From a virus: a stretch of 64,000 nt of DNA. The translations under genes were made by a program, and so were the position numbers. The DNA lies in IMG/VR virus record IMGVR_UViG_3300043446_002688, one strand, 5' to 3'. The notes below the pieces were generated by a model. It had not been told where the DNA came from. It was given only the letters and a program-made list of their open reading frames with translations, and did no database searches. Positions 1 through 64,000 of the stretch are shown here, in pieces. Positions within the stretch are counted from its first letter, which is position 1, and the number at the start of each line of letters is the position of its first letter.

Positions 1-1359
1 TACCGTCAAGGCCGTACTCGCCGTGGAAGCTACGCTGCTTATCTTGATATCAGCCATCCTGATATTATTCCCTTCCTTGAGATGAGAAAACCAACTGGTG
101 ATCCAAATGTTCGTTGTTTGAATCTCCACCATGGTGTAAACATTCCTGATGCGTTCATGGAAATCATTGAACGCTGTATGTTGGATCCACAAGCCAATGA
201 TGATTGGCAACTAATTGATCCAAATAGTGGTGAAGTGCGTGAAACTGTATCAGCAAAGATGTTGTGGGAAAAACTAATTGATTTGCGTATGCATACGGGT
301 GAACCATACTTACACTTTATTGATACAAGTAATCGTATGTTACCACAATGGTTGAAAGATAAAGGATTGAAAGTACATCAATCCAATCTATGTTCAGAAA
401 TTATTTTACCAACAAACGAAAAGAGAACAGCTGTTTGTTGTTTATCGTCATTAAACTTGGAGACCTATGATGAGTGGAAGAATGATGCACTTTTTCTACG
501 GGACGTGGCAGAAATGCTTGATAACGTCTTACAGTATTTTATTGATAATGCTCCTGACAGTATCGCTCGTGCCAAGTATTCTGCTAGCCGTGAACGTTCT
601 ATTGGCATTGGCGCTTTGGGTTTCCATGCTTATTTGCAGCGAAAGAATGTGGCCTTTGAATCAGCCATTGCAAAATCAGTCAACAACAACATCTTCAAAA
701 CAATCAGAAAAGGATTAGACGATGCGAATGTTCAACTCGGTTTGGAACGTGGTGAAGCACCCGATGCTGTGGGCACTGGCTTCCGTTTCAGTCATCTTAT
801 GGCTATTGCTCCAAATGCTTCTTCGTCTATCATTTTGGGAAATACTAGCCCTAGTGTCGAGCCTTGGCGTGCTAATGCTTACCGTCAGGATACTCTATCT
901 GGAGCATTTCTAAACAAGAACAGATACTTGGATAAAATTATTCAAAAAGAATCTGAGAAACACTCTGAAGGTTGGGCTGATGAAGTTTGGTCTTCTATCA
1001 TTGCTAATGATGGTTCAGTTCAACACTTGACATGGATGGACGATGATACTAAGGATGTATTCAAAACATCCATGGAAATTGACCAACGATGGGTGATTGA
1101 ACACGCAGCTGACCGTCAACAATACATCGACCAAGCACAATCACTAAATGTGTTCTTCCGTCCAGATAGTCATTTGAAGTATATTCATGCCGTACATTTC
1201 TTGGCATGGAAACAAGGATTGAAAACATTATATTATTGCCGTAGTGAGAAACTTGCTAAGGCAGATAAAGTATCTAAGCGTATTGAACGTGAGGTTATTA
1301 AAGAACTTGATATGACACAAATTGCACAAGGTAATGATTGTATTGCTTGTGAGGGTTAA
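1..1359 (+). CDS. nrdA: Ribonucleotide reductase class Ia alpha subunit (5'-partial)
   Basis: Frame is open from base 1 (YRQGRTRRGSYAAYLDISHPD) into the listed ORF; motifs SNLCSEI, VCCLSSLNL, APNASSS, KTLYY, C-terminal CIACEG. Confidence 0.97.
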   Translation, partial: YRQGRTRRGSYAAYLDISHPDIIPFLEMRKPTGDPNVRCLNLHHGVNIPDAFMEIIERCMLDPQANDDWQLIDPNSGEVRETVSAKMLWEKLIDLRMHTGEPYLHFIDTSNRMLPQWLKDKGLKVHQSNLCSEIILPTNEKRTAVCCLSSLNLETYDEWKNDALFLRDVAEMLDNVLQYFIDNAPDSIARAKYSASRERSIGIGALGFHAYLQRKNVAFESAIAKSVNNNIFKTIRKGLDDANVQLGLERGEAPDAVGTGFRFSHLMAIAPNASSSIILGNTSPSVEPWRANAYRQDTLSGAFLNKNRYLDKIIQKESEKHSEGWADEVWSSIIANDGSVQHLTWMDDDTKDVFKTSMEIDQRWVIEHAADRQQYIDQAQSLNVFFRPDSHLKYIHAVHFLAWKQGLKTLYYCRSEKLAKADKVSKRIEREVIKELDMTQIAQGNDCIACEG

Positions 1360-1997
1360 TGAAACCAACTATAGCATTGTTCCTGCACCAGCCGAAATGC
1401 TCGGTGCAATCAGGTAACGGCATTATCAAAGCACTTGGTGAACATTACAACTTTAAGATTTTCACTAAACACGAACTAGAAGATGATTTCTTTGATAATG
1501 TCGATATTGTTGCTTTCCCTGGTGGTCTGGGTGACAGCGACAGCTTTGACTCTTTGCTTAAAAATAATCGGAACCGCATTTATGATTTTATTCGTAATGG
1601 CGGCCGTTATTTGGGAATTTGCATGGGTGCTTATTGGGCTGGCCGTGATTATTTTAATATTTTACATAATGTTGACGTAGAGCAATACATTACTAGGCCA
1701 AATACCGATACAAGAAGACCACATGCTAAGAATCTAAAGGTAGAATGGTTGGGTGAAGAAAAACATATGTTCTTCTATGACGGTTGTGCATTTGGTCCTG
1801 GTTATTATGATACTATTGCCAAATATATGAATGGTGATGCAATGGCAATAATACAAGGTCGTGTTGGCTTAATTGGATGTCATCCAGAAAGTCAACCACA
1901 TTGGTATGAAGAATATAGTTGGATGAAGAATAAGTATCATAATGGAGAACAACATCAGTTGTTATTGGATTTTGTTAATAGATTAATGGAGGCTTGA
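1359..1997 (+). CDS. Class I glutamine amidotransferase-like protein (BPL_N-like)
   Basis: FPGG, GGRYLGICMGAY nucleophile elbow and GCHPE. Confidence 0.8.
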   Translation: MKPTIALFLHQPKCSVQSGNGIIKALGEHYNFKIFTKHELEDDFFDNVDIVAFPGGLGDSDSFDSLLKNNRNRIYDFIRNGGRYLGICMGAYWAGRDYFNILHNVDVEQYITRPNTDTRRPHAKNLKVEWLGEEKHMFFYDGCAFGPGYYDTIAKYMNGDAMAIIQGRVGLIGCHPESQPHWYEEYSWMKNKYHNGEQHQLLLDFVNRLMEA

Positions 1998-2119
1998 TGT
2001 TAGTAGCAGAATATATTATAATTGGTTTTTTATCAGCATTAGGATGGTGGAGTGCAAATCATTATGTGATTGAACCATATGCACCACCACCAATTGAAAA
2101 GAAAAAGGAAGAAAAATGA
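1997..2119 (+). CDS. Small membrane protein, 40 aa (MLVAEYIIIGFLSALGWW...)
   Basis: Read by hand; fills the gap exactly, overlapping the stop/start codons of both neighbours. Confidence 0.6.
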   Translation: MLVAEYIIIGFLSALGWWSANHYVIEPYAPPPIEKKKEEK

Positions 2120-2367
2120 ACGACAAAAGAGTATTGAGATTTACAGCATCTTGGTGTGGTCCATGCAAGATGTTGGCAAAAAATTTAGAAAGTATAAACA
2201 CAAATATACCAATCGAAGTTGTAGATATTGATGTACACACAGAGGTTGCAATGGATTATGGTGTTCGTGGTGTACCAACACTTGTTATGTTGAATGGTAA
2301 CACAGAAATGAAAAGATTGGTCGGTATGCAATCACTAAAACAACTAGAGGACTGGCTGAATGATTAA
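2116..2367 (+). CDS. Thioredoxin
   Basis: WCGPC active site, GVRGVPT cis-Pro motif; located in the nrd operon. Confidence 0.95.
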   Translation: MNDKRVLRFTASWCGPCKMLAKNLESINTNIPIEVVDIDVHTEVAMDYGVRGVPTLVMLNGNTEMKRLVGMQSLKQLEDWLND

Positions 2368-3346
2368 AAAAGTAAATTCAAGAGTTACAGACGAAAGAAG
2401 TAATTTCAAACCTTTCAACTATGCATGGGCATACGATGCGTGGTTAAAGCATGAACAATCACATTGGCTCCACACAGAAGTTCCAATGTTGGAAGATGAA
2501 AAAGATTGGAAAAGAAAGTTAACTAAAGATGAGAAACTTTTTCTTACGCATATATTCAGGTTCTTCACACAGGGTGATATTGACGTGGCTGGTGGTTATG
2601 TACGGAATTATCTTCCTTATTTTCCTCAGCCTGAAATTAGGATGATGTTGATGGGTTTTGCTGCTCGTGAAGCCTTACACATTGCTGCATACAGTCACTT
2701 GATTGAAACTCTTGGTTTACCAGAAACAACATATAGTGAATTCTTGGAATACCAAGAAATGAAAGACAAACACGATTATGTGTTAGACTTATCATCTAAG
2801 AATGGTACAAAAGAAAACACAGCTCGTCACATTGCTGTATTCTCCGCATTTACTGAAGGTATGCAGTTGTTCTCCTCATTCATTATGTTGTTGAATTTCC
2901 CACGGCATGGCAAGATGAAGGGTATGGGTCAAATCGTTACTTGGTCCATCGTTGACGAAACGATGCACGCTGAGAATATGATGAAATTGTTTAAAACATA
3001 TATAAACGAGAACCCCGAAATCTGGAACGATGAATTGAAGAGCAGCATCTACACTATTGCAGAGAAGATGGTTGAACTTGAAGATAAGTTTATTGATTTG
3101 GCTTTTGGTGTAAATCAAATGGAAGACTTAACAAGTGAAGATGTTAAGAAATACATTCGTTACATCGCTGACCGCCGATTGATTGGTCTTGGTATGAAGG
3201 GTATCTTTAAAGTAAAAAGAAATCCTCTTCCATGGGTTGAGGAAATGATTAATGCTCCAACTCATACCAACTTCTTTGAGAATCGTGCAACAGATTATGC
3301 AAAAGGTGCTCAACAAGGAACATGGGGTGATGTTTGGGCTCATTAA
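2360..3346 (+). CDS. nrdB: Ribonucleotide reductase class Ia beta subunit
   Basis: EALHIAAY, FTEGMQLFSSF, DETMH di-iron ligands, NFFE. Confidence 0.97.
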   Translation: MIKKVNSRVTDERSNFKPFNYAWAYDAWLKHEQSHWLHTEVPMLEDEKDWKRKLTKDEKLFLTHIFRFFTQGDIDVAGGYVRNYLPYFPQPEIRMMLMGFAAREALHIAAYSHLIETLGLPETTYSEFLEYQEMKDKHDYVLDLSSKNGTKENTARHIAVFSAFTEGMQLFSSFIMLLNFPRHGKMKGMGQIVTWSIVDETMHAENMMKLFKTYINENPEIWNDELKSSIYTIAEKMVELEDKFIDLAFGVNQMEDLTSEDVKKYIRYIADRRLIGLGMKGIFKVKRNPLPWVEEMINAPTHTNFFENRATDYAKGAQQGTWGDVWAH

Positions 3347-3355
3347 GGAGACCTT

Positions 3356-3541
3356 ATGTCAAAGTTAATTACAGGCGAATGCCTAAATTGTGAATCAAGT
3401 TATGAAGTTGCTTATGTTGAGCAACTTGTATCATCTGAATTACCAGAACATTGTCCTTTCTGCGGTGAAAAGATTGAAGAAATCACCGAAGACTATATAG
3501 AGGACGATGATTTGGATGACGATGATTTAAAATGGGAATAA
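3356..3541 (+). CDS. Small zinc-ribbon protein with acidic tail
   Basis: CLNC...CPFCG. Confidence 0.75.
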   Translation: MSKLITGECLNCESSYEVAYVEQLVSSELPEHCPFCGEKIEEITEDYIEDDDLDDDDLKWE

Positions 3542-3945
3542 ACTGGATACACGATAATAAAGACTTCACAGAAGAACAGATTGGTGAGAATTATGGTTTT
3601 GTTTACCTAATCACCAATCTGACCAATAACAAAAAATACATTGGTAAGAAATTTTTCTACAGCTCTAAGACAAAAGTAGTAAAAGGCAAGAAAAAGAAAC
3701 ACAAGGTTTCCTCGGATTGGCAAACTTACTACGGATCCAACGAGGAACTGAAAAAAGATGTTATAATGCACGGTCGTGAACAGTTCAAGCGAGAGATTAT
3801 ACACTTGTGCAAATCCAAAGGTGAGTGTGGTTATCTTGAAGCAAAAGAGCAGTTCGTTAATGGTGCGTTAGAGAGTGATGAGTATTACAATACCTGGATT
3901 ATGGTAAGAGTGAGAAAATCACACATTAAAGGATTACAATGTTAG
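3532..3945 (+). CDS. GIY-YIG endonuclease, T4 endonuclease II (DenA)-like
   Basis: GFVYLITN..KKYIGKK, WQTYYGS, YYN; follows nrdB as in T4-like phages. Confidence 0.85.
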   Translation: MGINWIHDNKDFTEEQIGENYGFVYLITNLTNNKKYIGKKFFYSSKTKVVKGKKKKHKVSSDWQTYYGSNEELKKDVIMHGREQFKREIIHLCKSKGECGYLEAKEQFVNGALESDEYYNTWIMVRVRKSHIKGLQC

Positions 3946-4283
3946 ACGTTTTGCGTGAGATTGAAGATTATGATACCATCTTTTTTGTACCACATCCTGA
4001 AGATGACAATCAGGTAAAATTAGAAGTGGCAAAGTACAAAGAAATGGGAGAAAAGTTGGATGTCGGTTTGGCCGGAGATTCCTATGAAATTATCCTTTTC
4101 AGATTGAACGAAGAAGATGAAATGACAGACCTGGATAAATTCCAAGGCGTTTTGTCTGAACCCCGTGAATATATCAGCAGAATGATTAAAGATGATTGGT
4201 ATGGTATGGTTACCAGGAAAACCACCACATCACACCGACTGGTGGATGATGTATTTGCCAAATGGAACAGTTTTGCAGTATAA
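3939..4283 (+). CDS. Hypothetical protein
   Basis: Operon-packed ORF. Confidence 0.7.
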   Translation: MLDVLREIEDYDTIFFVPHPEDDNQVKLEVAKYKEMGEKLDVGLAGDSYEIILFRLNEEDEMTDLDKFQGVLSEPREYISRMIKDDWYGMVTRKTTTSHRLVDDVFAKWNSFAV

Positions 4284-4307
4284 TATGTAAAACTACTGAA
4301 AGTTATT

Positions 4308-5171
4308 ATGATTCTTGTTGATTTAAACCAAGTCTTATTGGCAGGCCTCATGGCTCAAATTGCCAACGCAAAACCAAAAGTGAAATTAGAGGAAGACCTA
4401 ATTCGCCACATGGTTTTGAATATTATCCGAACACACCTAAAGAACTTCCGTAAAGAATATGGTGAAGTTGTACTCTGTGCTGACAATCGTAAATATTGGC
4501 GCAAGGATTTCTTTCCACATTACAAGGCAGGTCGTAAAAAGACACGTGCTAAATCAGATTTAGATTGGCATCTAATCTTTGATATGTTGTCTAAGTTCAA
4601 ACAAGAACTCAAAGACAATTTCCCATACAAAGTGATTGATGTTGAAGGTGCCGAAGCGGATGACATTATTGGTACACTTGTGCCTCGTCACATTATGCAT
4701 GAGGATATTCTAATCATCTCCAGTGATGGTGACTTCTTGCAATTACAGATGTACAATGGTAGAACACCATTTACAGTCAAACAATACAATCCAACACAAA
4801 AGAAATTTGTTGTGTCGGACAATCCACTACATGAATTGAAAATTAAAATCATTGGTGGCGATGCAGGTGATGGTATTCCAAACATCATGTCACCTGGAGA
4901 TACATTCGTGCGTGACATTAGACAGAAACGCATGACAGAAGGTAGATTAGAAAAATACCTGAATGAAGATATTACACAATATGATGAGGAAGCCAAGATT
5001 GGTTATTCTCGTAATAGTACCTTGATTGACCTACGAAACATTCCAAGTGATATTCAAAGTAAAATCATAAATACTTATGATGAAACCAAACCTGCACCTA
5101 AAGGTAAGATTTTGGACTATTTCATTGCTAATAAACTGAAAAATCTTATGGATGTGATTGGAGAATTTTGA
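4308..5171 (+). CDS. rnh: T4-type RNase H (5'-3' exonuclease)
   Basis: ILVDLNQV, YKAGRKK, EADDIIG, SSDGDFLQL, GDAGDGIPN. Confidence 0.95.
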   Translation: MILVDLNQVLLAGLMAQIANAKPKVKLEEDLIRHMVLNIIRTHLKNFRKEYGEVVLCADNRKYWRKDFFPHYKAGRKKTRAKSDLDWHLIFDMLSKFKQELKDNFPYKVIDVEGAEADDIIGTLVPRHIMHEDILIISSDGDFLQLQMYNGRTPFTVKQYNPTQKKFVVSDNPLHELKIKIIGGDAGDGIPNIMSPGDTFVRDIRQKRMTEGRLEKYLNEDITQYDEEAKIGYSRNSTLIDLRNIPSDIQSKIINTYDETKPAPKGKILDYFIANKLKNLMDVIGEF

Positions 5172-5596
5172 TGAAGGCTTTGTATGAAATTTTTGATGAG
5201 TTTGAGGAAGCAAAAACCAAAGAAGCAAGAATGGGTGTTATTGAACGCAACCTTTCAAAAGTTTTGGTAGATGTTTTGCAGTTAACATATCATCCAGATT
5301 TCCAATGGAAGGTAAAAGAACTTCCAGAAAATTATAAAATTCCAACGGACATGCTTCCAGGAATCACACATGATAGTTTGAACTCACAACTGCGTAGGTT
5401 GTATATGTTTAGAGTTGGTGATCCTACGGCAGAATCGTTGACTGAAAAAAGAAGAAATGAATTGTTGATTCAGATTTTAGAATCAATTGAACCAAGAGAA
5501 GCAGAAGTAGTTTTGGGTATTTTCCAAAAAGACCTGCATGTAAAAGGTCTAACATATAAATTTGTTAAAGAGGCATTTCCAAATCTATTACCATGA
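5168..5596 (+). CDS. Conserved T4-like hypothetical protein downstream of rnh
   Basis: RRNELLIQILESIEPREAEVV pattern typical of the post-rnh gene. Confidence 0.75.
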   Translation: MMKALYEIFDEFEEAKTKEARMGVIERNLSKVLVDVLQLTYHPDFQWKVKELPENYKIPTDMLPGITHDSLNSQLRRLYMFRVGDPTAESLTEKRRNELLIQILESIEPREAEVVLGIFQKDLHVKGLTYKFVKEAFPNLLP

Positions 5597-5964
5597 TACC
5601 AAAAGATAGAATAATCGTTACATCAGGTGATTATGATATTTTGAGAGTTGAAGATTTGAGATTCTTACAGAAATGTAGAGCTCAAGGTGATTGGTTAATT
5701 GTTGGTTTGAATTCTGATATAGCAACACATATGAAAACAGGCACACTTTATAATCGTTATGACGATAGACAAGAATTGTTACAAGGATTAAAGTGTGTTG
5801 ATGAGATAGTTCGTTACAATGATGCTGATGGCACAGATTGTAACTTATTAAAGGCCGTTAAACTGTTTTATCCTCAGGCAGTTATAACATATGTTTCTAA
5901 GCATGATATGCATAATATGCCAGAAACAAAAATTAGAGGAATTACATTTCAAGTTATTGATTAA
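5593..5964 (+). CDS. Cytidylyltransferase-like (RfaE/HldE domain II-like) protein with degenerate HxGH motif
   Basis: VTSGDYDIL, GDWLIVGLNSD, ELLQGLKCVDEIV. Confidence 0.75.
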   Translation: MIPKDRIIVTSGDYDILRVEDLRFLQKCRAQGDWLIVGLNSDIATHMKTGTLYNRYDDRQELLQGLKCVDEIVRYNDADGTDCNLLKAVKLFYPQAVITYVSKHDMHNMPETKIRGITFQVID

Positions 5965-5973
5965 GGAGTAGTA

Positions 5974-6168
5974 GTGTCGAAGTTTGTGGCTAAGTTCCGT
6001 AAAAATGCGGATTATAATGATGATTATGAATATTCACAAAAACGCAAGCGTAGTGGTAAACATGATCCATCAAAAAAGTTAACCAATTACGATTATGATA
6101 GAATGATGCAGGATGAGGAGTTATACTACCAAAAACCTGCTCGCCGAAAAGTAAGAGAAATGTATTAA
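5974..6168 (+). CDS. Hypothetical protein (GTG start)
   Basis: AGGAG RBS upstream. Confidence 0.65.
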   Translation: MSKFVAKFRKNADYNDDYEYSQKRKRSGKHDPSKKLTNYDYDRMMQDEELYYQKPARRKVREMY

Positions 6169-6174
6169 TTCCTA

Positions 6175-6227
6175 GTGTTGTAGGTAAACAACACAATAAT
6201 TGACAAATCTCCTGATTATGTTATAAT
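6175..6227 (+). promoter_or_regulatory. Sigma70-like promoter TTGACA-N16-TATAAT with upstream dyad GTGTTGT-N6-ACAACAC
   Basis: TTGACA 6200-6205, TATAAT 6222-6227, inverted repeat 6175-6194. Confidence 0.8.
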
Positions 6228-6249
6228 ATACGCATACAGGAGATTTGTT

Positions 6250-6579
6250 ATGATGATTTATACTCGCACACCTAAATCAAAGCGCAAGCTTGCACCAAAA
6301 GCCGAGCGTGAGCAATATCAAAAATGGTTGGATTCACACAAACCAACCAAAGTCATACAATCCACTCCACAAAAATTCACTTATAAACTGTCGGCACCTG
6401 CCGGCCGTGAAACTAAGCACTTTCCATCATTAAATACCGGTAATGTTGCTGCCACTAAAGCAGAACCGAAAGTATACACTGGTGATAAAGTGCTCGGTAT
6501 TGCAACTTTGCACAAATCAAACGCTGTTCCTGTGTTTAAGAAAGAGGAAGCAGTGGAAATCTCAAGCATGAGGCGTTAA
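6250..6579 (+). CDS. Conserved basic hypothetical protein
   Basis: ORF after promoter with GGAG RBS; C-terminal LGIATLHKSNAVPVF. Confidence 0.75.
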   Translation: MMIYTRTPKSKRKLAPKAEREQYQKWLDSHKPTKVIQSTPQKFTYKLSAPAGRETKHFPSLNTGNVAATKAEPKVYTGDKVLGIATLHKSNAVPVFKKEEAVEISSMRR

Positions 6580-6580
6580 A

Positions 6581-6718
6581 ATGAAAAGGAAAATTAATTT
6601 TGTTGTAGAATTGAAACGACCTGTGTGTCGGACACCAATCAAGCCTGTACAGGCTCATAAAAATGAGGTAAAATATGAACGAAAACCAAAACACAGAGCA
6701 AAAATCTACGAAAATTGA
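6581..6718 (+). CDS. Small basic protein, 45 aa, with YxRKxKH motif
   Basis: Read by hand: MKRKINFVVELKRPVCRTPIKPVQAHKNEVKYERKPKHRAKIYEN; GAGG upstream. Confidence 0.55.
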   Translation: MKRKINFVVELKRPVCRTPIKPVQAHKNEVKYERKPKHRAKIYEN

Positions 6719-6965
6719 TTGGGAGCCTGTTTCGCAAGCAACCAAACGCTGGGCAATCATGTCACAATGGGAAAATGACTTAGAAAATTACGGAAAAACT
6801 TGGTCAACTAGCATTGAAGAAGCGAATGATGGCACAGGCGATGCAATTTTGACTTTTCCTGATGAATTGCTCATGTTAAAAGGTTGGAGTGAAGGCACGG
6901 TGTTGAATATGGAAGTAGAACAAACGCCTACAGGCAATGTCCTTGTAATTACTGAGAAAAAATAA
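6675..6965 (+). CDS. AbrB/MazE/SpoVT-like DNA-binding domain protein
   Basis: C-terminal GDAILTFPDELL..KGWSEGTVLNMEV swapped-hairpin pattern. Confidence 0.6.
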   Translation: MNENQNTEQKSTKIDWEPVSQATKRWAIMSQWENDLENYGKTWSTSIEEANDGTGDAILTFPDELLMLKGWSEGTVLNMEVEQTPTGNVLVITEKK

Positions 6966-9100
6966 TGAGTTTACTTGAAACAAAATCACTATTGGCCAAG
7001 TTGATGGCTACGGAAGACTTGCGTATTCAGCAAGACAGAGTACAAACAGCAAGTTTTAACATTGAAACTCGTGTGTTGACTGTGCCAATCTTGGACAATA
7101 AGATTTCCAAAGATGTTTATGATTTGTTTATGGGTCACGAAGTTGGCCATGCACTATACACACCATATGATGGCATGAAAAAAGCCATTGCTGATAAAAT
7201 TAATATGAATGTGGTGAACATTGTTGAAGATTCACGCATTGAACGCAAGATTAAAAACAAATATCCTGGTATCAAAGCACCTTTCTTTCGTGCTTATGAT
7301 GAACTGTATGAGAAAAACTTCTTTGGTACAGAAGGTAAAGACCTAAACGCATACAATTTTGTTGATAGAATCAACTTGCATTGTAAAATTGGTGCAGGAT
7401 TGACTATTAAATTCTCCGATAAAGAGCGTGAACTGCTTTCCGAAGTAGAATCAACTGAAACTTATGATGATGTGATTGAAGTTACAAAGAAAATTTGTGA
7501 TTTTATGAACATGGAAGATGAAGAGGAAGTAAAAACATTAACAGTTGCTGTCTTAACTGATGATGATGGTGATGGAACCAATGAAAATGAAAGTGAAGGT
7601 GAACAACCAGCAGACATTACCGTTGATGCTCGTCAAGGAGAAGGTGGAGATTCTTCAGGTGATAGTGAAGAAAACGAAGGCGAAGAAGAAAAACAGACCA
7701 AAGATGAAGTTGGTGGCAGTGTAGGCACACAAGGAGCTGGTCGTAATGAAAATCGTAAGACACCTCCACAAGAAATTCGTTCATTTACTGATGAAGCATA
7801 CAAGGAAAATGAACATCAACTGTTTGACAAAGGTCAATCCAAGTATGTTTATGTAAATGTGCCTGAATATGACATCAAAAAAGGCGTTGTTGACTACAAA
7901 ACACTTTATTTGAAGTGTGAGACTGAAGGTTTTACAATCAATCGGCAAGATTTTATCAATTACCGCCGTGAATCCGCAAAGGTTGTGTCGTACCTTGTGA
8001 AAGAATTTGAACTCCGCAAGAATGCCGACCAAATGAAGCGTGCTTCAACTGCAAAAACTGGTGATTTAGACCTGAGTAAAATCTATTCATTCAATTTTAA
8101 CGAAGATTTGTTTAAGAAAATCACTGTTGTGCCTCACGGTCAATCACACGGACTTGTTATGTTCTTGGATTGGTCAGGTTCTATGTCACGACACATTGGT
8201 AATACAGTGAAACAACTGTTGAACCTGGTGATGTTCTGTAAGAAGGTTAACATTCCATACGAAGTTTATTGTTTCATTGAATCTAGTGACAGAGAATTTC
8301 TCTACAAACCAGCAGCAAAACTTGGTGATGTGTATTGTGGTGAATTTGGTATGGTTAATTTGTTGTCAAGTAGAATGACAGCCAATGAATTTATCACTGG
8401 TGCAGCTGCAATGATGAAGTTTGGTGGTATTGCAAAAGAATGTTTGAACCGTTCTTTGACACCATGGTTCTTGCGTATGAGTGGTACACCATTGAATGAG
8501 TGTGTTATCGCTGCCATGGAAATTGTACCTGACTTCCAGAAGAAAAATCGTTTACAAATTGTGAACACTGTTTTTCTAACTGATGGTGAAGGTAGTTGTT
8601 TGTTTGATATGTATGATGGTCCATATTATCCAACAAAGGCTGCATTTACACATATGGTCATCCGTGATCCTAAAACTAGAAACGAAGAAGTGTTTGAAAG
8701 AAACGGTAGAGCAGGCCTTTACTATTCTAGTATGTTGATGGCACAGACTGATTGTTTCATTCGTTTGTTGAAGAAACGCACCAACTCACATGTGATTGGT
8801 TTCTTTGTGTGTGAATCAAAAGACATTTCAAATCGTTTCAGTTACTTCTATCCTGGTCAAACAGATGATACCGTTGTGAAAGAGAAGTTTAGAAAAGAAA
8901 ACTATGCCGTTGTGACAAGTACCGGTTTTGATGACTATTATCTGTTACGGTCAAATGGCCTAGATACTGATGATGAAGAAGAACTTGAGTTCAAGGAAAA
9001 TGCAACCACTCGTGGTATGGTTTCAGCATTCAGTAAGTATACTGGAAACAAAATCACAAGTCGTGTTGTATTGAATCGTTTTATTGGATTGATTTCGTAA
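6965..9100 (+). CDS. HEXXH metallopeptidase-like plus VWA domain protein (CobT-like partner of a CobS/MoxR ATPase)
   Basis: MGHEVGHALYTP, acidic linker, LDWSGSM MIDAS, SGTPL, FLTDGEG. Confidence 0.85.
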   Translation: MSLLETKSLLAKLMATEDLRIQQDRVQTASFNIETRVLTVPILDNKISKDVYDLFMGHEVGHALYTPYDGMKKAIADKINMNVVNIVEDSRIERKIKNKYPGIKAPFFRAYDELYEKNFFGTEGKDLNAYNFVDRINLHCKIGAGLTIKFSDKERELLSEVESTETYDDVIEVTKKICDFMNMEDEEEVKTLTVAVLTDDDGDGTNENESEGEQPADITVDARQGEGGDSSGDSEENEGEEEKQTKDEVGGSVGTQGAGRNENRKTPPQEIRSFTDEAYKENEHQLFDKGQSKYVYVNVPEYDIKKGVVDYKTLYLKCETEGFTINRQDFINYRRESAKVVSYLVKEFELRKNADQMKRASTAKTGDLDLSKIYSFNFNEDLFKKITVVPHGQSHGLVMFLDWSGSMSRHIGNTVKQLLNLVMFCKKVNIPYEVYCFIESSDREFLYKPAAKLGDVYCGEFGMVNLLSSRMTANEFITGAAAMMKFGGIAKECLNRSLTPWFLRMSGTPLNECVIAAMEIVPDFQKKNRLQIVNTVFLTDGEGSCLFDMYDGPYYPTKAAFTHMVIRDPKTRNEEVFERNGRAGLYYSSMLMAQTDCFIRLLKKRTNSHVIGFFVCESKDISNRFSYFYPGQTDDTVVKEKFRKENYAVVTSTGFDDYYLLRSNGLDTDDEEELEFKENATTRGMVSAFSKYTGNKITSRVVLNRFIGLIS

Positions 9101-9110
9101 GGAGTAAAAA

Positions 9111-9350
9111 ATGGAAATTTATTCAGAATACTATGAAGGTGACCGTAGAGCCACCGTCACAAGGTTGCGTAGAAGTGAGTGGGCATCAGAACTTGATGTT
9201 TGGGAAGTTGCCATGTATATCAACGGCAAACCAATTCAAAGAACCACATTGAAGAATGAATCTGCTGCCGAAGATTTGGCAGAAGATTTTGTCCGAGGTG
9301 GTGATACCTCAGCACCCACATTATTGAATGAGCACATCAGCAATGGATAA
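9111..9350 (+). CDS. Hypothetical protein
   Basis: AAGGAG RBS. Confidence 0.7.
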   Translation: MEIYSEYYEGDRRATVTRLRRSEWASELDVWEVAMYINGKPIQRTTLKNESAAEDLAEDFVRGGDTSAPTLLNEHISNG

Positions 9351-9618
9351 TCAAATCAAGGAAGTCTTTTGCATCGCACAGGAAGAGTGTGCAGAAGTTA
9401 CCCAAGCAATTTCTAAAATCTTCCGTTTCGGTTTTGAATCACAACATCCTGTTAGTCTAAAGACCAACAAGGAAAGCCTAGAGGAAGAAGTGGGAGACCT
9501 CCTTGCCATGGTTGACATTATGGTGGAAAAGTGTATAATATCAGATGAACAAGTGAACCTTGCTCGGAAGAAGAAACGAGAGAAACTGAAAACTTGGTCA
9601 ACTATTGAAGGACTGTAA
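9328..9618 (+). CDS. MazG-like NTP pyrophosphohydrolase
   Basis: QEECAEV...EEEVGDLLAM (ExxE...ExxD); true start probably 9343. Confidence 0.8.
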   Translation: MSTSAMDNQIKEVFCIAQEECAEVTQAISKIFRFGFESQHPVSLKTNKESLEEEVGDLLAMVDIMVEKCIISDEQVNLARKKKREKLKTWSTIEGL

Positions 9619-10114
9619 AATGGATTATGATTATGACCGTTACTGTGAAATCGTGCAAGCCTTTATGGAGGCTGCCTGGATTGACCGTGACGAACTTGTG
9701 AGAGGCGAAGATATCTCAGACATGCCTGAAGTGAAGATTATGTTTGAGAGTTATGCAGACCTTGAGGACGAAGATGAAAATGGTGAATACCGTTACACCG
9801 AAAACGGTAACAAAAACATGGAGTGTTATGCCGTCTTTATCCACAAGGATGCTTTGACCGAAGATTTTGTATTCCCTGAACATGAAGTGTACCAGTTCAC
9901 CTTTGGTGGTATGATTGCACACCGACCAAAAGAAGAAGTTTGCCTCTATGTTTGGTATGATGTGGTTGACGATTCGTGGGAAGTCTTGCAACTGGAAGAC
10001 CGTATTGATTCCGATAACGCCATGAATGAAGAAGATGTGATGACCATCCTAGAAGGTCTATACAAAAGATACTTCACACCATTGGTTGACCTAAAACCAG
10101 GAACACCAATATGA
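9605..10114 (+). CDS. Acidic hypothetical protein
   Basis: Operon-packed ORF; start may be a few codons downstream (MDYDY). Confidence 0.7.
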   Translation: MKDCKMDYDYDRYCEIVQAFMEAAWIDRDELVRGEDISDMPEVKIMFESYADLEDEDENGEYRYTENGNKNMECYAVFIHKDALTEDFVFPEHEVYQFTFGGMIAHRPKEEVCLYVWYDVVDDSWEVLQLEDRIDSDNAMNEEDVMTILEGLYKRYFTPLVDLKPGTPI

Positions 10115-10251
10115 CAGACCAAGAAGCCCTACAACATTATGAGAAAATGGTAGAAATCTATGGTGACCTTGTTCCACATCCGGAACACGAACCAGTCAGA
10201 TTTGCCTACTATGTGAAACTATACAGGACTTATCATGTTCAAACTAATTGA
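10111..10251 (+). CDS. Small hypothetical protein, 46 aa
   Basis: Read by hand; ATGA overlap with the upstream stop. Confidence 0.55.
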   Translation: MTDQEALQHYEKMVEIYGDLVPHPEHEPVRFAYYVKLYRTYHVQTN

Positions 10252-10402
10252 CTTTATCGTTTATGGCTGCTGGCACCGCTGGAAGATTCTACACCAAGTT
10301 AACGTAAGAGATACAGATAACCAACAAGGTTTACCAATTGGTTACGCATATATTTGCCAATGTGAAAGATGCGGCCAACCAAAAAGATTCAACATGTATT
10401 AA
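10235..10402 (+). CDS. Small Cys/His-rich hypothetical protein, 55 aa
   Basis: MFKLIDFIVYGCWHRWK...CQCERCG. Confidence 0.55.
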   Translation: MFKLIDFIVYGCWHRWKILHQVNVRDTDNQQGLPIGYAYICQCERCGQPKRFNMY

Positions 10403-10439
10403 CTCAAGCGCCTCCGGCGGTTTTCCAAGGATACCAAAA

Positions 10440-10649
10440 ATGGACCAATTAACCCAAGAAATTTATACCCAACTTTTAGAACTACACGCAAATGACCTAG
10501 AGGTCGAGAACACCGGCCTACAACTTCAAGTGACCGCTCTACAAATCACAGTCGGTAAATACCCAGTGGTTCAACCACAACCCCTAACTTGGCCGCACCA
10601 GTACCCTGTCTGGACCGTAACTTCTACCGAAACAACGACCGTATCATAA
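10440..10649 (+). CDS. Hypothetical protein (MDQLTQEIY...)
   Basis: Likely start inside the listed 10338 ORF. Confidence 0.5.
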   Translation: MDQLTQEIYTQLLELHANDLEVENTGLQLQVTALQITVGKYPVVQPQPLTWPHQYPVWTVTSTETTTVS

Positions 10650-10801
10650 ATGGGTGCGTTTAATTTTGTGTGGGACTTGCACCAGTCCGGTCAGATATCT
10701 GACATGGAAGACCGAGTGGAAGACTTAGAGAAAAAGGTAGAGATCCTCAAGGAATGGGTAGACTACTTACAGAAACAATTGGAAGAAAAGAATGAACATT
10801 A
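10649..10801 (+). CDS. Small coiled-coil protein, 50 aa
   Basis: MGAFNFVWDLHQSGQISDMEDRVEDLEKKV...; TAA/ATG overlap. Confidence 0.55.
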
Positions 10802-11367
10802 AAGACTTTAGGATGAACCCATATGAACCAGACCACTGGAGAAATATTTGCATCCAAGTATCCACTATTGCAAGTAATGTTCTTCCACATTTAAACCGTA
10901 AGAAGATAAAATCTGAAGTTATTTCAAACCTCTTTGAATCCGTTTCTGCAAATTATTTTAACTCCATCGGAATAGAAACTGTATTGGCCAAGACCGACAG
11001 AGACCCAGATTTACTGTTTACCTCAGGTCCATGCGAAATCAAAGTTACAGGTGTAGATTCTACCTCTGTAAAATCTTGCAAGTGGATGGGCGGTAAATAC
11101 AGTAAACGAACCTCTGAGTATGTCTTTGTCATGTGGTACCATCAAGAACCAATAGAAACTCTTTTTGGTCCAGTTGGTGATTCTCTGCATTTCTCTGTGT
11201 ATAACTGTCATGTGGATGAAAATGAGTGGTCTACCGTAGATAACGGAAATGAAAACTATTATGCCACAGTATTTGAAAGTGGTAACCTATTAGAGAAACC
11301 ACATAAATGTCTGGTTGGCTCGAGGGCTGGAGAAAAATTCCTCCTAGAAAAAATTTTTGAATATTGA
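10792..11367 (+). CDS. PD-(D/E)xK restriction-endonuclease-like protein
   Basis: DPDLLFTSGPCEIKVT = PD...EIK motif. Confidence 0.55.
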   Translation: MNIKDFRMNPYEPDHWRNICIQVSTIASNVLPHLNRKKIKSEVISNLFESVSANYFNSIGIETVLAKTDRDPDLLFTSGPCEIKVTGVDSTSVKSCKWMGGKYSKRTSEYVFVMWYHQEPIETLFGPVGDSLHFSVYNCHVDENEWSTVDNGNENYYATVFESGNLLEKPHKCLVGSRAGEKFLLEKIFEY

Positions 11368-11496
11368 AGGGGAGCCCCGAAAAATAAAAAATGGGAAAAA
11401 AGAGTTTGACCTGGAGGCACGTTTTTTATTATCGTTAACGCCCCCACCCCATCGGCCCGCCATCGGCCCCATACTGCTCACCGCACTGCTACCAGC

Positions 11497-11528
11497 AAAA
11501 AAAGGGGACCAGCACCAGACTGGTCCCC
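11497..11528 (-). terminator. Rho-independent terminator of the inverted cassette
   Basis: Minus strand GGGGACCAG-loop-CTGGTCCCC followed by T7. Confidence 0.85.
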
Positions 11529-11553
11529 AAAGCGACAGCCATCCAGCCGTGCC

Positions 11554-12213
11554 TCAAGCTGTCGCTGCAGCAATACGAATAACCTTGGCCATTTTCTTAC
11601 CGTGGGCCTGATAACCGATAACCGCCACGGTTTTGTCATAGCAAGCACGGCAGTCCAAGCATTTTCCATCCTGCTCTGGGGCGGCGCACAATGTAACACC
11701 TGCTGGCACTGGTGCACCTGCTGGCACAATGGTACTACCATGGCCTGCACCAAAGGTACCATCCACAGCGTCACTGCTATAGCGGACCATTACATTAGGC
11801 AGTGCTTGCATGGCATTGAGCACGTTATGGAATTTAGGGAATTTATACATGCGGGTGGGTAACCAGTGCTTTACATGGGGAGTAGCTGCCATGATGGCGA
11901 GCATTTTCTCTGCCAATGCGAGGCTATACACGTCGCCAGAATCAAACCAACGGAAGTGGGTTTGCTTTTGTAAAGCTTTGACCATCACCTGGATCCAGTC
12001 AGCTTCTTGCCATGCCTTTTTATTGTCAGCACGGACCTTTTTTGTATCGGGGAAATTGTAGCAACCAGTGGTAGCGTAGCAACCAGAGCAAGCAGCGACC
12101 AGCTCACCATTTTCACCAACCGAACCGGGACAGGTTTCAATAGCTTGGAGGGACCATGAAAGGGTACCAAGCTTGCTGGTTTTGGAAATTTTGTTTATTG
12201 TCGCTGCTGTCAT
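11554..12213 (-). CDS. Gp88-family Cys-rich protein (radical-SAM-like)
   Basis: TCPGS...ACSGCYA, FRWFDSGD, HWLPTR, NVMVRYS, GKCLDCRAC. Confidence 0.75.
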   Translation of the reverse strand: MTAATINKISKTSKLGTLSWSLQAIETCPGSVGENGELVAACSGCYATTGCYNFPDTKKVRADNKKAWQEADWIQVMVKALQKQTHFRWFDSGDVYSLALAEKMLAIMAATPHVKHWLPTRMYKFPKFHNVLNAMQALPNVMVRYSSDAVDGTFGAGHGSTIVPAGAPVPAGVTLCAAPEQDGKCLDCRACYDKTVAVIGYQAHGKKMAKVIRIAAATA

Positions 12214-12244
12214 TGCTATTCCTTTTTGATTTACTATGGAATGA

Positions 12245-12289
12245 ATTATACCAGAATTCCTGAAAATGGCAACCTAATACTTTTTTATT
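12245..12289 (-). promoter_or_regulatory. Early promoter TTGCCA-N16-TATAAT with upstream AATA-dyad box
   Basis: Minus strand AATAAAAAAGTATT-AGG-TTGCCA-N16-TATAAT. Confidence 0.8.
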
Positions 12290-12305
12290 CCATCCGACCG
12301 GTGGG

Positions 12306-12401
12306 TTACATTGCTCTCCACACGGTTACATCCAACACCAACACCACCACAGCGGCAACCATCACCACCGAGAAAACCACGGATTCTAATTTTGCGAGCA
12401 T
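12306..12401 (-). CDS. Small hydrophobic peptide, 31 aa (MLAKLESVVFSVVMVAAVVVLVLDVTVWRAM)
   Basis: AAAGGAAG RBS; single TM helix. Confidence 0.55.
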   Translation of the reverse strand: MLAKLESVVFSVVMVAAVVVLVLDVTVWRAM

Positions 12402-12417
12402 TTTACTTCCTTTCGGA

Positions 12418-12639
12418 TCAATAGGACTGGTGGGAATGGCCGATAGCATATGCAACGGCATCGGCGGCAGCACAATCCTCGCCAGAAGCGTCCACTGGAC
12501 GAGGGGTGAAAATTGCAGCAAAGTCATCATAGCAATAATAACCAGAATGGGTTACCACCAAGCGAGCATCAGCAGGCAGGCGGGACAATGCGGCAATCAT
12601 ATCAGCCACGGAAATAGAGTCATCGGATGGTGAAAACAT
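12418..12639 (-). CDS. Hypothetical early protein
   Basis: Own promoter and AAAAGGACAGCAAAATG leader. Confidence 0.7.
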   Translation of the reverse strand: MFSPSDDSISVADMIAALSRLPADARLVVTHSGYYCYDDFAAIFTPRPVDASGEDCAAADAVAYAIGHSHQSY

Positions 12640-12672
12640 TTTGCTGTCCTTTTGTTTGTTTGTATGGAATGA

Positions 12673-12700
12673 ATTATACCAGAACCAGAAGGAATGGCAA
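12673..12700 (-). promoter_or_regulatory. Early promoter TTGCCA-N16-TATAAT
   Basis: Near-duplicate of the 12245 promoter, including downstream TCATTCCATA. Confidence 0.8.
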
Positions 12701-12724
12701 CCTATTGTCCATCCATCCGGTGGG

Positions 12725-13063
12725 TTATTTTACAGCGCTTGCCTTTTTTGCCATAATAGCAGAGGCTATGGCGTTATCTTCGGCGCCGTACACCACAGCT
12801 TTGCTTGGCTTACGGTTTGCTTTCAGAGCTTTCACACCTACAGGCGCTGCTTGCTTTGCGAGCAGTTTATCCAATCGGGCTTGTGCCTTAGCGATAGCAG
12901 CAGCCTGCTTACTGGCCTTGGCTTCTGCTTTCGCAGCCTTGGCGTTTTCACGTTCTTGCTTTACACCAGCAGCAAGGCGTTGAACCTCGAGCTTTGCATT
13001 GGCAAGATTAATACGGGCTTGCTTGAGAGCAGTAACCAACATGGAGGGAGCTTTTGCTGACAT
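12725..13063 (-). CDS. Ala/Lys-rich basic protein (histone H1-like composition)
   Basis: MSAKAPSMLV...AKAAKAEAKASKQAAAIAKAQ; AAAGGA RBS. Confidence 0.75.
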   Translation of the reverse strand: MSAKAPSMLVTALKQARINLANAKLEVQRLAAGVKQERENAKAAKAEAKASKQAAAIAKAQARLDKLLAKQAAPVGVKALKANRKPSKAVVYGAEDNAIASAIMAKKASAVK

Positions 13064-13094
13064 TTTTTGTCCTTTCAAATTCAACATGGGATGG

Positions 13095-13123
13095 ATTCTA
13101 ACCTAAAATTGCCGTTTTGGCAA
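13095..13123 (-). promoter_or_regulatory. Early promoter TTGCCA-N17-TAGAAT
   Basis: Read on the minus strand upstream of 13063. Confidence 0.7.
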
Positions 13124-13139
13124 CTGTAAACTTTTTTCT

Positions 13140-13418
13140 TCAAGCAGTCCGGTCGTGTATTTTGTGCACCTTACTAGCATTTTCAGCCAGCAGCCTATCA
13201 TCCATGAGCTTGCTCAGGATATATTTTGCAATATTAATATGCTGGCGTGCTTGGTTCTGGGTTTGCGCTGTGTTGCAGCTCATCAGCTCTTGAGCATCCG
13301 ACAGCACGCTCATAGCGACCATTTCCAGACCGGACAAGCGAGCGGTCAAGCTCTGGCAATATTCCTGCTCGATTGTCGCTTGGCTGATACCGTAGCACTG
13401 CTTTTCAAATTCCGTCAT
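13140..13418 (-). CDS. Hypothetical early protein (MTEFEKQCYG...)
   Basis: Same AAAAGGACAGCAAAATG leader as the 12639 gene. Confidence 0.7.
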   Translation of the reverse strand: MTEFEKQCYGISQATIEQEYCQSLTARLSGLEMVAMSVLSDAQELMSCNTAQTQNQARQHINIAKYILSKLMDDRLLAENASKVHKIHDRTA

Positions 13419-13448
13419 TTTGCTGTCCTTTTCAAATTTCATGGATGA

Positions 13449-13477
13449 ATTATAGGCGATTTTGCAGGTTTTGGCAA
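13449..13477 (-). promoter_or_regulatory. Early promoter TTGCCA-N17-TATAAT
   Basis: Minus strand; shares the upstream AAGAAAAAAGTTTACA with the 13095 promoter. Confidence 0.8.
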
Positions 13478-13526
13478 GTGTAAACTTTTTTCTTCCAGCG
13501 GACAATATGAGAACCATTGCGCTATA

Positions 13527-13554
13527 TTGCCAAGGGTTCTGGTTTGTGTATAAT
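13527..13554 (+). promoter_or_regulatory. Promoter TTGCCA-N16-TATAAT firing into a non-coding region
   Basis: Exact hexamers; no RBS-supported ORF downstream. Confidence 0.7.
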
Positions 13555-13811
13555 CCAACCCATAGCAATCGGTAGCCGGAGCTCTAATCCGACCCTGCCT
13601 GATGGTTATCGGTCGCCGCCGGATTAATACTTTTGTTTGCAGGATCACACTGGGGCTGCATACTTTTGTTTCTCGGCTGGACCATCGAGCGTCATTTTGT
13701 TTTCAACCTGCGTGGTTTTTGTATACTTTGGCATTAATCCGGCATCTGACCCAGAGACTAAGTTGGACTAATACCAAAGCATTAGCGATAGTTTGCGACT
13801 ATTGGTGCGAC

Positions 13812-13890
13812 TTATCCACAGCATACCCACAAGGGTCAAAAGTTATTCACATTTTATCTACAAAGTAAAGTTATCCACAGCATATCCACA
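13812..13890 (+). repeat. Cluster of six co-oriented DnaA-box-like 9-mers (putative origin or DnaA-binding locus)
   Basis: TTATCCACA 13812 and 13871, TTATTCACA 13843, TTATCTACA 13854, ATATCCACA 13882, ATACCCACA 13823. Confidence 0.8.
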
Positions 13891-13914
13891 GCGAATAGTT
13901 GACCAAAATGCTTG

Positions 13915-13960
13915 AATACTATGGTACTAGGTTGCCAAAATGCGTTTTTCCCAGTATAAT
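13915..13960 (+). promoter_or_regulatory. Early promoter TTGCCA-N17-TATAAT with AATAC-N4-GTACT box
   Basis: Box 13915-13928, -35 13932-13937, -10 13955-13960. Confidence 0.8.
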
Positions 13961-14045
13961 TCCACGCATGATGAGCACAAAAGCACGAAGTGCAAAAACA
14001 ATGAATATTGGAAATGAATACTTTTTTATTCCATTACAATGATGG

Positions 14046-14090
14046 ATTACTTTTGTATTATATTGCCATTTTTCGGTTTTTGTGTATAAT
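14046..14090 (+). promoter_or_regulatory. Early promoter TTGCCA-N16-TATAAT with ATTAC-N4-GTATT box
   Basis: Box 14046-14059, -35 14063, -10 14085. Confidence 0.8.
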
Positions 14091-14113
14091 GTAATTTTTT
14101 AACGCAGCAGATT

Positions 14114-14281
14114 ATGACACAGCAGAAAATGTATACTTTGGTATTCACTGAGGCAGAATTAGAATTAATTTATGACCAGCTGAATATTGTAGAACTTTAT
14201 GATGATTCTGATGAAAACTTAGAACTTTGTATTTCAATTAATGAAAAAGTATTCAAGGCGAAAGAAAATGAAACAATTTGA
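14114..14281 (+). CDS. Small acidic hypothetical protein, 55 aa
   Basis: Read by hand: MTQQKMYTLVFTEAELELIYDQL... Confidence 0.55.
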   Translation: MTQQKMYTLVFTEAELELIYDQLNIVELYDDSDENLELCISINEKVFKAKENETI

Positions 14282-14462
14282 ATTAATTTTTGACGGTGTA
14301 AGTATTGAGTATACAGGATATTTCAAAAGTGAGAAGGATTGTATTACATACACACGAAAGCGTTACAAAACCCATGCGGATGTAATGAAAATTCGTGCAG
14401 TTTACCCAAAACTGGAAAATGTATACTATTCGGTTAAAACAGGAAAGGTTGTGGCAGAATGA
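14268..14462 (+). CDS. Hypothetical protein (MKQFELIFDG...)
   Basis: Likely start inside the listed 14241 ORF. Confidence 0.6.
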   Translation: MKQFELIFDGVSIEYTGYFKSEKDCITYTRKRYKTHADVMKIRAVYPKLENVYYSVKTGKVVAE

Positions 14463-14587
14463 TAACTTTGGTATTACATTGTGATGGATATGATGAAAAA
14501 GTAGTATTCCGAGAGGATCAAATGGATCAATTCGTATACACTTTATTGGTTTGTAATAAAAATGGTAACACTTTTGAATTGGAGTAA
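14459..14587 (+). CDS. Small hypothetical protein, 42 aa
   Basis: ATGA overlap; MITLVLHCDGYDEKVV... Confidence 0.5.
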   Translation: MITLVLHCDGYDEKVVFREDQMDQFVYTLLVCNKNGNTFELE

Positions 14588-14592
14588 GTAAA

Positions 14593-14793
14593 ATGTCTAA
14601 AATGTCAGAAATTAGTATGATTCTGGGTGAATATGAGGAAAACCTGCACGCCTACGGGCACGCCGATCCGATTGTCGTTGCAATGAAACGAGAACTTTTG
14701 TCTTACGGCATTCAGGATGTGAATGATTTGGTTCGTGGTATTGATGACGAATTTGATACTTTGGTTTTCAACGGTCAGATGGATTTATTCTGA
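14593..14793 (+). CDS. Hypothetical protein
   Basis: GGAG RBS. Confidence 0.7.
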   Translation: MSKMSEISMILGEYEENLHAYGHADPIVVAMKRELLSYGIQDVNDLVRGIDDEFDTLVFNGQMDLF

Positions 14794-14820
14794 GGTAATA
14801 AGATAGTATACACTAACCTG

Positions 14821-14895
14821 TATACTTTAGTATTCTAGCGAGGTACTGGAGTATTAAAGTATTCAGGTTGACAATGAGGTGAAAACCTGTATAAT
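14821..14895 (+). promoter_or_regulatory. Early promoter TTGACA-N16-TATAAT with stacked dyad boxes
   Basis: TATAC-TTTA-GTATT 14821, GTATTAAAGTATT 14851, TTGACA 14868, TATAAT 14890. Confidence 0.8.
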
Positions 14896-14922
14896 TGGCA
14901 ACATATTTTGATGAGGTAAAAA

Positions 14923-15183
14923 ATGCGAAATTCAGACATTATGGAAATGGTTGATGAGTTGTTGGATATGGAAGGTGATGTGGTTATCGGTAACCTGACA
15001 TTTTCACGCTCTTACATTGTCAAGAGGTTAGATCCTATCGCTTATCGTGAGATTTGCAACGATGTGGTTTCTTCTCAAATTGAGGACTTGCAGTATGACT
15101 TAGACCGTTTGGATCCTGAGGTAGATGCGGATGAAATTGCAGATATCAAGGAACGCATTGAAGATTTGGAAGGTGCATTTTAA
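14923..15183 (+). CDS. Hypothetical acidic early protein
   Basis: GAGGT RBS after promoter. Confidence 0.75.
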   Translation: MRNSDIMEMVDELLDMEGDVVIGNLTFSRSYIVKRLDPIAYREICNDVVSSQIEDLQYDLDRLDPEVDADEIADIKERIEDLEGAF

Positions 15184-15365
15184 TGGATAAGATTACCAAA
15201 GATAAATTGGTGCAAAAGTTGGAATATGCTCAGATGATATTGGCTGAGGTATACGATTATGCCTGCCAAAATGATTTGGATGAGGTAGAGCGTTTGATGT
15301 CATTCGCCGATACCTGCATTTATGACGCTTTGGATGAAATTGAGGTAAAAAATGGGTTGGAATAA
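15183..15365 (+). CDS. Hypothetical protein
   Basis: TAATG coupling. Confidence 0.7.
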   Translation: MDKITKDKLVQKLEYAQMILAEVYDYACQNDLDEVERLMSFADTCIYDALDEIEVKNGLE

Positions 15366-15576
15366 AGATGGACACACGGTCAAGGGTTTATATTTGAAAG
15401 AATATCCCGTGGTTGGTGTTGTGAAAGAATCCCGAGTGAGGTACGGTGGCGAGGTATCTTATTGGTTACAATTGGATGAACCATTGTATTTGTTCAATAC
15501 ATTCCGTGATACGGTGTCATTGAGCGAAGATGAATTGACCCACGATTTTGGAGTATGTGATGCAGAATTATCTTGA
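15352..15576 (+). CDS. Hypothetical protein
   Basis: GAGGT RBS. Confidence 0.7.
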   Translation: MGWNKDGHTVKGLYLKEYPVVGVVKESRVRYGGEVSYWLQLDEPLYLFNTFRDTVSLSEDELTHDFGVCDAELS

Positions 15577-15880
15577 TAAAATTGTGACCAGTGGCATGGG
15601 TCTTTGGTCGGATAAAATCAAAGAGGTAAAAACTATTGGTTATTCCGTTCCATATACCAATCAGCACAATGATTTTGGTGAGTTGCGGGTTTATTTTGAC
15701 ACAGTGACATGGAATGTGGAATCTGATGGCTTGATTTACACCGACCCAGCATTCTTGGAATCTGTCCGTGTTGCATTTGGTGCCAGTGACATTCATTATT
15801 CTGAGCAAGGTATGCAAGGTGATGATTTTGTGTCGTTTGATGTTGGTCCTGGTTTTTTGAATATGTATGAAGGCGCATAA
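15560..15880 (+). CDS. Conserved phage hypothetical protein
   Basis: DGLIYTDPAFL...YSEQGMQGDDFVSFDV; GGAG RBS. Confidence 0.7.
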   Translation: MQNYLDKIVTSGMGLWSDKIKEVKTIGYSVPYTNQHNDFGELRVYFDTVTWNVESDGLIYTDPAFLESVRVAFGASDIHYSEQGMQGDDFVSFDVGPGFLNMYEGA

Positions 15881-15883
15881 TAA

Positions 15884-16075
15884 ATGAAGCGAGGTAAGTT
15901 TTCCGTTGATACCATTGAGGTAGAAGTCCAGCATTTTCTTGAGGTAACAAAATCCTCTGATGATGCAGGTGAGTACCTACTATCACAATTGGTGTATATT
16001 GTAGGTGAACTGCCAAAAAAGAAGCAGGTAGAATTTTTGAATGGTTTAATTAATGCAAAACAGGAGTTAATATAA
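15884..16075 (+). CDS. Hypothetical protein
   Basis: Operon-packed ORF. Confidence 0.6.
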   Translation: MKRGKFSVDTIEVEVQHFLEVTKSSDDAGEYLLSQLVYIVGELPKKKQVEFLNGLINAKQELI

Positions 16076-16263
16076 TGGAAAATGTGAATACAACTTTTTG
16101 GGATATGATGCTGTTTGAATTGTCAGGCAATAAATTCAATAATTATGGTTTGAATGTATTGGCTCAAACCCAGTGCGGTAAGGTATTGAGTGCAACCGAG
16201 CACACCTTGCTTACCAATCGTTTGTATACCCCGACCGTGATGGAGCGATTTGCGGCAAAATAA
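16075..16263 (+). CDS. Hypothetical protein
   Basis: GGAG RBS, TAATG coupling. Confidence 0.65.
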   Translation: MENVNTTFWDMMLFELSGNKFNNYGLNVLAQTQCGKVLSATEHTLLTNRLYTPTVMERFAAK

Positions 16264-16283
16264 TACTTGACCGGATTGGTTGT

Positions 16284-16328
16284 AATACTTTGGTATTAGG
16301 TTGCCAAAACCTAGGAATCGTGTATAAT
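16284..16328 (+). promoter_or_regulatory. Early promoter with perfect AATAC-TTTG-GTATT box
   Basis: Box 16284-16297, AGG, TTGCCA 16301, N16, TATAAT 16323. Confidence 0.85.
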
Positions 16329-16350
16329 AGATGTTTTGATTGGAGATATT

Positions 16351-16866
16351 ATGGAATTTGTGACTTCTGGTAACCCTACGGCATCGGCATTGTATTTGGT
16401 CGACCGTGACAAGCAAGGCAAGGCATATCGTTGGTACAATGCAGAAACCGACCAATGGGGTATGTGTGGTATTGATATGAATGATGCCTTAGACAATAAA
16501 GACAAAACCGCCGTTGGTTTCTTCCCATGGTGCGGTCCATTGACTGGTCCTAAGTTTAACGCTAAATCACCTGTGTTTGTGGTGAGTGATGAGGTGCCAG
16601 TTAAGGCAAAGGCTGCGAGCAAGAAAATGGCAAAACAGCGAGGTGCTGCTAAGTTAGTTGTCACACAGGTTGGCAACACCAAGGTTGGTTCTATTGTCAG
16701 AGGTGACAAAACCGTGCATCCTGATGGCACCGTGTTCTATCGTGCCGACCGTAATAAGTGGATTGCTATGTGGAATGGCAAGCAAGAAGCTGCCCGTCCT
16801 ACACCTGAAGCCTGCTTGGCATTCTTGAAGAAGAAATACAACCACGATGGGATTGTTTTGAAATGA
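16351..16866 (+). CDS. Hypothetical early protein with an AP2-like C-terminal segment
   Basis: GGAG RBS; VFYRADRNKWIAMWNGK. Confidence 0.7.
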   Translation: MEFVTSGNPTASALYLVDRDKQGKAYRWYNAETDQWGMCGIDMNDALDNKDKTAVGFFPWCGPLTGPKFNAKSPVFVVSDEVPVKAKAASKKMAKQRGAAKLVVTQVGNTKVGSIVRGDKTVHPDGTVFYRADRNKWIAMWNGKQEAARPTPEACLAFLKKKYNHDGIVLK

Positions 16867-17054
16867 AAATACACACCGTTGGATTATGTGATGATGATGC
16901 CGATGGTGTCATTAACTTTTCTTGGACAAAAAAACAAACTGGTATTAGTGTTCAATTAGAGGATATCTTTGGTAATGTGGTTGACGCCTCATTCTACAAA
17001 AAAGATTTGGTTAAAACCTTGAAACAATTATTGAACAAGTTGGAACAGGAGTAA
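16863..17054 (+). CDS. Hypothetical protein
   Basis: ATGA overlap. Confidence 0.65.
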   Translation: MKIHTVGLCDDDADGVINFSWTKKQTGISVQLEDIFGNVVDASFYKKDLVKTLKQLLNKLEQE

Positions 17055-17056
17055 AG

Positions 17057-17449
17057 ATGGGTTTAGATATGTTTGTTTGGCGGGTTGCTGCCAATGATGT
17101 GATTGATGACCTTACCATCCGTGGTGATGAAGATGGCCGTGAGCGTGATATTGAAGAATTGTGGTATTGGCGTAAGCACCATGACCTGCATGGTTGGATG
17201 GAGAAATTGTACCGCAACAAAGGCGGTACAGCACAAACATTTAATTGTGAAAAGGTTCGGTTGTATCCACATGATTTGGATGCCTTACAGTTTGACCTAT
17301 TGAATAATATGTTGCCCCAAACCACTGGTTTCTTCTTTGGTGATAATCCACCAGATAATGAATCGCTGAGCAATGATTTGAAATTCATTCAGGCGGCTCG
17401 TGATGCCATTGCTGCAGGCGATGCCGTTTATTATGATTCGTGGTGGTAA
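17057..17449 (+). CDS. Conserved phage protein (MGLDM...YWRKHHDLHGWM...YYDSWW)
   Basis: Motif pattern familiar from a widespread phage family; function unknown. Confidence 0.8.
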   Translation: MGLDMFVWRVAANDVIDDLTIRGDEDGRERDIEELWYWRKHHDLHGWMEKLYRNKGGTAQTFNCEKVRLYPHDLDALQFDLLNNMLPQTTGFFFGDNPPDNESLSNDLKFIQAARDAIAAGDAVYYDSWW

Positions 17450-17626
17450 ATGCAAGGACACAATTTCAATCGTACCATGCAAGCCAAGGGTATGTTTGTA
17501 TATTGTGGCCGATGTGGGTTGATTAGACTAGGCAATCGTGCAACACAAAAGGCCATTAACAAACCATGCAATGGCCTCCGTGATTTAGATGATGATGAAT
17601 ATTTGAAATTGAAAGGCAAGAAATGA
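17450..17626 (+). CDS. Small Cys-containing basic protein, 58 aa
   Basis: Read by hand; CGRCG; fills the gap. Confidence 0.55.
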   Translation: MQGHNFNRTMQAKGMFVYCGRCGLIRLGNRATQKAINKPCNGLRDLDDDEYLKLKGKK

Positions 17627-17847
17627 CCAAACGCAAATTACCGTTTGATTGTATGATTCTGGATACCGAACCAGTTGAAGTGAAAAACCCATTTTCAGGC
17701 CAGTCCTGTATGTTGGAACCTGATGCCGTGGCCGTGTATGATTGTATCAGCGGTGCCAATATGATTGGTGATTATAAAACCGTCCGTAAGGGTTTGGATT
17801 GGTTTCGTAAGTATTTCCCTGAGGAATACATGGTGTTGTTGGATTAA
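17623..17847 (+). CDS. Conserved hypothetical protein
   Basis: NPFSGQSCMLEPDAVAVYD...PEEYMVLLD. Confidence 0.7.
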   Translation: MTKRKLPFDCMILDTEPVEVKNPFSGQSCMLEPDAVAVYDCISGANMIGDYKTVRKGLDWFRKYFPEEYMVLLD

Positions 17848-18074
17848 TGGAGATTTTTATGAATGAATTGTTGACCAAAGAATATGACCAAGGTTATGAG
17901 GACGGTTACACCGCTGGTGAGAACATGAACCCATACGATTTTGATTCGGTTGAGTTTGCTCAGTATGAGGAAGGTTACACCGATGGCATGGACCAATACA
18001 TTCGTGAAAACGATTTGTATGATGGTCAACCAACAGAGCAAATGGAATGGCATGATTTTGATCCAGATTGTTAA
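17847..18074 (+). CDS. Acidic hypothetical protein
   Basis: YDQGYEDG/YEEGYTDG repeats; C-terminal EWHDFDPDC. Confidence 0.7.
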   Translation: MEIFMNELLTKEYDQGYEDGYTAGENMNPYDFDSVEFAQYEEGYTDGMDQYIRENDLYDGQPTEQMEWHDFDPDC

Positions 18075-18202
18075 TCATGGCCGTCCTAATCATTTTATTA
18101 ATTGAGTTTGGTATCCGAATGTAAGTTTACCACAATTGGGGCTTGCCATGGTTTACCATCGGCATATAATCCACGGTGTAGCCCCTTTGATGAGGATTAA
18201 TT

Positions 18203-18409
18203 ATGGAAGTTTTGGATATCTTATGGTTTACCAATATGTTTGGATGTGTTGGTATTGCAAGGACTGATGATGAATATAATGGCATCCGCTATTATATCAG
18301 TTATGTACCAGGTTTGAATGTTGATGAAGATACTGAGCGTGTTGCACAGTATGGTTCCACATTCCCTAAGGATGCTGGTGATGCTTTGTTTGGTATAAAA
18401 GGTGAATGA
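18203..18409 (+). CDS. Hypothetical protein
   Basis: GAGG RBS. Confidence 0.7.
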   Translation: MEVLDILWFTNMFGCVGIARTDDEYNGIRYYISYVPGLNVDEDTERVAQYGSTFPKDAGDALFGIKGE

Positions 18410-18824
18410 TATGTTTGATGATTTTGATGCTCAGGGTTACACAATCAATTATGAAAAGGTATTGGAATCGGATGATATGTCATCCGTTACCAAGTTATTG
18501 GCACTTAAACTAATGAAAACACCATATATGTCAGTTGGTGATTTTCTACAATCATTGAGTGATAGTGATGTTGAATCAATGGTGCAAATGCTTGAATCCA
18601 AAGAAAAACGGCTCGATGATATTCTTATTATCTCTGAAATGTTGGCAACAGCAGAAGGTTTGGATGGTGCTGCCGATTTGGATGTGTTTATTGACCGAAG
18701 TAATCAACTTACAGGTTTCATTATCATTGAATCATTGAAACGCAAAGGTTTGGTAAAAGTGTATTATGAGAATATGTCCTTTGGTGAGGAACTTGGTGAT
18801 AAAGTTGTTGTGGAGAGAATCTAA
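18402..18824 (+). CDS. Hypothetical protein
   Basis: Operon-packed ORF. Confidence 0.7.
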   Translation: MNDMFDDFDAQGYTINYEKVLESDDMSSVTKLLALKLMKTPYMSVGDFLQSLSDSDVESMVQMLESKEKRLDDILIISEMLATAEGLDGAADLDVFIDRSNQLTGFIIIESLKRKGLVKVYYENMSFGEELGDKVVVERI

Positions 18825-19114
18825 TGTGGCGTAAGAAACAAATTGCCGATAAAGTGGCAGAAGATATTGATGGCGATACAATACCAGAGATTGTATTTGC
18901 ACCTGGTTGTTTTGACCATTTTGAAGGCACACAGGAAGAATTGGATGCCTTGAAGGCGGAGATTATGGAAATGTTTGCAGGCAAAACATCCAAACAACTT
19001 ATGTCAGAAACACGATTGTTGAGTGCTGAAGATATTATGGATATGCCTGAAGAAGTGCAACAACAAATTGTTGATGCTTTGAATGGTGTTGACACCACAC
19101 GGAAATTACATTGA
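18824..19114 (+). CDS. Hypothetical protein
   Basis: Operon-packed ORF. Confidence 0.7.
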   Translation: MWRKKQIADKVAEDIDGDTIPEIVFAPGCFDHFEGTQEELDALKAEIMEMFAGKTSKQLMSETRLLSAEDIMDMPEEVQQQIVDALNGVDTTRKLH

Positions 19115-19249
19115 AAAAGATTTTTGATTTTTTGGATAAATGGCTCAGTCCATCCAAACAGGTCACCGATGGTGAAGATGTTGCCGATACATTGGTGTTA
19201 TTCGCCATTATTGTGCTTTTGTTAGTTGTTGCATTAAAGTGAGAATATT

Positions 19250-19447
19250 ATGGATTTAGAATTATCATATGCGGAAGACTTCACCTTGGATTCGGCACTC
19301 CGTTTCCTGCTAGGTCAACCATGGAATATTGACGATGATATATGTCACCTAGACCGTCAGGGGTTAGACGGAGACCTCATTTGGTTGACTACCAGAGTCC
19401 TATTTGGTCCCGCCACCGTCCACCTTGCTACGGGTGTTGCAGTATAA
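19250..19447 (+). CDS. Hypothetical protein
   Basis: ORF track; weak RBS. Confidence 0.45.
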   Translation: MDLELSYAEDFTLDSALRFLLGQPWNIDDDICHLDRQGLDGDLIWLTTRVLFGPATVHLATGVAV

Positions 19448-19466
19448 TAGTTGACCTCCATAATGG

Positions 19467-19511
19467 AGAACTAAAGTATTAGGTTGCCATTTTGCGTGGT
19501 TGTGTTAGAAT
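19467..19511 (+). promoter_or_regulatory. Early promoter TTGCCA-N16-TAGAAT with TAAA-GTATT box
   Basis: CTAAAGTATT-AGG-TTGCCA 19484, TAGAAT 19506. Confidence 0.75.
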
Positions 19512-19539
19512 ACTTGTATTGATTGATTAGGACACACAC

Positions 19540-20424
19540 ATGACACAAGTTACATTCGTAAACGGCAAATATCAGGCAATTATCAACGGCAAAACTGTTA
19601 AACGCACCAAAAAAGAGCACATGGATTATGTGTTGCGTAAAGCAGGTGTGCAAGGTAGTGCCGCTGAAGCGTCCACACCACAAGAATCCCGTTTCTCTAT
19701 CAATGAGCGTTTTGGTTTCGTTGGTGACATGGTAACCATGTTGTGCAAAGGTGCTCAACCCTCTGTTATTATCACTGGTCCTGGTGGTCTTGGTAAGTCC
19801 TATACCGTGACCAAAACACTAGAAGCCAATGGTTTCAAAGATATGTCCATTCTGGATGATTCGTTTGAAGTTGGCACCAAGACTGCCAAAAACAAATTCG
19901 TTGTTGTCAAAGGTTATTCTACACCTAAAGGTTTGTACCGTTTGTTGTATGAAAACAAAGATGGCGTGATTGTGTTTGATGATTGTGATTCCGTATTGAA
20001 AGATCCAGTATCTTTGAACCTGTTAAAAGGTGCATTGGATTCTTATTCACGCCGTATCATTTCATGGCGTGCCGATATCAAAGACGAAGATTTGCCTACA
20101 ACCTTTGAATTCAAAGGCCGTGTGGTGTTTATCTCCAATTTGGCGTCAACACAAATTGACCAAGCAATTATCACCCGTTCTATGGCCGTGGACCTGTCCA
20201 TGACCACACAACAAAAGGTAGAGCGTATGCGCTTTATTCTCCAATCTGGTGAATTCATGCCTACAACCAACAAACAATTCAAAGATGATGCCATTGCATT
20301 GATTGAAGAATTGCAAGACAAAGTGAAAGAGTTGTCGCTGCGTACCTTGATTCAGGTAACAAAAATCCGTGCCAATGCAGGTGCCAATTGGCGTAACCTT
20401 GCTGAGTATACAATCTGTGGTTAA
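19540..20424 (+). CDS. AAA+ ATPase
   Basis: Walker A GPGGLGKS, Walker B IVFDDCD, VVFISN sensor. Confidence 0.85.
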   Translation: MTQVTFVNGKYQAIINGKTVKRTKKEHMDYVLRKAGVQGSAAEASTPQESRFSINERFGFVGDMVTMLCKGAQPSVIITGPGGLGKSYTVTKTLEANGFKDMSILDDSFEVGTKTAKNKFVVVKGYSTPKGLYRLLYENKDGVIVFDDCDSVLKDPVSLNLLKGALDSYSRRIISWRADIKDEDLPTTFEFKGRVVFISNLASTQIDQAIITRSMAVDLSMTTQQKVERMRFILQSGEFMPTTNKQFKDDAIALIEELQDKVKELSLRTLIQVTKIRANAGANWRNLAEYTICG

Positions 20425-20520
20425 TCAGGTAACACAATTCATAGGCATCACATTCGGCATCATATTAATGGTTGCTGGTGTGGTGTTTTGGTTAAGTTTG
20501 GTTAATTTTTGGAGTAAGTA

Positions 20521-20802
20521 ATGAAAGTTGTAATTAATAAATGCTATGGTGGTTTTGGCATTTCTGAAATGGGTCAAGACCTTTACAAAGAACGCAAAGG
20601 CATCACCGATCCAGATTGGTACTATCGTGATGTTGAACGAAATGATCCTGTTTTGATTGAATTGATTGAACAGTATGGTGATGCCATTAATGGAAGGTAT
20701 GCCGATTTGAGAATTGTGGAAATTCCAGATGGCGTTGAATGGCAAATTGAAGAATATGATGGCAATGAATGGATTGCTGAGAAACATAGGACATGGACAT
20801 GA
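20521..20802 (+). CDS. Conserved phage hypothetical protein
   Basis: KVVINKCYGGFG...IEEYDGNEWIAEKHRTW. Confidence 0.8.
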   Translation: MKVVINKCYGGFGISEMGQDLYKERKGITDPDWYYRDVERNDPVLIELIEQYGDAINGRYADLRIVEIPDGVEWQIEEYDGNEWIAEKHRTWT

Positions 20803-21203
20803 CAAGTTTAGTATTGATTCGTGGTTTGCCTGGTTCAGGTAAATCCACCATTGCTAAGAACCTGATTGGTTGGTATTGGCACGTTGAGACTGACCAGTTT
20901 TGGATGGTTGATGGTGAATACAAATTTGATATGTCTCGTATCAAAGAAGCACACCAATGGTGCCAAGATAAAACTAAATCAATGTTGAATATGGGACAAT
21001 CTGTTGTGGTGTCCAATACATTCACCACAGCTTTTGAGTTGTTGCCTTACTTTGACATTGCAAAAGAGTTTGGTATTAAACCACAGGTTCTATTGGCACA
21101 AGGACAGTTTGGAAATATCCATAATGTACCTGAAGAAGTGTTGACTAAAATGGCCGCACGGTTTGAATATAACATTGACCACTTATTTGCGAGGTTGTTA
21201 TGA
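20793..21203 (+). CDS. P-loop polynucleotide/nucleotide kinase-like protein (AAA_33-like)
   Basis: LIRGLPGSGKST, VVVSNTF, HNVPEEV. Confidence 0.8.
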   Translation: MDMTSLVLIRGLPGSGKSTIAKNLIGWYWHVETDQFWMVDGEYKFDMSRIKEAHQWCQDKTKSMLNMGQSVVVSNTFTTAFELLPYFDIAKEFGIKPQVLLAQGQFGNIHNVPEEVLTKMAARFEYNIDHLFARLL

Positions 21204-21397
21204 CAGTTATTAAATCAGATATTGATACATGGTTGTTATCATTGCTTGGTCGCCAAGAATTGGTTGAGCAATGGTGGACAGGTTCAAACTTCCATTTTGG
21301 AATGAAAACACCACTTGAAGTTTATCAAGGCACGGATGAACAGCGTGAAAGTGTTATTCGTTATGTGCGTTCGTTTGTGCAAGGAGATTATAGTTAA
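21200..21397 (+). CDS. Small protein resembling an antitoxin Xre/MbcA-like C-terminal domain
   Basis: WWTGSNFHFGMKTPLEVY. Confidence 0.45.
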   Translation: MTVIKSDIDTWLLSLLGRQELVEQWWTGSNFHFGMKTPLEVYQGTDEQRESVIRYVRSFVQGDYS

Positions 21398-21972
21398 TGT
21401 TTGTCTTTGATGTTGAAACACTTGGTAAGAAATCCGATTCGGTCATTCTATCAATGGCCGCTATCTATTTCAATCCTGATGAAAAGCCATCACCACAACA
21501 AATGCGTGATGATGCTTTCTATGCCAAGTTTGATGTTAAAGACCAACATACACGATTGAACCGGCACATGGGCAAGTCCACTATGGAATGGTGGAAGAAA
21601 CAATGCGACAATGTGAAAAAGGTTTCATTTGTGCCTAATGAGATTGATTGTGTGTTTGAGGATGGTTATGAAGCCATGCGTAAATGGGCAGAATCAAAGA
21701 ATGATCCAAAATGTTGGGTGTGGGCTCGTGGTAACTTAGACCAATTGGTGTTGGATGATATTGAAGAGCAATGTGGTTTGACACCAATATGGTATTTCAA
21801 TCGTTGGCGTGATGTAAGAACTGCTGTTGATTTTCTATACAACACACAAGATGGTTATACTGATGTGGATTATCCAGGTTGGAATTCAAAGATGGAAATT
21901 ACCAAACATAATCCAATTGATGATTGTTTGTTGGACGCCATGATGTTGGTGTATGGAGTGAAACATGAATGA
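21397..21972 (+). CDS. DEDDh 3'-5' exonuclease (DexA-like)
   Basis: FDVETLG, WARG..D, RDVRT, HNPIDDC. Confidence 0.85.
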   Translation: MFVFDVETLGKKSDSVILSMAAIYFNPDEKPSPQQMRDDAFYAKFDVKDQHTRLNRHMGKSTMEWWKKQCDNVKKVSFVPNEIDCVFEDGYEAMRKWAESKNDPKCWVWARGNLDQLVLDDIEEQCGLTPIWYFNRWRDVRTAVDFLYNTQDGYTDVDYPGWNSKMEITKHNPIDDCLLDAMMLVYGVKHE

Positions 21973-22171
21973 ACGAATTAAACAACTTGCTGAACAGGCT
22001 CAACAATATGCTGAGTATATAACTCCACAAGGGTGTGAATGGTTTGACACATTCAAGGAAAAGTTCGCCGAGTTGATTGTTCGGGAATGTGCCGATGTTG
22101 CTACTGTTAATCAATATCAAGCCTTCTCAGCCGGTCACTATGTTAAGAAACATTTTGGAGTTGAAGAATGA
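21965..22171 (+). CDS. Hypothetical protein (MNERIKQLAEQA...FAELIVREC)
   Basis: Common phage small-protein pattern. Confidence 0.7.
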   Translation: MNERIKQLAEQAQQYAEYITPQGCEWFDTFKEKFAELIVRECADVATVNQYQAFSAGHYVKKHFGVEE

Positions 22172-22395
22172 ACCAACTAATTAAAGAATTGGCCTTAGAG
22201 GCAGGCGGTAGTCACTACCCTGATGTAAACACAAAGCAATTAATTTATTTTGCTGAGTTGATTATCAAAGAGTGCAACAAGGCCGTATTGGAAGTTCCAT
22301 GTTATTACAAAGACTATCGTAGTCAAATTGAAGAAGCTGTGATTAAAGATTGTGCTCGTGCTATATTAGAACGATTTGAGATGGACGATGTTTGA
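22168..22395 (+). CDS. Hypothetical protein, paralogous pattern to the 21965 ORF
   Basis: MNQLIKELA...FAELIIKEC. Confidence 0.7.
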   Translation: MNQLIKELALEAGGSHYPDVNTKQLIYFAELIIKECNKAVLEVPCYYKDYRSQIEEAVIKDCARAILERFEMDDV

Positions 22396-22506
22396 TGTAA
22401 TCTCAACTATATTGAAATACATTGCCTATTTCTTGGTTACATTTCTTTGGATTTTGTTTTTGATACCTCTTGTGTATCATATTGTAAATTGGATAGGTAA
22501 ATTGTT

Positions 22507-22788
22507 ATGAAAAAACTTTTAATTGTAATGTTTGTATTGGCCTTAACTGCTTGCGGTAAACATTCAAGTGATACAACCGCATTTGCATCCGATACTGATG
22601 ATGTGATTGTTTTGAATGCCTGTTTACAACGTGAATTGTTCAATGAGTGTATGAAGGCATTACCAGCAGGACCACAAGCAACCAAATACAATGATTGGGA
22701 CGAAGTTGTTTCTGAATGCCGCCAAGGCGCAAGATATATGGCCAAGCGTGCTCGCAGGTTTGTACCACCAGAGTGTGAAGGACAATAA
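22507..22788 (+). CDS. Lipoprotein
   Basis: MKKLLIVMFVLALTA-C lipobox. Confidence 0.75.
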   Translation: MKKLLIVMFVLALTACGKHSSDTTAFASDTDDVIVLNACLQRELFNECMKALPAGPQATKYNDWDEVVSECRQGARYMAKRARRFVPPECEGQ

Positions 22789-22986
22789 ATGCGGTGGAAA
22801 GATAAGACAGTCTACCAGATTGGTGACCATAGGGAACGCTTTCCATTCGCATGGACACCCACCAGAGCAGGTGATTATACAGTATGGTTGGAACGATACT
22901 GGATCAAAGAGAAACTCATAGGAATCGCCTATGTGAAAGAGATGTGGGCGGAGGTTGACAGGTCGACCGCCTGTTATTACTACTAA
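22789..22986 (+). CDS. Hypothetical protein
   Basis: Operon-packed ORF. Confidence 0.55.
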   Translation: MRWKDKTVYQIGDHRERFPFAWTPTRAGDYTVWLERYWIKEKLIGIAYVKEMWAEVDRSTACYYY

Positions 22987-23046
22987 AGTATTACTGTTGT
23001 AAACCTACAACAAAACACTTGCCATTTGGCATGGTTCCGTTATAAT
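22979..23046 (+). promoter_or_regulatory. rII promoter TTGCCA-N16-TATAAT with TGTTGT-N6-ACAACA dyad
   Basis: Dyad 22995-23012, -35 23019, -10 23041. Confidence 0.8.
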
Positions 23047-23080
23047 TGATGTTTTGATTGATTGATATAAGGCATTTGTA

Positions 23081-25258
23081 ATGATTCTAAACAACGCACC
23101 ACAGGCAGAAGCTGTATTGTCAAATGTTGGCGAAATCGGTGAATTCCGCATCCGCAATTCTGCCAAGGCATTTAACATTCTATCTTCTGGTTTGTATGCC
23201 AACAAGATTAAAGCCATCATTCGTGAATTGTCATGCAATGCTGTGGACTCCCATGTTGCTGCAGGTAACACCGAACCTTTTGAAGTTCACCTGCCTACTG
23301 CAATAGAACCATTTTTCTCTATTCGTGATTTTGGCACAGGACTTAACCATGAGCAAGTCACCAATATCTACACCACCTATTTTGAGTCCACTAAGACTAA
23401 TAGCAATGCTTTCATTGGCGCCCTTGGTCTTGGTTCTAAGTCTCCATTTAGTTATACGGATAATTTCACCGTAACTGCTATCAAAGATGGCCACAAAGGC
23501 ATTTATTCTGCTTTCATTAATGGTGATGGTGTGCCTTCTATTGCTCTGATGGGTGAAGAAGATACAACCGAACCTGCTGGCGTAGAGATTAAATTCTCCG
23601 TGAATGAACGCAACGATTTTTACAAGTTTGAAGATGAGGCCAAAAAGGTTTATCGTTGGTTCAAACAACAACCAAAATTTACTGGTCGTGAATTGACCAT
23701 TGTTCCAATTGATTATGAAACCGAGGACATTATTCCTGGTGTTCATTCCATTTCTATGTCATCACGCTCTGTGGCTGTGATGGGTAATATTGCATATCCG
23801 ATTGAAGTGCCTAACGCTGACAAGAACCTTGAAGGTTTGAGTAAATTGTTGGAATGTGGCCTTGTCATGGAATTTGGCATCGGTGAGTTGGACTTCCAAG
23901 CAAGTCGTGAAGGTTTGTCCTACATTCCACAAACTGTTGATGCCATTAAAAACAAGTTGCAACAAGTTAATGATGCGTTGACTGATGTATTGGCCAAAGA
24001 AGCTGATGTGATTGACAACGCATGGACTCGTTCACAATTCCTGTATGGCAAGAAACGCAATGCGTTGTGGTCTGCTGCTGTGAATGATTATGCTTCCAAG
24101 AACAACACACCATTGTTTGAACCTAAGACACAATGGTCTAGTGATTATTCTATTGATATGCGTTTGTCTGATGCAGCCAAATTTAATATTGCATTGAGTG
24201 GTTTTCACATTTATCGTGGCGAAAAACTTGCCAAGAACATGAAGATTGCTTCAAAAAACTTTGGTAACAAATATGATGACGGCACTACAAAAATAGAGGA
24301 ATACATTTCCTTTTCGGTAATACCAAATGTTTTCTTCATTGCAAACGACACAAAGGTTGGTTCATTAGAGCGTGCTAAACAACACTTCCGTGCTAACCCA
24401 GACAAAAATTCTAGTTTCCGTTATGCTGTCTTGTTGAATAAAATTGACAAGAACAAAGAAATGGATTTGAAAGGTTTTTATGACCTCATTCAAAATCCAC
24501 CAGATGCACAACGCATGGTCGTATCACAATTAGATGAACGCCAACGCAAATCAGGCGGTAATGGTTTCGGTAAAAATGTGAACATTATGAAAGTTGAAGA
24601 GCGTGGCGGCAGTGCATGGCATAGTTCTTCAAAAGATTATGTGTGGCGGGCAGCTGATACATTGGACAAATTTGATGACAACACCACATATTACTATATG
24701 CCGTTGAAAGGTTTTCAACCATTGTGGAATTCCATGAAGTATTATTATTCTGTACAAGATTTTGTTGCCTGTTTGAAGAATACCAGACTGCCTGAATTCC
24801 AGGTTCAAGTGTATGGTGTCCGTAAAGGTGACCTGCCTGCCATCCAATCCAAGAAGAATTGGGTGAATGTGGAATCCTTTGTCAAGGGTAATATTGAAAA
24901 GATTGCCGACAAAGTGGTATTAACCGAAGTTGTTTCATCGCTTGACAGACATGTACTTTTTGAGTATAATTACCAAAAACTGCATGATGTTGTTGTTAAC
25001 GATAAAAGTCCTGCAAAGATTTTGCTTGCTGACATGGCTGGTCTACCTGAAATGAGTGGACATCGTTCATTGAAAAATCTGATGCAACTTTTTGGTATTG
25101 AATCAAAGCTCGTTGCTACTGATTTGATTAGTAAGTATAAAACAATTCTGAAAGAATTTAGTGACCGTTACCCTCTGGTCAATAAATTCTCCACTTCAGC
25201 AAAAGAGGGTGATGTTGGTGAGTATATTAATTTAATTGACACAGTGAAAGGTGTTTGA
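23081..25258 (+). CDS. rIIA: RIIA protein
   Basis: GHKL-type N-terminus IIRELSCNAVDSH, IRDFGTG, GLGSKSPF, QASREGL; upstream of rIIB. Confidence 0.92.
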   Translation: MILNNAPQAEAVLSNVGEIGEFRIRNSAKAFNILSSGLYANKIKAIIRELSCNAVDSHVAAGNTEPFEVHLPTAIEPFFSIRDFGTGLNHEQVTNIYTTYFESTKTNSNAFIGALGLGSKSPFSYTDNFTVTAIKDGHKGIYSAFINGDGVPSIALMGEEDTTEPAGVEIKFSVNERNDFYKFEDEAKKVYRWFKQQPKFTGRELTIVPIDYETEDIIPGVHSISMSSRSVAVMGNIAYPIEVPNADKNLEGLSKLLECGLVMEFGIGELDFQASREGLSYIPQTVDAIKNKLQQVNDALTDVLAKEADVIDNAWTRSQFLYGKKRNALWSAAVNDYASKNNTPLFEPKTQWSSDYSIDMRLSDAAKFNIALSGFHIYRGEKLAKNMKIASKNFGNKYDDGTTKIEEYISFSVIPNVFFIANDTKVGSLERAKQHFRANPDKNSSFRYAVLLNKIDKNKEMDLKGFYDLIQNPPDAQRMVVSQLDERQRKSGGNGFGKNVNIMKVEERGGSAWHSSSKDYVWRAADTLDKFDDNTTYYYMPLKGFQPLWNSMKYYYSVQDFVACLKNTRLPEFQVQVYGVRKGDLPAIQSKKNWVNVESFVKGNIEKIADKVVLTEVVSSLDRHVLFEYNYQKLHDVVVNDKSPAKILLADMAGLPEMSGHRSLKNLMQLFGIESKLVATDLISKYKTILKEFSDRYPLVNKFSTSAKEGDVGEYINLIDTVKGV

Positions 25259-26042
25259 AATGTTTCCGTATCTGATTCAAGGTAATAACGTTGTGGTCGT
25301 TATCAAAAATAAACCACATACAATTAGCAAAACCCACATCACTTATCAAAAAGTGGTTGATGCTATCAAGGCTGCCGATTGGCAGACTGTCGAGAACATT
25401 ATTGATCCTAAGAAGGTCGTGTTGAACTATGGCAATGGCAATGTGGCAATCCAAGGCGATAAGTTGTTTTGGAAAGGTACTGAAATGCACGGTGCCATTG
25501 TTAAACGCATGGTGCAAATGTTGCAAGAAGGTTTCCCAGTTGAACCATTGGTTAACTTCATGGACAACATGATGCAAAACCCATCGTACCGTTCAGTAAA
25601 TGAATTGTATGGTTTCTTGGAAAAGAATAACCTGCCAATTACACCTGATGGTCATTTCTTGGCATACAAAAAAGTCCGTGATGACTACAAGGATGTTTAC
25701 TCTGGTAAGTTTGACAACTCTGTTGGTCAAATCGTGGAGATGGAACGCAACCAAGTTAATGATGATGCACGACAAACCTGCTCGGCTGGTTTGCACTTCT
25801 GCTCAGAAGGTTATCTTGGCCACTTTGGTGGTGCTCGTGTGATGATTCTTAAAATCAATCCTCGTGATGTTGTATCCATTCCAACCGATTACGACAACAG
25901 CAAGGGTCGTGCCTGCCGTTATGAGGTTGTTGGTGAAGTTGGTGTAAATCCTGATGATGAGGTAGAATTTACCGCTCCTGTGCAGGACAATGCCAATTCT
26001 TGGAACCAAGAACAAGACACCATTGTTACCAATTTTGGTTAA
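25251..26042 (+). CDS. rIIB: RIIB protein
   Basis: ITPDGHFLAYK, CSAGLHFCS, KINPRDVVSIP, KGRACRYEVVGE. Confidence 0.92.
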   Translation: MFEMFPYLIQGNNVVVVIKNKPHTISKTHITYQKVVDAIKAADWQTVENIIDPKKVVLNYGNGNVAIQGDKLFWKGTEMHGAIVKRMVQMLQEGFPVEPLVNFMDNMMQNPSYRSVNELYGFLEKNNLPITPDGHFLAYKKVRDDYKDVYSGKFDNSVGQIVEMERNQVNDDARQTCSAGLHFCSEGYLGHFGGARVMILKINPRDVVSIPTDYDNSKGRACRYEVVGEVGVNPDDEVEFTAPVQDNANSWNQEQDTIVTNFG

Positions 26043-26050
26043 AAAGTAAC

Positions 26051-26079
26051 TTGCCAACCTAGTGTTGGCATGTTACAAT
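26051..26079 (+). promoter_or_regulatory. Promoter TTGCCA-N17-TACAAT
   Basis: Upstream of the AAA gene at 26107. Confidence 0.65.
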
Positions 26080-26106
26080 ACATTTTTTGTTTGAGAGAGT
26101 TTTGTT

Positions 26107-27234
26107 ATGACATATTTTTTGAAGAATGGTAATACTTACCGTGTGGCAACCAAAGAAGCAATGGACTTGCATGAGACATTGCCTGCTGGTAACTATGTGG
26201 TCAAGCAGATGCCTATGGAAGGTCCATTGTACCTTGAACAAATTGATTCGTTTGATTCACCAAAGAAAATGTATGGTGATGTTCAAACAAGAACCGACCG
26301 TATCATTGGTACATTCTTGAACCGTGATAAATCCACTGGTGTATTGCTGACTGGCGAAAAAGGTTCTGGTAAAACCATGTTGAGCAAGAATATCTGTATT
26401 CAATTGGCTGCACAACATGCCGTGCCAACTATTGTTATCAACGCACCATGGCATGGTGATTCTTTCAATACATTCATTCAATCTATTGAACAACCATGTG
26501 TTGTGTTGTTTGATGAGTTTGAAAAAGTGTATGACCGTGAACAACAAGAATCTATGTTGACCTTGTTGGATGGTATCTACTCTAGCAAGAAATTGTTCCT
26601 GTTGACCTGTAACGACAAATGGCGTGTTGATAGTCATATGCGTAACCGTCCAGGTCGTATCTTCTATTACTTGAACTTCACTGGTTTGGATTCAGAATTC
26701 ATCCGTGAATACTGTGAAGATAACCTAAAGAATAAATCACACATTGATAAACTGGTGAGCATTACTTCCGTATTCTCAGCATTCAACTTTGATATGTTGA
26801 AGGCTACTGTTGAAGAAATGAACCGTTACGATGAAACACCAAACCAAGCATTGACCATTCTTAATGTGAAGGCAGAGTTTGATAGTGGTACATCATATGA
26901 GGTTGAGGCATACCGTGGTGAACACAAAGCGGAACGCCTGAGTCCATCCATTTGGACTGGTACACCATTGGCAAATGATGATATCAGCTTGAATATGTTT
27001 TTCAAGGCACCAAAAGGTTACGATGAAGATGGAACAGCGCCTTCTCTTGCTGATATGAGAGCAATGACAGGAACTGAAACTGGTCTTGAATATGGTTGGA
27101 TTGATGAAGAATTCGCCGCAGGTGACTTGATTAAGTTTGATTCTAAGTCAGGCAAATTCATCTTTGAGAAGAATGGTTTGACCGTAATTCTTTCTCGTAT
27201 GAAAACCCGTTCTTACAACTTTGATGCGTTCTGA
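26107..27234 (+). CDS. AAA family ATPase
   Basis: GEKGSGKT, VLFDEFEK, LTLLDG, RPGR arginine finger. Confidence 0.85.
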   Translation: MTYFLKNGNTYRVATKEAMDLHETLPAGNYVVKQMPMEGPLYLEQIDSFDSPKKMYGDVQTRTDRIIGTFLNRDKSTGVLLTGEKGSGKTMLSKNICIQLAAQHAVPTIVINAPWHGDSFNTFIQSIEQPCVVLFDEFEKVYDREQQESMLTLLDGIYSSKKLFLLTCNDKWRVDSHMRNRPGRIFYYLNFTGLDSEFIREYCEDNLKNKSHIDKLVSITSVFSAFNFDMLKATVEEMNRYDETPNQALTILNVKAEFDSGTSYEVEAYRGEHKAERLSPSIWTGTPLANDDISLNMFFKAPKGYDEDGTAPSLADMRAMTGTETGLEYGWIDEEFAAGDLIKFDSKSGKFIFEKNGLTVILSRMKTRSYNFDAF

Positions 27235-27479
27235 TGTTTAATTTCTTCAAAAAAAAGGATATAGAAAATGTGGTTGGTAAACAACCACCTTATCCTATAC
27301 TTGACAATTATGCAAAAGAGGCAGGTGCCGTTAGAGACCCTAACGGTTACTATATGTTCACACCATATGAACTGTGGGAATTTACTCTATATATTTTAAG
27401 TGATACTTATGTCATGTGTAAACAAAACCCTGATATCACAAGCAAGGAAGTTATGGATGAATTCAAGGAGCCAATATGA
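27234..27479 (+). CDS. Hypothetical protein
   Basis: Operon-packed ORF. Confidence 0.6.
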   Translation: MFNFFKKKDIENVVGKQPPYPILDNYAKEAGAVRDPNGYYMFTPYELWEFTLYILSDTYVMCKQNPDITSKEVMDEFKEPI

Positions 27480-27745
27480 GTGACCAAGAACAAAAAGATA
27501 AAAGAAGTAAACGCCTGCATAGTGAAGAAGCAGCAATCAAGAAACAACAAAAGATTGCTCTTCAACACGGCATGGACCGTAAAGAAGTTGAGCGTTCACC
27601 TCATAAATTTGCAAAGCACCATGCAATGGATTGTGGAAACCCCGAATGTGGAATGTGCGGCAATCCACGCAAGACACAAAAAGATAAATTAACTGTGCAA
27701 GAAAAATCGTTCAAACAAACTGAAGGTTGGAATAATGTTGAATAG
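27476..27745 (+). CDS. Basic small protein with a putative zinc site
   Basis: DCGNPECGMCGNPR. Confidence 0.7.
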   Translation: MSDQEQKDKRSKRLHSEEAAIKKQQKIALQHGMDRKEVERSPHKFAKHHAMDCGNPECGMCGNPRKTQKDKLTVQEKSFKQTEGWNNVE

Positions 27746-28880
27746 AAACCAAATGGCCTTTGTTAAGGCTGCTGAAGATATGTTTGGTGTTGGTGCGGTG
27801 ATTACCCGTGAAAACATTGAACAAGTTGTTACTAAAAACAAGTTGTCATTCCCTTATTGGATTACAACCAAATCGGAGTTCCGTGTCGGCCGTGGCCAAT
27901 ACAAACTGCCTGTTGTTGGTGCCAAAGTTGTTGAACAAGAACCTGAAATGGAAGTTGCACTATCGGCACAAGTGTTGGAGTTTCGTCAACCAAAATTGAT
28001 TGATGATTCTGATGTATCAATTCCCACAAAATATCCTGATTATGTTCCATTTGGATTTTACAAAGACCTCTCTAATATTATTAACTCTGGTACATTCTAC
28101 CCTGTGTTTATTACTGGCTTGTCAGGTAACGGGAAAACCCTTATGGTTGAGCAAGTATGTGCAACCCTCGGCCGTGAATGTATCCGTGTCAACATCTCAA
28201 TTGAAACTGATGAAACTGACCTATTGGGTGGTCCTACTCTTGTTAATGGCAACGTCGTTAACCGTGATGGTCCTGTTATCACTGCTATGAAGCGTGGTGC
28301 CGTTCTATTGATTGATGAAGTTGACCGTGGTTCTAATAAGTTGATGTGTTTGCAAGGTATCTTAGAAGGCAAACCACACTTCAATAAAAAGTCTGGTGAG
28401 TTGGTTAAACCTGCACCTGGTTTCACTGTGATTGCTACTGCAAACACCAAAGGTCGTGGTAGTGAAGAAGGTAAATACTTGTCACAGATTTTGGATGATG
28501 CGTTCTTGGAACGATTCCCAATTACTGTTGAACAGGAATATCCTGATGCCAAGACAGAGAAAAAGATTCTAACACCTTTGATTAAAGATGCGGAGTTTGT
28601 TGAATGCCTAACACAATGGGCAGATATTGTACGACAAACATTCCAACAAGGTGCTGTTGATGAAATTATCTCCACCCGCCGTTTGGTCCACATTGCCAAG
28701 GCATATTCTATTTTCAAAGATAGAATGAAGGCAATCAAATTGTGTGTGGCTCGTTTTGATGATGAGACTAAAGAAGCATTCATGGACTTGTATTCAAAGG
28801 TTGATGCTAAGGTGAATCCCCCGCCAAAGCCAGCAGAACCTGAAATCCGAGTTACACCAAGCGAAGAAATCCCATTCTAA
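27735..28880 (+). CDS. CobS/MoxR-like AAA+ ATPase
   Basis: TGLSGNGKT, LLIDEVD, ATANTKG, AFLERF, ISTRRL; N-terminal HTH. Confidence 0.88.
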   Translation: MLNRNQMAFVKAAEDMFGVGAVITRENIEQVVTKNKLSFPYWITTKSEFRVGRGQYKLPVVGAKVVEQEPEMEVALSAQVLEFRQPKLIDDSDVSIPTKYPDYVPFGFYKDLSNIINSGTFYPVFITGLSGNGKTLMVEQVCATLGRECIRVNISIETDETDLLGGPTLVNGNVVNRDGPVITAMKRGAVLLIDEVDRGSNKLMCLQGILEGKPHFNKKSGELVKPAPGFTVIATANTKGRGSEEGKYLSQILDDAFLERFPITVEQEYPDAKTEKKILTPLIKDAEFVECLTQWADIVRQTFQQGAVDEIISTRRLVHIAKAYSIFKDRMKAIKLCVARFDDETKEAFMDLYSKVDAKVNPPPKPAEPEIRVTPSEEIPF

Positions 28881-28894
28881 CCTCGCATGGATGG

Positions 28895-28923
28895 TTGCCA
28901 ACATGCCATCCTTGTGATATAAT
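28895..28923 (+). promoter_or_regulatory. Promoter TTGCCA-N17-TATAAT
   Basis: Exact hexamers. Confidence 0.75.
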
Positions 28924-28965
28924 CCATGTTGGAAATTTTATTATTTGATTTTTGGAGGACATAAA

Positions 28966-29280
28966 ATGTCAAAACACACTGGTAAACCTAACCGTCACGA
29001 AAAAGTTGCAGTCACCTTGCTGTCTGGCAAACCTGTTACACCTGATGAAATTCAGGCAGTATTCAAAGGCACAGACCAAGAGAAGGTAATGTATCGTCTA
29101 AGCACCAACATTTACAACATTCGCAAGGATGGCGGCATTGTTAAAGTGATTAAAGATGGTCGTAAGGTTCAGGCATATCAATTGGTGAATTACACCGAGT
29201 TTGATGCAAATGGTCGTTATGTTGGCAAACAAACACCTGCGCCAGTTGCACAAGAAACCAAAGAGACTGAAACAGCATGA
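28966..29280 (+). CDS. Putative winged-helix DNA-binding protein
   Basis: GGAGG RBS; VTPDEIQ...YRLSTNIYNIRKDG...YQL. Confidence 0.6.
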   Translation: MSKHTGKPNRHEKVAVTLLSGKPVTPDEIQAVFKGTDQEKVMYRLSTNIYNIRKDGGIVKVIKDGRKVQAYQLVNYTEFDANGRYVGKQTPAPVAQETKETETA

Positions 29281-29480
29281 GCGAAATGATTGGTAAAATC
29301 GTAATGGCGGTCGGCCTTGTTGCCGGCCTTTCGTTTCTACTTTCGTGGCCAGTTTATATGTTGTGGAACGGGTGCCTTGTTGATGCAGTTGAAGGTGTGA
29401 AAGAAGTCACCTGGTTGCAGGCATGGGGTATCAATCTACTATTCGGTTTCCTGTTCAAAACAAGTGTATCAAACAAATGA
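29277..29480 (+). CDS. Membrane protein
   Basis: Hydrophobic; ITWLQAWG-type motif. Confidence 0.7.
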   Translation: MSEMIGKIVMAVGLVAGLSFLLSWPVYMLWNGCLVDAVEGVKEVTWLQAWGINLLFGFLFKTSVSNK

Positions 29481-29710
29481 ACCAACACGACCGTGACAAT
29501 TTAAATTTTCTGATGAATTGTTCACAGGACAAATTTGATGAGTGGATGGATAATGCAACACCAGATGATGTTGATTATGCATTGGAGTTGTTTCAAAAGG
29601 CCAAATCTGAAACCATATTGATGCAACATGAATTGTTGGATTTTGTGGAATTGGATTTGACCGAAGCCAATAAATTAATTGATAGGATTAAAAATGTGGG
29701 AAAACTTTAA
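29477..29710 (+). CDS. Hypothetical protein (MNQHDRDNL...)
   Basis: ATGA overlap; internal start of the listed ORF. Confidence 0.65.
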   Translation: MNQHDRDNLNFLMNCSQDKFDEWMDNATPDDVDYALELFQKAKSETILMQHELLDFVELDLTEANKLIDRIKNVGKL

Positions 29711-29861
29711 GGAGTGGTTACAAACCACAGACAGTTGCTGGTTCTTCATAGGATACTTCCTATGCGATTTCCTAGACCAGTTGATAAAAGGGAACAACCT
29801 ATCGGCAACCGCCGCATTGGCAATCGTCCTAGGTAACGCCTGGTTAATAAGACAAAAGTAG
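29679..29861 (+). CDS. Small membrane protein
   Basis: Two hydrophobic segments. Confidence 0.5.
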   Translation: MIGLKMWENFKEWLQTTDSCWFFIGYFLCDFLDQLIKGNNLSATAALAIVLGNAWLIRQK

Positions 29862-29864
29862 TAC

Positions 29865-29892
29865 TTGCCAAACCTACCAGATTTGATATAAT
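29865..29892 (+). promoter_or_regulatory. Promoter TTGCCA-N16-TATAAT
   Basis: Exact hexamers. Confidence 0.75.
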
Positions 29893-29919
29893 CCTTTCAT
29901 GTTTGTGAAGGACTTTGTT

Positions 29920-30165
29920 ATGAAATATCTTGCCCTATTAACCTTGCTCGGCCTCACGGCCTGTGGCACTTCTAAAATCCCTGGTTACGATGGACCAAAA
30001 GCAATGGATCGTCCTGCCGTAATTGCAGGCGCTCGTGATTGTATCAATGGTCGTATGAAACCAACGGTACAATATCTATCACAAAAAACAGAACATGGTG
30101 TTGTCCTTGTTCCTGTACAGGTACATTGCGACCCATATTACCAACACAACCAAAAAGGAGAATAA
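29920..30165 (+). CDS. Lipoprotein
   Basis: MKYLALLTLLGLTA-C lipobox. Confidence 0.7.
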   Translation: MKYLALLTLLGLTACGTSKIPGYDGPKAMDRPAVIAGARDCINGRMKPTVQYLSQKTEHGVVLVPVQVHCDPYYQHNQKGE

Positions 30166-30166
30166 T

Positions 30167-30655
30167 ATGTCTCCAGCAATGAACGCTCTTGCTAGTGTTG
30201 GCATCACACATTCAATGATGATTCTTGCCGTACTATTTTTAGTTGCGGCTGTTTGTATTGGAATGTATTGGCATATCATTTTGCCAGGTGCCATTATGAT
30301 TGGTGTTGCTGCTCTGTTTATTTCACCAATGGATTCGACCACACAGGCGAAACCAGAGGTGAAAGAAGAGGTGATGACCGAAGACCAAACAGCATTCATG
30401 GAAGATTGTACCGGTCTTGCGGATTATCCAAAAGACAAGTGTGCCAAGTTATGGCAAGAACGGGTGATTGAAGAAAAGGCATTGGAGAAAATGCAACCAT
30501 TATCTGTTCCTGAAAAAATTACCGAAAATAATGTTGACTTCAAGCCAGTATCTCATGTAGAATTGCTGAATGTTGATAATGTTGAATACAAAGCTCGCCG
30601 TGCAGAAGCATTGAAGAAACCCAATGCTGTTGTATTGCAGGCAACCTATCGTTAA
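30167..30655 (+). CDS. Membrane-anchored hypothetical protein
   Basis: AAGGAG RBS; two N-terminal TM helices. Confidence 0.7.
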   Translation: MSPAMNALASVGITHSMMILAVLFLVAAVCIGMYWHIILPGAIMIGVAALFISPMDSTTQAKPEVKEEVMTEDQTAFMEDCTGLADYPKDKCAKLWQERVIEEKALEKMQPLSVPEKITENNVDFKPVSHVELLNVDNVEYKARRAEALKKPNAVVLQATYR

Positions 30656-30664
30656 GGAGTTATT

Positions 30665-30940
30665 ATGGTTCAAGTTGTAAAGAGTGAGTGGCATCAGGTC
30701 GAAAAGCGATATGATTATGAGCTCGATGAAATATTGTTGAGTGAAATTTATCCCGATTTATCAGAGGATGAAATTGCACAATTACTTCAAAACCTAGAAT
30801 CAGGTGATGCCAGTATTGAAGATATCATTGAAGATGCTTGGGAGAATGATGTGGATATCGAATGGAATTACATGGATGAAGATGATTGGTGGACTGACCG
30901 CAAAGGTGGTTACGAAGTAACTTATGAGGTACAGAAATAA
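30665..30940 (+). CDS. Acidic hypothetical protein
   Basis: AAGGAG RBS. Confidence 0.7.
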   Translation: MVQVVKSEWHQVEKRYDYELDEILLSEIYPDLSEDEIAQLLQNLESGDASIEDIIEDAWENDVDIEWNYMDEDDWWTDRKGGYEVTYEVQK

Positions 30941-31275
30941 TGTTAAAACTTTATCGTGGTATTGTGGATATTCTTACTGAAAGATCCGAAGGTTTGACCT
31001 TGGCATTCAGAAACCATATTCGTGAATTTAATGATGGTGCAACAAACGACAATAATTTTGGTGTGAAAGGTTTTTGGAATCTTTTGCTTGAAATTACATA
31101 TGTGATGTATGTGAAATTGTTTGTTGCTGTTGGTGTCGTATTAACTGTAACTCTTGCTATACTATTCTTTCCTTTGTATGCAATGAGCATGGCTATTAAT
31201 AATATTATGTCGCATCGTGCGCCACCATTTGAACCTGAATATGTTGAACCAACTGTGGAGAAAAAGAATGGCTGA
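30940..31275 (+). CDS. Membrane protein
   Basis: Long hydrophobic segment. Confidence 0.65.
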   Translation: MLKLYRGIVDILTERSEGLTLAFRNHIREFNDGATNDNNFGVKGFWNLLLEITYVMYVKLFVAVGVVLTVTLAILFFPLYAMSMAINNIMSHRAPPFEPEYVEPTVEKKNG

Positions 31276-31648
31276 GTGGAGTGTAAAACCTATATGGAAA
31301 AAATCAATCATTGAACGCCAAGAATGGTTGAAAGGTGACAATCGTTTGATTGTTGAAACTGGTTGGCGTTGGGGTGAATTCACAGTATACACCGATGATG
31401 ACAATCCACCAGAATTGGAACCAGGTGTTGATATGTTCAACTGTGGTTATGAATCTGAAATGGTTGAAACCAGTGATGGTTGTTGGGAAGAACATGACAT
31501 GGACGAATGTGATGATGAAACCCGTGAATGGTTGGAAGAATTCTTGGAAGAAAATTCAGTATTTGACCTTGAAGAAGAAGGTTGGATTCCAGGTGATACT
31601 GAAATGATTATTGATTGTGATATGACTATTGAGCGTGTCGATGCCTGA
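31268..31648 (+). CDS. Acidic conserved hypothetical protein (MAEWSVKP...)
   Basis: Internal start of the listed 31217 ORF. Confidence 0.7.
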   Translation: MAEWSVKPIWKKSIIERQEWLKGDNRLIVETGWRWGEFTVYTDDDNPPELEPGVDMFNCGYESEMVETSDGCWEEHDMDECDDETREWLEEFLEENSVFDLEEEGWIPGDTEMIIDCDMTIERVDA

Positions 31649-32240
31649 CAAACTACAATTTAGTGCCCTTGAAATTGAAAGAATACTTAAAGTGAAGGAT
31701 GTAATAAAATATAATTTACATGACTTCACTTTGACTATTAATAAATTGGGACCACTTTTCATAACAGATTTTTTTGTGAGTGGTGGATGCACAGCCTCAA
31801 TTCTTCAAGGTGAAAAACCAAAAGATTTTGACGTGTATTTCCGCACAAGAAATTTGTGTGACAAAGTGGTTGAATTGTATCAGACGGACTCATATAAAAA
31901 TGAGGTGGCTGTATATGATGAAAAGTATCGTGATGTACCGAATCATCCAAGTGGTTTGTTAATCACCGAGAATGCTATGACATTAAAGAATGGCATTCAG
32001 GTGATTTTTAAACACTATGGTGATCCTGTGAATGTACGAACAACATTTGATTTTGTGCATTGCTTGCCTTATTATGATTCCAGAGATGACAAATTGTATA
32101 TTTCAAGAGAGCAATATGATTGTTGCGTGAACAAAACATTACTTAATAATGGAGGCAATATGCCATCACATTGGAGAGTAGATAAATTTACAAGAAGAGG
32201 TTACAGATATGGCGATAATAAAATCTTCCGGAACACCTGA
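31629..32240 (+). CDS. Pol-beta superfamily nucleotidyltransferase
   Basis: VSGG-x12-DFDVYF, TFDFVHC. Confidence 0.75.
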   Translation: MSVSMPDKLQFSALEIERILKVKDVIKYNLHDFTLTINKLGPLFITDFFVSGGCTASILQGEKPKDFDVYFRTRNLCDKVVELYQTDSYKNEVAVYDEKYRDVPNHPSGLLITENAMTLKNGIQVIFKHYGDPVNVRTTFDFVHCLPYYDSRDDKLYISREQYDCCVNKTLLNNGGNMPSHWRVDKFTRRGYRYGDNKIFRNT

Positions 32241-32628
32241 TTATAAGTTTCAACCAAATCATAGTGTTATCTCCCAATCCACGCCATTGCCAGCAGGCAC
32301 TGGTTCTAATGGTTATATCACCGCATCTAATTGGAGTAATACAATCTTAAATCCAATAGAATATCATATTCAAGGTAAGATGGTTGTCGTTTCTAGAAGT
32401 TATGATTTTTCACATAGGATGAATTCACCTTTAGATGATGATGCATATAATAGTGTTATTAAGAAACAATTGATTGAAGATTTGGTTAATGAACTTTGGA
32501 AAAATAAACATATTGAATTCACAAAAACAGAAGATCCTAGTAATTATGCCTATATGTACCGTGCCAGAGTTTGCACGGTGCCGGATACCCAAGTCCGTAT
32601 ACTAAGGGAACAAGGCTTGCCAAAATAA
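32209..32628 (+). CDS. Hypothetical protein
   Basis: ORF track. Confidence 0.6.
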   Translation: MAIIKSSGTPDYKFQPNHSVISQSTPLPAGTGSNGYITASNWSNTILNPIEYHIQGKMVVVSRSYDFSHRMNSPLDDDAYNSVIKKQLIEDLVNELWKNKHIEFTKTEDPSNYAYMYRARVCTVPDTQVRILREQGLPK

Positions 32629-32645
32629 CCTGGTTGTGTTATAAT
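32617..32645 (+). promoter_or_regulatory. Promoter TTGCCA-N17-TATAAT
   Basis: Exact hexamers. Confidence 0.75.
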
Positions 32646-32666
32646 ATACACATACTGGAGAAGTAG

Positions 32667-33521
32667 ATGAAATTTGCATTATGTTCGGACCTACACTTAG
32701 AGTTTGGTCCTATTGAATTATTGAACACCGAAGGTGCCGAAGTGTTGGTACTTTCTGGTGATATTTGTGTTGCCAAGGATGTGCGTCAGCGTTATGATTC
32801 TAATATCATGGACCACAAAGGCATGAACGTGCGTATCCATGATTTCTTTGACAATGTTTGTTCAGAGTTTGAAAATGTTATCTATGTGATGGGTAACCAC
32901 GAGCACTATCATGGTGATATCACAAAGAGTTATGACCGTTTGCGTGAGCATTTGGGTTACCGCACAAATCTACATATCATGGAAAAAGAATTCATCCGTC
33001 TTGGTGATGTAACATTTGTTTGTGCTACATTGTGGACTGATATGAACAAGGAAGACCCATTGACATTGCAAACTGTCTGGGGTTATATGAACGATTATCG
33101 TATCATTTCCAATGGTGCGATTGTTAGTCATTTCCGTGATAATGATGGCAATTCACAAATACGGGTTGCTGCGTTGGCACCTGATGATACTGTGGTTGAA
33201 CACAAGGCGACCTTGAAGTTTATTGCTGATGTTGTTGATGTTGAACCTACTACCAAGTTTGTGGTTGTTGGCCATCATGCGCCTAGCAAATTGTCTACAA
33301 AACCAAGATATGAAAAAGATGTGCAAGTGAACGGTGCATACAGTTCCGATTTGTCTGAGTTTATTCTGGATCGTCCGCAAATCAAAGTGTGGACACATGG
33401 ACATACACATGACAACTTTGATTATATGATTGGTTCTACCCGTGTGGTTGCTAATCCTCGTGGTTATGATGGTTACGAATCGCAAGCGGATAGATTCAAA
33501 TTGCAATACATAGAGGTTTGA
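32667..33521 (+). CDS. Calcineurin-like metallophosphoesterase
   Basis: SDLHLE, GDI, GNHEHY, GHHAP, HGHTH. Confidence 0.9.
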   Translation: MKFALCSDLHLEFGPIELLNTEGAEVLVLSGDICVAKDVRQRYDSNIMDHKGMNVRIHDFFDNVCSEFENVIYVMGNHEHYHGDITKSYDRLREHLGYRTNLHIMEKEFIRLGDVTFVCATLWTDMNKEDPLTLQTVWGYMNDYRIISNGAIVSHFRDNDGNSQIRVAALAPDDTVVEHKATLKFIADVVDVEPTTKFVVVGHHAPSKLSTKPRYEKDVQVNGAYSSDLSEFILDRPQIKVWTHGHTHDNFDYMIGSTRVVANPRGYDGYESQADRFKLQYIEV

Positions 33522-33522
33522 T

Positions 33523-33783
33523 ATGACTATGCCATACATTCCTATGAAGTTAGTGCCGAAGTTGAAATATATGGACTTCATCACTTATCTGCTTTTGAAC
33601 ATTGAATGGAATAAACAGATTCGTGATGAATCTTTCAATGATTTTGATAAACGATGGAAACAAGGTCAGATTGATATGTTACAAACCATCATTGATGAAA
33701 TGTTGGGTATTGAATATGACCACATGGAAAAAATCGTACTGTTGATGGAAGAAATTCACGAGGCTTTTAATGAGAAACAGTGA
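33523..33783 (+). CDS. Hypothetical protein
   Basis: GAGG RBS. Confidence 0.6.
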   Translation: MTMPYIPMKLVPKLKYMDFITYLLLNIEWNKQIRDESFNDFDKRWKQGQIDMLQTIIDEMLGIEYDHMEKIVLLMEEIHEAFNEKQ

Positions 33784-34114
33784 TGTTCAACGAATGATTG
33801 ATATGACAACAGAAGGATTGAAAATGGAAAAGAAACTATATTTGGTTGAAGTTGCGTCCACATTCCGTATGCGGTATGTTGTTGAAGCTCGTGAAGAAAG
33901 TCATGCGCTCGATGAGGTGGTGTGCCGTGAATCTGATACAGAGTTCAAAGAATTCTCACAAGAGCATATTGGCACACACATCTTTTCTTCCCGTGAATTG
34001 TCGGCCACAGATTTTATGGAATTGTTTGCTAAAGATAATGATTATTTGGCAGAATGGCCTATTGCAAAGAAAATGAATTACATCAATACGATTGATTACA
34101 AGGATGAAGAATGA
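33770..34114 (+). CDS. Hypothetical protein
   Basis: Operon-packed ORF. Confidence 0.7.
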   Translation: MRNSDVQRMIDMTTEGLKMEKKLYLVEVASTFRMRYVVEAREESHALDEVVCRESDTEFKEFSQEHIGTHIFSSRELSATDFMELFAKDNDYLAEWPIAKKMNYINTIDYKDEE

Positions 34115-34971
34115 GTAAAAAGATTTTGATTACTGGTGGTGCAGGTTATATCGGCAAACACCTCGCAACATTTTTGGTTTCTCGTAACTATACTGTTGAT
34201 GTGATTGACCGAAAATCAAACGATGGTGATTTGTGTCCATGGGTGAAATACATTCAACAAGATATCTTGGACAACAAACGCCTTGATGATGCATATGATA
34301 CTGTCATTCATTTGGCTGCATTGGTGCAAGTTGGTGGTGGCCAGATGGCCGCCATGGATTACTACCGCACCAATGTGGTTGGCACTATGAATATGTTGGA
34401 ACGAGTTGACTATGATAATTTTATCTTTGCATCAACTTGCCAAGCAAACGAAGCCCATGTTTATGGTCACACCAAGCATATTGCAGAAGGTATCGTTCGT
34501 CAATATTGTGGACTAAACAATAAGAAACACACCATCTTCCGTTTTGGTAATGTTGTTGGTCGTGATTATGATTATAATCCAACCAATACTGACGGTTTGA
34601 TGTATAATCTAATGCAGGCCAAAGAAACAGGTGTTTTTAATCTGTATGGTAATGATTATAACACATTTGACGGCACAGCATTGCGTGACTACATTCATGT
34701 AATGGAAGTTTGTTATGCAATAGAAAAGGCAATCAACCGAGCAAGTTGTGTACCTGCGGCTGAGATTCAACCAGTCTTTGAATATCTTGGCCGTGCTATG
34801 CCTGTTTCTGTTATGGATTGTGTTAATGCGTTTAAGAAGGCAAATGAATGTGATTTTGAAGTTGTTGTGAAACCACGCCGTGTTGGTGATAAGGGTGAAA
34901 CAAAAACATACATAGTTTCTCCTTATATGCCACAAAACAAATTTACAGTTGAAGAAATGATGAAGATATGA
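34111..34971 (+). CDS. NAD-dependent epimerase/dehydratase (GalE-like)
   Basis: TGGAGYIG, VIHLAA, YGHTK (YxxxK), RFGNVVG, LRDYIHV. Confidence 0.9.
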   Translation: MSKKILITGGAGYIGKHLATFLVSRNYTVDVIDRKSNDGDLCPWVKYIQQDILDNKRLDDAYDTVIHLAALVQVGGGQMAAMDYYRTNVVGTMNMLERVDYDNFIFASTCQANEAHVYGHTKHIAEGIVRQYCGLNNKKHTIFRFGNVVGRDYDYNPTNTDGLMYNLMQAKETGVFNLYGNDYNTFDGTALRDYIHVMEVCYAIEKAINRASCVPAAEIQPVFEYLGRAMPVSVMDCVNAFKKANECDFEVVVKPRRVGDKGETKTYIVSPYMPQNKFTVEEMMKI

Positions 34972-35570
34972 AAATCTATAAATCAAATTATCGTAACCAC
35001 TGGCTTTCTCCATATACAATCTTGGAGAAAGTATTTTTCTGGAAAGAAATTGACTTTGATGATCCGTTCATTGAGAAATGGGCAGACCGTTTAATGCCGT
35101 TCTGCCAAGTATGGCAAAAGGTGTTTGATTTCATTCGTCCACAAATCAATTATGTGAAAATTAACCATTACGATACATGGTCAATGGACCACACCTTGGC
35201 TGATATTATTCTTCCAATGTTGAAACAACTAAAGGCGACCAAACACGGTTCACCTGCTGTTGATGATGAAGATGTACCGTTTGAATTGCGTTCATACTGT
35301 GCATGGCCTGTTGAATCGTGGGAAACTGATACTAACTGGCACAAGCGTTGGGAATATGTCCTCGATGAAATGATTTGGGCATTTGAACAAAAAGTAAATG
35401 GTGATGATGAATCTCCATACTTTGACCATGGCGAAAACTGGGACACTAAACCTTGGGACAAAGATTATGAACCACCAAAAATTGATTGGGCTGGTTTGAA
35501 AGCACATCAAGAACGCCGTGCAAATGGATTCCGTTTGTTTGGTAAATATTACGAAGGACTGTGGGACTAA
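34968..35570 (+). CDS. Conserved phage hypothetical protein
   Basis: DTWSMDHTLA..ILPMLKQL, WEYVLDEMIWAF, GFRLFGKYYEGLWD. Confidence 0.8.
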   Translation: MKIYKSNYRNHWLSPYTILEKVFFWKEIDFDDPFIEKWADRLMPFCQVWQKVFDFIRPQINYVKINHYDTWSMDHTLADIILPMLKQLKATKHGSPAVDDEDVPFELRSYCAWPVESWETDTNWHKRWEYVLDEMIWAFEQKVNGDDESPYFDHGENWDTKPWDKDYEPPKIDWAGLKAHQERRANGFRLFGKYYEGLWD

Positions 35571-35743
35571 TGAAACTATACTTGCGTTATTGGTGGAAAG
35601 TGTGGGCAAAGGCCTTAGGTGAAAAGGCACACCACAACGACAAGTTTGCCGACCGGGTGGCTATCATTAGGACAATAATTGTGTTATCATACTTGGTCAC
35701 AAACGGTTTTATTATTGCAGGCGTCATACGCCATTGGGGTTGA
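35570..35743 (+). CDS. Small membrane protein
   Basis: WAKALGEKA...IAGVIRHW. Confidence 0.65.
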   Translation: MKLYLRYWWKVWAKALGEKAHHNDKFADRVAIIRTIIVLSYLVTNGFIIAGVIRHWG

Positions 35744-35744
35744 T

Positions 35745-35999
35745 ATGTTATGTTATCTTGATTATATTTCGGCTTGCAGGCGCCTGCATGAGGTTGAAAA
35801 GACTGTCGCCATGTTGAAAACGGAGAAGTATTCTGAACGTGATGTACCTGTTCAGGTACTTGCACAACGAGACTTCATTAAGAAGGAAAAAGAATACTAT
35901 GGTGAAGAATGTGTCAAATGGAATTTCATTCTATTCATGTTATTCTGGATTGGTCTTTTTGCTTGGGTTTTTGCACATAAAGTTTTAGGAGTATTTTGA
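35745..35999 (+). CDS. Hypothetical protein with a C-terminal TM helix
   Basis: Internal start of the listed ORF. Confidence 0.55.
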   Translation: MLCYLDYISACRRLHEVEKTVAMLKTEKYSERDVPVQVLAQRDFIKKEKEYYGEECVKWNFILFMLFWIGLFAWVFAHKVLGVF

Positions 36000-36253
36000 T
36001 GTTTGACAAATTTAAGGTGTTCGTAAGTAATTCGGTGTTGAGAAACATTATGGATTTTACCATTTTAATTGCCGTTTTATACTTTTTCTTTTTTATGCAA
36101 CCTGTACAGAAAGAAAACCCAGCATTAAAAGAATACAAAGATGGTATTCAAAATCACCTGACCTGGTCAATCAAAGGTGAATGTTTTTTTGTACGACCGA
36201 ACGATGATGTGACCGTATACTTGGTGCGTGTCCCTGATTGTGATAGAAAATAA
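35996..36253 (+). CDS. Membrane-anchored hypothetical protein
   Basis: GGAG RBS, TM helix. Confidence 0.65.
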   Translation: MMFDKFKVFVSNSVLRNIMDFTILIAVLYFFFFMQPVQKENPALKEYKDGIQNHLTWSIKGECFFVRPNDDVTVYLVRVPDCDRK

Positions 36254-36262
36254 GGAGTAATT

Positions 36263-36430
36263 GTGAAAACGGATAAGAACTTCAAGTTCCCCCAAAAATA
36301 TAAATTATTGGTGCGCCTAACTAAAGGTTCAGACGAACTAAGGTCGTTATGGAAAAAGTCCTTCATCGAAGCCACATTGGCCGAAGAAGATTATCGAAAA
36401 GCAAAAATCAGTAAAGAAAAGAGAGATTGA
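36263..36430 (+). CDS. Small basic protein, 55 aa (GTG start)
   Basis: AAGGAG RBS; read by hand. Confidence 0.6.
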   Translation: MKTDKNFKFPQKYKLLVRLTKGSDELRSLWKKSFIEATLAEEDYRKAKISKEKRD

Positions 36431-36432
36431 TT

Positions 36433-36738
36433 ATGGCATTATTTGTAGAAGTTGATTCAACTGAAAAAAATTGTCCTGTTATTATTAACTTGGACCATAT
36501 TGTAGAGATTGCACCGTTGGTTGATGGTGGTTGCGTATTGTTTATGATGGATGGTGCAGGTGTTAACTCACGCCATGGATTGAAGGTTAAAAATGGTTAT
36601 GATTCTTTCAAACAATTTGCAATGCAAACTGTAACAGCAGAAGATATTGCACGCCGTTTCCCTAAGGTATCGAAAGACGAAGCACCAGCAAAGAAAAAAA
36701 CACCTGTTGATGCACCTTTAGATATTCCTAAACTGTAA
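36433..36738 (+). CDS. Hypothetical protein
   Basis: PVIINLDHIVEI pattern. Confidence 0.7.
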   Translation: MALFVEVDSTEKNCPVIINLDHIVEIAPLVDGGCVLFMMDGAGVNSRHGLKVKNGYDSFKQFAMQTVTAEDIARRFPKVSKDEAPAKKKTPVDAPLDIPKL

Positions 36739-37031
36739 TGAATGATATAGTCGCCGGCATTTTTGACTGGATTAAAAATGACTACAAAACAAACCGAGTT
36801 CGATTCTTTGTCGAACTGTTGGCCTGGGGAGCCTCAATCTTTTGCAGTATCGGTATGGCGTACACTATGCCTAATCCTCCTCTTATTCATTTTTACCCTG
36901 CTTGGATTACTGGGTGTGCCCTTTATGCTTGGGCTGCTTGGTCTAGAAAAAGTTTTGGAATGCTGGCGAACTACATCCTCTTAACAACAATTGATACAAT
37001 TGGATTGATTAGATTATTATGGAACACTTAA
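36738..37031 (+). CDS. Small multi-TM membrane protein
   Basis: Three hydrophobic helices. Confidence 0.7.
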   Translation: MNDIVAGIFDWIKNDYKTNRVRFFVELLAWGASIFCSIGMAYTMPNPPLIHFYPAWITGCALYAWAAWSRKSFGMLANYILLTTIDTIGLIRLLWNT

Positions 37032-37297
37032 ATATACAAACGGTAACTACGAATTATAATGCACCACCATCAGTATATCAAAGTGGTGGTGCATTTAAGG
37101 TGGAAATACCACAATCTAATGTAACGGTGCCCAAACCATTGACCTATAAATTCCGTGTGGCGGAATATGAAAATGGTGGTGAGGTTGTTAAGGTGGGTTT
37201 GCAGGTGCAGACTTGGGAACACGACAACTATGGTAGTGCCATATTGAAAAAAGACTGGACAGATGTGGAAAGAGTGCGCTTGCCATATACCGATTAA
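37019..37297 (+). CDS. Hypothetical protein
   Basis: ORF track. Confidence 0.6.
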   Translation: MEHLNIQTVTTNYNAPPSVYQSGGAFKVEIPQSNVTVPKPLTYKFRVAEYENGGEVVKVGLQVQTWEHDNYGSAILKKDWTDVERVRLPYTD

Positions 37298-37310
37298 TGT
37301 GAATATGGAT

Positions 37311-37961
37311 TTATAGTCCTCGTAAATATCTTTTTCCTGTATTTGGATTTAGATTATACAACATAAAGAAATCTTTTCTACTGAGACCACTTTCAATAAA
37401 AAGGTTTCTATAATGTTTTTTTCTTTCTTCCATTTCTTCGGATCTTCTCTTATATTCATTTTGTTTGGCCAAAATCATATTTTTTATATGTTCATCACTC
37501 TTTTTCTTTCCTTTAAGAGAATTTGAAATATTTTGTGCATGTAGTTGTGATTTGGGTTTTTTATAATTATCTTTGTTCTTTTTCGGCACTCTCAATTTTT
37601 CTTTAACATATTCTGGCCTAGAAACACCTCTTAAAGCATTTGACCTGGCTAGTTTGGTCAATTCATACATCTTGGATGAAATTTTCCTATTTTGGTGTTT
37701 ATTATTTACTGCCATCATAGAAAATGCATGAGCTAATTTTTTGTTGTCTGGAAAAGATTTGTATAATAAAAAGTGTAATATAAAATGTACCCTTACAGGG
37801 ATTAATATTAAATTATCCACAGAATCATTTCCACCCATACACCTCGGAACAATATGGTGTTTCTCACAAAAACCTTCCATTGGATTTTGTTTATAGTGTT
37901 GTATAAATGATACATAACGGTTATAAAAGTGGTAATTTATTTGGTATTTTATTTTTTCCAT
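37311..37961 (-). mobile_element. Free-standing HNH homing endonuclease with NUMOD3-like repeats
   Basis: EKHHIVPRCMGG.D..DNLI....H..LH; inverted and AT-rich relative to neighbours. Confidence 0.88.
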
Positions 37962-37962
37962 G

Positions 37963-37991
37963 TTGACTTTTTCTTGTTTTTAGTGTATAAT
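37963..37991 (+). promoter_or_regulatory. Promoter TTGACT-N17-TATAAT
   Basis: Upstream of the denV-like gene, abutting the HNH start codon. Confidence 0.7.
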
Positions 37992-38016
37992 CTTATTTAT
38001 GTAAAACAGTATCTTT

Positions 38017-38601
38017 ATGGAGATAAAAATTAATATTTTTTACTTATCACACGATCCTACTGAATGTGCTCGTTGGCACGTAGACAAACATGTAATTAAA
38101 CAAATTTTAGAATATGCTCAACTACTTTCTACCGCTCATCGGGTGCTTGATGGCACTCCTACTATTGATAGGGGAGGCGCAGCTGGCCGACAACGAACCA
38201 CGTATATACTCCCTGATAATCGTGATACTGTGCTTTATCGGGCTACTCACATCAACCATCCTTCAGCAATTTGGTGTCGCCAGTCTTATGCCAACTATGT
38301 CTGGCTATCTAAACTGTTGACCGAATTGTGTAAAGAATACACCTATCGTTATGGTAAAGTCCATAAAGTTGAACGTGATGGCCTTGAAGAAGAATTGATG
38401 TATACACCAATGAATATTCCTGCACATGCACCTTTTACAGAACCTACACCAGCAATGCCTGATGAGGTAAAAATCAAAGGCGATTCTATCAAATCATATC
38501 GGAATTACTATATAATGAATAAGCAACACTTGGCCTCTTGGTCAGGTAAAATTAATTCTCGTAAAGTACCGGAGTGGTTCGATGAAGCAGTTAGTGTGTG
38601 A
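38017..38601 (+). CDS. Pyrimidine-dimer DNA glycosylase (DenV/endonuclease V)-like protein
   Basis: NIFYL..DP..CA..HVDKH.IK.ILEYAQLLSTAH, THINHPSAIW, EYTYRYGKVH. Confidence 0.82.
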   Translation: MEIKINIFYLSHDPTECARWHVDKHVIKQILEYAQLLSTAHRVLDGTPTIDRGGAAGRQRTTYILPDNRDTVLYRATHINHPSAIWCRQSYANYVWLSKLLTELCKEYTYRYGKVHKVERDGLEEELMYTPMNIPAHAPFTEPTPAMPDEVKIKGDSIKSYRNYYIMNKQHLASWSGKINSRKVPEWFDEAVSV

Positions 38602-38794
38602 TTTTTGTGACTCAGTAAGAATCGGTGTAAAAGTCGGTTACAAACAATTTAAGAAAAGTTTTCAAGAATGCCGTAAAGTGAGAAAGTACACTAAAGCAAA
38701 TTCTTTCAAAACTGATATGTTTGAGCCACAAGTAAATAAGAAAGTGCAAGAGGTTAGAGAACTTGCACAGAAAAATTACAGAGAACAAATCTAA
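38582..38794 (+). CDS. Hypothetical basic protein
   Basis: ORF track, GGAG RBS. Confidence 0.55.
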   Translation: MKQLVCDFCDSVRIGVKVGYKQFKKSFQECRKVRKYTKANSFKTDMFEPQVNKKVQEVRELAQKNYREQI

Positions 38795-39069
38795 TGATTT
38801 ATACATTTCTTAATAAAAATACAAATGAGATTGAAGAACATACGATGCGTTTGTCTGAGTATGATAAATTCAAAGAAGATAACCCACACCTAGAGCGTTA
38901 TTTCTCCATAGAAGGTCTTGCAGGTCTTGGTGACGGACAGCGTATGTCCGTTCCAGGTATTGCACAACCACATGCTGCGTTTGAAACTGGTGTTATTCAA
39001 CGTATGCAAGAAACTATTCCAGGAAACACCATGTCTGGTCACAAAACAAAACGACCAAGAGAGTGGTAA
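38794..39069 (+). CDS. Conserved T4-like hypothetical protein upstream of phoH
   Basis: MIYTFLNKNTNE...KFKEDNPHLE. Confidence 0.7.
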   Translation: MIYTFLNKNTNEIEEHTMRLSEYDKFKEDNPHLERYFSIEGLAGLGDGQRMSVPGIAQPHAAFETGVIQRMQETIPGNTMSGHKTKRPREW

Positions 39070-39212
39070 TGGCACAGATACCAGCATTATTTCTTCCAAA
39101 AAGGAGTGACAGTGATAAAAAAACCACCGTGAAGAAAGAAACCCCTAAAAAAAGACAATTCAAAAAGAAGGAAGAAAAGCAAACTAAAGCAGTTGCTATG
39201 TTATTATCATAG
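39069..39212 (+). CDS. Small Lys-rich protein, 47 aa
   Basis: Read by hand; TAATG coupling. Confidence 0.5.
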   Translation: MAQIPALFLPKRSDSDKKTTVKKETPKKRQFKKKEEKQTKAVAMLLS

Positions 39213-39221
39213 GGAGTTTTA

Positions 39222-39986
39222 ATGGCGACAAAAAAACAGATTAGTAGAGAAGATGTTATTGAAGAACAAACTACTAAGACAAGACACCAAGCAGTAAGTA
39301 ATTCACTGAAAATAAAAATAAACGACTTAAAAACATTTGAGCCATTAACAGAAAATCAGAAGATATTTTTTGACGCCTACAAGCGTGGAGATTATTTCGT
39401 TGCACTTCACGGTGTGGCAGGTACGGGTAAAACCTTCTGTGCATTATACAAAGCATTAGAAGAAGTATTGGATAAATCAAATCCATTTAATAAGATTATT
39501 ATTGTCCGTTCAGCGGTACAGTCTCGTGAAATGGGACACTTGCCAGGTGATGTTGATGAAAAGATGGAAATCTATCAACAACCATATGTGCAAATCTGTC
39601 ACACATTATTTGACCGTAAAGATGCCTATGCACGATTGAATGAACAGGGTTATATTGAGTTTATCTCCACCTCATTCATTCGTGGTATGTCATTCGATGA
39701 TGCCATCATTATCGTGGATGAAATGCAAAACTTGACCTTTGAAGAAATTGACACAGTTATGACCCGTGTTGGTTATCGTTCAAAGATTATCTGGTGTGGT
39801 GATTATAGACAAACAGATTTGAATAAACGAAAGAATGATATGTCGGGCATTTTGAGGTTCTTTGATATTGCACACCATATGTCGGCATTTACACGAATTG
39901 AATTTACACCAGAAGATATTGTTAGAAGTAGTCTTGTGCGTGATTATATTTTAGCAAAAATGAATTATGAGGATTCACAAGATTAA
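39222..39986 (+). CDS. phoH: PhoH-family ATPase
   Basis: GVAGTGKT, GHLPGD, FIRGMSF, VDEMQN, GDYRQTD. Confidence 0.95.
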   Translation: MATKKQISREDVIEEQTTKTRHQAVSNSLKIKINDLKTFEPLTENQKIFFDAYKRGDYFVALHGVAGTGKTFCALYKALEEVLDKSNPFNKIIIVRSAVQSREMGHLPGDVDEKMEIYQQPYVQICHTLFDRKDAYARLNEQGYIEFISTSFIRGMSFDDAIIIVDEMQNLTFEEIDTVMTRVGYRSKIIWCGDYRQTDLNKRKNDMSGILRFFDIAHHMSAFTRIEFTPEDIVRSSLVRDYILAKMNYEDSQD

Positions 39987-40636
39987 TGTTTACATATTGC
40001 CCACCCAAAGAACTCGCTGACCTAATATCACAAACATTCCCTGACGGTAAACGATACTACACCACACCTGATGGTGTTAAGTTGCCGTCCGTGACTACGG
40101 TCATTGGTGCCAAGGGCAAACAGGCCATTTTAGAATGGCGCAAAAGAGTTGGTGAAGAAGAAGCAAACAAGATATCACGCAAGGCCACTTCACGTGGTAC
40201 TAATGTTCATACACTATGTGAACGATACTTGAACAACGAATCACTTGGTAATATCATGCCTGACGCCAAGGAGATGTTCCTGCCACTCAAACCATTACTG
40301 AATAGAATCAACAACATTCATTATCAGGAATGTGCGTTGTGGTCTCTCCAGTTAGGTATGGCAGGTCGTGTTGATTGTATTGCAGAGTTTGATGGTGTAT
40401 TATCTGTTATTGATTTTAAGACCTCACGCCGTCCTAAGAAGGCGGAAGACATTGATAATTACTTTGCCCAATGCGTTGCTTATGCCTGTATGTATGAAGA
40501 ATTGATTGGTGTTGGTATCGACCAAATCGTCATTATCATGGCCGTGGAAGGTTCGGAACCTCTACTTTTTATTGAAAAGACTGAGGATCACCTAAATACC
40601 TTGTTGGATTATATAAAATTTTACAAGGAAAATTAA
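39986..40636 (+). CDS. PD-(D/E)xK exonuclease (Cas4/RecB-like)
   Basis: LPSVTTVI, RGTNVH, AGRVDC, VIDFKTS, Q..AY. Confidence 0.88.
   Translation: MFTYCPPKELADLISQTFPDGKRYYTTPDGVKLPSVTTVIGAKGKQAILEWRKRVGEEEANKISRKATSRGTNVHTLCERYLNNESLGNIMPDAKEMFLPLKPLLNRINNIHYQECALWSLQLGMAGRVDCIAEFDGVLSVIDFKTSRRPKKAEDIDNYFAQCVAYACMYEELIGVGIDQIVIIMAVEGSEPLLFIEKTEDHLNTLLDYIKFYKEN
40591..40598 (+). promoter_or_regulatory. Putative T4-type late promoter CCTAAATA
   Basis: Same C(C/A)TAAATA 8-mer precedes SleB (44490), gp32 (46927), gp2 (53470, minus strand), gp48 (53910) and gp25 (59859). Confidence 0.55.
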
Positions 40637-41599
40637 ATGGCTTTACCATCAAGTGGTGCTATAAGTTTTTATGATTTACAAAACGAATTCGGTGGTTCAA
40701 ATCCTATTGGAATAAACGAATACTACATGAATGGTGGTATTGTTCCTAACGGCACGATAAATGTAAACAACAACTCTTTACCAACTTCGGGTCAAATAAG
40801 TCTCAGTACTTTTTATGGATCTAAACAGATTCCCACATCTTTATCTGTTAGAGCATTGATAGTCGGTGGAGGCGGCGGTGGACATTCCCGTTATTCTGGT
40901 GATAATAACGCTATGAACGGTGGCGGCGGTGCTGGTGGCGTAGTTGATGCAACTTTTAATTTGCCTAAAGGATCATACACATTCATTATTGGTTCGGGTG
41001 GTTATCAAAGTAGTGGTGGAGATACTTTAGCTTTTGGATACACTGCTTATGGTGGTGGCATGGGTGGTGGATCTGATGGTCAACCAGGTTTTGATGGTGG
41101 TTCAGGAGGCGGCGGTGCCGGTACCAGAGGCGGTAATGCTGCATCAGGTAATTCAATACAACCAAATCCAACAAGTGGTGATTATGGCAATCAACCAGCT
41201 TATGGTAATGCTGGTGGTTATTATTCTGGTTCTGGTGGCGGTGCAGGTGGTGCAGGCTCAGGTATCAATGGCGGTCCAGGTAGACAATGGATAAACGGAA
41301 TATATTATGCTGGCGGCGGTGGTAATTCATATGGTGGTGCTGGCGGCATAGGTGGTGGTGGTACTGGACCAGGTCAAAACGCATTTTACTACGGCGGCGG
41401 AGGTAGTGGTGCTTCAAGTAGAAACGGCGGCCTAGATGCAACTTACGGTTATCAAGGTATCGTGATAGTTTCATATCAATGGGACTTCCAACTTATGTCG
41501 GGTGGTTCTGTCACATTTGTTAACGGCAGTGGAGGTCCAGGTGCTACATATAGATACTACCATACCTTCACATCAAGTTCGCAGTACCTTACTTTTTAA
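40637..41599 (+). CDS. Glycine-rich virion/fibre-associated protein
   Basis: MALPSSGAIS..L..EFGGSNPI.INEYY N-terminus; GGGG-rich body, GYQGIVIVSY. Confidence 0.75.
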   Translation: MALPSSGAISFYDLQNEFGGSNPIGINEYYMNGGIVPNGTINVNNNSLPTSGQISLSTFYGSKQIPTSLSVRALIVGGGGGGHSRYSGDNNAMNGGGGAGGVVDATFNLPKGSYTFIIGSGGYQSSGGDTLAFGYTAYGGGMGGGSDGQPGFDGGSGGGGAGTRGGNAASGNSIQPNPTSGDYGNQPAYGNAGGYYSGSGGGAGGAGSGINGGPGRQWINGIYYAGGGGNSYGGAGGIGGGGTGPGQNAFYYGGGGSGASSRNGGLDATYGYQGIVIVSYQWDFQLMSGGSVTFVNGSGGPGATYRYYHTFTSSSQYLTF

Positions 41600-41615
41600 T
41601 TTTTAGGATTTTATA

Positions 41616-42176
41616 ATGTTAAATATAATTGATGATTTTGTTAAACCTCGTGTTCAAGATGAGATAGAAAAAATATTGACGGGAACAAATTTCCCCTATT
41701 TTTATAGTACTGAGTCTGTTCATTTAGATATCACCGATACTGTAATGCCAGATAGTAATGCTCTCGATGTGCCACAATTTTTTCATATGTTTGTTATAGA
41801 TGGAAAAATAAATTCACAACATTACAATGTAGTCTCACCAGTTACAAATAAACTAACTGAAACGCTTGATGAGGATTGTTATATACTCCGTTGTAAGGTT
41901 AATCTGAATACACTCGACACACGATTTGGTGACAGATACCATACACCACATATTGATAATGCTTTTGAAGAACAACTAACAGCAATCTATTATGTGAATG
42001 ACTCTGACGGCGATACCTATTTCTTTGATGAAAATGGAAAAGTTGCTCAGAGACTTACACCCAAAAAAGGACGATTGGTTTGGTGGAAGGGTAGAATCTT
42101 TCATGCAAAATCGTCACCCATTAAAACACCACAGAGACTTGTATTAAATATTAATATGTTGCCATTTAATCGTTGA
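41616..42176 (+). CDS. 2OG-Fe(II) oxygenase
   Basis: PHID (HxD), IYYVNDSDGDTYFF, FHAKS, R.VLNIN. Confidence 0.88.
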   Translation: MLNIIDDFVKPRVQDEIEKILTGTNFPYFYSTESVHLDITDTVMPDSNALDVPQFFHMFVIDGKINSQHYNVVSPVTNKLTETLDEDCYILRCKVNLNTLDTRFGDRYHTPHIDNAFEEQLTAIYYVNDSDGDTYFFDENGKVAQRLTPKKGRLVWWKGRIFHAKSSPIKTPQRLVLNINMLPFNR

Positions 42177-43078
42177 TTGATATGACGAATGAGAAATTGA
42201 TAATTATTGTACCTGATGACCATTATCACAAAAAACATAACTACACATTTCTTGTATATGATTTTGAAAATGGAAATTTAATACACAAAAGTCCATACAA
42301 TCCTGATTTAGATTGTAAAGAATTGGAAGGTCAAGGTAGACCAACTTTTAGACCTTATGGCATAACATATGATGATGATTACATATACATTGCCTCACAT
42401 AAAAAAATTGCAAAGTATGATAGAAAAACTTTTGAGTATTGTGGATTAGTTGGCATATCAATGTATATTAACACACATAGAATGTTAAAGAGTGGTGATG
42501 ACTTTTATGTGACACATACATCAGTCAATACAATTGGTGTCCATGGCAAAACAAACAAATATTTTAATGTCGTTTCTTTTGAATGGGTTGAAGCACCTGA
42601 ACATCCAGATGCAGCTGAGAGCCATGACATTACACACCTAAATTCTATAACAGAACATGAAGGAAAAATTTATTTTTGCCTAAACAATTTAAGTGTGAGG
42701 CCTTCAGAATTTGGTTATTTGAATAAAGCCACAGGTGAACACACAATGATTGGATCAGCTGGTGCTGGTTGCCATGATTTGCAAATTATAGACAATAAAC
42801 TATATTCATTATCAACTTCTACGGGTCATATTATTGAAATTGATTTGGCCACACGACAAACATCACAATATAAAGTTGTTAAAAAACTAAAAACATTCTT
42901 GCGTGGTATGGATGCATTAGACGGTAAAATAATTTTTATCGGTTCCAACCACTATTCACATGGTATTGTTGAAATGAATAATTGTTTCGTTGCCAGTTTT
43001 GATATATCAACAAAACAAACTAAACGACTATTCAATATCACTCATGCGGACACAGTTGCCTGTATGAAACTGGTATAA
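42173..43078 (+). CDS. Beta-propeller protein
   Basis: Repeated blades: RPYGIT, NTHRM, HLNSIT, GCHDL, FLRGMD. Confidence 0.7.
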   Translation: MIDMTNEKLIIIVPDDHYHKKHNYTFLVYDFENGNLIHKSPYNPDLDCKELEGQGRPTFRPYGITYDDDYIYIASHKKIAKYDRKTFEYCGLVGISMYINTHRMLKSGDDFYVTHTSVNTIGVHGKTNKYFNVVSFEWVEAPEHPDAAESHDITHLNSITEHEGKIYFCLNNLSVRPSEFGYLNKATGEHTMIGSAGAGCHDLQIIDNKLYSLSTSTGHIIEIDLATRQTSQYKVVKKLKTFLRGMDALDGKIIFIGSNHYSHGIVEMNNCFVASFDISTKQTKRLFNITHADTVACMKLV

Positions 43079-43091
43079 GTAAAATTTGGTG

Positions 43092-43120
43092 TTGCCAAAT
43101 TACAAAGAATGATATATAAT
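43092..43120 (+). promoter_or_regulatory. ssrA promoter TTGCCA-N17-TATAAT
   Basis: Exact hexamers about 7 nt before the acceptor piece. Confidence 0.85.
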
Positions 43121-43126
43121 CCTTAT

Positions 43127-43425
43127 ATGGTTGTATGAAGCAACTTGAAAAGTATTCTGGACGGGGGTTCGACTCCCCCCATCTCCACCAAAAACATTCT
43201 TCCACTCTAACGGGATAGGAGTTGGCCACCTTAAACGGTCGAAGTTTGTTTTTGATGGGGATGCCATGGTTTCGACAGGGTAAAGAGTATAGAAGTGGAC
43301 AACTTATCAGAGAAGATATAAAAACTAAATCAAAGTAAATGCAAATGACGAAAGTTACCGCATTGCTGCCTAATTGAGGCACTAGGGTTTTTGACAGTTT
43401 ATCCTCGTAACAGAATTAAACTGTC
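43127..43425 (+). ncRNA. ssrA: Circularly permuted two-piece tmRNA: acceptor piece ~43127-43190, intervening segment 43191-43256, coding piece 43257-43425; tag (A)ANDESYRIAA at 43341-43373
   Basis: T-arm GGGGG-TTCGACT-CCCCC plus CATCTCC-A-CCA lies upstream of the 5' strand GGGGATG (7-bp acceptor stem with G3:U70); CAGGGTA pairs TATTCTG; ACAACT pairs GGTTGT; tag ends AA-stop. Confidence 0.93.
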
Positions 43426-43805
43426 TTTTTGGTGTGTTGATTGTTTGATGGTTTACCAAGTCTAGCAATTGACATTTTTTGTAAAGTTTCTTGTGAGTAA
43501 ATGTTTTTCTTGCCTTTGTTCCAAGGTTCAGTTCCAACTGGCCTGCCATTTTTGAGATTGTAGTATTTTTTACCAAACTCAGATTCTTTAATCATGCGAA
43601 GAAATCTAGCCTCTTCTTTTCTGGCTGTCTTCCTATCATTAAAGGTTTTGATTATTTTACGTTTGAAGTCGTTAGGTCTGTATTGGTGTTCTCCATTGAA
43701 CCAACGTGATGAAGATATATAACCATCGGTTATGTTTCCTTCATGCATACCAACATAGAACATTTTTCGGCATTTGTCGTACCAGATGTATAAAAAGTAT
43801 TGCAT
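43416..43805 (-). mobile_element. Free-standing GIY-YIG (Seg-like) homing endonuclease with NUMOD3 tail
   Basis: FLYIW...FYVGMH, GYISSS, YYNLK, PWNKGKK..YSQETLQKMS; GGAGG RBS before ATG at 43805. Confidence 0.85.
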
Positions 43806-43828
43806 TATAATCCTCCAAGATATATAAT
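43800..43828 (+). promoter_or_regulatory. Promoter TTGCAT-N17-TATAAT
   Basis: -35 overlaps the homing endonuclease start codon. Confidence 0.7.
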
Positions 43829-43834
43829 GTATAT

Positions 43835-43907
43835 AGTAAACGCAAACTTTTAAGTTTGCATTTACAGGGTTTGCTCGTAGGTTTTCCCAGTAACAGAATA
43901 AGCCTAC
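43835..43907 (+). ncRNA. Putative structured RNA resembling the tmRNA resume region and 3' module
   Basis: 13-bp hairpin GTAAACGCAAACT/AGTTTGCATTTAC, then AGGGTTT, then a hairpin with a CCC..GTAACAGAAT loop as at 43384-43425. Confidence 0.55.
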
Positions 43908-43934
43908 TACTATGTTTAACAACTAGGAGTTTTA

Positions 43935-44486
43935 ATGAAGAAAATCTTATTCGCAACTTTGGCCTCTTTGGCATTCGCCGCATCAGCAGCAGACTATGTT
44001 TCTGTTGATGTTGATAATGTATTGGGTCGTAACGGCGCAAAAGACAGCACAGCACAATATATCCGTGCTGGTAAAGAAATTGGTGGCATCCAGTATGGCC
44101 TACAAGGTCGTACCGCTACAATGAAAGACAACTCAGGTATTTTATCTAGTGTTGAAGTTACAGCAGCAAACAACAAATTCAATGTTGCAGGTGTAACACC
44201 ATTCGTTGGTGTTGGCCATGACAATGGATTCAATGGTGGTACTGCATATAACTATGGTCTTGTTGGTGCAACCTATGGATTGAAAGCAGGTCCAGGTTTC
44301 TTGTTGACTGGTGTTAAGACTCGTGTTGGTTCTACCGAACACGGCGCTCGCACTAAGCAAACAGTTGGTTTCGCTACATACAGCATTCCAGTTGCTAAGA
44401 ATGTTGCATTTAACTTGAACGCAAGCCGTTCTGGTCAAACCATCAAAGAGAACGCATTTGGCGTTGGTTTGGGTTTTAGTTTCTAA
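43935..44486 (+). CDS. Outer-membrane beta-barrel (porin-like) protein
   Basis: Signal peptide MKKILFATLASLAFAASA, alternating amphipathic strands, C-terminal GVGLGFSF. Confidence 0.78.
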   Translation: MKKILFATLASLAFAASAADYVSVDVDNVLGRNGAKDSTAQYIRAGKEIGGIQYGLQGRTATMKDNSGILSSVEVTAANNKFNVAGVTPFVGVGHDNGFNGGTAYNYGLVGATYGLKAGPGFLLTGVKTRVGSTEHGARTKQTVGFATYSIPVAKNVAFNLNASRSGQTIKENAFGVGLGFSF

Positions 44487-44566
44487 AAACCTAAATAATA
44501 AATCCTCTAAAGGATCGTGGTTGGAGGTAACCACGTTAACAACCTCTCATCATAAAGGAGAAAAAA

Positions 44567-45046
44567 ATGAAGAAATTCATTCTAATAACTCTGTTTGCGA
44601 TGTTACCTGTAGTTTCACATCAGCAACCTTTATCAGAAACACAGGAAGTATCCATGGATATGGCCAAACAAATTCTATGCATGGCCAAGAATCTATATTA
44701 CGAAGCAGCCAAAGAACCATTTGAAGGTAAACTGGCAGTGGCACAAGTCACAATGAATCGTGCAAACAGTCCGCAATTCCCTAAAACCGTTTGTGAAGTT
44801 GTCTATCAAAAGACTAACAACACATACCAATTCAGTTGGGTCGGTGAAAAAGTGGGAAAAGTTACCAACGAGTATGCATGGCAAGAATGTATGATTGTAG
44901 CAAGGATGGCCTTGACAGAATACAAACTGCATGATACAATATACAGAACGAAAGCAATGTATTATCACAACACATCGGTGAACCCCGCATGGAAGTTGAA
45001 ATATGTTGCCAAGATTGGTAACCATTTATTTTACACACGAGCATAA
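44567..45046 (+). CDS. Cell wall hydrolase, SleB/Hydrolase_2 family
   Basis: CMAKNLYYEA..E...G.LAVAQVTMNR, VCEVVYQ, YQFSW, IGNHLFY. Confidence 0.92.
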   Translation: MKKFILITLFAMLPVVSHQQPLSETQEVSMDMAKQILCMAKNLYYEAAKEPFEGKLAVAQVTMNRANSPQFPKTVCEVVYQKTNNTYQFSWVGEKVGKVTNEYAWQECMIVARMALTEYKLHDTIYRTKAMYYHNTSVNPAWKLKYVAKIGNHLFYTRA

Positions 45047-45267
45047 TGCCTACAAAGAATGAAATTAGTGAATTTAGTGATTTGGTCAATAAGATAGCCG
45101 ATGAACATGGCATGACAAGGATGGATGCAATTATTCACCATTGCGAGCAAACTGGCATGGAAGTGGATGTTGCATCTACCCTCATATCTTCAGCACTTAA
45201 ATCTAAAATCCGTGAGGAAGCACAAGAGCTTAATCTACTAAAGAAAACAGCACGATTGCCTCTATGA
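45046..45267 (+). CDS. 33: Late promoter transcription coactivator gp33
   Basis: DAIIHHCE..GMEV...LIS..LKSKIREEAQELNLLKK; context upstream of gp59. Confidence 0.85.
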   Translation: MPTKNEISEFSDLVNKIADEHGMTRMDAIIHHCEQTGMEVDVASTLISSALKSKIREEAQELNLLKKTARLPL

Positions 45268-45845
45268 TTGAATTGATGCAAGTGAAAACACCAGAACAAA
45301 AAGAACTGGTGAAGAATATTATTGAAAACAATCATTCATATGTACCTACGAATTCTTCCGTTGGCCGTAGAATAGATTGGTTGATATATCACCAAGAAGA
45401 AGATATGGTTCTGCCTGAATGTATTGGCATGATTGGCCTTGGTTCGTCTGTATATCCACCACCAAAGGATATACTGCGGCATCTTGGCATGTCTAAGCAA
45501 GAATATAAAGTGGCTTTCAATAGTATTGCCAACAACTGGCGTTTCTGTTTCAGTAAAAGAATCAAAAATGCTGGCACGCAAGTATTGAAACAACTTAGAC
45601 AGAAAGCACCAGGTGCATGGAAAGAAAAATATGGTGATGACCTTAGGTGTATAATCACCTTTGTGGGTGCAGGTAAAAACGGTGCAGTATATTTGGCCGA
45701 TAATTGGAAACAAATCGGTGAAACTGCTGGACTTCCTGCACACAAGTCATCTTCTATGAAATGGCACACAGGTGAAGAACTGAAAGAATTATTTGTTAAA
45801 CCAACAGGTGAAAACAAAAAGATAATTTTGATTAAGGATTTGTAA
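45264..45845 (+). CDS. DUF4338/DruA-like or Mom-like GNAT-fold protein
   Basis: HSY...GRRIDWLI, IGMIGLGS, IANNWRF, WKEKYG...TFV, GAVYLADNW..IGETAG. Confidence 0.65.
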   Translation: MIELMQVKTPEQKELVKNIIENNHSYVPTNSSVGRRIDWLIYHQEEDMVLPECIGMIGLGSSVYPPPKDILRHLGMSKQEYKVAFNSIANNWRFCFSKRIKNAGTQVLKQLRQKAPGAWKEKYGDDLRCIITFVGAGKNGAVYLADNWKQIGETAGLPAHKSSSMKWHTGEELKELFVKPTGENKKIILIKDL

Positions 45846-45846
45846 T

Positions 45847-46467
45847 GTGATAACCGAAAACACGGGTTTCGCTTCTTTTGCTTTATACAATGCGATTAAA
45901 CTTCATTTTACTTCTGATAGTTACGATTTTTTTAAGTATGGTGGCAAAACCAACGTATCAAAGTCCAACTTTGCCGTTCGGAAGGACAAGTATTCATTCT
46001 ACAAACTATCCAGAAAATATAACCTACAGGATTTGAGGGATTATTATATTGCCAATTTCCTGGTAAAGAATGTTTCTTGGATTGGTGAGATTGCCAACGA
46101 AGAAGGTGAGTCCAATTACAAAGAATGGCAAAAAAGAAACCAGAGCTTGACATATCGGTTCAAAGAAGATATAATGTATATACTTGATGAAACAGATGGA
46201 AATCCAAATGAATCATTAAAGGTTGTAGACGGACAACATCCACAATTATTGCGATATGTGTGGGGCCACGATGTTAGTATTGAAACATTGGTGATACTGA
46301 ACAACATTCTAAATTTCTTACCAATGTGGGACAAAAAGATTACAGACACAATCGTTTGGCCCGAATGGAAAAGAAAGATTGATAGTTATAGTCCGTTTGT
46401 AAATTATGATAAGGACAAGTTTGTGTCCATTTTGAAAGAAAGTTTAAAAGACTATGCTGATAGATAA
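45847..46467 (+). CDS. 59: Helicase loader gp59
   Basis: LYNAIKLHF..DSYDFFKYGGKT, F..RKDKY.FYKLSRKY, SIETLVIL. Confidence 0.92.
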   Translation: MITENTGFASFALYNAIKLHFTSDSYDFFKYGGKTNVSKSNFAVRKDKYSFYKLSRKYNLQDLRDYYIANFLVKNVSWIGEIANEEGESNYKEWQKRNQSLTYRFKEDIMYILDETDGNPNESLKVVDGQHPQLLRYVWGHDVSIETLVILNNILNFLPMWDKKITDTIVWPEWKRKIDSYSPFVNYDKDKFVSILKESLKDYADR

Positions 46468-46954
46468 AATCTATGTTGATATGGATGGAGTTCTATGTAA
46501 CTTTGAGAAACGATATACAGAACTATATGGCCATATTTCTGATGATGTTCGCCGTAGCACATTCAGGTCAAACTTTACAAACTTCATTGAGACTGACCAG
46601 TTTGCAACATTGGAAATTATGGAAGATGCTCGTTTCTTAATTGATGCACTAGACTTCTATGTTATGCCAAAAGAGATTCTATCATCTACCGCATACGAAG
46701 AAGTGTATGAAAGCATTTCAATGCAAAAGGCTCGTTGGCTTGCAACACACAACATTTCCTGGAAACAAAACTTTGTACCTGGAAAGAGGCACAAGTACAA
46801 ATGGGCAACACCAACTTCTGTGATTATTGATGATACACCAAGTGTTATTGATGATTGGAGAAAAGCAGGTGGGATTGGTATTCTTCACAAGAATACTGAA
46901 CAAACCTTGGCAGAGTTAAAATGCTGCCTAAATAAAGATATACATTATGCATAA
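46454..46954 (+). CDS. HAD 5'(3')-deoxyribonucleotidase-like protein
   Basis: IYVDMDGVL, ILSS, K..W, IIDDT, GGIGILH. Confidence 0.85.
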   Translation: MLIDKIYVDMDGVLCNFEKRYTELYGHISDDVRRSTFRSNFTNFIETDQFATLEIMEDARFLIDALDFYVMPKEILSSTAYEEVYESISMQKARWLATHNISWKQNFVPGKRHKYKWATPTSVIIDDTPSVIDDWRKAGGIGILHKNTEQTLAELKCCLNKDIHYA

Positions 46955-47011
46955 AGTGGACAATCCGTTTATATTCCGTTATATTCCGTTTAATAAGAAA
47001 GAAGGTAAATT

Positions 47012-47896
47012 ATGGTAGATTTCGCCAAATTGAAAAAGAGTTCAGGCAATCTGGACAAACTCACTAAAGCCGTAGAAGCACTCAACGCTTCGTCAGACGG
47101 TAAATCCGACAAAGAGAACTATTGGAGACCAGAAGTAGATAAAGCCGGTAACGGTATGGCTACTATTCGTTTCTTGCCAGCTGCAGCAGTAGATGGTGAT
47201 GATGGTCTGCCTTGGGCAAAAATCTTTGAACATGGATTTCAGGGACCTGGTGGTTGGTTAATCGACAAATGTTTAACCACAAAAGGTCAACAATGTCCTG
47301 TTTGCGAACACAACAACAAATTGTGGAACTCAGGCATTGAAGCGAACAAAGATATTGTTCGTAAGCAAAAGCGTAAACTAAGTTACATCGCCAATGTGTA
47401 TATCGTATCTGATCCAAAGCATCCAGAAAACGAGGGCAAAGTTAAATTGTTCAAGTTCGGTGCCAAGATTTTTGAGAAGATTACAGAGGCAATGAACCCA
47501 CAGTTTGAAGATGAAACACCAATCAATCCATTTGATTTGTGGAAAGGTGCCAACTTCAAGTTGAAGATTACTAAAGTTGCTGGTTATCAGAACTATGACA
47601 AGTCTGAATTTATGTCACCATCAGCACTGTTGGATGACGATGATGAACTTGAAAAGATTTGGAAGTCTCAACACTCATTGTCAGTATTGACAGAGGACAA
47701 AGAATTCAAATCATATGATGACTTGAAGGCTCGTTTGGATAAAGTTTTGGGTGCAACAGAAATGCCTAAGACTACTGTTGAACAGGTTAAGGCTGCTGCA
47801 CCAAAAGCAAAAGTTGCTGCTGATGATGCACCTTGGGAACCAGATGTGTCTGAAGATGACGATATGGCATACTTCTCTAAGTTAGCCGAAGATTAA
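47012..47896 (+). CDS. 32: Single-stranded DNA-binding protein gp32
   Basis: DKAGNG.ATIRFLP, HGFQGPGGW, C.TTKGQQCPVCE, NPFDLWKGANFKLK, acidic tail. Confidence 0.96.
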   Translation: MVDFAKLKKSSGNLDKLTKAVEALNASSDGKSDKENYWRPEVDKAGNGMATIRFLPAAAVDGDDGLPWAKIFEHGFQGPGGWLIDKCLTTKGQQCPVCEHNNKLWNSGIEANKDIVRKQKRKLSYIANVYIVSDPKHPENEGKVKLFKFGAKIFEKITEAMNPQFEDETPINPFDLWKGANFKLKITKVAGYQNYDKSEFMSPSALLDDDDELEKIWKSQHSLSVLTEDKEFKSYDDLKARLDKVLGATEMPKTTVEQVKAAAPKAKVAADDAPWEPDVSEDDDMAYFSKLAED

Positions 47897-47916
47897 ACTG
47901 TTGTCGTAAACCGTTT

Positions 47917-47943
47917 AACCCCGCCTAGTGCGGGGTTTTTTAT
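47917..47943 (+). terminator. Intrinsic terminator at the convergent junction
   Basis: AACCCCGC-CTAGT-GCGGGGTT followed by a T run. Confidence 0.88.
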
Positions 47944-47946
47944 TGG

Positions 47947-49362
47947 TTAAACAACTCTAGTCGAATCAAATATCATTCGTAAGAAAGAATCCTCTTGGTT
48001 TCTGACTGAAGGAATTTGTTTCTTAACTGGTGTAGTTTCTATCTTTTTGTTTACGTTTGTTTGTGTATTTTGTTCAGGTTGTGATTTGTTTAATTTGCCA
48101 ACACTTATTCTATTGTTTAAATTTTCATTAGCTGCAGCATTTAATCTAGAACCAACATTATCATTATTGCCAACTGGAACTCCAGTTGCTGTGGCATTTT
48201 GTCTTTGAAGTTTTGCATTTTCATTAGCATAATAAGTGTTTTCATCAATTTTTAATCCTGTAACAGGATCAAATTTTCCACCCCAGGTTCTGTCCCATTC
48301 CTCAGCACTTCTTAAATTTTTACCTTCAGATGTGTCTGGTCTAGGAACGACTTTAGTTATGGTTTCATTTTTGAATCTCATATCTTTTGGAATTTTTACA
48401 TTTTTTTGTTTTACAACCTTCTCTAAAAATTCCTTGCCGCCAGCCTGATTCATTTCCACTTCATCATTACGTTCCAATATTTCTGCGGCTCGAGCGGGAC
48501 CATTAATTATAATATCTTTTAACGCTTCTTCACCACCTAATTTAACAATATCACGTTCAGAAGCATTCTCTAAGGCCGCTGCAGCTTCTTCAGGACTAAT
48601 AACATTTCTGTTTGCAATTCTTTTTACACTCCAAGCCAATAGTTCAGCCAAACCTAAAATGGTTGCAACTGTCAACACGGCAGGATTCATTAAAACAAAT
48701 CTGAATAAACTGGAACCCAAAAATCTTAATAATGATCCAAACACCTTCATTCCACCGAAAATATCGGATATAATTTTTTTGAAATCGAAATTGGCCATAA
48801 AATTTTTCAACCAATCGGTTAAACTATCAAATCGGTTTCCTTTTCCAGATTTTTTAATTTTTCCACCAGAAAGAACTGTTAGTAATTCTTTGTGGCGTCT
48901 TTCTTCTTCCAGTTGGTGTTCTTCTTCTAAGTTTTTGGCCAGTTCAAGACGCTTCAAATTATCTTCATGTACACCAGATAATAAATTATGCATCTTTTTC
49001 AATGTTTCTGACAATCCAGACATCTCTTGTGTTTTATCAACAGGACCCAATTTAGTCAACTTATCACCAGTTTTTTCACGAATTGGTTTCAAACGACCTG
49101 TGAAATATTGAATGTCTTTTGCATCTCTACCCATCATGTGTCCCAATAGTGCAGGACCTAAGGATGAACCAAAGGTCAACATTTTTGCAATATTGAGAGG
49201 ATCAAATTTTTGTGTGATGCCTTTAACAGAAGCACGTGTTTTCAGGGAAATTGTTTTCTTAATTGCTGTACTAATCTTCTTTTCATACATCAATTGGTCA
49301 GCAAACAGGCTCATCAAGCCTGTATTTCTAATTCGTTTGGCTTGTTGGTATGTAATACTCAT
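47947..49362 (-). CDS. Tape-measure/hub-like tail protein (gp29-like)
   Basis: Helical, coiled-coil and hydrophobic segments; position after gp26/gp51. Confidence 0.55.
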   Translation of the reverse strand: MSITYQQAKRIRNTGLMSLFADQLMYEKKISTAIKKTISLKTRASVKGITQKFDPLNIAKMLTFGSSLGPALLGHMMGRDAKDIQYFTGRLKPIREKTGDKLTKLGPVDKTQEMSGLSETLKKMHNLLSGVHEDNLKRLELAKNLEEEHQLEEERRHKELLTVLSGGKIKKSGKGNRFDSLTDWLKNFMANFDFKKIISDIFGGMKVFGSLLRFLGSSLFRFVLMNPAVLTVATILGLAELLAWSVKRIANRNVISPEEAAAALENASERDIVKLGGEEALKDIIINGPARAAEILERNDEVEMNQAGGKEFLEKVVKQKNVKIPKDMRFKNETITKVVPRPDTSEGKNLRSAEEWDRTWGGKFDPVTGLKIDENTYYANENAKLQRQNATATGVPVGNNDNVGSRLNAAANENLNNRISVGKLNKSQPEQNTQTNVNKKIETTPVKKQIPSVRNQEDSFLRMIFDSTRVV

Positions 49363-51347
49363 ACTGTCCTACTCTTTCTTTCGTATGCGGATCTATCATC
49401 ATACTTTTCATTAGGTGTTGCAGAACTTTGTTTCTGAATCATATTAATATTATTCTGATTGATTGTTGATGATGCAACTTTTGTGGAATTCAAACTATTA
49501 TGCAATTCTTTGTTTTCTATACTACTTTCACCCAATTTAATTTCGTTTGGTTGAATTGCTGGTGGCGGCACACCTATTTCGCCGGACATTTTTTGTCGTT
49601 TTAAAATCCTAGCTTTCAATCCTTCAATGAACCTTTTTGGATCTTTGGCGTTTGATATGGCAGTACCAAAAGATTTTTCTATCGTAGATAAATCATATTC
49701 ACTTATCTTATCAATAAATTCCAACGACGTGGTTGAATTTTTTGAATGTTCTAATGCACGTTTTAATCCAACAGCATTCATTTGGTCATACCTGTCGGAC
49801 ATATAAGCAATTACACGTGGATCTTTGGCGATACTGTCGGATATTCCAGAATTACTCAACAATTTTACGGTTGGTTTGTAGACATGTTTTTCATACCATA
49901 TCAACTGAGCATCATACATTTCCTGTGCTCTGGTTGCAGCCACTTTCCTAAACTCAGCATCAAACTCAGGAGTTGCAGGTTTTGATTTAAAACCAAATTG
50001 TGGATTTTCTGCAACAAATGATTGTATTGATTGTGAATTTGGACCTGAATTCAATCCCAACATACCGTAAGATGTTATTCCTGGTGCTGGATCGTTTGGT
50101 ACAACCTGACCGACTCTATCCGACAAAGATCCTCTATGGCCGGTTTCGCCAGCAATAGTAATATTGGCCGCTGCCAAGACTTCAGCACTTACAGCTGACG
50201 AAGCTACGACCGCAGCGGCCGCAGCACCTCCCTTTATAGCATTTTTGCCCACTGATGATACTGGTGGTGTGCCAGAAACTTTTGGTGGAGGAGTTGGTGT
50301 GTTCGGTTTAGTTTCAACCTTTTTTGGTTTGTCAGGTACCTTTTTTTGTTGTTTACTTACTTTTGGTGGTGTCTGTTTAGTGACTTTCGGTGTACCTGTT
50401 GGTGTTGTTCTTGGTGTCGGAGTTGCCGGTGGTGTCGTGGGTGTAGTTGCAGGCTTTGCAGCTGGTGTTGAAGGTGTTTGTGGTGTAGTTGCAGGCTTTG
50501 CTGCTGGTGTTGCCGGTGTTTGTGGTGTAGTTCCGGTTGGTTCAGTTTTAGCTGCTGGTTTTGGTTTTCCTCCGGTCGATAATTCGGAAGGTTCTGTAGC
50601 CTTTTTCTTTTTACTGACCATTTTCTTTCTCTTGCCGAAATTCAAAATAGTCAAAGCTTCAATTATTTCTTTGTGTTTTTTTTCAGTTCTTATTTCTTTT
50701 TGTTCGGCCTGATTTTTGGCCATTTCCCATCTAAGTTTATCGTCAACTTGAATTTTGACCATCAATTTATAAATTCCACCGAGAATTTGTTCCGCATTAG
50801 CGCCTTCTGGTACAGAATTTTTATCAATACTATTGTTGATTGTTTTTAATATTTTAGAAATATTTTTTTGTGTTACAGGTGATGTTTTTTGTGGACCAGT
50901 TAAAACATCTTTCTCTTGTACATTACTTGGAACATCATTCTTTTGGTTTGAAGATGTTGATTTTTGACCACCAGTTGAACCAGCAATCATTTTAGCCATC
51001 AAAGGTGTAAGAATAGACTCTTTATAACCTTTCTTTGTAGCCATTTGCATTTGGCGTTGCAACATATTATCATCAGATTGTTGTTTGGCCAACTTTTTAA
51101 CCAAATCTATCTGTTCTTTTGTTAAGTCGTGGCCACCATTACTCATCAATGTTGCAACATCACCACTTGTAAACAATTGGTAAAATGTCTTATCGTCCAT
51201 CTTACGCATATTTTTTTCAGAAGGTAAACCACCAGTCATAGCAGTTCCAGCACCTTCAATTGAAAAAGAAGATGTTGAAGTTGGATTTTTACTAGGATGC
51301 AAAGCATTGATAGTTTTGACAATCCCTTTTGATATTCTACTTACCAT
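49359..51347 (-). CDS. Tape-measure-like tail protein with Pro/Thr linker and VgrG3-like muramidase domain
   Basis: Long TPA/KP linker, then GITSYGMLGLNS...F...PATPEFD..F...Q..WY. Confidence 0.6.
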   Translation of the reverse strand: MVSRISKGIVKTINALHPSKNPTSTSSFSIEGAGTAMTGGLPSEKNMRKMDDKTFYQLFTSGDVATLMSNGGHDLTKEQIDLVKKLAKQQSDDNMLQRQMQMATKKGYKESILTPLMAKMIAGSTGGQKSTSSNQKNDVPSNVQEKDVLTGPQKTSPVTQKNISKILKTINNSIDKNSVPEGANAEQILGGIYKLMVKIQVDDKLRWEMAKNQAEQKEIRTEKKHKEIIEALTILNFGKRKKMVSKKKKATEPSELSTGGKPKPAAKTEPTGTTPQTPATPAAKPATTPQTPSTPAAKPATTPTTPPATPTPRTTPTGTPKVTKQTPPKVSKQQKKVPDKPKKVETKPNTPTPPPKVSGTPPVSSVGKNAIKGGAAAAAVVASSAVSAEVLAAANITIAGETGHRGSLSDRVGQVVPNDPAPGITSYGMLGLNSGPNSQSIQSFVAENPQFGFKSKPATPEFDAEFRKVAATRAQEMYDAQLIWYEKHVYKPTVKLLSNSGISDSIAKDPRVIAYMSDRYDQMNAVGLKRALEHSKNSTTSLEFIDKISEYDLSTIEKSFGTAISNAKDPKRFIEGLKARILKRQKMSGEIGVPPPAIQPNEIKLGESSIENKELHNSLNSTKVASSTINQNNINMIQKQSSATPNEKYDDRSAYERKSRTV
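50440..50532 (-). repeat. 42-bp tandem repeat (~2.2 copies) encoding TTPQTP(A/S)TPAAKPA
   Basis: GGTGTAGTTGCAGGCTTTGC recurs at 50440 and 50482; partial third copy at 50524. Confidence 0.85.
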
Positions 51348-51350
51348 TTA

Positions 51351-51538
51351 TTAAGTTCTCATTTGTTCTTTTATTTTTTTATTTTCTTCCTCAAGATATT
51401 GTATTAACATAGTAACATATATGTCCCTTTCCCAAGGTATCATATTTTCCAATTCAGTTAGACTATACTTATGGTGTTGCATCATCGCAAAATTAGTCTT
51501 ATAATAGTTTCCCAAATCATCATAACGAAGTATTAACC
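51351..51538 (-). CDS. 51: gp51-like baseplate hub assembly segment (missed by the ORF track; probably reached by -1 frameshift from gp26)
   Basis: RLILRYDDLGNYYKTNFAMMQHHKYSLTELENMIPWERDIYVTMLIQYLEEEN. Confidence 0.8.
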
Positions 51539-52273
51539 GAAAAAATCTTCAAGGCCCTCCACCTCAAAGTTGTGTACATAACCACACTTTTTACAAGTCA
51601 TTTGAATTTTTTGTGTCATTCTAGGCATATTGTTGAAAAATTCTTCTAGTTTTTCAAACTGTTCTTGATTTAAATTTTCCACAAATTCAATAAGTTCTTC
51701 TTCGGATATCTCACTTGAATAATAAAATTGTTCTCCGTCAAAAATATGTTCTATACAACTTGCAATCATCTTAAAGGTTAAAGATGCAACATCACTGTAA
51801 TCAACATCTGCATTTAATAACCTAAATTCTGGATATTTCATCTTAATTACAATTTTTTCGGTCAGATGTATTTCAGGATCAACAATTTTATCTTGTACAG
51901 GTAGAATTTGAGTTAAATTAATTTTTGTTTCAATTATATTGCCACATTCTTTCGTGTTTCCATCTTCTTTTATCACTTCATTGTTGCAACGGTATTTGGA
52001 TTCCACAATTTCGCCTACCGATTTGGCACGCAATTGTAAAAACAAATACTCAATATCAATGATAGGAACAGAAGAAATATTAAATTCTGGTGTTAAAATA
52101 CAAGTGTTCAGAACATCCAAAATGGAAGACTGAATTGTTTTACTATCTTTTGATTCCATTGCCATCAATAGAATCTTTTGTTCCTTTACTAAGAAAGGAC
52201 GATATTTAATCGTTTTCTTTGATATGGGTAATTCAAGTTCATAAGTTGGCACTTCAAGTTTTGGTAAAGCCAT
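51533..52273 (-). CDS. 26: Baseplate hub assembly protein gp26-like
   Basis: MALPKL..P.YEL.LP, YRPFLVKEQKILLMA, LRAKSVGE, C-terminal CKKCG...EGLEDFFG. Confidence 0.88.
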   Translation of the reverse strand: MALPKLEVPTYELELPISKKTIKYRPFLVKEQKILLMAMESKDSKTIQSSILDVLNTCILTPEFNISSVPIIDIEYLFLQLRAKSVGEIVESKYRCNNEVIKEDGNTKECGNIIETKINLTQILPVQDKIVDPEIHLTEKIVIKMKYPEFRLLNADVDYSDVASLTFKMIASCIEHIFDGEQFYYSSEISEEELIEFVENLNQEQFEKLEEFFNNMPRMTQKIQMTCKKCGYVHNFEVEGLEDFFG

Positions 52274-52288
52274 AATAACTCCTCAAGG

Positions 52289-52843
52289 TTAAAATATATT
52301 AAAGAATGAATTTTGATTCCAGGAATTGTTTCTCCATTCAGTATATGCAAATGTTACAGTTAAACGGTGGTATCCATCTGAACTCCAGTCCAAATCTAAT
52401 TGGTTGACTGATATTGGATAAGCCTCATGCAATTCAACTGCATAAGACAATTTGTTTGAGACATCATATTGATTGATAAAGACAGTTGTGCAATAATCTG
52501 ACCTAAAATTAAAATCGTTTGTTGTTCTAGGATTGACCAATTCTAGCCAACCATCAAAAAAATACTTTGTTGCCATCGTATCATCAACAATAAAAGTCAA
52601 ATCCAAATCATTATATGTGGTCAAATATGGTAACTTTTCAATAGGACCATATGTTTTTCTTTCGGTTGTTGCAAGTGTTCGACCTGGTAGTTCCGCATTT
52701 TCACAACGATACATCAATTCTCTGGATGTTGTAAGTGTCGATGCAACCAATGTTAATGGTGCAATAATACGCACATCAAAACGACTTGAACGTGCAGGGT
52801 CTCTGGTAAAACTGGATTTGAATTCGGATATACTTCCGGCCAT
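52289..52843 (-). CDS. 54: Baseplate tail-tube initiator gp54-like (tail-tube fold)
   Basis: ARSSRFDV, CENAELPG, EAYPISVNQLDL, LTVTFAY..W. Confidence 0.75.
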   Translation of the reverse strand: MAGSISEFKSSFTRDPARSSRFDVRIIAPLTLVASTLTTSRELMYRCENAELPGRTLATTERKTYGPIEKLPYLTTYNDLDLTFIVDDTMATKYFFDGWLELVNPRTTNDFNFRSDYCTTVFINQYDVSNKLSYAVELHEAYPISVNQLDLDWSSDGYHRLTVTFAYTEWRNNSWNQNSFFNIF

Positions 52844-52844
52844 T

Positions 52845-53465
52845 TTATAAAGTCCTTATTTCGTTGACTGATTCTTGCCAAACTGCCTTGGCTTGTTCTT
52901 TTTTGAATTGATGTACAGGTAAATACATCGCAATATCCCATTCCTGTGGTTCAACCGCAAGAATTCTCGATTTTATGTGAGAATACAGATATTTTTTCAA
53001 ACATGGTCTGAATTCTTTATACTTTGATGAGGCATTCAATATAGGATAAGTTATCCTGATTCTTTTTATTTCATCATCATCGTTGTAAATTGCAAGTGGC
53101 AATAATTTCTTTGCAAAAATGATTCTATGTCTGATTGGTAAATAATGAAAGTTCAAACCCAAGAAACCATCAGATTCTCTTTTTAGAGGCATCACTAATG
53201 GAAATCTGTCATAGTATGGCATATCATCTTTGCCCTTAGGATCATATACAAAGTAATATAATCCACCCATAAGAAACTTCTGTTTGTCACTTGCACGTGT
53301 GAAACGAGACTTTTCTTTGGTGATTGGTAAGGCCAACCTTGAGGGGTTCCTCAGGTCACTGATTCGCTTCATCAACCAAGAAAGAGCATCACGGCTCATC
53401 GTTTGATATTCAAGGTCAACTTTTTCTTGGTGTAGTGTTGTAAGTATGGATGGTTTTGTAGTCAT
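52845..53465 (-). CDS. 2: DNA end protector gp2
   Basis: LYYFVYDPK.K..MPYYDRFPLV, GLNFHYLP, CLKKYL. Confidence 0.88.
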   Translation of the reverse strand: MTTKPSILTTLHQEKVDLEYQTMSRDALSWLMKRISDLRNPSRLALPITKEKSRFTRASDKQKFLMGGLYYFVYDPKGKDDMPYYDRFPLVMPLKRESDGFLGLNFHYLPIRHRIIFAKKLLPLAIYNDDDEIKRIRITYPILNASSKYKEFRPCLKKYLYSHIKSRILAVEPQEWDIAMYLPVHQFKKEQAKAVWQESVNEIRTL

Positions 53466-53477
53466 CTCATATTTAGG

Positions 53478-53912
53478 TTATAGTCCGAGGTGATCCTCTG
53501 TAAAGATTTTGAATTCCCATCCACGGTCTAGACAGTATTCAGTAGCGGCTTTCCACTTTGCTTGATTAACACCCCAGGTTGTAACTTCTTGTATATACTG
53601 TTTGGTGATTCGTTTTTTCTTTTCTGGTTCTTTGGTTTGTTTCTTGGGTTTGACCTCAATCATCATGGTCTTGGTCTTACCGTCAGCAGTTTTAACTTTG
53701 ACAAGAAAATCTGGGAAATATCTATGTTTTTTGCCGTCCACAGGTGAAACATATGGCACAATCAATTCTTCTGATGCCCAAGATACCACATTTGGGTTTT
53801 TGTCAAGCCAAGTCATCACCCGACATTCCCATGACGAGCGGTATATGATATTTGTGTGGTCTCCTGCGTATTTTGCGGGATTTGTAGGTCTAAATGTTCC
53901 AGAATATGCCAT
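53478..53912 (-). CDS. 4: Head completion nuclease gp4
   Basis: MAYSG.F.P.NP.KY.GD, YRSSWE, WASEE, HRYFPDF, EVKP, NQAKW. Confidence 0.93.
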   Translation of the reverse strand: MAYSGTFRPTNPAKYAGDHTNIIYRSSWECRVMTWLDKNPNVVSWASEELIVPYVSPVDGKKHRYFPDFLVKVKTADGKTKTMMIEVKPKKQTKEPEKKKRITKQYIQEVTTWGVNQAKWKAATEYCLDRGWEFKIFTEDHLGL

Positions 53913-53944
53913 AAATACTATGTATAATCTTTTCCTAAAATAAA

Positions 53945-55057
53945 ATGACAAATCTCACACAAGATGAACTAGCACAACACTATCGTGATGAATTAAAAAT
54001 GAGGCAAACATCACAACCTCTGAGTCCCACAGAAAGTTCTGGTGATGTAAGTCAGGGGACATCTTATTCAACCACCAGAACTCCTTTTGGTGGAGGAGTT
54101 AGTGTTCAAACAAATAACGATTCGGTTACCGGACCGATGGCGTCACTTTATAAAAACAAGTATACTTATACAAGTCTGATATATCCCTTGGATGTTGGTT
54201 CTATTGGCAAAGGACACACCATACAGTTTGATATCAGTGACATAAAACCTGTCGAATTAAAAGATGTTGAAAATACCGTAAATAATATGGTCGACCAAGC
54301 CAAAGCTTCTTTTGGAACATTAGCTGCAGCACAAACCACTGTAACAACAGCAGCTGGCCAAGTGGTCGATGCAGCAACTCAAGCTGGTGAATATATAAAA
54401 AATAATACAGCAGGAAAAATCGTTAATGATTTTGTGGATTCTTTGGCAAATGCTCCAAAATTAGATTATGGTCCAGAAGTCACAAAAACAGTATCAACAA
54501 TACGATTGAGTATGCCAGATACTTTGAATTTTTCATATGGTATACAATATGATAAATTAAGTGTGGCTGATGCAGCTGGTTCGGTTGTACCTTTGGTAGG
54601 AACAATTGCACGTGCTATTACATCTGGTATAGGTAAAATGGCGTTGAATAAATTGGGTTATGTATTTAACCCACAAGAACAACAAATCTTTGAAGGTATT
54701 GATTTCCGTGAATATGAAATGACTTTTATTTTCACACCAATTTCACAAAGAGAAGCGGATACAGTCAAAGAAATTATCAAAACATTCAGAAAGTATGCAG
54801 CGCCAACAATCAATAACAAATTGTCTGGTTTCTTCTTTACACCACCTTCTGTTTTCGATGTTTCTTTCTTTTTCAATGGTCAACCAAACTATAACTTAAA
54901 TCCAATCAGAAGAAGTGTGGTAACAAATATTTCTGTGGATTATGCACCAAATGGCTGGGCTGCACTTAGAAACGGTGCACCTGTACAAACAACAATGACA
55001 GTTTCATTCAGAGAAACAGAACTTGTCGATAGAACATCAATAGAGTCCGAAAGATGA
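53945..55057 (+). CDS. 48: Baseplate tail tube cap gp48
   Basis: NPQEQQIFEGIDFR.YEMTF.F.P, VVTNISVDYAPNG, MTVSFRETE. Confidence 0.88.
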   Translation: MTNLTQDELAQHYRDELKMRQTSQPLSPTESSGDVSQGTSYSTTRTPFGGGVSVQTNNDSVTGPMASLYKNKYTYTSLIYPLDVGSIGKGHTIQFDISDIKPVELKDVENTVNNMVDQAKASFGTLAAAQTTVTTAAGQVVDAATQAGEYIKNNTAGKIVNDFVDSLANAPKLDYGPEVTKTVSTIRLSMPDTLNFSYGIQYDKLSVADAAGSVVPLVGTIARAITSGIGKMALNKLGYVFNPQEQQIFEGIDFREYEMTFIFTPISQREADTVKEIIKTFRKYAAPTINNKLSGFFFTPPSVFDVSFFFNGQPNYNLNPIRRSVVTNISVDYAPNGWAALRNGAPVQTTMTVSFRETELVDRTSIESER

Positions 55058-55641
55058 AATATTTCCAAAGTACTCCAAAAATAGCGGTAACAGACAAATA
55101 TGGTAATTCTGTTATATACAGAAATATCATGGCCAGACTGAGCATCATTCCTGCCGTTTTGAAAAATCCATTATTGTATTATGAATATGATGTGCAAGAA
55201 GGCGATACACCAGAGATTGTTGCACACAAATATTATGGTAATGTTAATCGTTACTGGATTGTGTTGTTCAGTAACCAAATGATGGATCCACAATGGGATT
55301 GGCCACTAGATTATAGAAATTTGGCATCTTATATTGAGGACAAATATGAGAATCCAGAAGCTATACATTCATACCAAAAGATTATAACATTAACCAATTT
55401 GTTGGAAAACAACACAACCGTAAACACATATACCATAAGTGAAGCGGAATATAATGATATTGTGGAAGAAACAAAAACGATTGAAATGGCTAGTGGTGTT
55501 GTTATCTATCAATTAGAAAAGAAATCTTTAACAAATTATGAATATGAAGTTGAATCTAACGATTCAAAGAGAAGTATCAAATTGTTAAATAGAGATTATG
55601 CTTCACAATTAGAACAAGAGTTTCAGGCTCTGATGAGTTAA
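55054..55641 (+). CDS. 53: Baseplate wedge subunit gp53
   Basis: MKYFQ..P, GDTPEIVAHKYYG, YWIVL..N..DPQWDWP. Confidence 0.9.
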   Translation: MKYFQSTPKIAVTDKYGNSVIYRNIMARLSIIPAVLKNPLLYYEYDVQEGDTPEIVAHKYYGNVNRYWIVLFSNQMMDPQWDWPLDYRNLASYIEDKYENPEAIHSYQKIITLTNLLENNTTVNTYTISEAEYNDIVEETKTIEMASGVVIYQLEKKSLTNYEYEVESNDSKRSIKLLNRDYASQLEQEFQALMS

Positions 55642-55642
55642 T

Positions 55643-56980
55643 ATGGATGATTTCTCAGATACAACCGGCACTTACTCAACACAAGATGCTGGTATAGATA
55701 AAATTTCATTAACCACCGCTGGTGGTGATGTAGTTGATTTGAAAAGATTAGTTATTGAATTGTCCTATTTTGAGGACATTTATAGTTTTTCTGCTTCTGG
55801 TTATGTTATGTTGAGAGATTCTTTGGGTTTGATTGAAAAAATGCAAATTACCGGTAAAGAATTGATTGACATTTCTTTTGGTAAGACGCAAGATGGTGAA
55901 AGAAATATTAAGAAAACTTTTAGAATATACAAAATTGGTGATAGAAAACCAACCGGCAACCTGAGTAGTGAAACTTATAAATTATACTTTTGTTCGGAAG
56001 AATTGATACTATCTGAACAAATCAAAGTATCCAAGTCATATACAGGTTGGAAAATATCTGATATGGTTTCTGATATATTATTTCACAAATTAAAAACGCC
56101 AAATAATAAAATATACAACATCGAACAGACAACTGGTCTTTATGATTTTGTTGTTCCTTTATTAAAACCATTTGAAGCAATCAGTTGGTTGTCATTATAC
56201 GCAAGACCAGCTTATACTGATTTGGTTGGTGCAGATATGTTGTTATTTGAGAACAAAAATGGATTTAATTTTAGGTCTATCTCAACAATGATGGCACAAA
56301 ATCCATATACAACATATATCTACCAACAAAACAACTTAAAAAAAGATATACAGAATTTTAATAGTAGAACAAGGTCTGTTCTAAATTTTGAAGTCAAAAA
56401 AACATTTGATGCACTCAACGAAACATCGTCTGGTGCATATGCAAATAGAACGATTACGATAGACCCACTCACAAGGTCATATAAAGTTACCGATTTTGAC
56501 TACAACCAATACACAAAACAGATTAAACCTATGAATGGTTCTGGTGTATTACCCAATTCTACCAATAGATTGGGACTGAAACCAAATCAAGCATATGAAG
56601 GTTCATTAAAAGTTCTATGGGGAAATTCGGAAGAAGAAAAGAACCCATACATAAAGGAACGTGCAGGTTCGGTAGCAAAAGACATATTTGCAGAAACCTA
56701 TGTTCGTTATAGAACTGCACAGATGGCATTAGCAAATCACACGGTGTTGAAACTGGTGATTCCTGGTGACCCTGGACTGGCAGCAGGTAGCACAATAACA
56801 TTTAATGTGTTTTCTTTAACAGGTGGTACCGACAAAGATATCGACAAATTTTATTCTGGTAAATATTTGGTAACGGCAGTCAGACATATTTTACAATCTC
56901 AAGGTGTATACCAAACGATTGTTGAAATCGCAAAAGAAAGTTCGATGGCTGCATATCAATCCGTATCTACAACTAAGTGA
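55643..56980 (+). CDS. Baseplate hub protein (gp27-like)
   Basis: LSYFEDIYS..SG..L.D, LLFENKNGFNF.S, SGKYLVTAVRH; position between gp53 and gp5. Confidence 0.7.
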   Translation: MDDFSDTTGTYSTQDAGIDKISLTTAGGDVVDLKRLVIELSYFEDIYSFSASGYVMLRDSLGLIEKMQITGKELIDISFGKTQDGERNIKKTFRIYKIGDRKPTGNLSSETYKLYFCSEELILSEQIKVSKSYTGWKISDMVSDILFHKLKTPNNKIYNIEQTTGLYDFVVPLLKPFEAISWLSLYARPAYTDLVGADMLLFENKNGFNFRSISTMMAQNPYTTYIYQQNNLKKDIQNFNSRTRSVLNFEVKKTFDALNETSSGAYANRTITIDPLTRSYKVTDFDYNQYTKQIKPMNGSGVLPNSTNRLGLKPNQAYEGSLKVLWGNSEEEKNPYIKERAGSVAKDIFAETYVRYRTAQMALANHTVLKLVIPGDPGLAAGSTITFNVFSLTGGTDKDIDKFYSGKYLVTAVRHILQSQGVYQTIVEIAKESSMAAYQSVSTTK

Positions 56981-56987
56981 GAGATAA

Positions 56988-58130
56988 ATGGGAAATTATG
57001 TAACTAAATCTACAAACATATGGACTGGTGTTGTTGAAGATACAAAAGATCCATTAAATCTTGGTCGTTGCAAGGTGCGTGTTTTTGGTGTTCATTCAGA
57101 TAATCTGCGTGAAGTTCCAACTTCCACATTACCTTGGGCAACACCAATTTATTCTCCAAACACAGGAAAAACATTCTCAACCTTGGTAGAAGGTGATTAT
57201 GTTATTGGTTATTTTCAAGACGGTGAAGGTTCTCAAGTTCCAGTTATTTTGGGTATAACTCCAGGTATTCTTGCTCAAGCATACAATAAAGCCAAAGGGT
57301 TTTCACCACAAAGCAAAGATCCAATCAAAACAGATTTACCAACAGGACAATCACACGGTCCAGTTACAACACCACCATCAGCAAGAAGTGATATTGCAAA
57401 TACAGCAATATATTACACAAACAAAGTTACAGACCATGCTTGTGATTTTAGATACCAAATAAACTTAGATGTGGGTTTAGGTACATTTATCAATCCTGTT
57501 ACAGCTATACAAGACGCAATTAAGGCAGGCAAAAACAGAGCTGCTATGCAAATGCGCTTATTGGTTGGTGTGTTGGCAGATAATTTGAGAAAAGCGGTCA
57601 ATGCAATTATTGCTGTATTAGGTTTGGACAAGACTGGTGTTTTGTCTATGAGTTATTCGGTAGCAAAAGACATTTTCAGAAAAATCAATGAAATGACAAT
57701 GAAAGTTGCTGAAGTTGTGGAAATGGCCGCATATTATACTTCATTGGTAAAAGAAATACAACAAATTATTGATTATCTAAAGAGTTTGCCATCAAGAGTC
57801 TTGGCAATGGTACAAGATTGTATCTTTGGTTTTGTGAATTCGATTAAAAACTTCGTAACTCAGGTAAAGGCTATTCCTGGTGCCGTTCAAAGTTCTGCGG
57901 AAAACATTTTCTCACAATTATCAAGTTCTGCAAACGAGACTCTAAATTTGGTAACTCAAAGTGCAACAGCCAATCCTGTGCCAGCATCGTTGTCTACTCT
58001 AATCAGTAATCCATCTGCGGCATCTGCAAATTTAGCAAATACATACTTGAGTACATTTGCAAACACAGAAACGACATTGGCAAATAGTACAGCAAATTCA
58101 TACAATAAATCCAAAACACAATCGCCATGA
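56988..58130 (+). CDS. gp5 N-terminal OB-fold protein (5' half of a split spike)
   Basis: WTGVVED..DPLNLGRCKVRVFG.H, LPWA, EGD.V.GYF.DG...Q.P.ILG. Confidence 0.85.
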   Translation: MGNYVTKSTNIWTGVVEDTKDPLNLGRCKVRVFGVHSDNLREVPTSTLPWATPIYSPNTGKTFSTLVEGDYVIGYFQDGEGSQVPVILGITPGILAQAYNKAKGFSPQSKDPIKTDLPTGQSHGPVTTPPSARSDIANTAIYYTNKVTDHACDFRYQINLDVGLGTFINPVTAIQDAIKAGKNRAAMQMRLLVGVLADNLRKAVNAIIAVLGLDKTGVLSMSYSVAKDIFRKINEMTMKVAEVVEMAAYYTSLVKEIQQIIDYLKSLPSRVLAMVQDCIFGFVNSIKNFVTQVKAIPGAVQSSAENIFSQLSSSANETLNLVTQSATANPVPASLSTLISNPSAASANLANTYLSTFANTETTLANSTANSYNKSKTQSP

Positions 58131-58963
58131 GTGAAAAACCAAGTTTTTACAAAGGGTTCTTTGAACCAGAATCAGCAGCAAATACTGATTATCAACCAGA
58201 ATATCGTTACAACAATGTGACGGCCACACCTCGTGGTCATATGTTTGAGTTGGACGATACACCAACCCGTGAACGCATTAGACTTTCACACCGTTCAGGC
58301 ACTTTTATTGAAATGCATCCTAACGGTGATGAGGTGCATAAGGTTTTTGGTGATGGTTATGAAATTACAATCAAAGACAAGAATGTATTAATCAAAGGTA
58401 CTTGTAATATCACCATCGAAGGTGATTGTAATATGCATATTATGGGTGACAAGGTTGAAACAATTGATGGTAATCTGGAACAACATATTAAGGGTAACTA
58501 CACACAGGTTGTTGAGAAAACAAGTAATATTACCACAGTAAACAATATGAGAATAACTGCTGGAGCTGGTATTGCTGGCAGTTTGACTATTTCCACAGGC
58601 GACTGTTTGATGTTGAATTGTGACTTATCAACTGAAGGTGAGATTACAGCCAACAAGATTACTTCACGCACCCGTATTGATGCTTTCACTGGAATGAGTG
58701 CAGGTGTCGATGGTTTCGTCACATTAACTGGTGGCGTAGGTGTTGGTGTTCCTGTTGCGGTACCAACAAAAGTTATATGTTCAACAGATGTTATTGCTGG
58801 TGCCACAGTTGATGCAGGAGTTGCAGTCAACTCACCAAGTGGTAATTTTGGTGTTATGAATGCTATTTTGATGACGGACGAAATGAATACAACAATATAC
58901 GATACGCACATTCATCCTTCACCAAAGGGTCCTACCGGACCACCAACATCACCGATGCTTTAA
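58127..58963 (+). CDS. gp5 C-terminal beta-helix spike (3' half of a split spike)
   Basis: GHMFELDDTP.RERI...HRSGTF.EMHPNG, beta-helix repeats, terminal THIH. Confidence 0.85.
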   Translation: MSEKPSFYKGFFEPESAANTDYQPEYRYNNVTATPRGHMFELDDTPTRERIRLSHRSGTFIEMHPNGDEVHKVFGDGYEITIKDKNVLIKGTCNITIEGDCNMHIMGDKVETIDGNLEQHIKGNYTQVVEKTSNITTVNNMRITAGAGIAGSLTISTGDCLMLNCDLSTEGEITANKITSRTRIDAFTGMSAGVDGFVTLTGGVGVGVPVAVPTKVICSTDVIAGATVDAGVAVNSPSGNFGVMNAILMTDEMNTTIYDTHIHPSPKGPTGPPTSPML

Positions 58964-58972
58964 GGAGATATT

Positions 58973-59776
58973 ATGGGTATTTTTGAAAGACTAGGATACA
59001 ATTCGGCAGCGGTGGGAAACAATGTAATTGAGTTTTCCGCAAATGTTATTGCCTATATGAACACTTTGCCACCTTTACTGGAAACATGGCAAATGGAAGA
59101 TATCGCAAATAATGATGTTGGTGGATACTTCAAAAATCCAGTGGCCAATGTCACAAACAATATCTGGACAACCTGTAATACGATAATTTCGATAACCGGA
59201 CTCAGTTCTTCAAATATCAATGCAATTTATGTGGTGAGTTCAAATTTATCAGCAAACATCACTCCATCCTTCAAGGATCACACGGATAGATTGTCTGGTG
59301 TTTCTCCTGTCTCAGGAAATACAGCCGAATTACCACATTATAGTACCGCAATCGCCTCAGGTAAACTATTGACAAACTTAATATACCAATCTGATGGAGT
59401 TCAAAATAACGCACCAATTGTTGGCAATTTTACTAGTTTATACACAGAAAATGACTTGGTCTCTTATTATTCAACAATTCAAAACTATCCAACAATCATA
59501 CAAAACAGTATGATTTCAACAAGTGATGGATTGGGTGGTTACACATATTCATCAAATCTATCACAGGCAACTGCAAATGCGATGGTTGCCAATTTGACTA
59601 GTATCGCAACATTTATGAATTCCAGAAGAAACGGTGATGTTAGTTTTTACAACAATTCTCAGAATGTAATCAGAGACTACAAATCAGTTAGGGAGTTCAG
59701 TAACATGGGACAAACGCAAACCGAAATGATTAATTTGGTCGGATCTGACAAACTGAAAGAAAGACTAAATTCCTAA
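58973..59776 (+). CDS. Hypothetical virion protein
   Basis: AAGGAG RBS; Asn/Ser/Thr-rich; inside the baseplate operon. Confidence 0.7.
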   Translation: MGIFERLGYNSAAVGNNVIEFSANVIAYMNTLPPLLETWQMEDIANNDVGGYFKNPVANVTNNIWTTCNTIISITGLSSSNINAIYVVSSNLSANITPSFKDHTDRLSGVSPVSGNTAELPHYSTAIASGKLLTNLIYQSDGVQNNAPIVGNFTSLYTENDLVSYYSTIQNYPTIIQNSMISTSDGLGGYTYSSNLSQATANAMVANLTSIATFMNSRRNGDVSFYNNSQNVIRDYKSVREFSNMGQTQTEMINLVGSDKLKERLNS

Positions 59777-59870
59777 AATTTCGATTTTTCACTTTCCGGC
59801 CCAAGAATTTTCTCCGACAGCTTCAAAGTTCCAAAAAGCGATTTTACTCCTACACTAACATAAATAAAAG

Positions 59871-60263
59871 ATGGCAAACTTACAAAAGATTTACTCCGAT
59901 ATAGACTTCACGTTCACAAGAAACCCTGTGACGAGTGATGTTGCCTTGAGTTACGACAGGCAAGCGGTGATTCGTTCTATCAGAAATCTATTGCAAACAA
60001 AACACTACGATAGACTTTTTAATCCTGACCTAGGTTCAAATGTAGACGCAATTTTATTTGAAAATATGTCAGACATGACTGCAATGACCTTGCAGAGAGA
60101 AGTTTCTTCTTTAATTAAAACATATGAACCGAGAGCTATACTTAAAGAAGTGACTGTTTCTCCATTATTTGATAAAAATGCATACAATGTCAGTGTAACC
60201 TTTTTTATTGAAAATGCCACGCAGTCCACAACCGCAACAATTCTTTTAGAGAGAAACAGATAA
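59871..60263 (+). CDS. 25: Baseplate wedge subunit gp25
   Basis: YSDIDF.F, AVIRSIRNL, RLFNPDLGS, YEPR. Confidence 0.92.
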   Translation: MANLQKIYSDIDFTFTRNPVTSDVALSYDRQAVIRSIRNLLQTKHYDRLFNPDLGSNVDAILFENMSDMTAMTLQREVSSLIKTYEPRAILKEVTVSPLFDKNAYNVSVTFFIENATQSTTATILLERNR

Positions 60264-60264
60264 A

Positions 60265-62349
60265 ATGGCAGGTGCAAATTCTAATATTCAAATAACAGAT
60301 TTGGATTTTGACACAATCAAAAACAATCTAAAGACATTCTTACGTTCACAAACAACTTTGCAAGACTATGACTATGAAGGTTCTGCATTGTCAACATTGT
60401 TGGATGTCTTGGCATATAACACACAATATAATGCATACTATTTGAACATGGTTGCCAACGAAATGTTCCTGGATACAGCAATTATGAGAAATTCTGTTGT
60501 CTCACAGGCAAAATTGTTAAATTATGTACCAAAATCTATCATTTCTCCATCAGCCAATGTCAATATCACAGTAAACGGTGTCACATCACCCACACTAACA
60601 TTGACCCGTGGTACAAAGTTAATGTCTGAATCTATTGATGGTGTTAATTACACATTTACAACCACAGATGATAAAACAGTTGAAGTTAACTTAGCAACCA
60701 ATGTGGCTGAGTTCAACAATGTCGAAATTAAACAAGGCGTCATTTCAACTGCAAGTTTTGCAGTAAACAATGCTGTTAATAAAAATTCTTTGTTTAGTAT
60801 ACCTGATGCAAATATTGATGTTACAACTATGACTGTAACTGTTGCACAATCAAGTTCCAATACCGCATTTGATGTTTACAAAGAATCAAAATCATTTCTT
60901 TCATTGAACAGTTCTTCTAAGGTATATTTCTTACAAGAAGGTTTGAATGGAAACTATGAAATATATTTTGGTGATGGTATATTAGGTAAAAAATTAGTTG
61001 ATGGAAATATTGTAACAATAACCTACATCAGTTCTAGTGGCACAGCATCTTCTGGTGCGAACAGTTTCATTTTAATGGACACAGTTGGCGGTTACTCAAA
61101 TGTTTCCTTTTCTAGTGTTACTGCGGCTTCTAAAGGTGCAGAAAGGGAAAGTATTGATTCTATTAAATTCCAAGCACCAAAAGCATACTCTGCCCAAGGT
61201 CGTGCAGTAAGTAAGGACGATTATATTACAGCCATTCAACAAAACAATCTAGGTTATTCTTTTGATGCTGTTAATGTTTGGGGTGGAGAAGATAATGATC
61301 CACCATCATATGGTTCAGTATTCATTTCTTTGAAACCAACTGGTGCATATGCATTTACACAAACACAAAAAGAAAAGTTGATTAATGATGTTGTGAAACC
61401 AATTTCTGTATTGACTGTCGAACCAAAAATTGTGGATCCAGATTACACATATCTACAATTAACAGCCAATGTTTTGTTTGATCCAAAGAGAACAAACTTA
61501 ACAGCAACACAACTACAATCAAATATCAAGGCTGCAATATCAAGTTATGCCAACACATCATTGAATACATTCAATTCAACATTCTCCGTGACAGATTTCA
61601 ATGAAGTTGTTAGAAATACCAATCAATCCATCATTGCAAATGAGATTGAAGTAAAAGTGCAGAAGAAATTCTATCCAAATTTAACAACACCAACAACCTA
61701 CAATCTATATTATGGAACAAAATTGAAGAAGGGTATGTTTGAAAGTGGTGTTAATTCTTCGCCATCTTTCCAACTTAGAAACCCACTAAACCTTGCACAG
61801 ACAATTGATGGTGTATTCATTGAAGAAGTTCCTTCATCTACTGGTGGTGTCGAATCAATTTCAATTTTGAATCCAGGTTTTAGTTATCAATCCACACCAA
61901 CAGTTACAATCAAAGGTGATGGCAAAGGCGCAACAGCAATTGCTACATTGAATACAAATGGAACAATCAAGTCGGTTAAAGTAACAAATTCTGGTTCGGG
62001 TTATACATCAGCGATTGCGGAAGTTACACCAGCAGCAAGTGATACAACAGGACAATCTGGTTCTTTAGTTGTCAACTTGGAAGGTCGTTACGGTACATTA
62101 AGAACATACTACAATAACACAAAGAATGTTAAAACTGTGTTAAATAATAATGTTGGTACAATTGATTATCAAGCAGGTATAGTTACATTAAACTCATTCA
62201 ACCCATTGAATGTGAACAATGAATTGGGTCAATTTACCATTACTGCCAATCCAACCACAACAATCATTTCATCTTCATTTAATAGAATCATAACAGTTGA
62301 TCCATTCGATGCAAGTGCTATTGTTGTTAATGTTACTGCCAAAACATGA
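60265..62349 (+). CDS. 6: Baseplate wedge subunit gp6
   Basis: LDFDTIK.NLK.FL, LLDVLAYNT.YNAYY.NM.ANE.FLD.A, QGRAVS.DDY, VWGGEDN.PP.YG.VFIS. Confidence 0.93.
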   Translation: MAGANSNIQITDLDFDTIKNNLKTFLRSQTTLQDYDYEGSALSTLLDVLAYNTQYNAYYLNMVANEMFLDTAIMRNSVVSQAKLLNYVPKSIISPSANVNITVNGVTSPTLTLTRGTKLMSESIDGVNYTFTTTDDKTVEVNLATNVAEFNNVEIKQGVISTASFAVNNAVNKNSLFSIPDANIDVTTMTVTVAQSSSNTAFDVYKESKSFLSLNSSSKVYFLQEGLNGNYEIYFGDGILGKKLVDGNIVTITYISSSGTASSGANSFILMDTVGGYSNVSFSSVTAASKGAERESIDSIKFQAPKAYSAQGRAVSKDDYITAIQQNNLGYSFDAVNVWGGEDNDPPSYGSVFISLKPTGAYAFTQTQKEKLINDVVKPISVLTVEPKIVDPDYTYLQLTANVLFDPKRTNLTATQLQSNIKAAISSYANTSLNTFNSTFSVTDFNEVVRNTNQSIIANEIEVKVQKKFYPNLTTPTTYNLYYGTKLKKGMFESGVNSSPSFQLRNPLNLAQTIDGVFIEEVPSSTGGVESISILNPGFSYQSTPTVTIKGDGKGATAIATLNTNGTIKSVKVTNSGSGYTSAIAEVTPAASDTTGQSGSLVVNLEGRYGTLRTYYNNTKNVKTVLNNNVGTIDYQAGIVTLNSFNPLNVNNELGQFTITANPTTTIISSSFNRIITVDPFDASAIVVNVTAKT

Positions 62350-64000
62350 TAGTAAGTAATAATAAGACCTCATTATTGGTAACGCAACAGTTACCAGAAT
62401 TTGTCAGGGATAACCCAGACTACGCCAACTTTTCTCTGTTTCTGAAGGCATACTATGAATGGATGGAACAAACAGGTCAAGTTACAGAAGGTTCTAAGAA
62501 CCTTTTGTCGTATAAGGACATAGATAGAACTGCAAACAATTTCTTGCAGTATTTCACCAACGATTTTCTACCAAACTTTCCAAAAGAAACTTTGATTGAT
62601 GAACAACAGGCAATAAAAGTTGCCAAACAACTGTACAATTCTAAAGGTACACCTGCATCATATCAATTTCTCTTTAAGATTCTTTTCAATTCTGAGTTTG
62701 AATACTTTAATACAAAAGATGCCGTGTTTAAGGCATCTGATGGCATTTGGTATGTTGCAAAGAGTTTGAAGTTGAACACACAAGATGAACGTTTTTTGCA
62801 GATAGATAACTATCGTATCATTGGCGAAACAACTAAATCTATTGCAACAATCGAAAACTCAGTTGTTTCTGGTAATAAAATTGATGTATTCATTTCAAAC
62901 ATCGAACGATTATTTCAATCTGGAGAGTTTGTTCGTGTTGTAGACAACAACAATCAAGATATCATTATCAATGGTTCAAACCTTAGAGCAAAAGTTGTGG
63001 GTCAAGTCAGTCAATTAAGAGTTGATCCGAGAGCCAGAGGTTTACTATACAAAGTTGGTGATCCAGTAATTGTTTTTAACGGTCTGAGTTCAAACACTGG
63101 AATTGAAGCTACTGCTGAAGTTTCTGCAACAACTAGAGGTTCTATTCAGCGTATTAACGTTGTGAGTGGTGGTTATGGTTATACATACACACCAAATACT
63201 GTGATTGATATCACAGGTGATGGTTTAGGTGCGAAAGCAGTTGTAGGTTCTTTTGATCCAGACTTACGCAAACGAGCTAATGTCACCTTTGCACCAACAA
63301 GTTCTATTACATTAGCCAGATTCACCACAATCGGCAATACAAATTATACTTTCTTACAGAACCATCCAACCGCAAATGCCAACACATCGTTAGCAAACGC
63401 ATTTTCTTTTGCATCTTTTACCACTTATCCTCTATCATCCATTTTAGTTGAGAATGGTGGTGGAGGATTCTCAACAGTACCAACAGTATCAGCCACATCA
63501 ACTTATGAAAATGATACTGGTGGATTTGATGACATTAGTAAGTTGGGTATCTTATCACCAATACAAGTGTCTGTCCGTGGCCATGGTTACAGAGCAAACG
63601 ACAAGATTATTATTGAAGGTGGTTCTGGTGTTGGTGCATATGCCAATGTTATTTCTGTTGCGGCAAACGGCGCCATTCTGAATGTTGCATATGTTTATGA
63701 CCACACACAAAACATTCCAACATATCCTTTGGGCGGCCTTGGTTTCAGAAACGAAAACTTACCAACACTTAGAGTTGTATCTGCAAACAATCAAGCTGCA
63801 AATGCGGTACTGACTGTGCCTAGTGTTCTTGGTACTGGTGCATCATTCTCTGTTATTGTAGACCGTGCAGGTTCAGTAACATCAATTAAATTATTGACAG
63901 CGGGTGAAGATTATGTATCTACACCAAATGTTTCATTGAAGGTGCAAGATATTGTTGTATCTAATGTTTCTATCTTGGATCTTCCAAGAAAAGGTGATGT
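62346..64000 (+). CDS. 7: Baseplate wedge initiator gp7-like (3'-partial, absent from the ORF track)
   Basis: MIVSNNKTSLLVTQQLPEFVRDNPDY..F..FLKAYYEWME, SKGTPASYQFLFKILFN; frame appears open to the window end. Confidence 0.85.
   Translation, partial: MIVSNNKTSLLVTQQLPEFVRDNPDYANFSLFLKAYYEWMEQTGQVTEGSKNLLSYKDIDRTANNFLQYFTNDFLPNFPKETLIDEQQAIKVAKQLYNSKGTPASYQFLFKILFNSEFEYFNTKDAVFKASDGIWYVAKSLKLNTQDERFLQIDNYRIIGETTKSIATIENSVVSGNKIDVFISNIERLFQSGEFVRVVDNNNQDIIINGSNLRAKVVGQVSQLRVDPRARGLLYKVGDPVIVFNGLSSNTGIEATAEVSATTRGSIQRINVVSGGYGYTYTPNTVIDITGDGLGAKAVVGSFDPDLRKRANVTFAPTSSITLARFTTIGNTNYTFLQNHPTANANTSLANAFSFASFTTYPLSSILVENGGGGFSTVPTVSATSTYENDTGGFDDISKLGILSPIQVSVRGHGYRANDKIIIEGGSGVGAYANVISVAANGAILNVAYVYDHTQNIPTYPLGGLGFRNENLPTLRVVSANNQAANAVLTVPSVLGTGASFSVIVDRAGSVTSIKLLTAGEDYVSTPNVSLKVQDIVVSNVSILDLPRKGD

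Follow-up and report, generated by a model that had tools for sequence, protein, structure and literature searches.

In textbooks, T4-type phages exemplify replication that is independent of the host initiator, and a conserved, phased array of DnaA-type boxes among the early promoters of such a phage is unexpected. In fact, T4 replication is described without a requirement for DnaA, which goes unmentioned in the review consulted here (PMC3016281). What protein, then, does such an array serve, and what does it do for the phage? The locus in question occupies positions 13812-13890 of the window, by which we mean the whole 64,000-nucleotide stretch analysed, corresponding to the reverse complement of bases 26263-90262 in a complete viral record of 176,978 bp and 38.5% GC (IMGVR_UViG_3300043446_002688). 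A first-pass annotation, made from the sequence alone, had offered two answers, these being a host-DnaA-assisted phage origin and a DnaA sponge that shuts off host initiation.

The box array and its likely ligand

As read directly from the sequence, the array consists of six 9-mers on the + strand, arranged as three pairs with an 11-bp pitch and 2-bp spacers:

13812-13820, + strand: DnaA box 1, TTATCCACA, a perfect match
13823-13831, + strand: DnaA box 2, ATACCCACA, two mismatches to TTATCCACA, 11-bp pitch from box 1
13843-13851, + strand: DnaA box 3, TTATTCACA, fits TTWTNCACA
13854-13862, + strand: DnaA box 4, TTATCTACA, one mismatch, 11-bp pitch from box 3
13871-13879, + strand: DnaA box 5, TTATCCACA, a perfect match
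13882-13890, + strand: DnaA box 6, ATATCCACA, one mismatch, 11-bp pitch from box 5

The three co-oriented pairs described in the first-pass annotation are therefore present as stated, as are its three exact matches to TTWTNCACA (boxes 1, 3, and 5) and its 20-bp direct repeat, with 13812-13831 and 13871-13890 being 95% identical. This head-to-tail 11-bp geometry is the one used by DnaA for oligomerising at origins. When TTWTNCACA was counted over the window, a comparison that the annotation had proposed genome-wide, 14 occurrences were seen against 16.8 expected; allowing up to one mismatch, the whole genome contains 74 boxes, compared with 77.5 ± 9 in simulated genomes. Because these single-box counts are at the level of chance, there is no general enrichment of boxes in the 177-kb genome. 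Rather, it is the box cluster, and not the number of boxes, that is the signal, and this lies far beyond chance: five same-strand boxes in 80 bp were found in none of 300 first-order Markov genomes (the maximum of three was reached in two of them), and a Bonferroni-corrected Poisson estimate gives the cluster a probability of ~5e-6. Moreover, the array is the sole cluster in the whole record, and a complete relative (G002) likewise has exactly one.

The genome surrounding this array includes the genes for rIIA, NrdA, the gp6 baseplate wedge, gp59, and gp32, which together identify the phage as a T4-type myovirus; among these, gp59 and gp32 had already been attributed to it in the first-pass annotation, and both were found. 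By its gp6, the nearest cultured relatives are Pelagibacter phage HTVC008M and Methylophilales phage Melnitz (~40% amino-acid identity), both of which are placed in Kyanoviridae. A tmRNA gene is located at 43072-43440 of the window (+ strand; Rfam beta_tmRNA, 115.6 bits) and has ANDESYRIAA as its tag peptide. This phage-borne beta-type tmRNA hints at a betaproteobacterial host, such as a methylotroph, with the related Melnitz infecting Methylophilales; from this tmRNA and the kinship with Melnitz, freshwater Methylophilaceae would be plausible hosts. No match to MotCF or AsiA was found anywhere in the genome at E ≤ 1, and with MotA and AsiA absent, the phage has no middle promoter. On these same grounds, AAAATGCTTGA-N12-TAGGTT (13906-13934) was ruled out as a MotA box with a middle promoter.

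As a candidate binder encoded by the phage itself, we looked for DnaA domain IV (PF08299, Bac_DnaA_C), to which there is no match in the phage. Since it lacks a DnaA-like DNA-binding domain, host DnaA is the likely ligand, as the first-pass annotation had supposed. At the level of sequence, this assignment is well supported by the match to the consensus, the pattern of variation and the kept helical phase among relatives (see below), and the lack of a domain IV homologue in the phage, and the array is probably a selected docking site for host DnaA. The identical 20-mer pair was also located in 35 contigs of bacteria belonging to many phyla. Among these, Methylovulum and Ligilactobacillus have it in the gap from dnaA to dnaN, an Acinetobacter contig has it next to a Rep3 plasmid initiator gene, and in Idiomarina and Pseudidiomarina (L191:3142 and L195:7562) it directly precedes polA. 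Its position in these last two genera would fit a control of DNA polymerase I expression by DnaA. Found as it is at both origins and promoters, the pair is an ordinary tandem DnaA site of either, and given its place as a promoter element upstream of polA, the module by itself does not point to an origin.

Conservation among related phages

For the first-pass annotation, a cluster that is not conserved in relatives was among the outcomes that would together have spoken against its proposals. Here, the exact 20-mer TTATCCACAGCATAYCCACA was identified in 19 IMG/VR contigs, 12 of which are syntenic relatives, and further relatives were found in a search with the neighbouring 130-aa protein. At the syntenic spot, which has the gp88-like block on one side and the rightward early genes on the other, two to seven boxes are kept in 19 distinct related contigs, with the cluster missing in more distant ones. 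Between subgroups, the intergenic DNA is unalignable except for the boxes and promoters. The boxes themselves are gained, lost, and inverted among the relatives, nearly always as pairs with an 11-12 bp pitch; inverted pairs (->-> <-<-) are seen in L026 and L029, and L031 has an array of two boxes. As tallied for 85 boxes from 18 contigs, picked at no more than two mismatches, 22 of the 60 mismatches hit the degenerate position 5, which is N in the consensus, while A7 and A9 are never affected, though with the boxes selected by mismatch number and sharing ancestry, this distribution is to be taken as supportive only. All five boxes in the L017-type subgroup are whole helical turns from the first, and two independent insertions between pairs, one of +11 bp (L006) and the other of +10 bp (L037), keep the helical register. 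Such phase-preserving indels suggest that a protein complex is assembled on one face of the DNA.

These patterns also bear on whether the array might be a relic from horizontally acquired DNA, or else the site of another (phage) protein. While the GC-richer neighbouring island and the gp88-like gene common to unrelated array-bearing phages would suit such a history, the boxes turn over and yet are always kept in the 19 contigs, the indels preserve phase, the variation follows the consensus, and a DnaA domain IV homologue is lacking in the phage; this explanation appears highly improbable to us.

The array is absent in the more distant L033 and L035, in two whole genomes (G003 and G004), and in the cultured Melnitz, which has no cluster. 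It is thus clade-specific and dispensable for such phages. A search for substitute iterons in the array-less L033 and L035 gave nothing convincing. Three copies of TCAGGTAG-NAT, two of them at an 11-bp pitch, were noticed in the box-less early region of L033 (5754-5837), and in L014 and the L017-type contigs the boxes come after similar units, TCAGGTAA. Among 50,697 phage records, there was no DNA match to provide a cultured model phage with the array, and the cultured cyanomyophage S-RSM4 has a single TTWTCCACA and no array.

Throughout the clade, the left neighbour of the array is constant:

11554-12213, − strand: gp88-like gene (PF17338 / DUF7227, phrog_1392)

In all T4-like relatives, 0.9-2 kb separate this gene from the array. 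An unrelated, podophage-like lineage also has it (50-57% identity), there at 0.5-1.2 kb from arrays that comprise 2-11 boxes (L098, L067, L116, L065, and L155). The gp88-like protein has conserved Cys clusters and the motifs FRWFDSGD and WLPTR. Considered as a replication or DnaA partner, it gave nothing in a PDB sequence search or in NCBIfam, and its AF2 model (pLDDT 68) has no clear fold, with the Foldseek matches being weak and TIM-barrel-like (E > 0.06). In cultured phages with a gp88-like gene, the array is absent nearby.

Transcriptional setting and possible roles

The features that surround the array are as follows:

13449-13477, − strand: leftward early-type promoter, TTGCCA-17-TATAAT, the last of four leftward single-gene cassettes, marking the divergence point
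13527-13554, + strand: P0, rightward early-type promoter, TTGCCA-16-TATAAT, whose transcript enters the array; same layout in L027
13561-13811, + strand: non-coding leader from P0 to the array, relatively GC-rich
13744-13811, + strand: conserved leader block, ATCTGACCCAGAGACTAAG..GGACTAATACCAAAG, then TGCGAC twice (13794-13799 and 13806-13811)
13915-13928, + strand: dyad AATAC-N4-GTACT, 3 nt upstream of the P2 -35, recurring at early promoters of the phage
13932-13960, + strand: P2, rightward promoter of the early type, 41 bp past box 6, kept in relatives
14000-14100: least stable duplex near the array (96th-99th genome percentile), including P3
14063-14090, + strand: P3, rightward promoter from the promoter scan, within the AT-rich zone
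14114-14281, + strand: small early ORF of 55 aa, the first one downstream, without a family match

According to the first-pass annotation, the array sits exactly where transcription diverges. This proved incorrect, as the back-to-back promoters at 13477-13449 (−) and 13527-13554 (+) place the divergence point nearby, at a distance of ~300 bp, and leave the array 260-340 bp inside the rightward unit. The order of P0, array, and P2/P3 was seen by scan in both the window and L027. Within the leader, the first part of the conserved block corresponds in L026 to a DnaA box with one mismatch (TAATCCACA). An 88-aa ORF running through four of the boxes (13602-13868) was rejected as a gene, having no family match and broken frames in the closest relative, and so was a structured primer or sRNA in the leader, for which the RNAalifold consensus reached merely -7.6 kcal/mol with many pairs broken. 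Lacking either a conserved ORF or a convincing conserved RNA fold in its leader, P0 is without an evident product.

On the other side of the divergence point, the leftward block (11554-13480, − strand) is made up of four single-gene cassettes, each with its own TTGCCA-N16/17-TATAAT promoter, and contains duplicated leader segments. Its genes are the gp88-like one and three small ORFs starting at 12639, 13063, and 13418, the small proteins of which have no family match. With a GC content of 0.44-0.46, this block is richer than the rest of the window, and it resembles the promoter-early stem-loop shuffling cassettes in the hyperplastic regions of T4-type phages. Dyads of the form AATAC-N4-GTAYT are located ~3 nt upstream of several early-promoter -35s and are clustered around the array (13915-13928, 14017-14030, 12276-12289, and others); they may represent a candidate regulator site.

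The AT-rich DNA that the first-pass annotation had placed downstream of the array was found in part. Thus, the DNA beside the last box is of average stability (33rd-49th percentile for 13875-13975), and the low-stability zone starts at ~14000, but easily melted DNA is indeed present at 14000-14100, some 110-210 bp away and on the side toward which the boxes point. Cumulative GC skew, put forward in the annotation as a further check, gave no origin signal: the extremes are elsewhere (~ -75 kb and +48 kb in window coordinates), and the skew tracks transcription, with a local dip at 10-14 kb that mirrors the leftward genes.

For the role of the array, we tentatively regard a DnaA-assisted, early, and transcription-coupled phage origin as the most likely. 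Here, an ATP-DnaA oligomer would form on the pairs with 11-bp pitch, as on closely spaced sites in chromosomal origins, and the complex so formed would open or mark the origin. P0 would transcribe into the array, while P2 and P3 would lead away from it on the side to which the boxes point and where the DNA is easily melted, and the opened DNA or an R-loop could then be taken up by the gp59/gp41 machinery of the phage. In such a scheme, DnaA boxes would replace iterons.

Precedents for this are found among the origins of T4: regularly spaced direct repeats are present at oriE, which requires an early promoter, and several of the origins are near transcriptional divergence (PMC3016281). With oriE, oriF, and oriG (PMC3016281), the array has in common a T4-type phage, even non-coding direct repeats beside early-mode promoters, a location near divergence, and the presence of gp59 and gp32. 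As with oriE in particular, even direct repeats adjoin an early-mode promoter and are syntenic in relatives, though the likeness is one of layout only, because the repeats of the array, as candidate host DnaA boxes, differ from the 12-nt iterons of T4. Unlike oriF and oriG, which are R-loop origins built from a promoter and a DNA unwinding element, the phage locus is without MotA/AsiA and a MotA-dependent middle promoter, and no unwinding element is evident directly after the promoter. Set against the oriF and oriG order of a promoter followed by an unwinding element, the locus gives a mixed picture, with P3 lying within the AT-rich zone and the P0 leader being GC-rich.

Chromosomal origins offer a second comparison. 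In both E. coli oriC (R1/R5M-I2) and the basal unwinding system (BUS) of B. subtilis incC (PMC8287927), there are the same head-to-tail boxes 2-3 bp apart, with the first of a pair nearer to the consensus. Moreover, the boxes likewise point toward less stable DNA, one promoter leads in and others lead out, and the dnaA-dnaN gaps of two bacteria contain the identical 20-mer. Indeed, the topology of E. coli oriC (mioC - boxes - unwinding element - gidA) is matched by that of P0 - array - melted zone/P2/P3. According to the BUS rule, at least three consecutive DnaA-trios are found within 16 bp of a conserved box (PMC8287927). The three phage pairs, with their 2-bp spacers, fall within the BUS limit of 3 bp between tandem boxes, but no run of three or more trios comes after any pair on either strand, there being at most two consecutive NAN or NTN triplets, and the AT-rich region that should directly follow the trios is not there. 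Also unlike the chromosomal origins, the array lacks a GC-cluster and AT-rich element after a pair as well as a dnaA/dnaN neighbour, and its setting is a lytic phage equipped with a helicase loader of its own. Plasmid and prophage origins (P1 oriR, F, RK2, pSC101, and Rep3 plasmids) provide a further case in which a mobile replicon has recruited DnaA boxes in tandem, with the same 20-mer being located beside a Rep3 gene. However, boxes in these origins are accompanied by an own Rep and iterons and work with host DnaB, whereas no Rep gene adjoins the phage array.

Taken together, what speaks for the DnaA-assisted origin of the first-pass annotation is a suggestive layout, namely the single array, the head-to-tail pairs, the promoters leading in and out, and the oriE precedent; it is weakened by the lack of trios, of an adjacent unwinding element, and of a skew signal, and by the distant relatives without an array. 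If this origin is real, it would give a group with poorly defined origins a directly testable, sequence-defined one, with a link to host physiology. It is conceivable, though we would call it doubtful, that a T4-like lineage with its own replisome and helicase loader evolved an origin fired or licensed by host DnaA, in which case the replication of a lytic phage would be coupled to the replication-initiation state of its host.

Alternatively, DnaA at the array might control early transcription, either as a roadblock to (or attenuator of) the P0 transcript or by raising or lowering P2. DnaA regulates the dnaA, nrdAB, and lambda pR promoters and can block an elongating RNA polymerase. Such control is a possibility on the unlikely side, and it fits with the placement of the array inside a unit, ~250 nt after P0 and 41-55 bp before the P2 -35 in all close relatives, with the P0 transcript being without an evident product, and with the polA genes of Idiomarina and Pseudidiomarina being preceded directly by the same pair. 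It is less easily reconciled with boxes at a single early promoter out of dozens in the genome, with a first downstream gene that differs between array-bearing subgroups, and with a distance from the last box to the -35 that varies from 41 to 55 bp, and six phased head-to-tail boxes exceed the needs of known DnaA operators. Were transcription the target, early-gene expression may be tied to the level of host DnaA-ATP, and hence to the state of growth or replication, with DnaA-ATP acting as a host-state sensor for a virulent phage.

The other proposal in the first-pass annotation, a sponge or inactivator of DnaA that shuts off host initiation by titration or a change in nucleotide state, would resemble E. 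coli datA or DARS, and like these the array is a box cluster outside an origin. Judged by their sequences, the perfect boxes are of a high-affinity type, and hundreds of late genome copies could amount to sites on the order of 1000. Nonetheless, with one array per genome, only about six sites would be present early, when a host shut-off would matter. No IHF core site (WATCAANNNNTTR) is found within 13500-14200, either among the boxes or around them, whereas datA function needs IHF, and the co-oriented boxes in their phage context are unlike the DARS arrangement. Furthermore, conserved helical phase and promoter position are unneeded for simple titration. Given the missing IHF site, the single array, and its one early copy, the sponge gained no specific support, and we consider it improbable. 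In the same 700-bp interval (13500-14200), GATC occurs only once, at 13643 in the leader, and this, like the missing IHF site, also speaks against an origin.

Another alternative is suggested by T5-like phages, whose untranslated injection-stop (iss) region has eight paired DnaA boxes, for which a tether has been proposed (bioRxiv 10.1101/866236, section 3.3.3, citing a 1987 description). By analogy, the boxes in our phage might anchor its DNA to membrane-bound DnaA, so that it is positioned, protected, or taken in by stages. Both phages are lytic and have conserved pairs whose boxes are separated by 2-3 bp and constrained in helical phase, in an untranslated region that adjoins very early genes, in the T5-like phages the pre-early ones (bioRxiv 10.1101/866236). 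The array also borders the GC-richer inverted block of single-gene promoter cassettes, the inverted pairs of L026 and L029 recall those of T5, and arrays in the podophage-like lineage are at the contig end, upstream of early genes. On the other hand, T5 boxes are in inverted repeats of a fixed terminal repeat, while the six boxes here are co-oriented (as is mostly so in the relatives), among promoters, and with no fixed record end nearby. In T4-type phages, packaging is by the headful and the genome is circularly permuted (PMC3016281), and consequently no fixed end enters first. The array is found at arbitrary distances from the record ends. Besides, the T5 model is itself a proposal only. We therefore view such a tether as very improbable, although both it and transcriptional control, neither of which was on the list of the first-pass annotation, are serious rivals to the DnaA-assisted origin. 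Readings other than the five considered here share a small remaining probability.

Occurrence beyond the T4-type clade

DnaA boxes in virulent phages are not new, as the iss region of T5 attests; what is new about the present case is its form, a conserved and phased array in a T4-type early region. Perfect TTATCCACA-NN-TTATCCACA pairs were detected in at least 119 viral contigs (IMG/VR, L061-L178); among the matches listed, 98 of the 118 pairs are outside ORFs of at least 90 aa, and 86 of the 118 have three or more boxes within 200 bp. Genes near these perfect pairs include those for terminase, ParB-like proteins, primases, and Holliday-junction resolvase. Unannotated and non-coding clusters were seen in two further phages, with at least eight DnaA boxes in the lytic, 128-kb Lactococcus phage PMBT69 (PQ036876.1; L180:2410-2640) and five in Gokushovirinae MT135265.1 (L181:770-850). 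Our literature search found no paper on arrays in PMBT69-type phages, gokushoviruses, or T4-like phages, and almost nothing on tandem DnaA-box pairs in viruses beyond T5 and plasmid-type prophages. If a DnaA-dependent origin is what the array represents, then those in other lytic phages (Lactococcus 949-group, gokushoviruses, podophage-like contigs, and T5) would point to a widespread and overlooked dependence on DnaA.

One lineage among the contigs with perfect pairs has its array after a CCCTCCCCC motif at the contig end. In Caudoviricetes sp. MW202796.1 (L218:3040-3120), the same C-rich motif is followed by about three copies of an iteron, TATGTCTTATATAA, which occupy the slot of the DnaA boxes in its relatives. 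This hints at an interchangeability of DnaA boxes and iterons at this slot.
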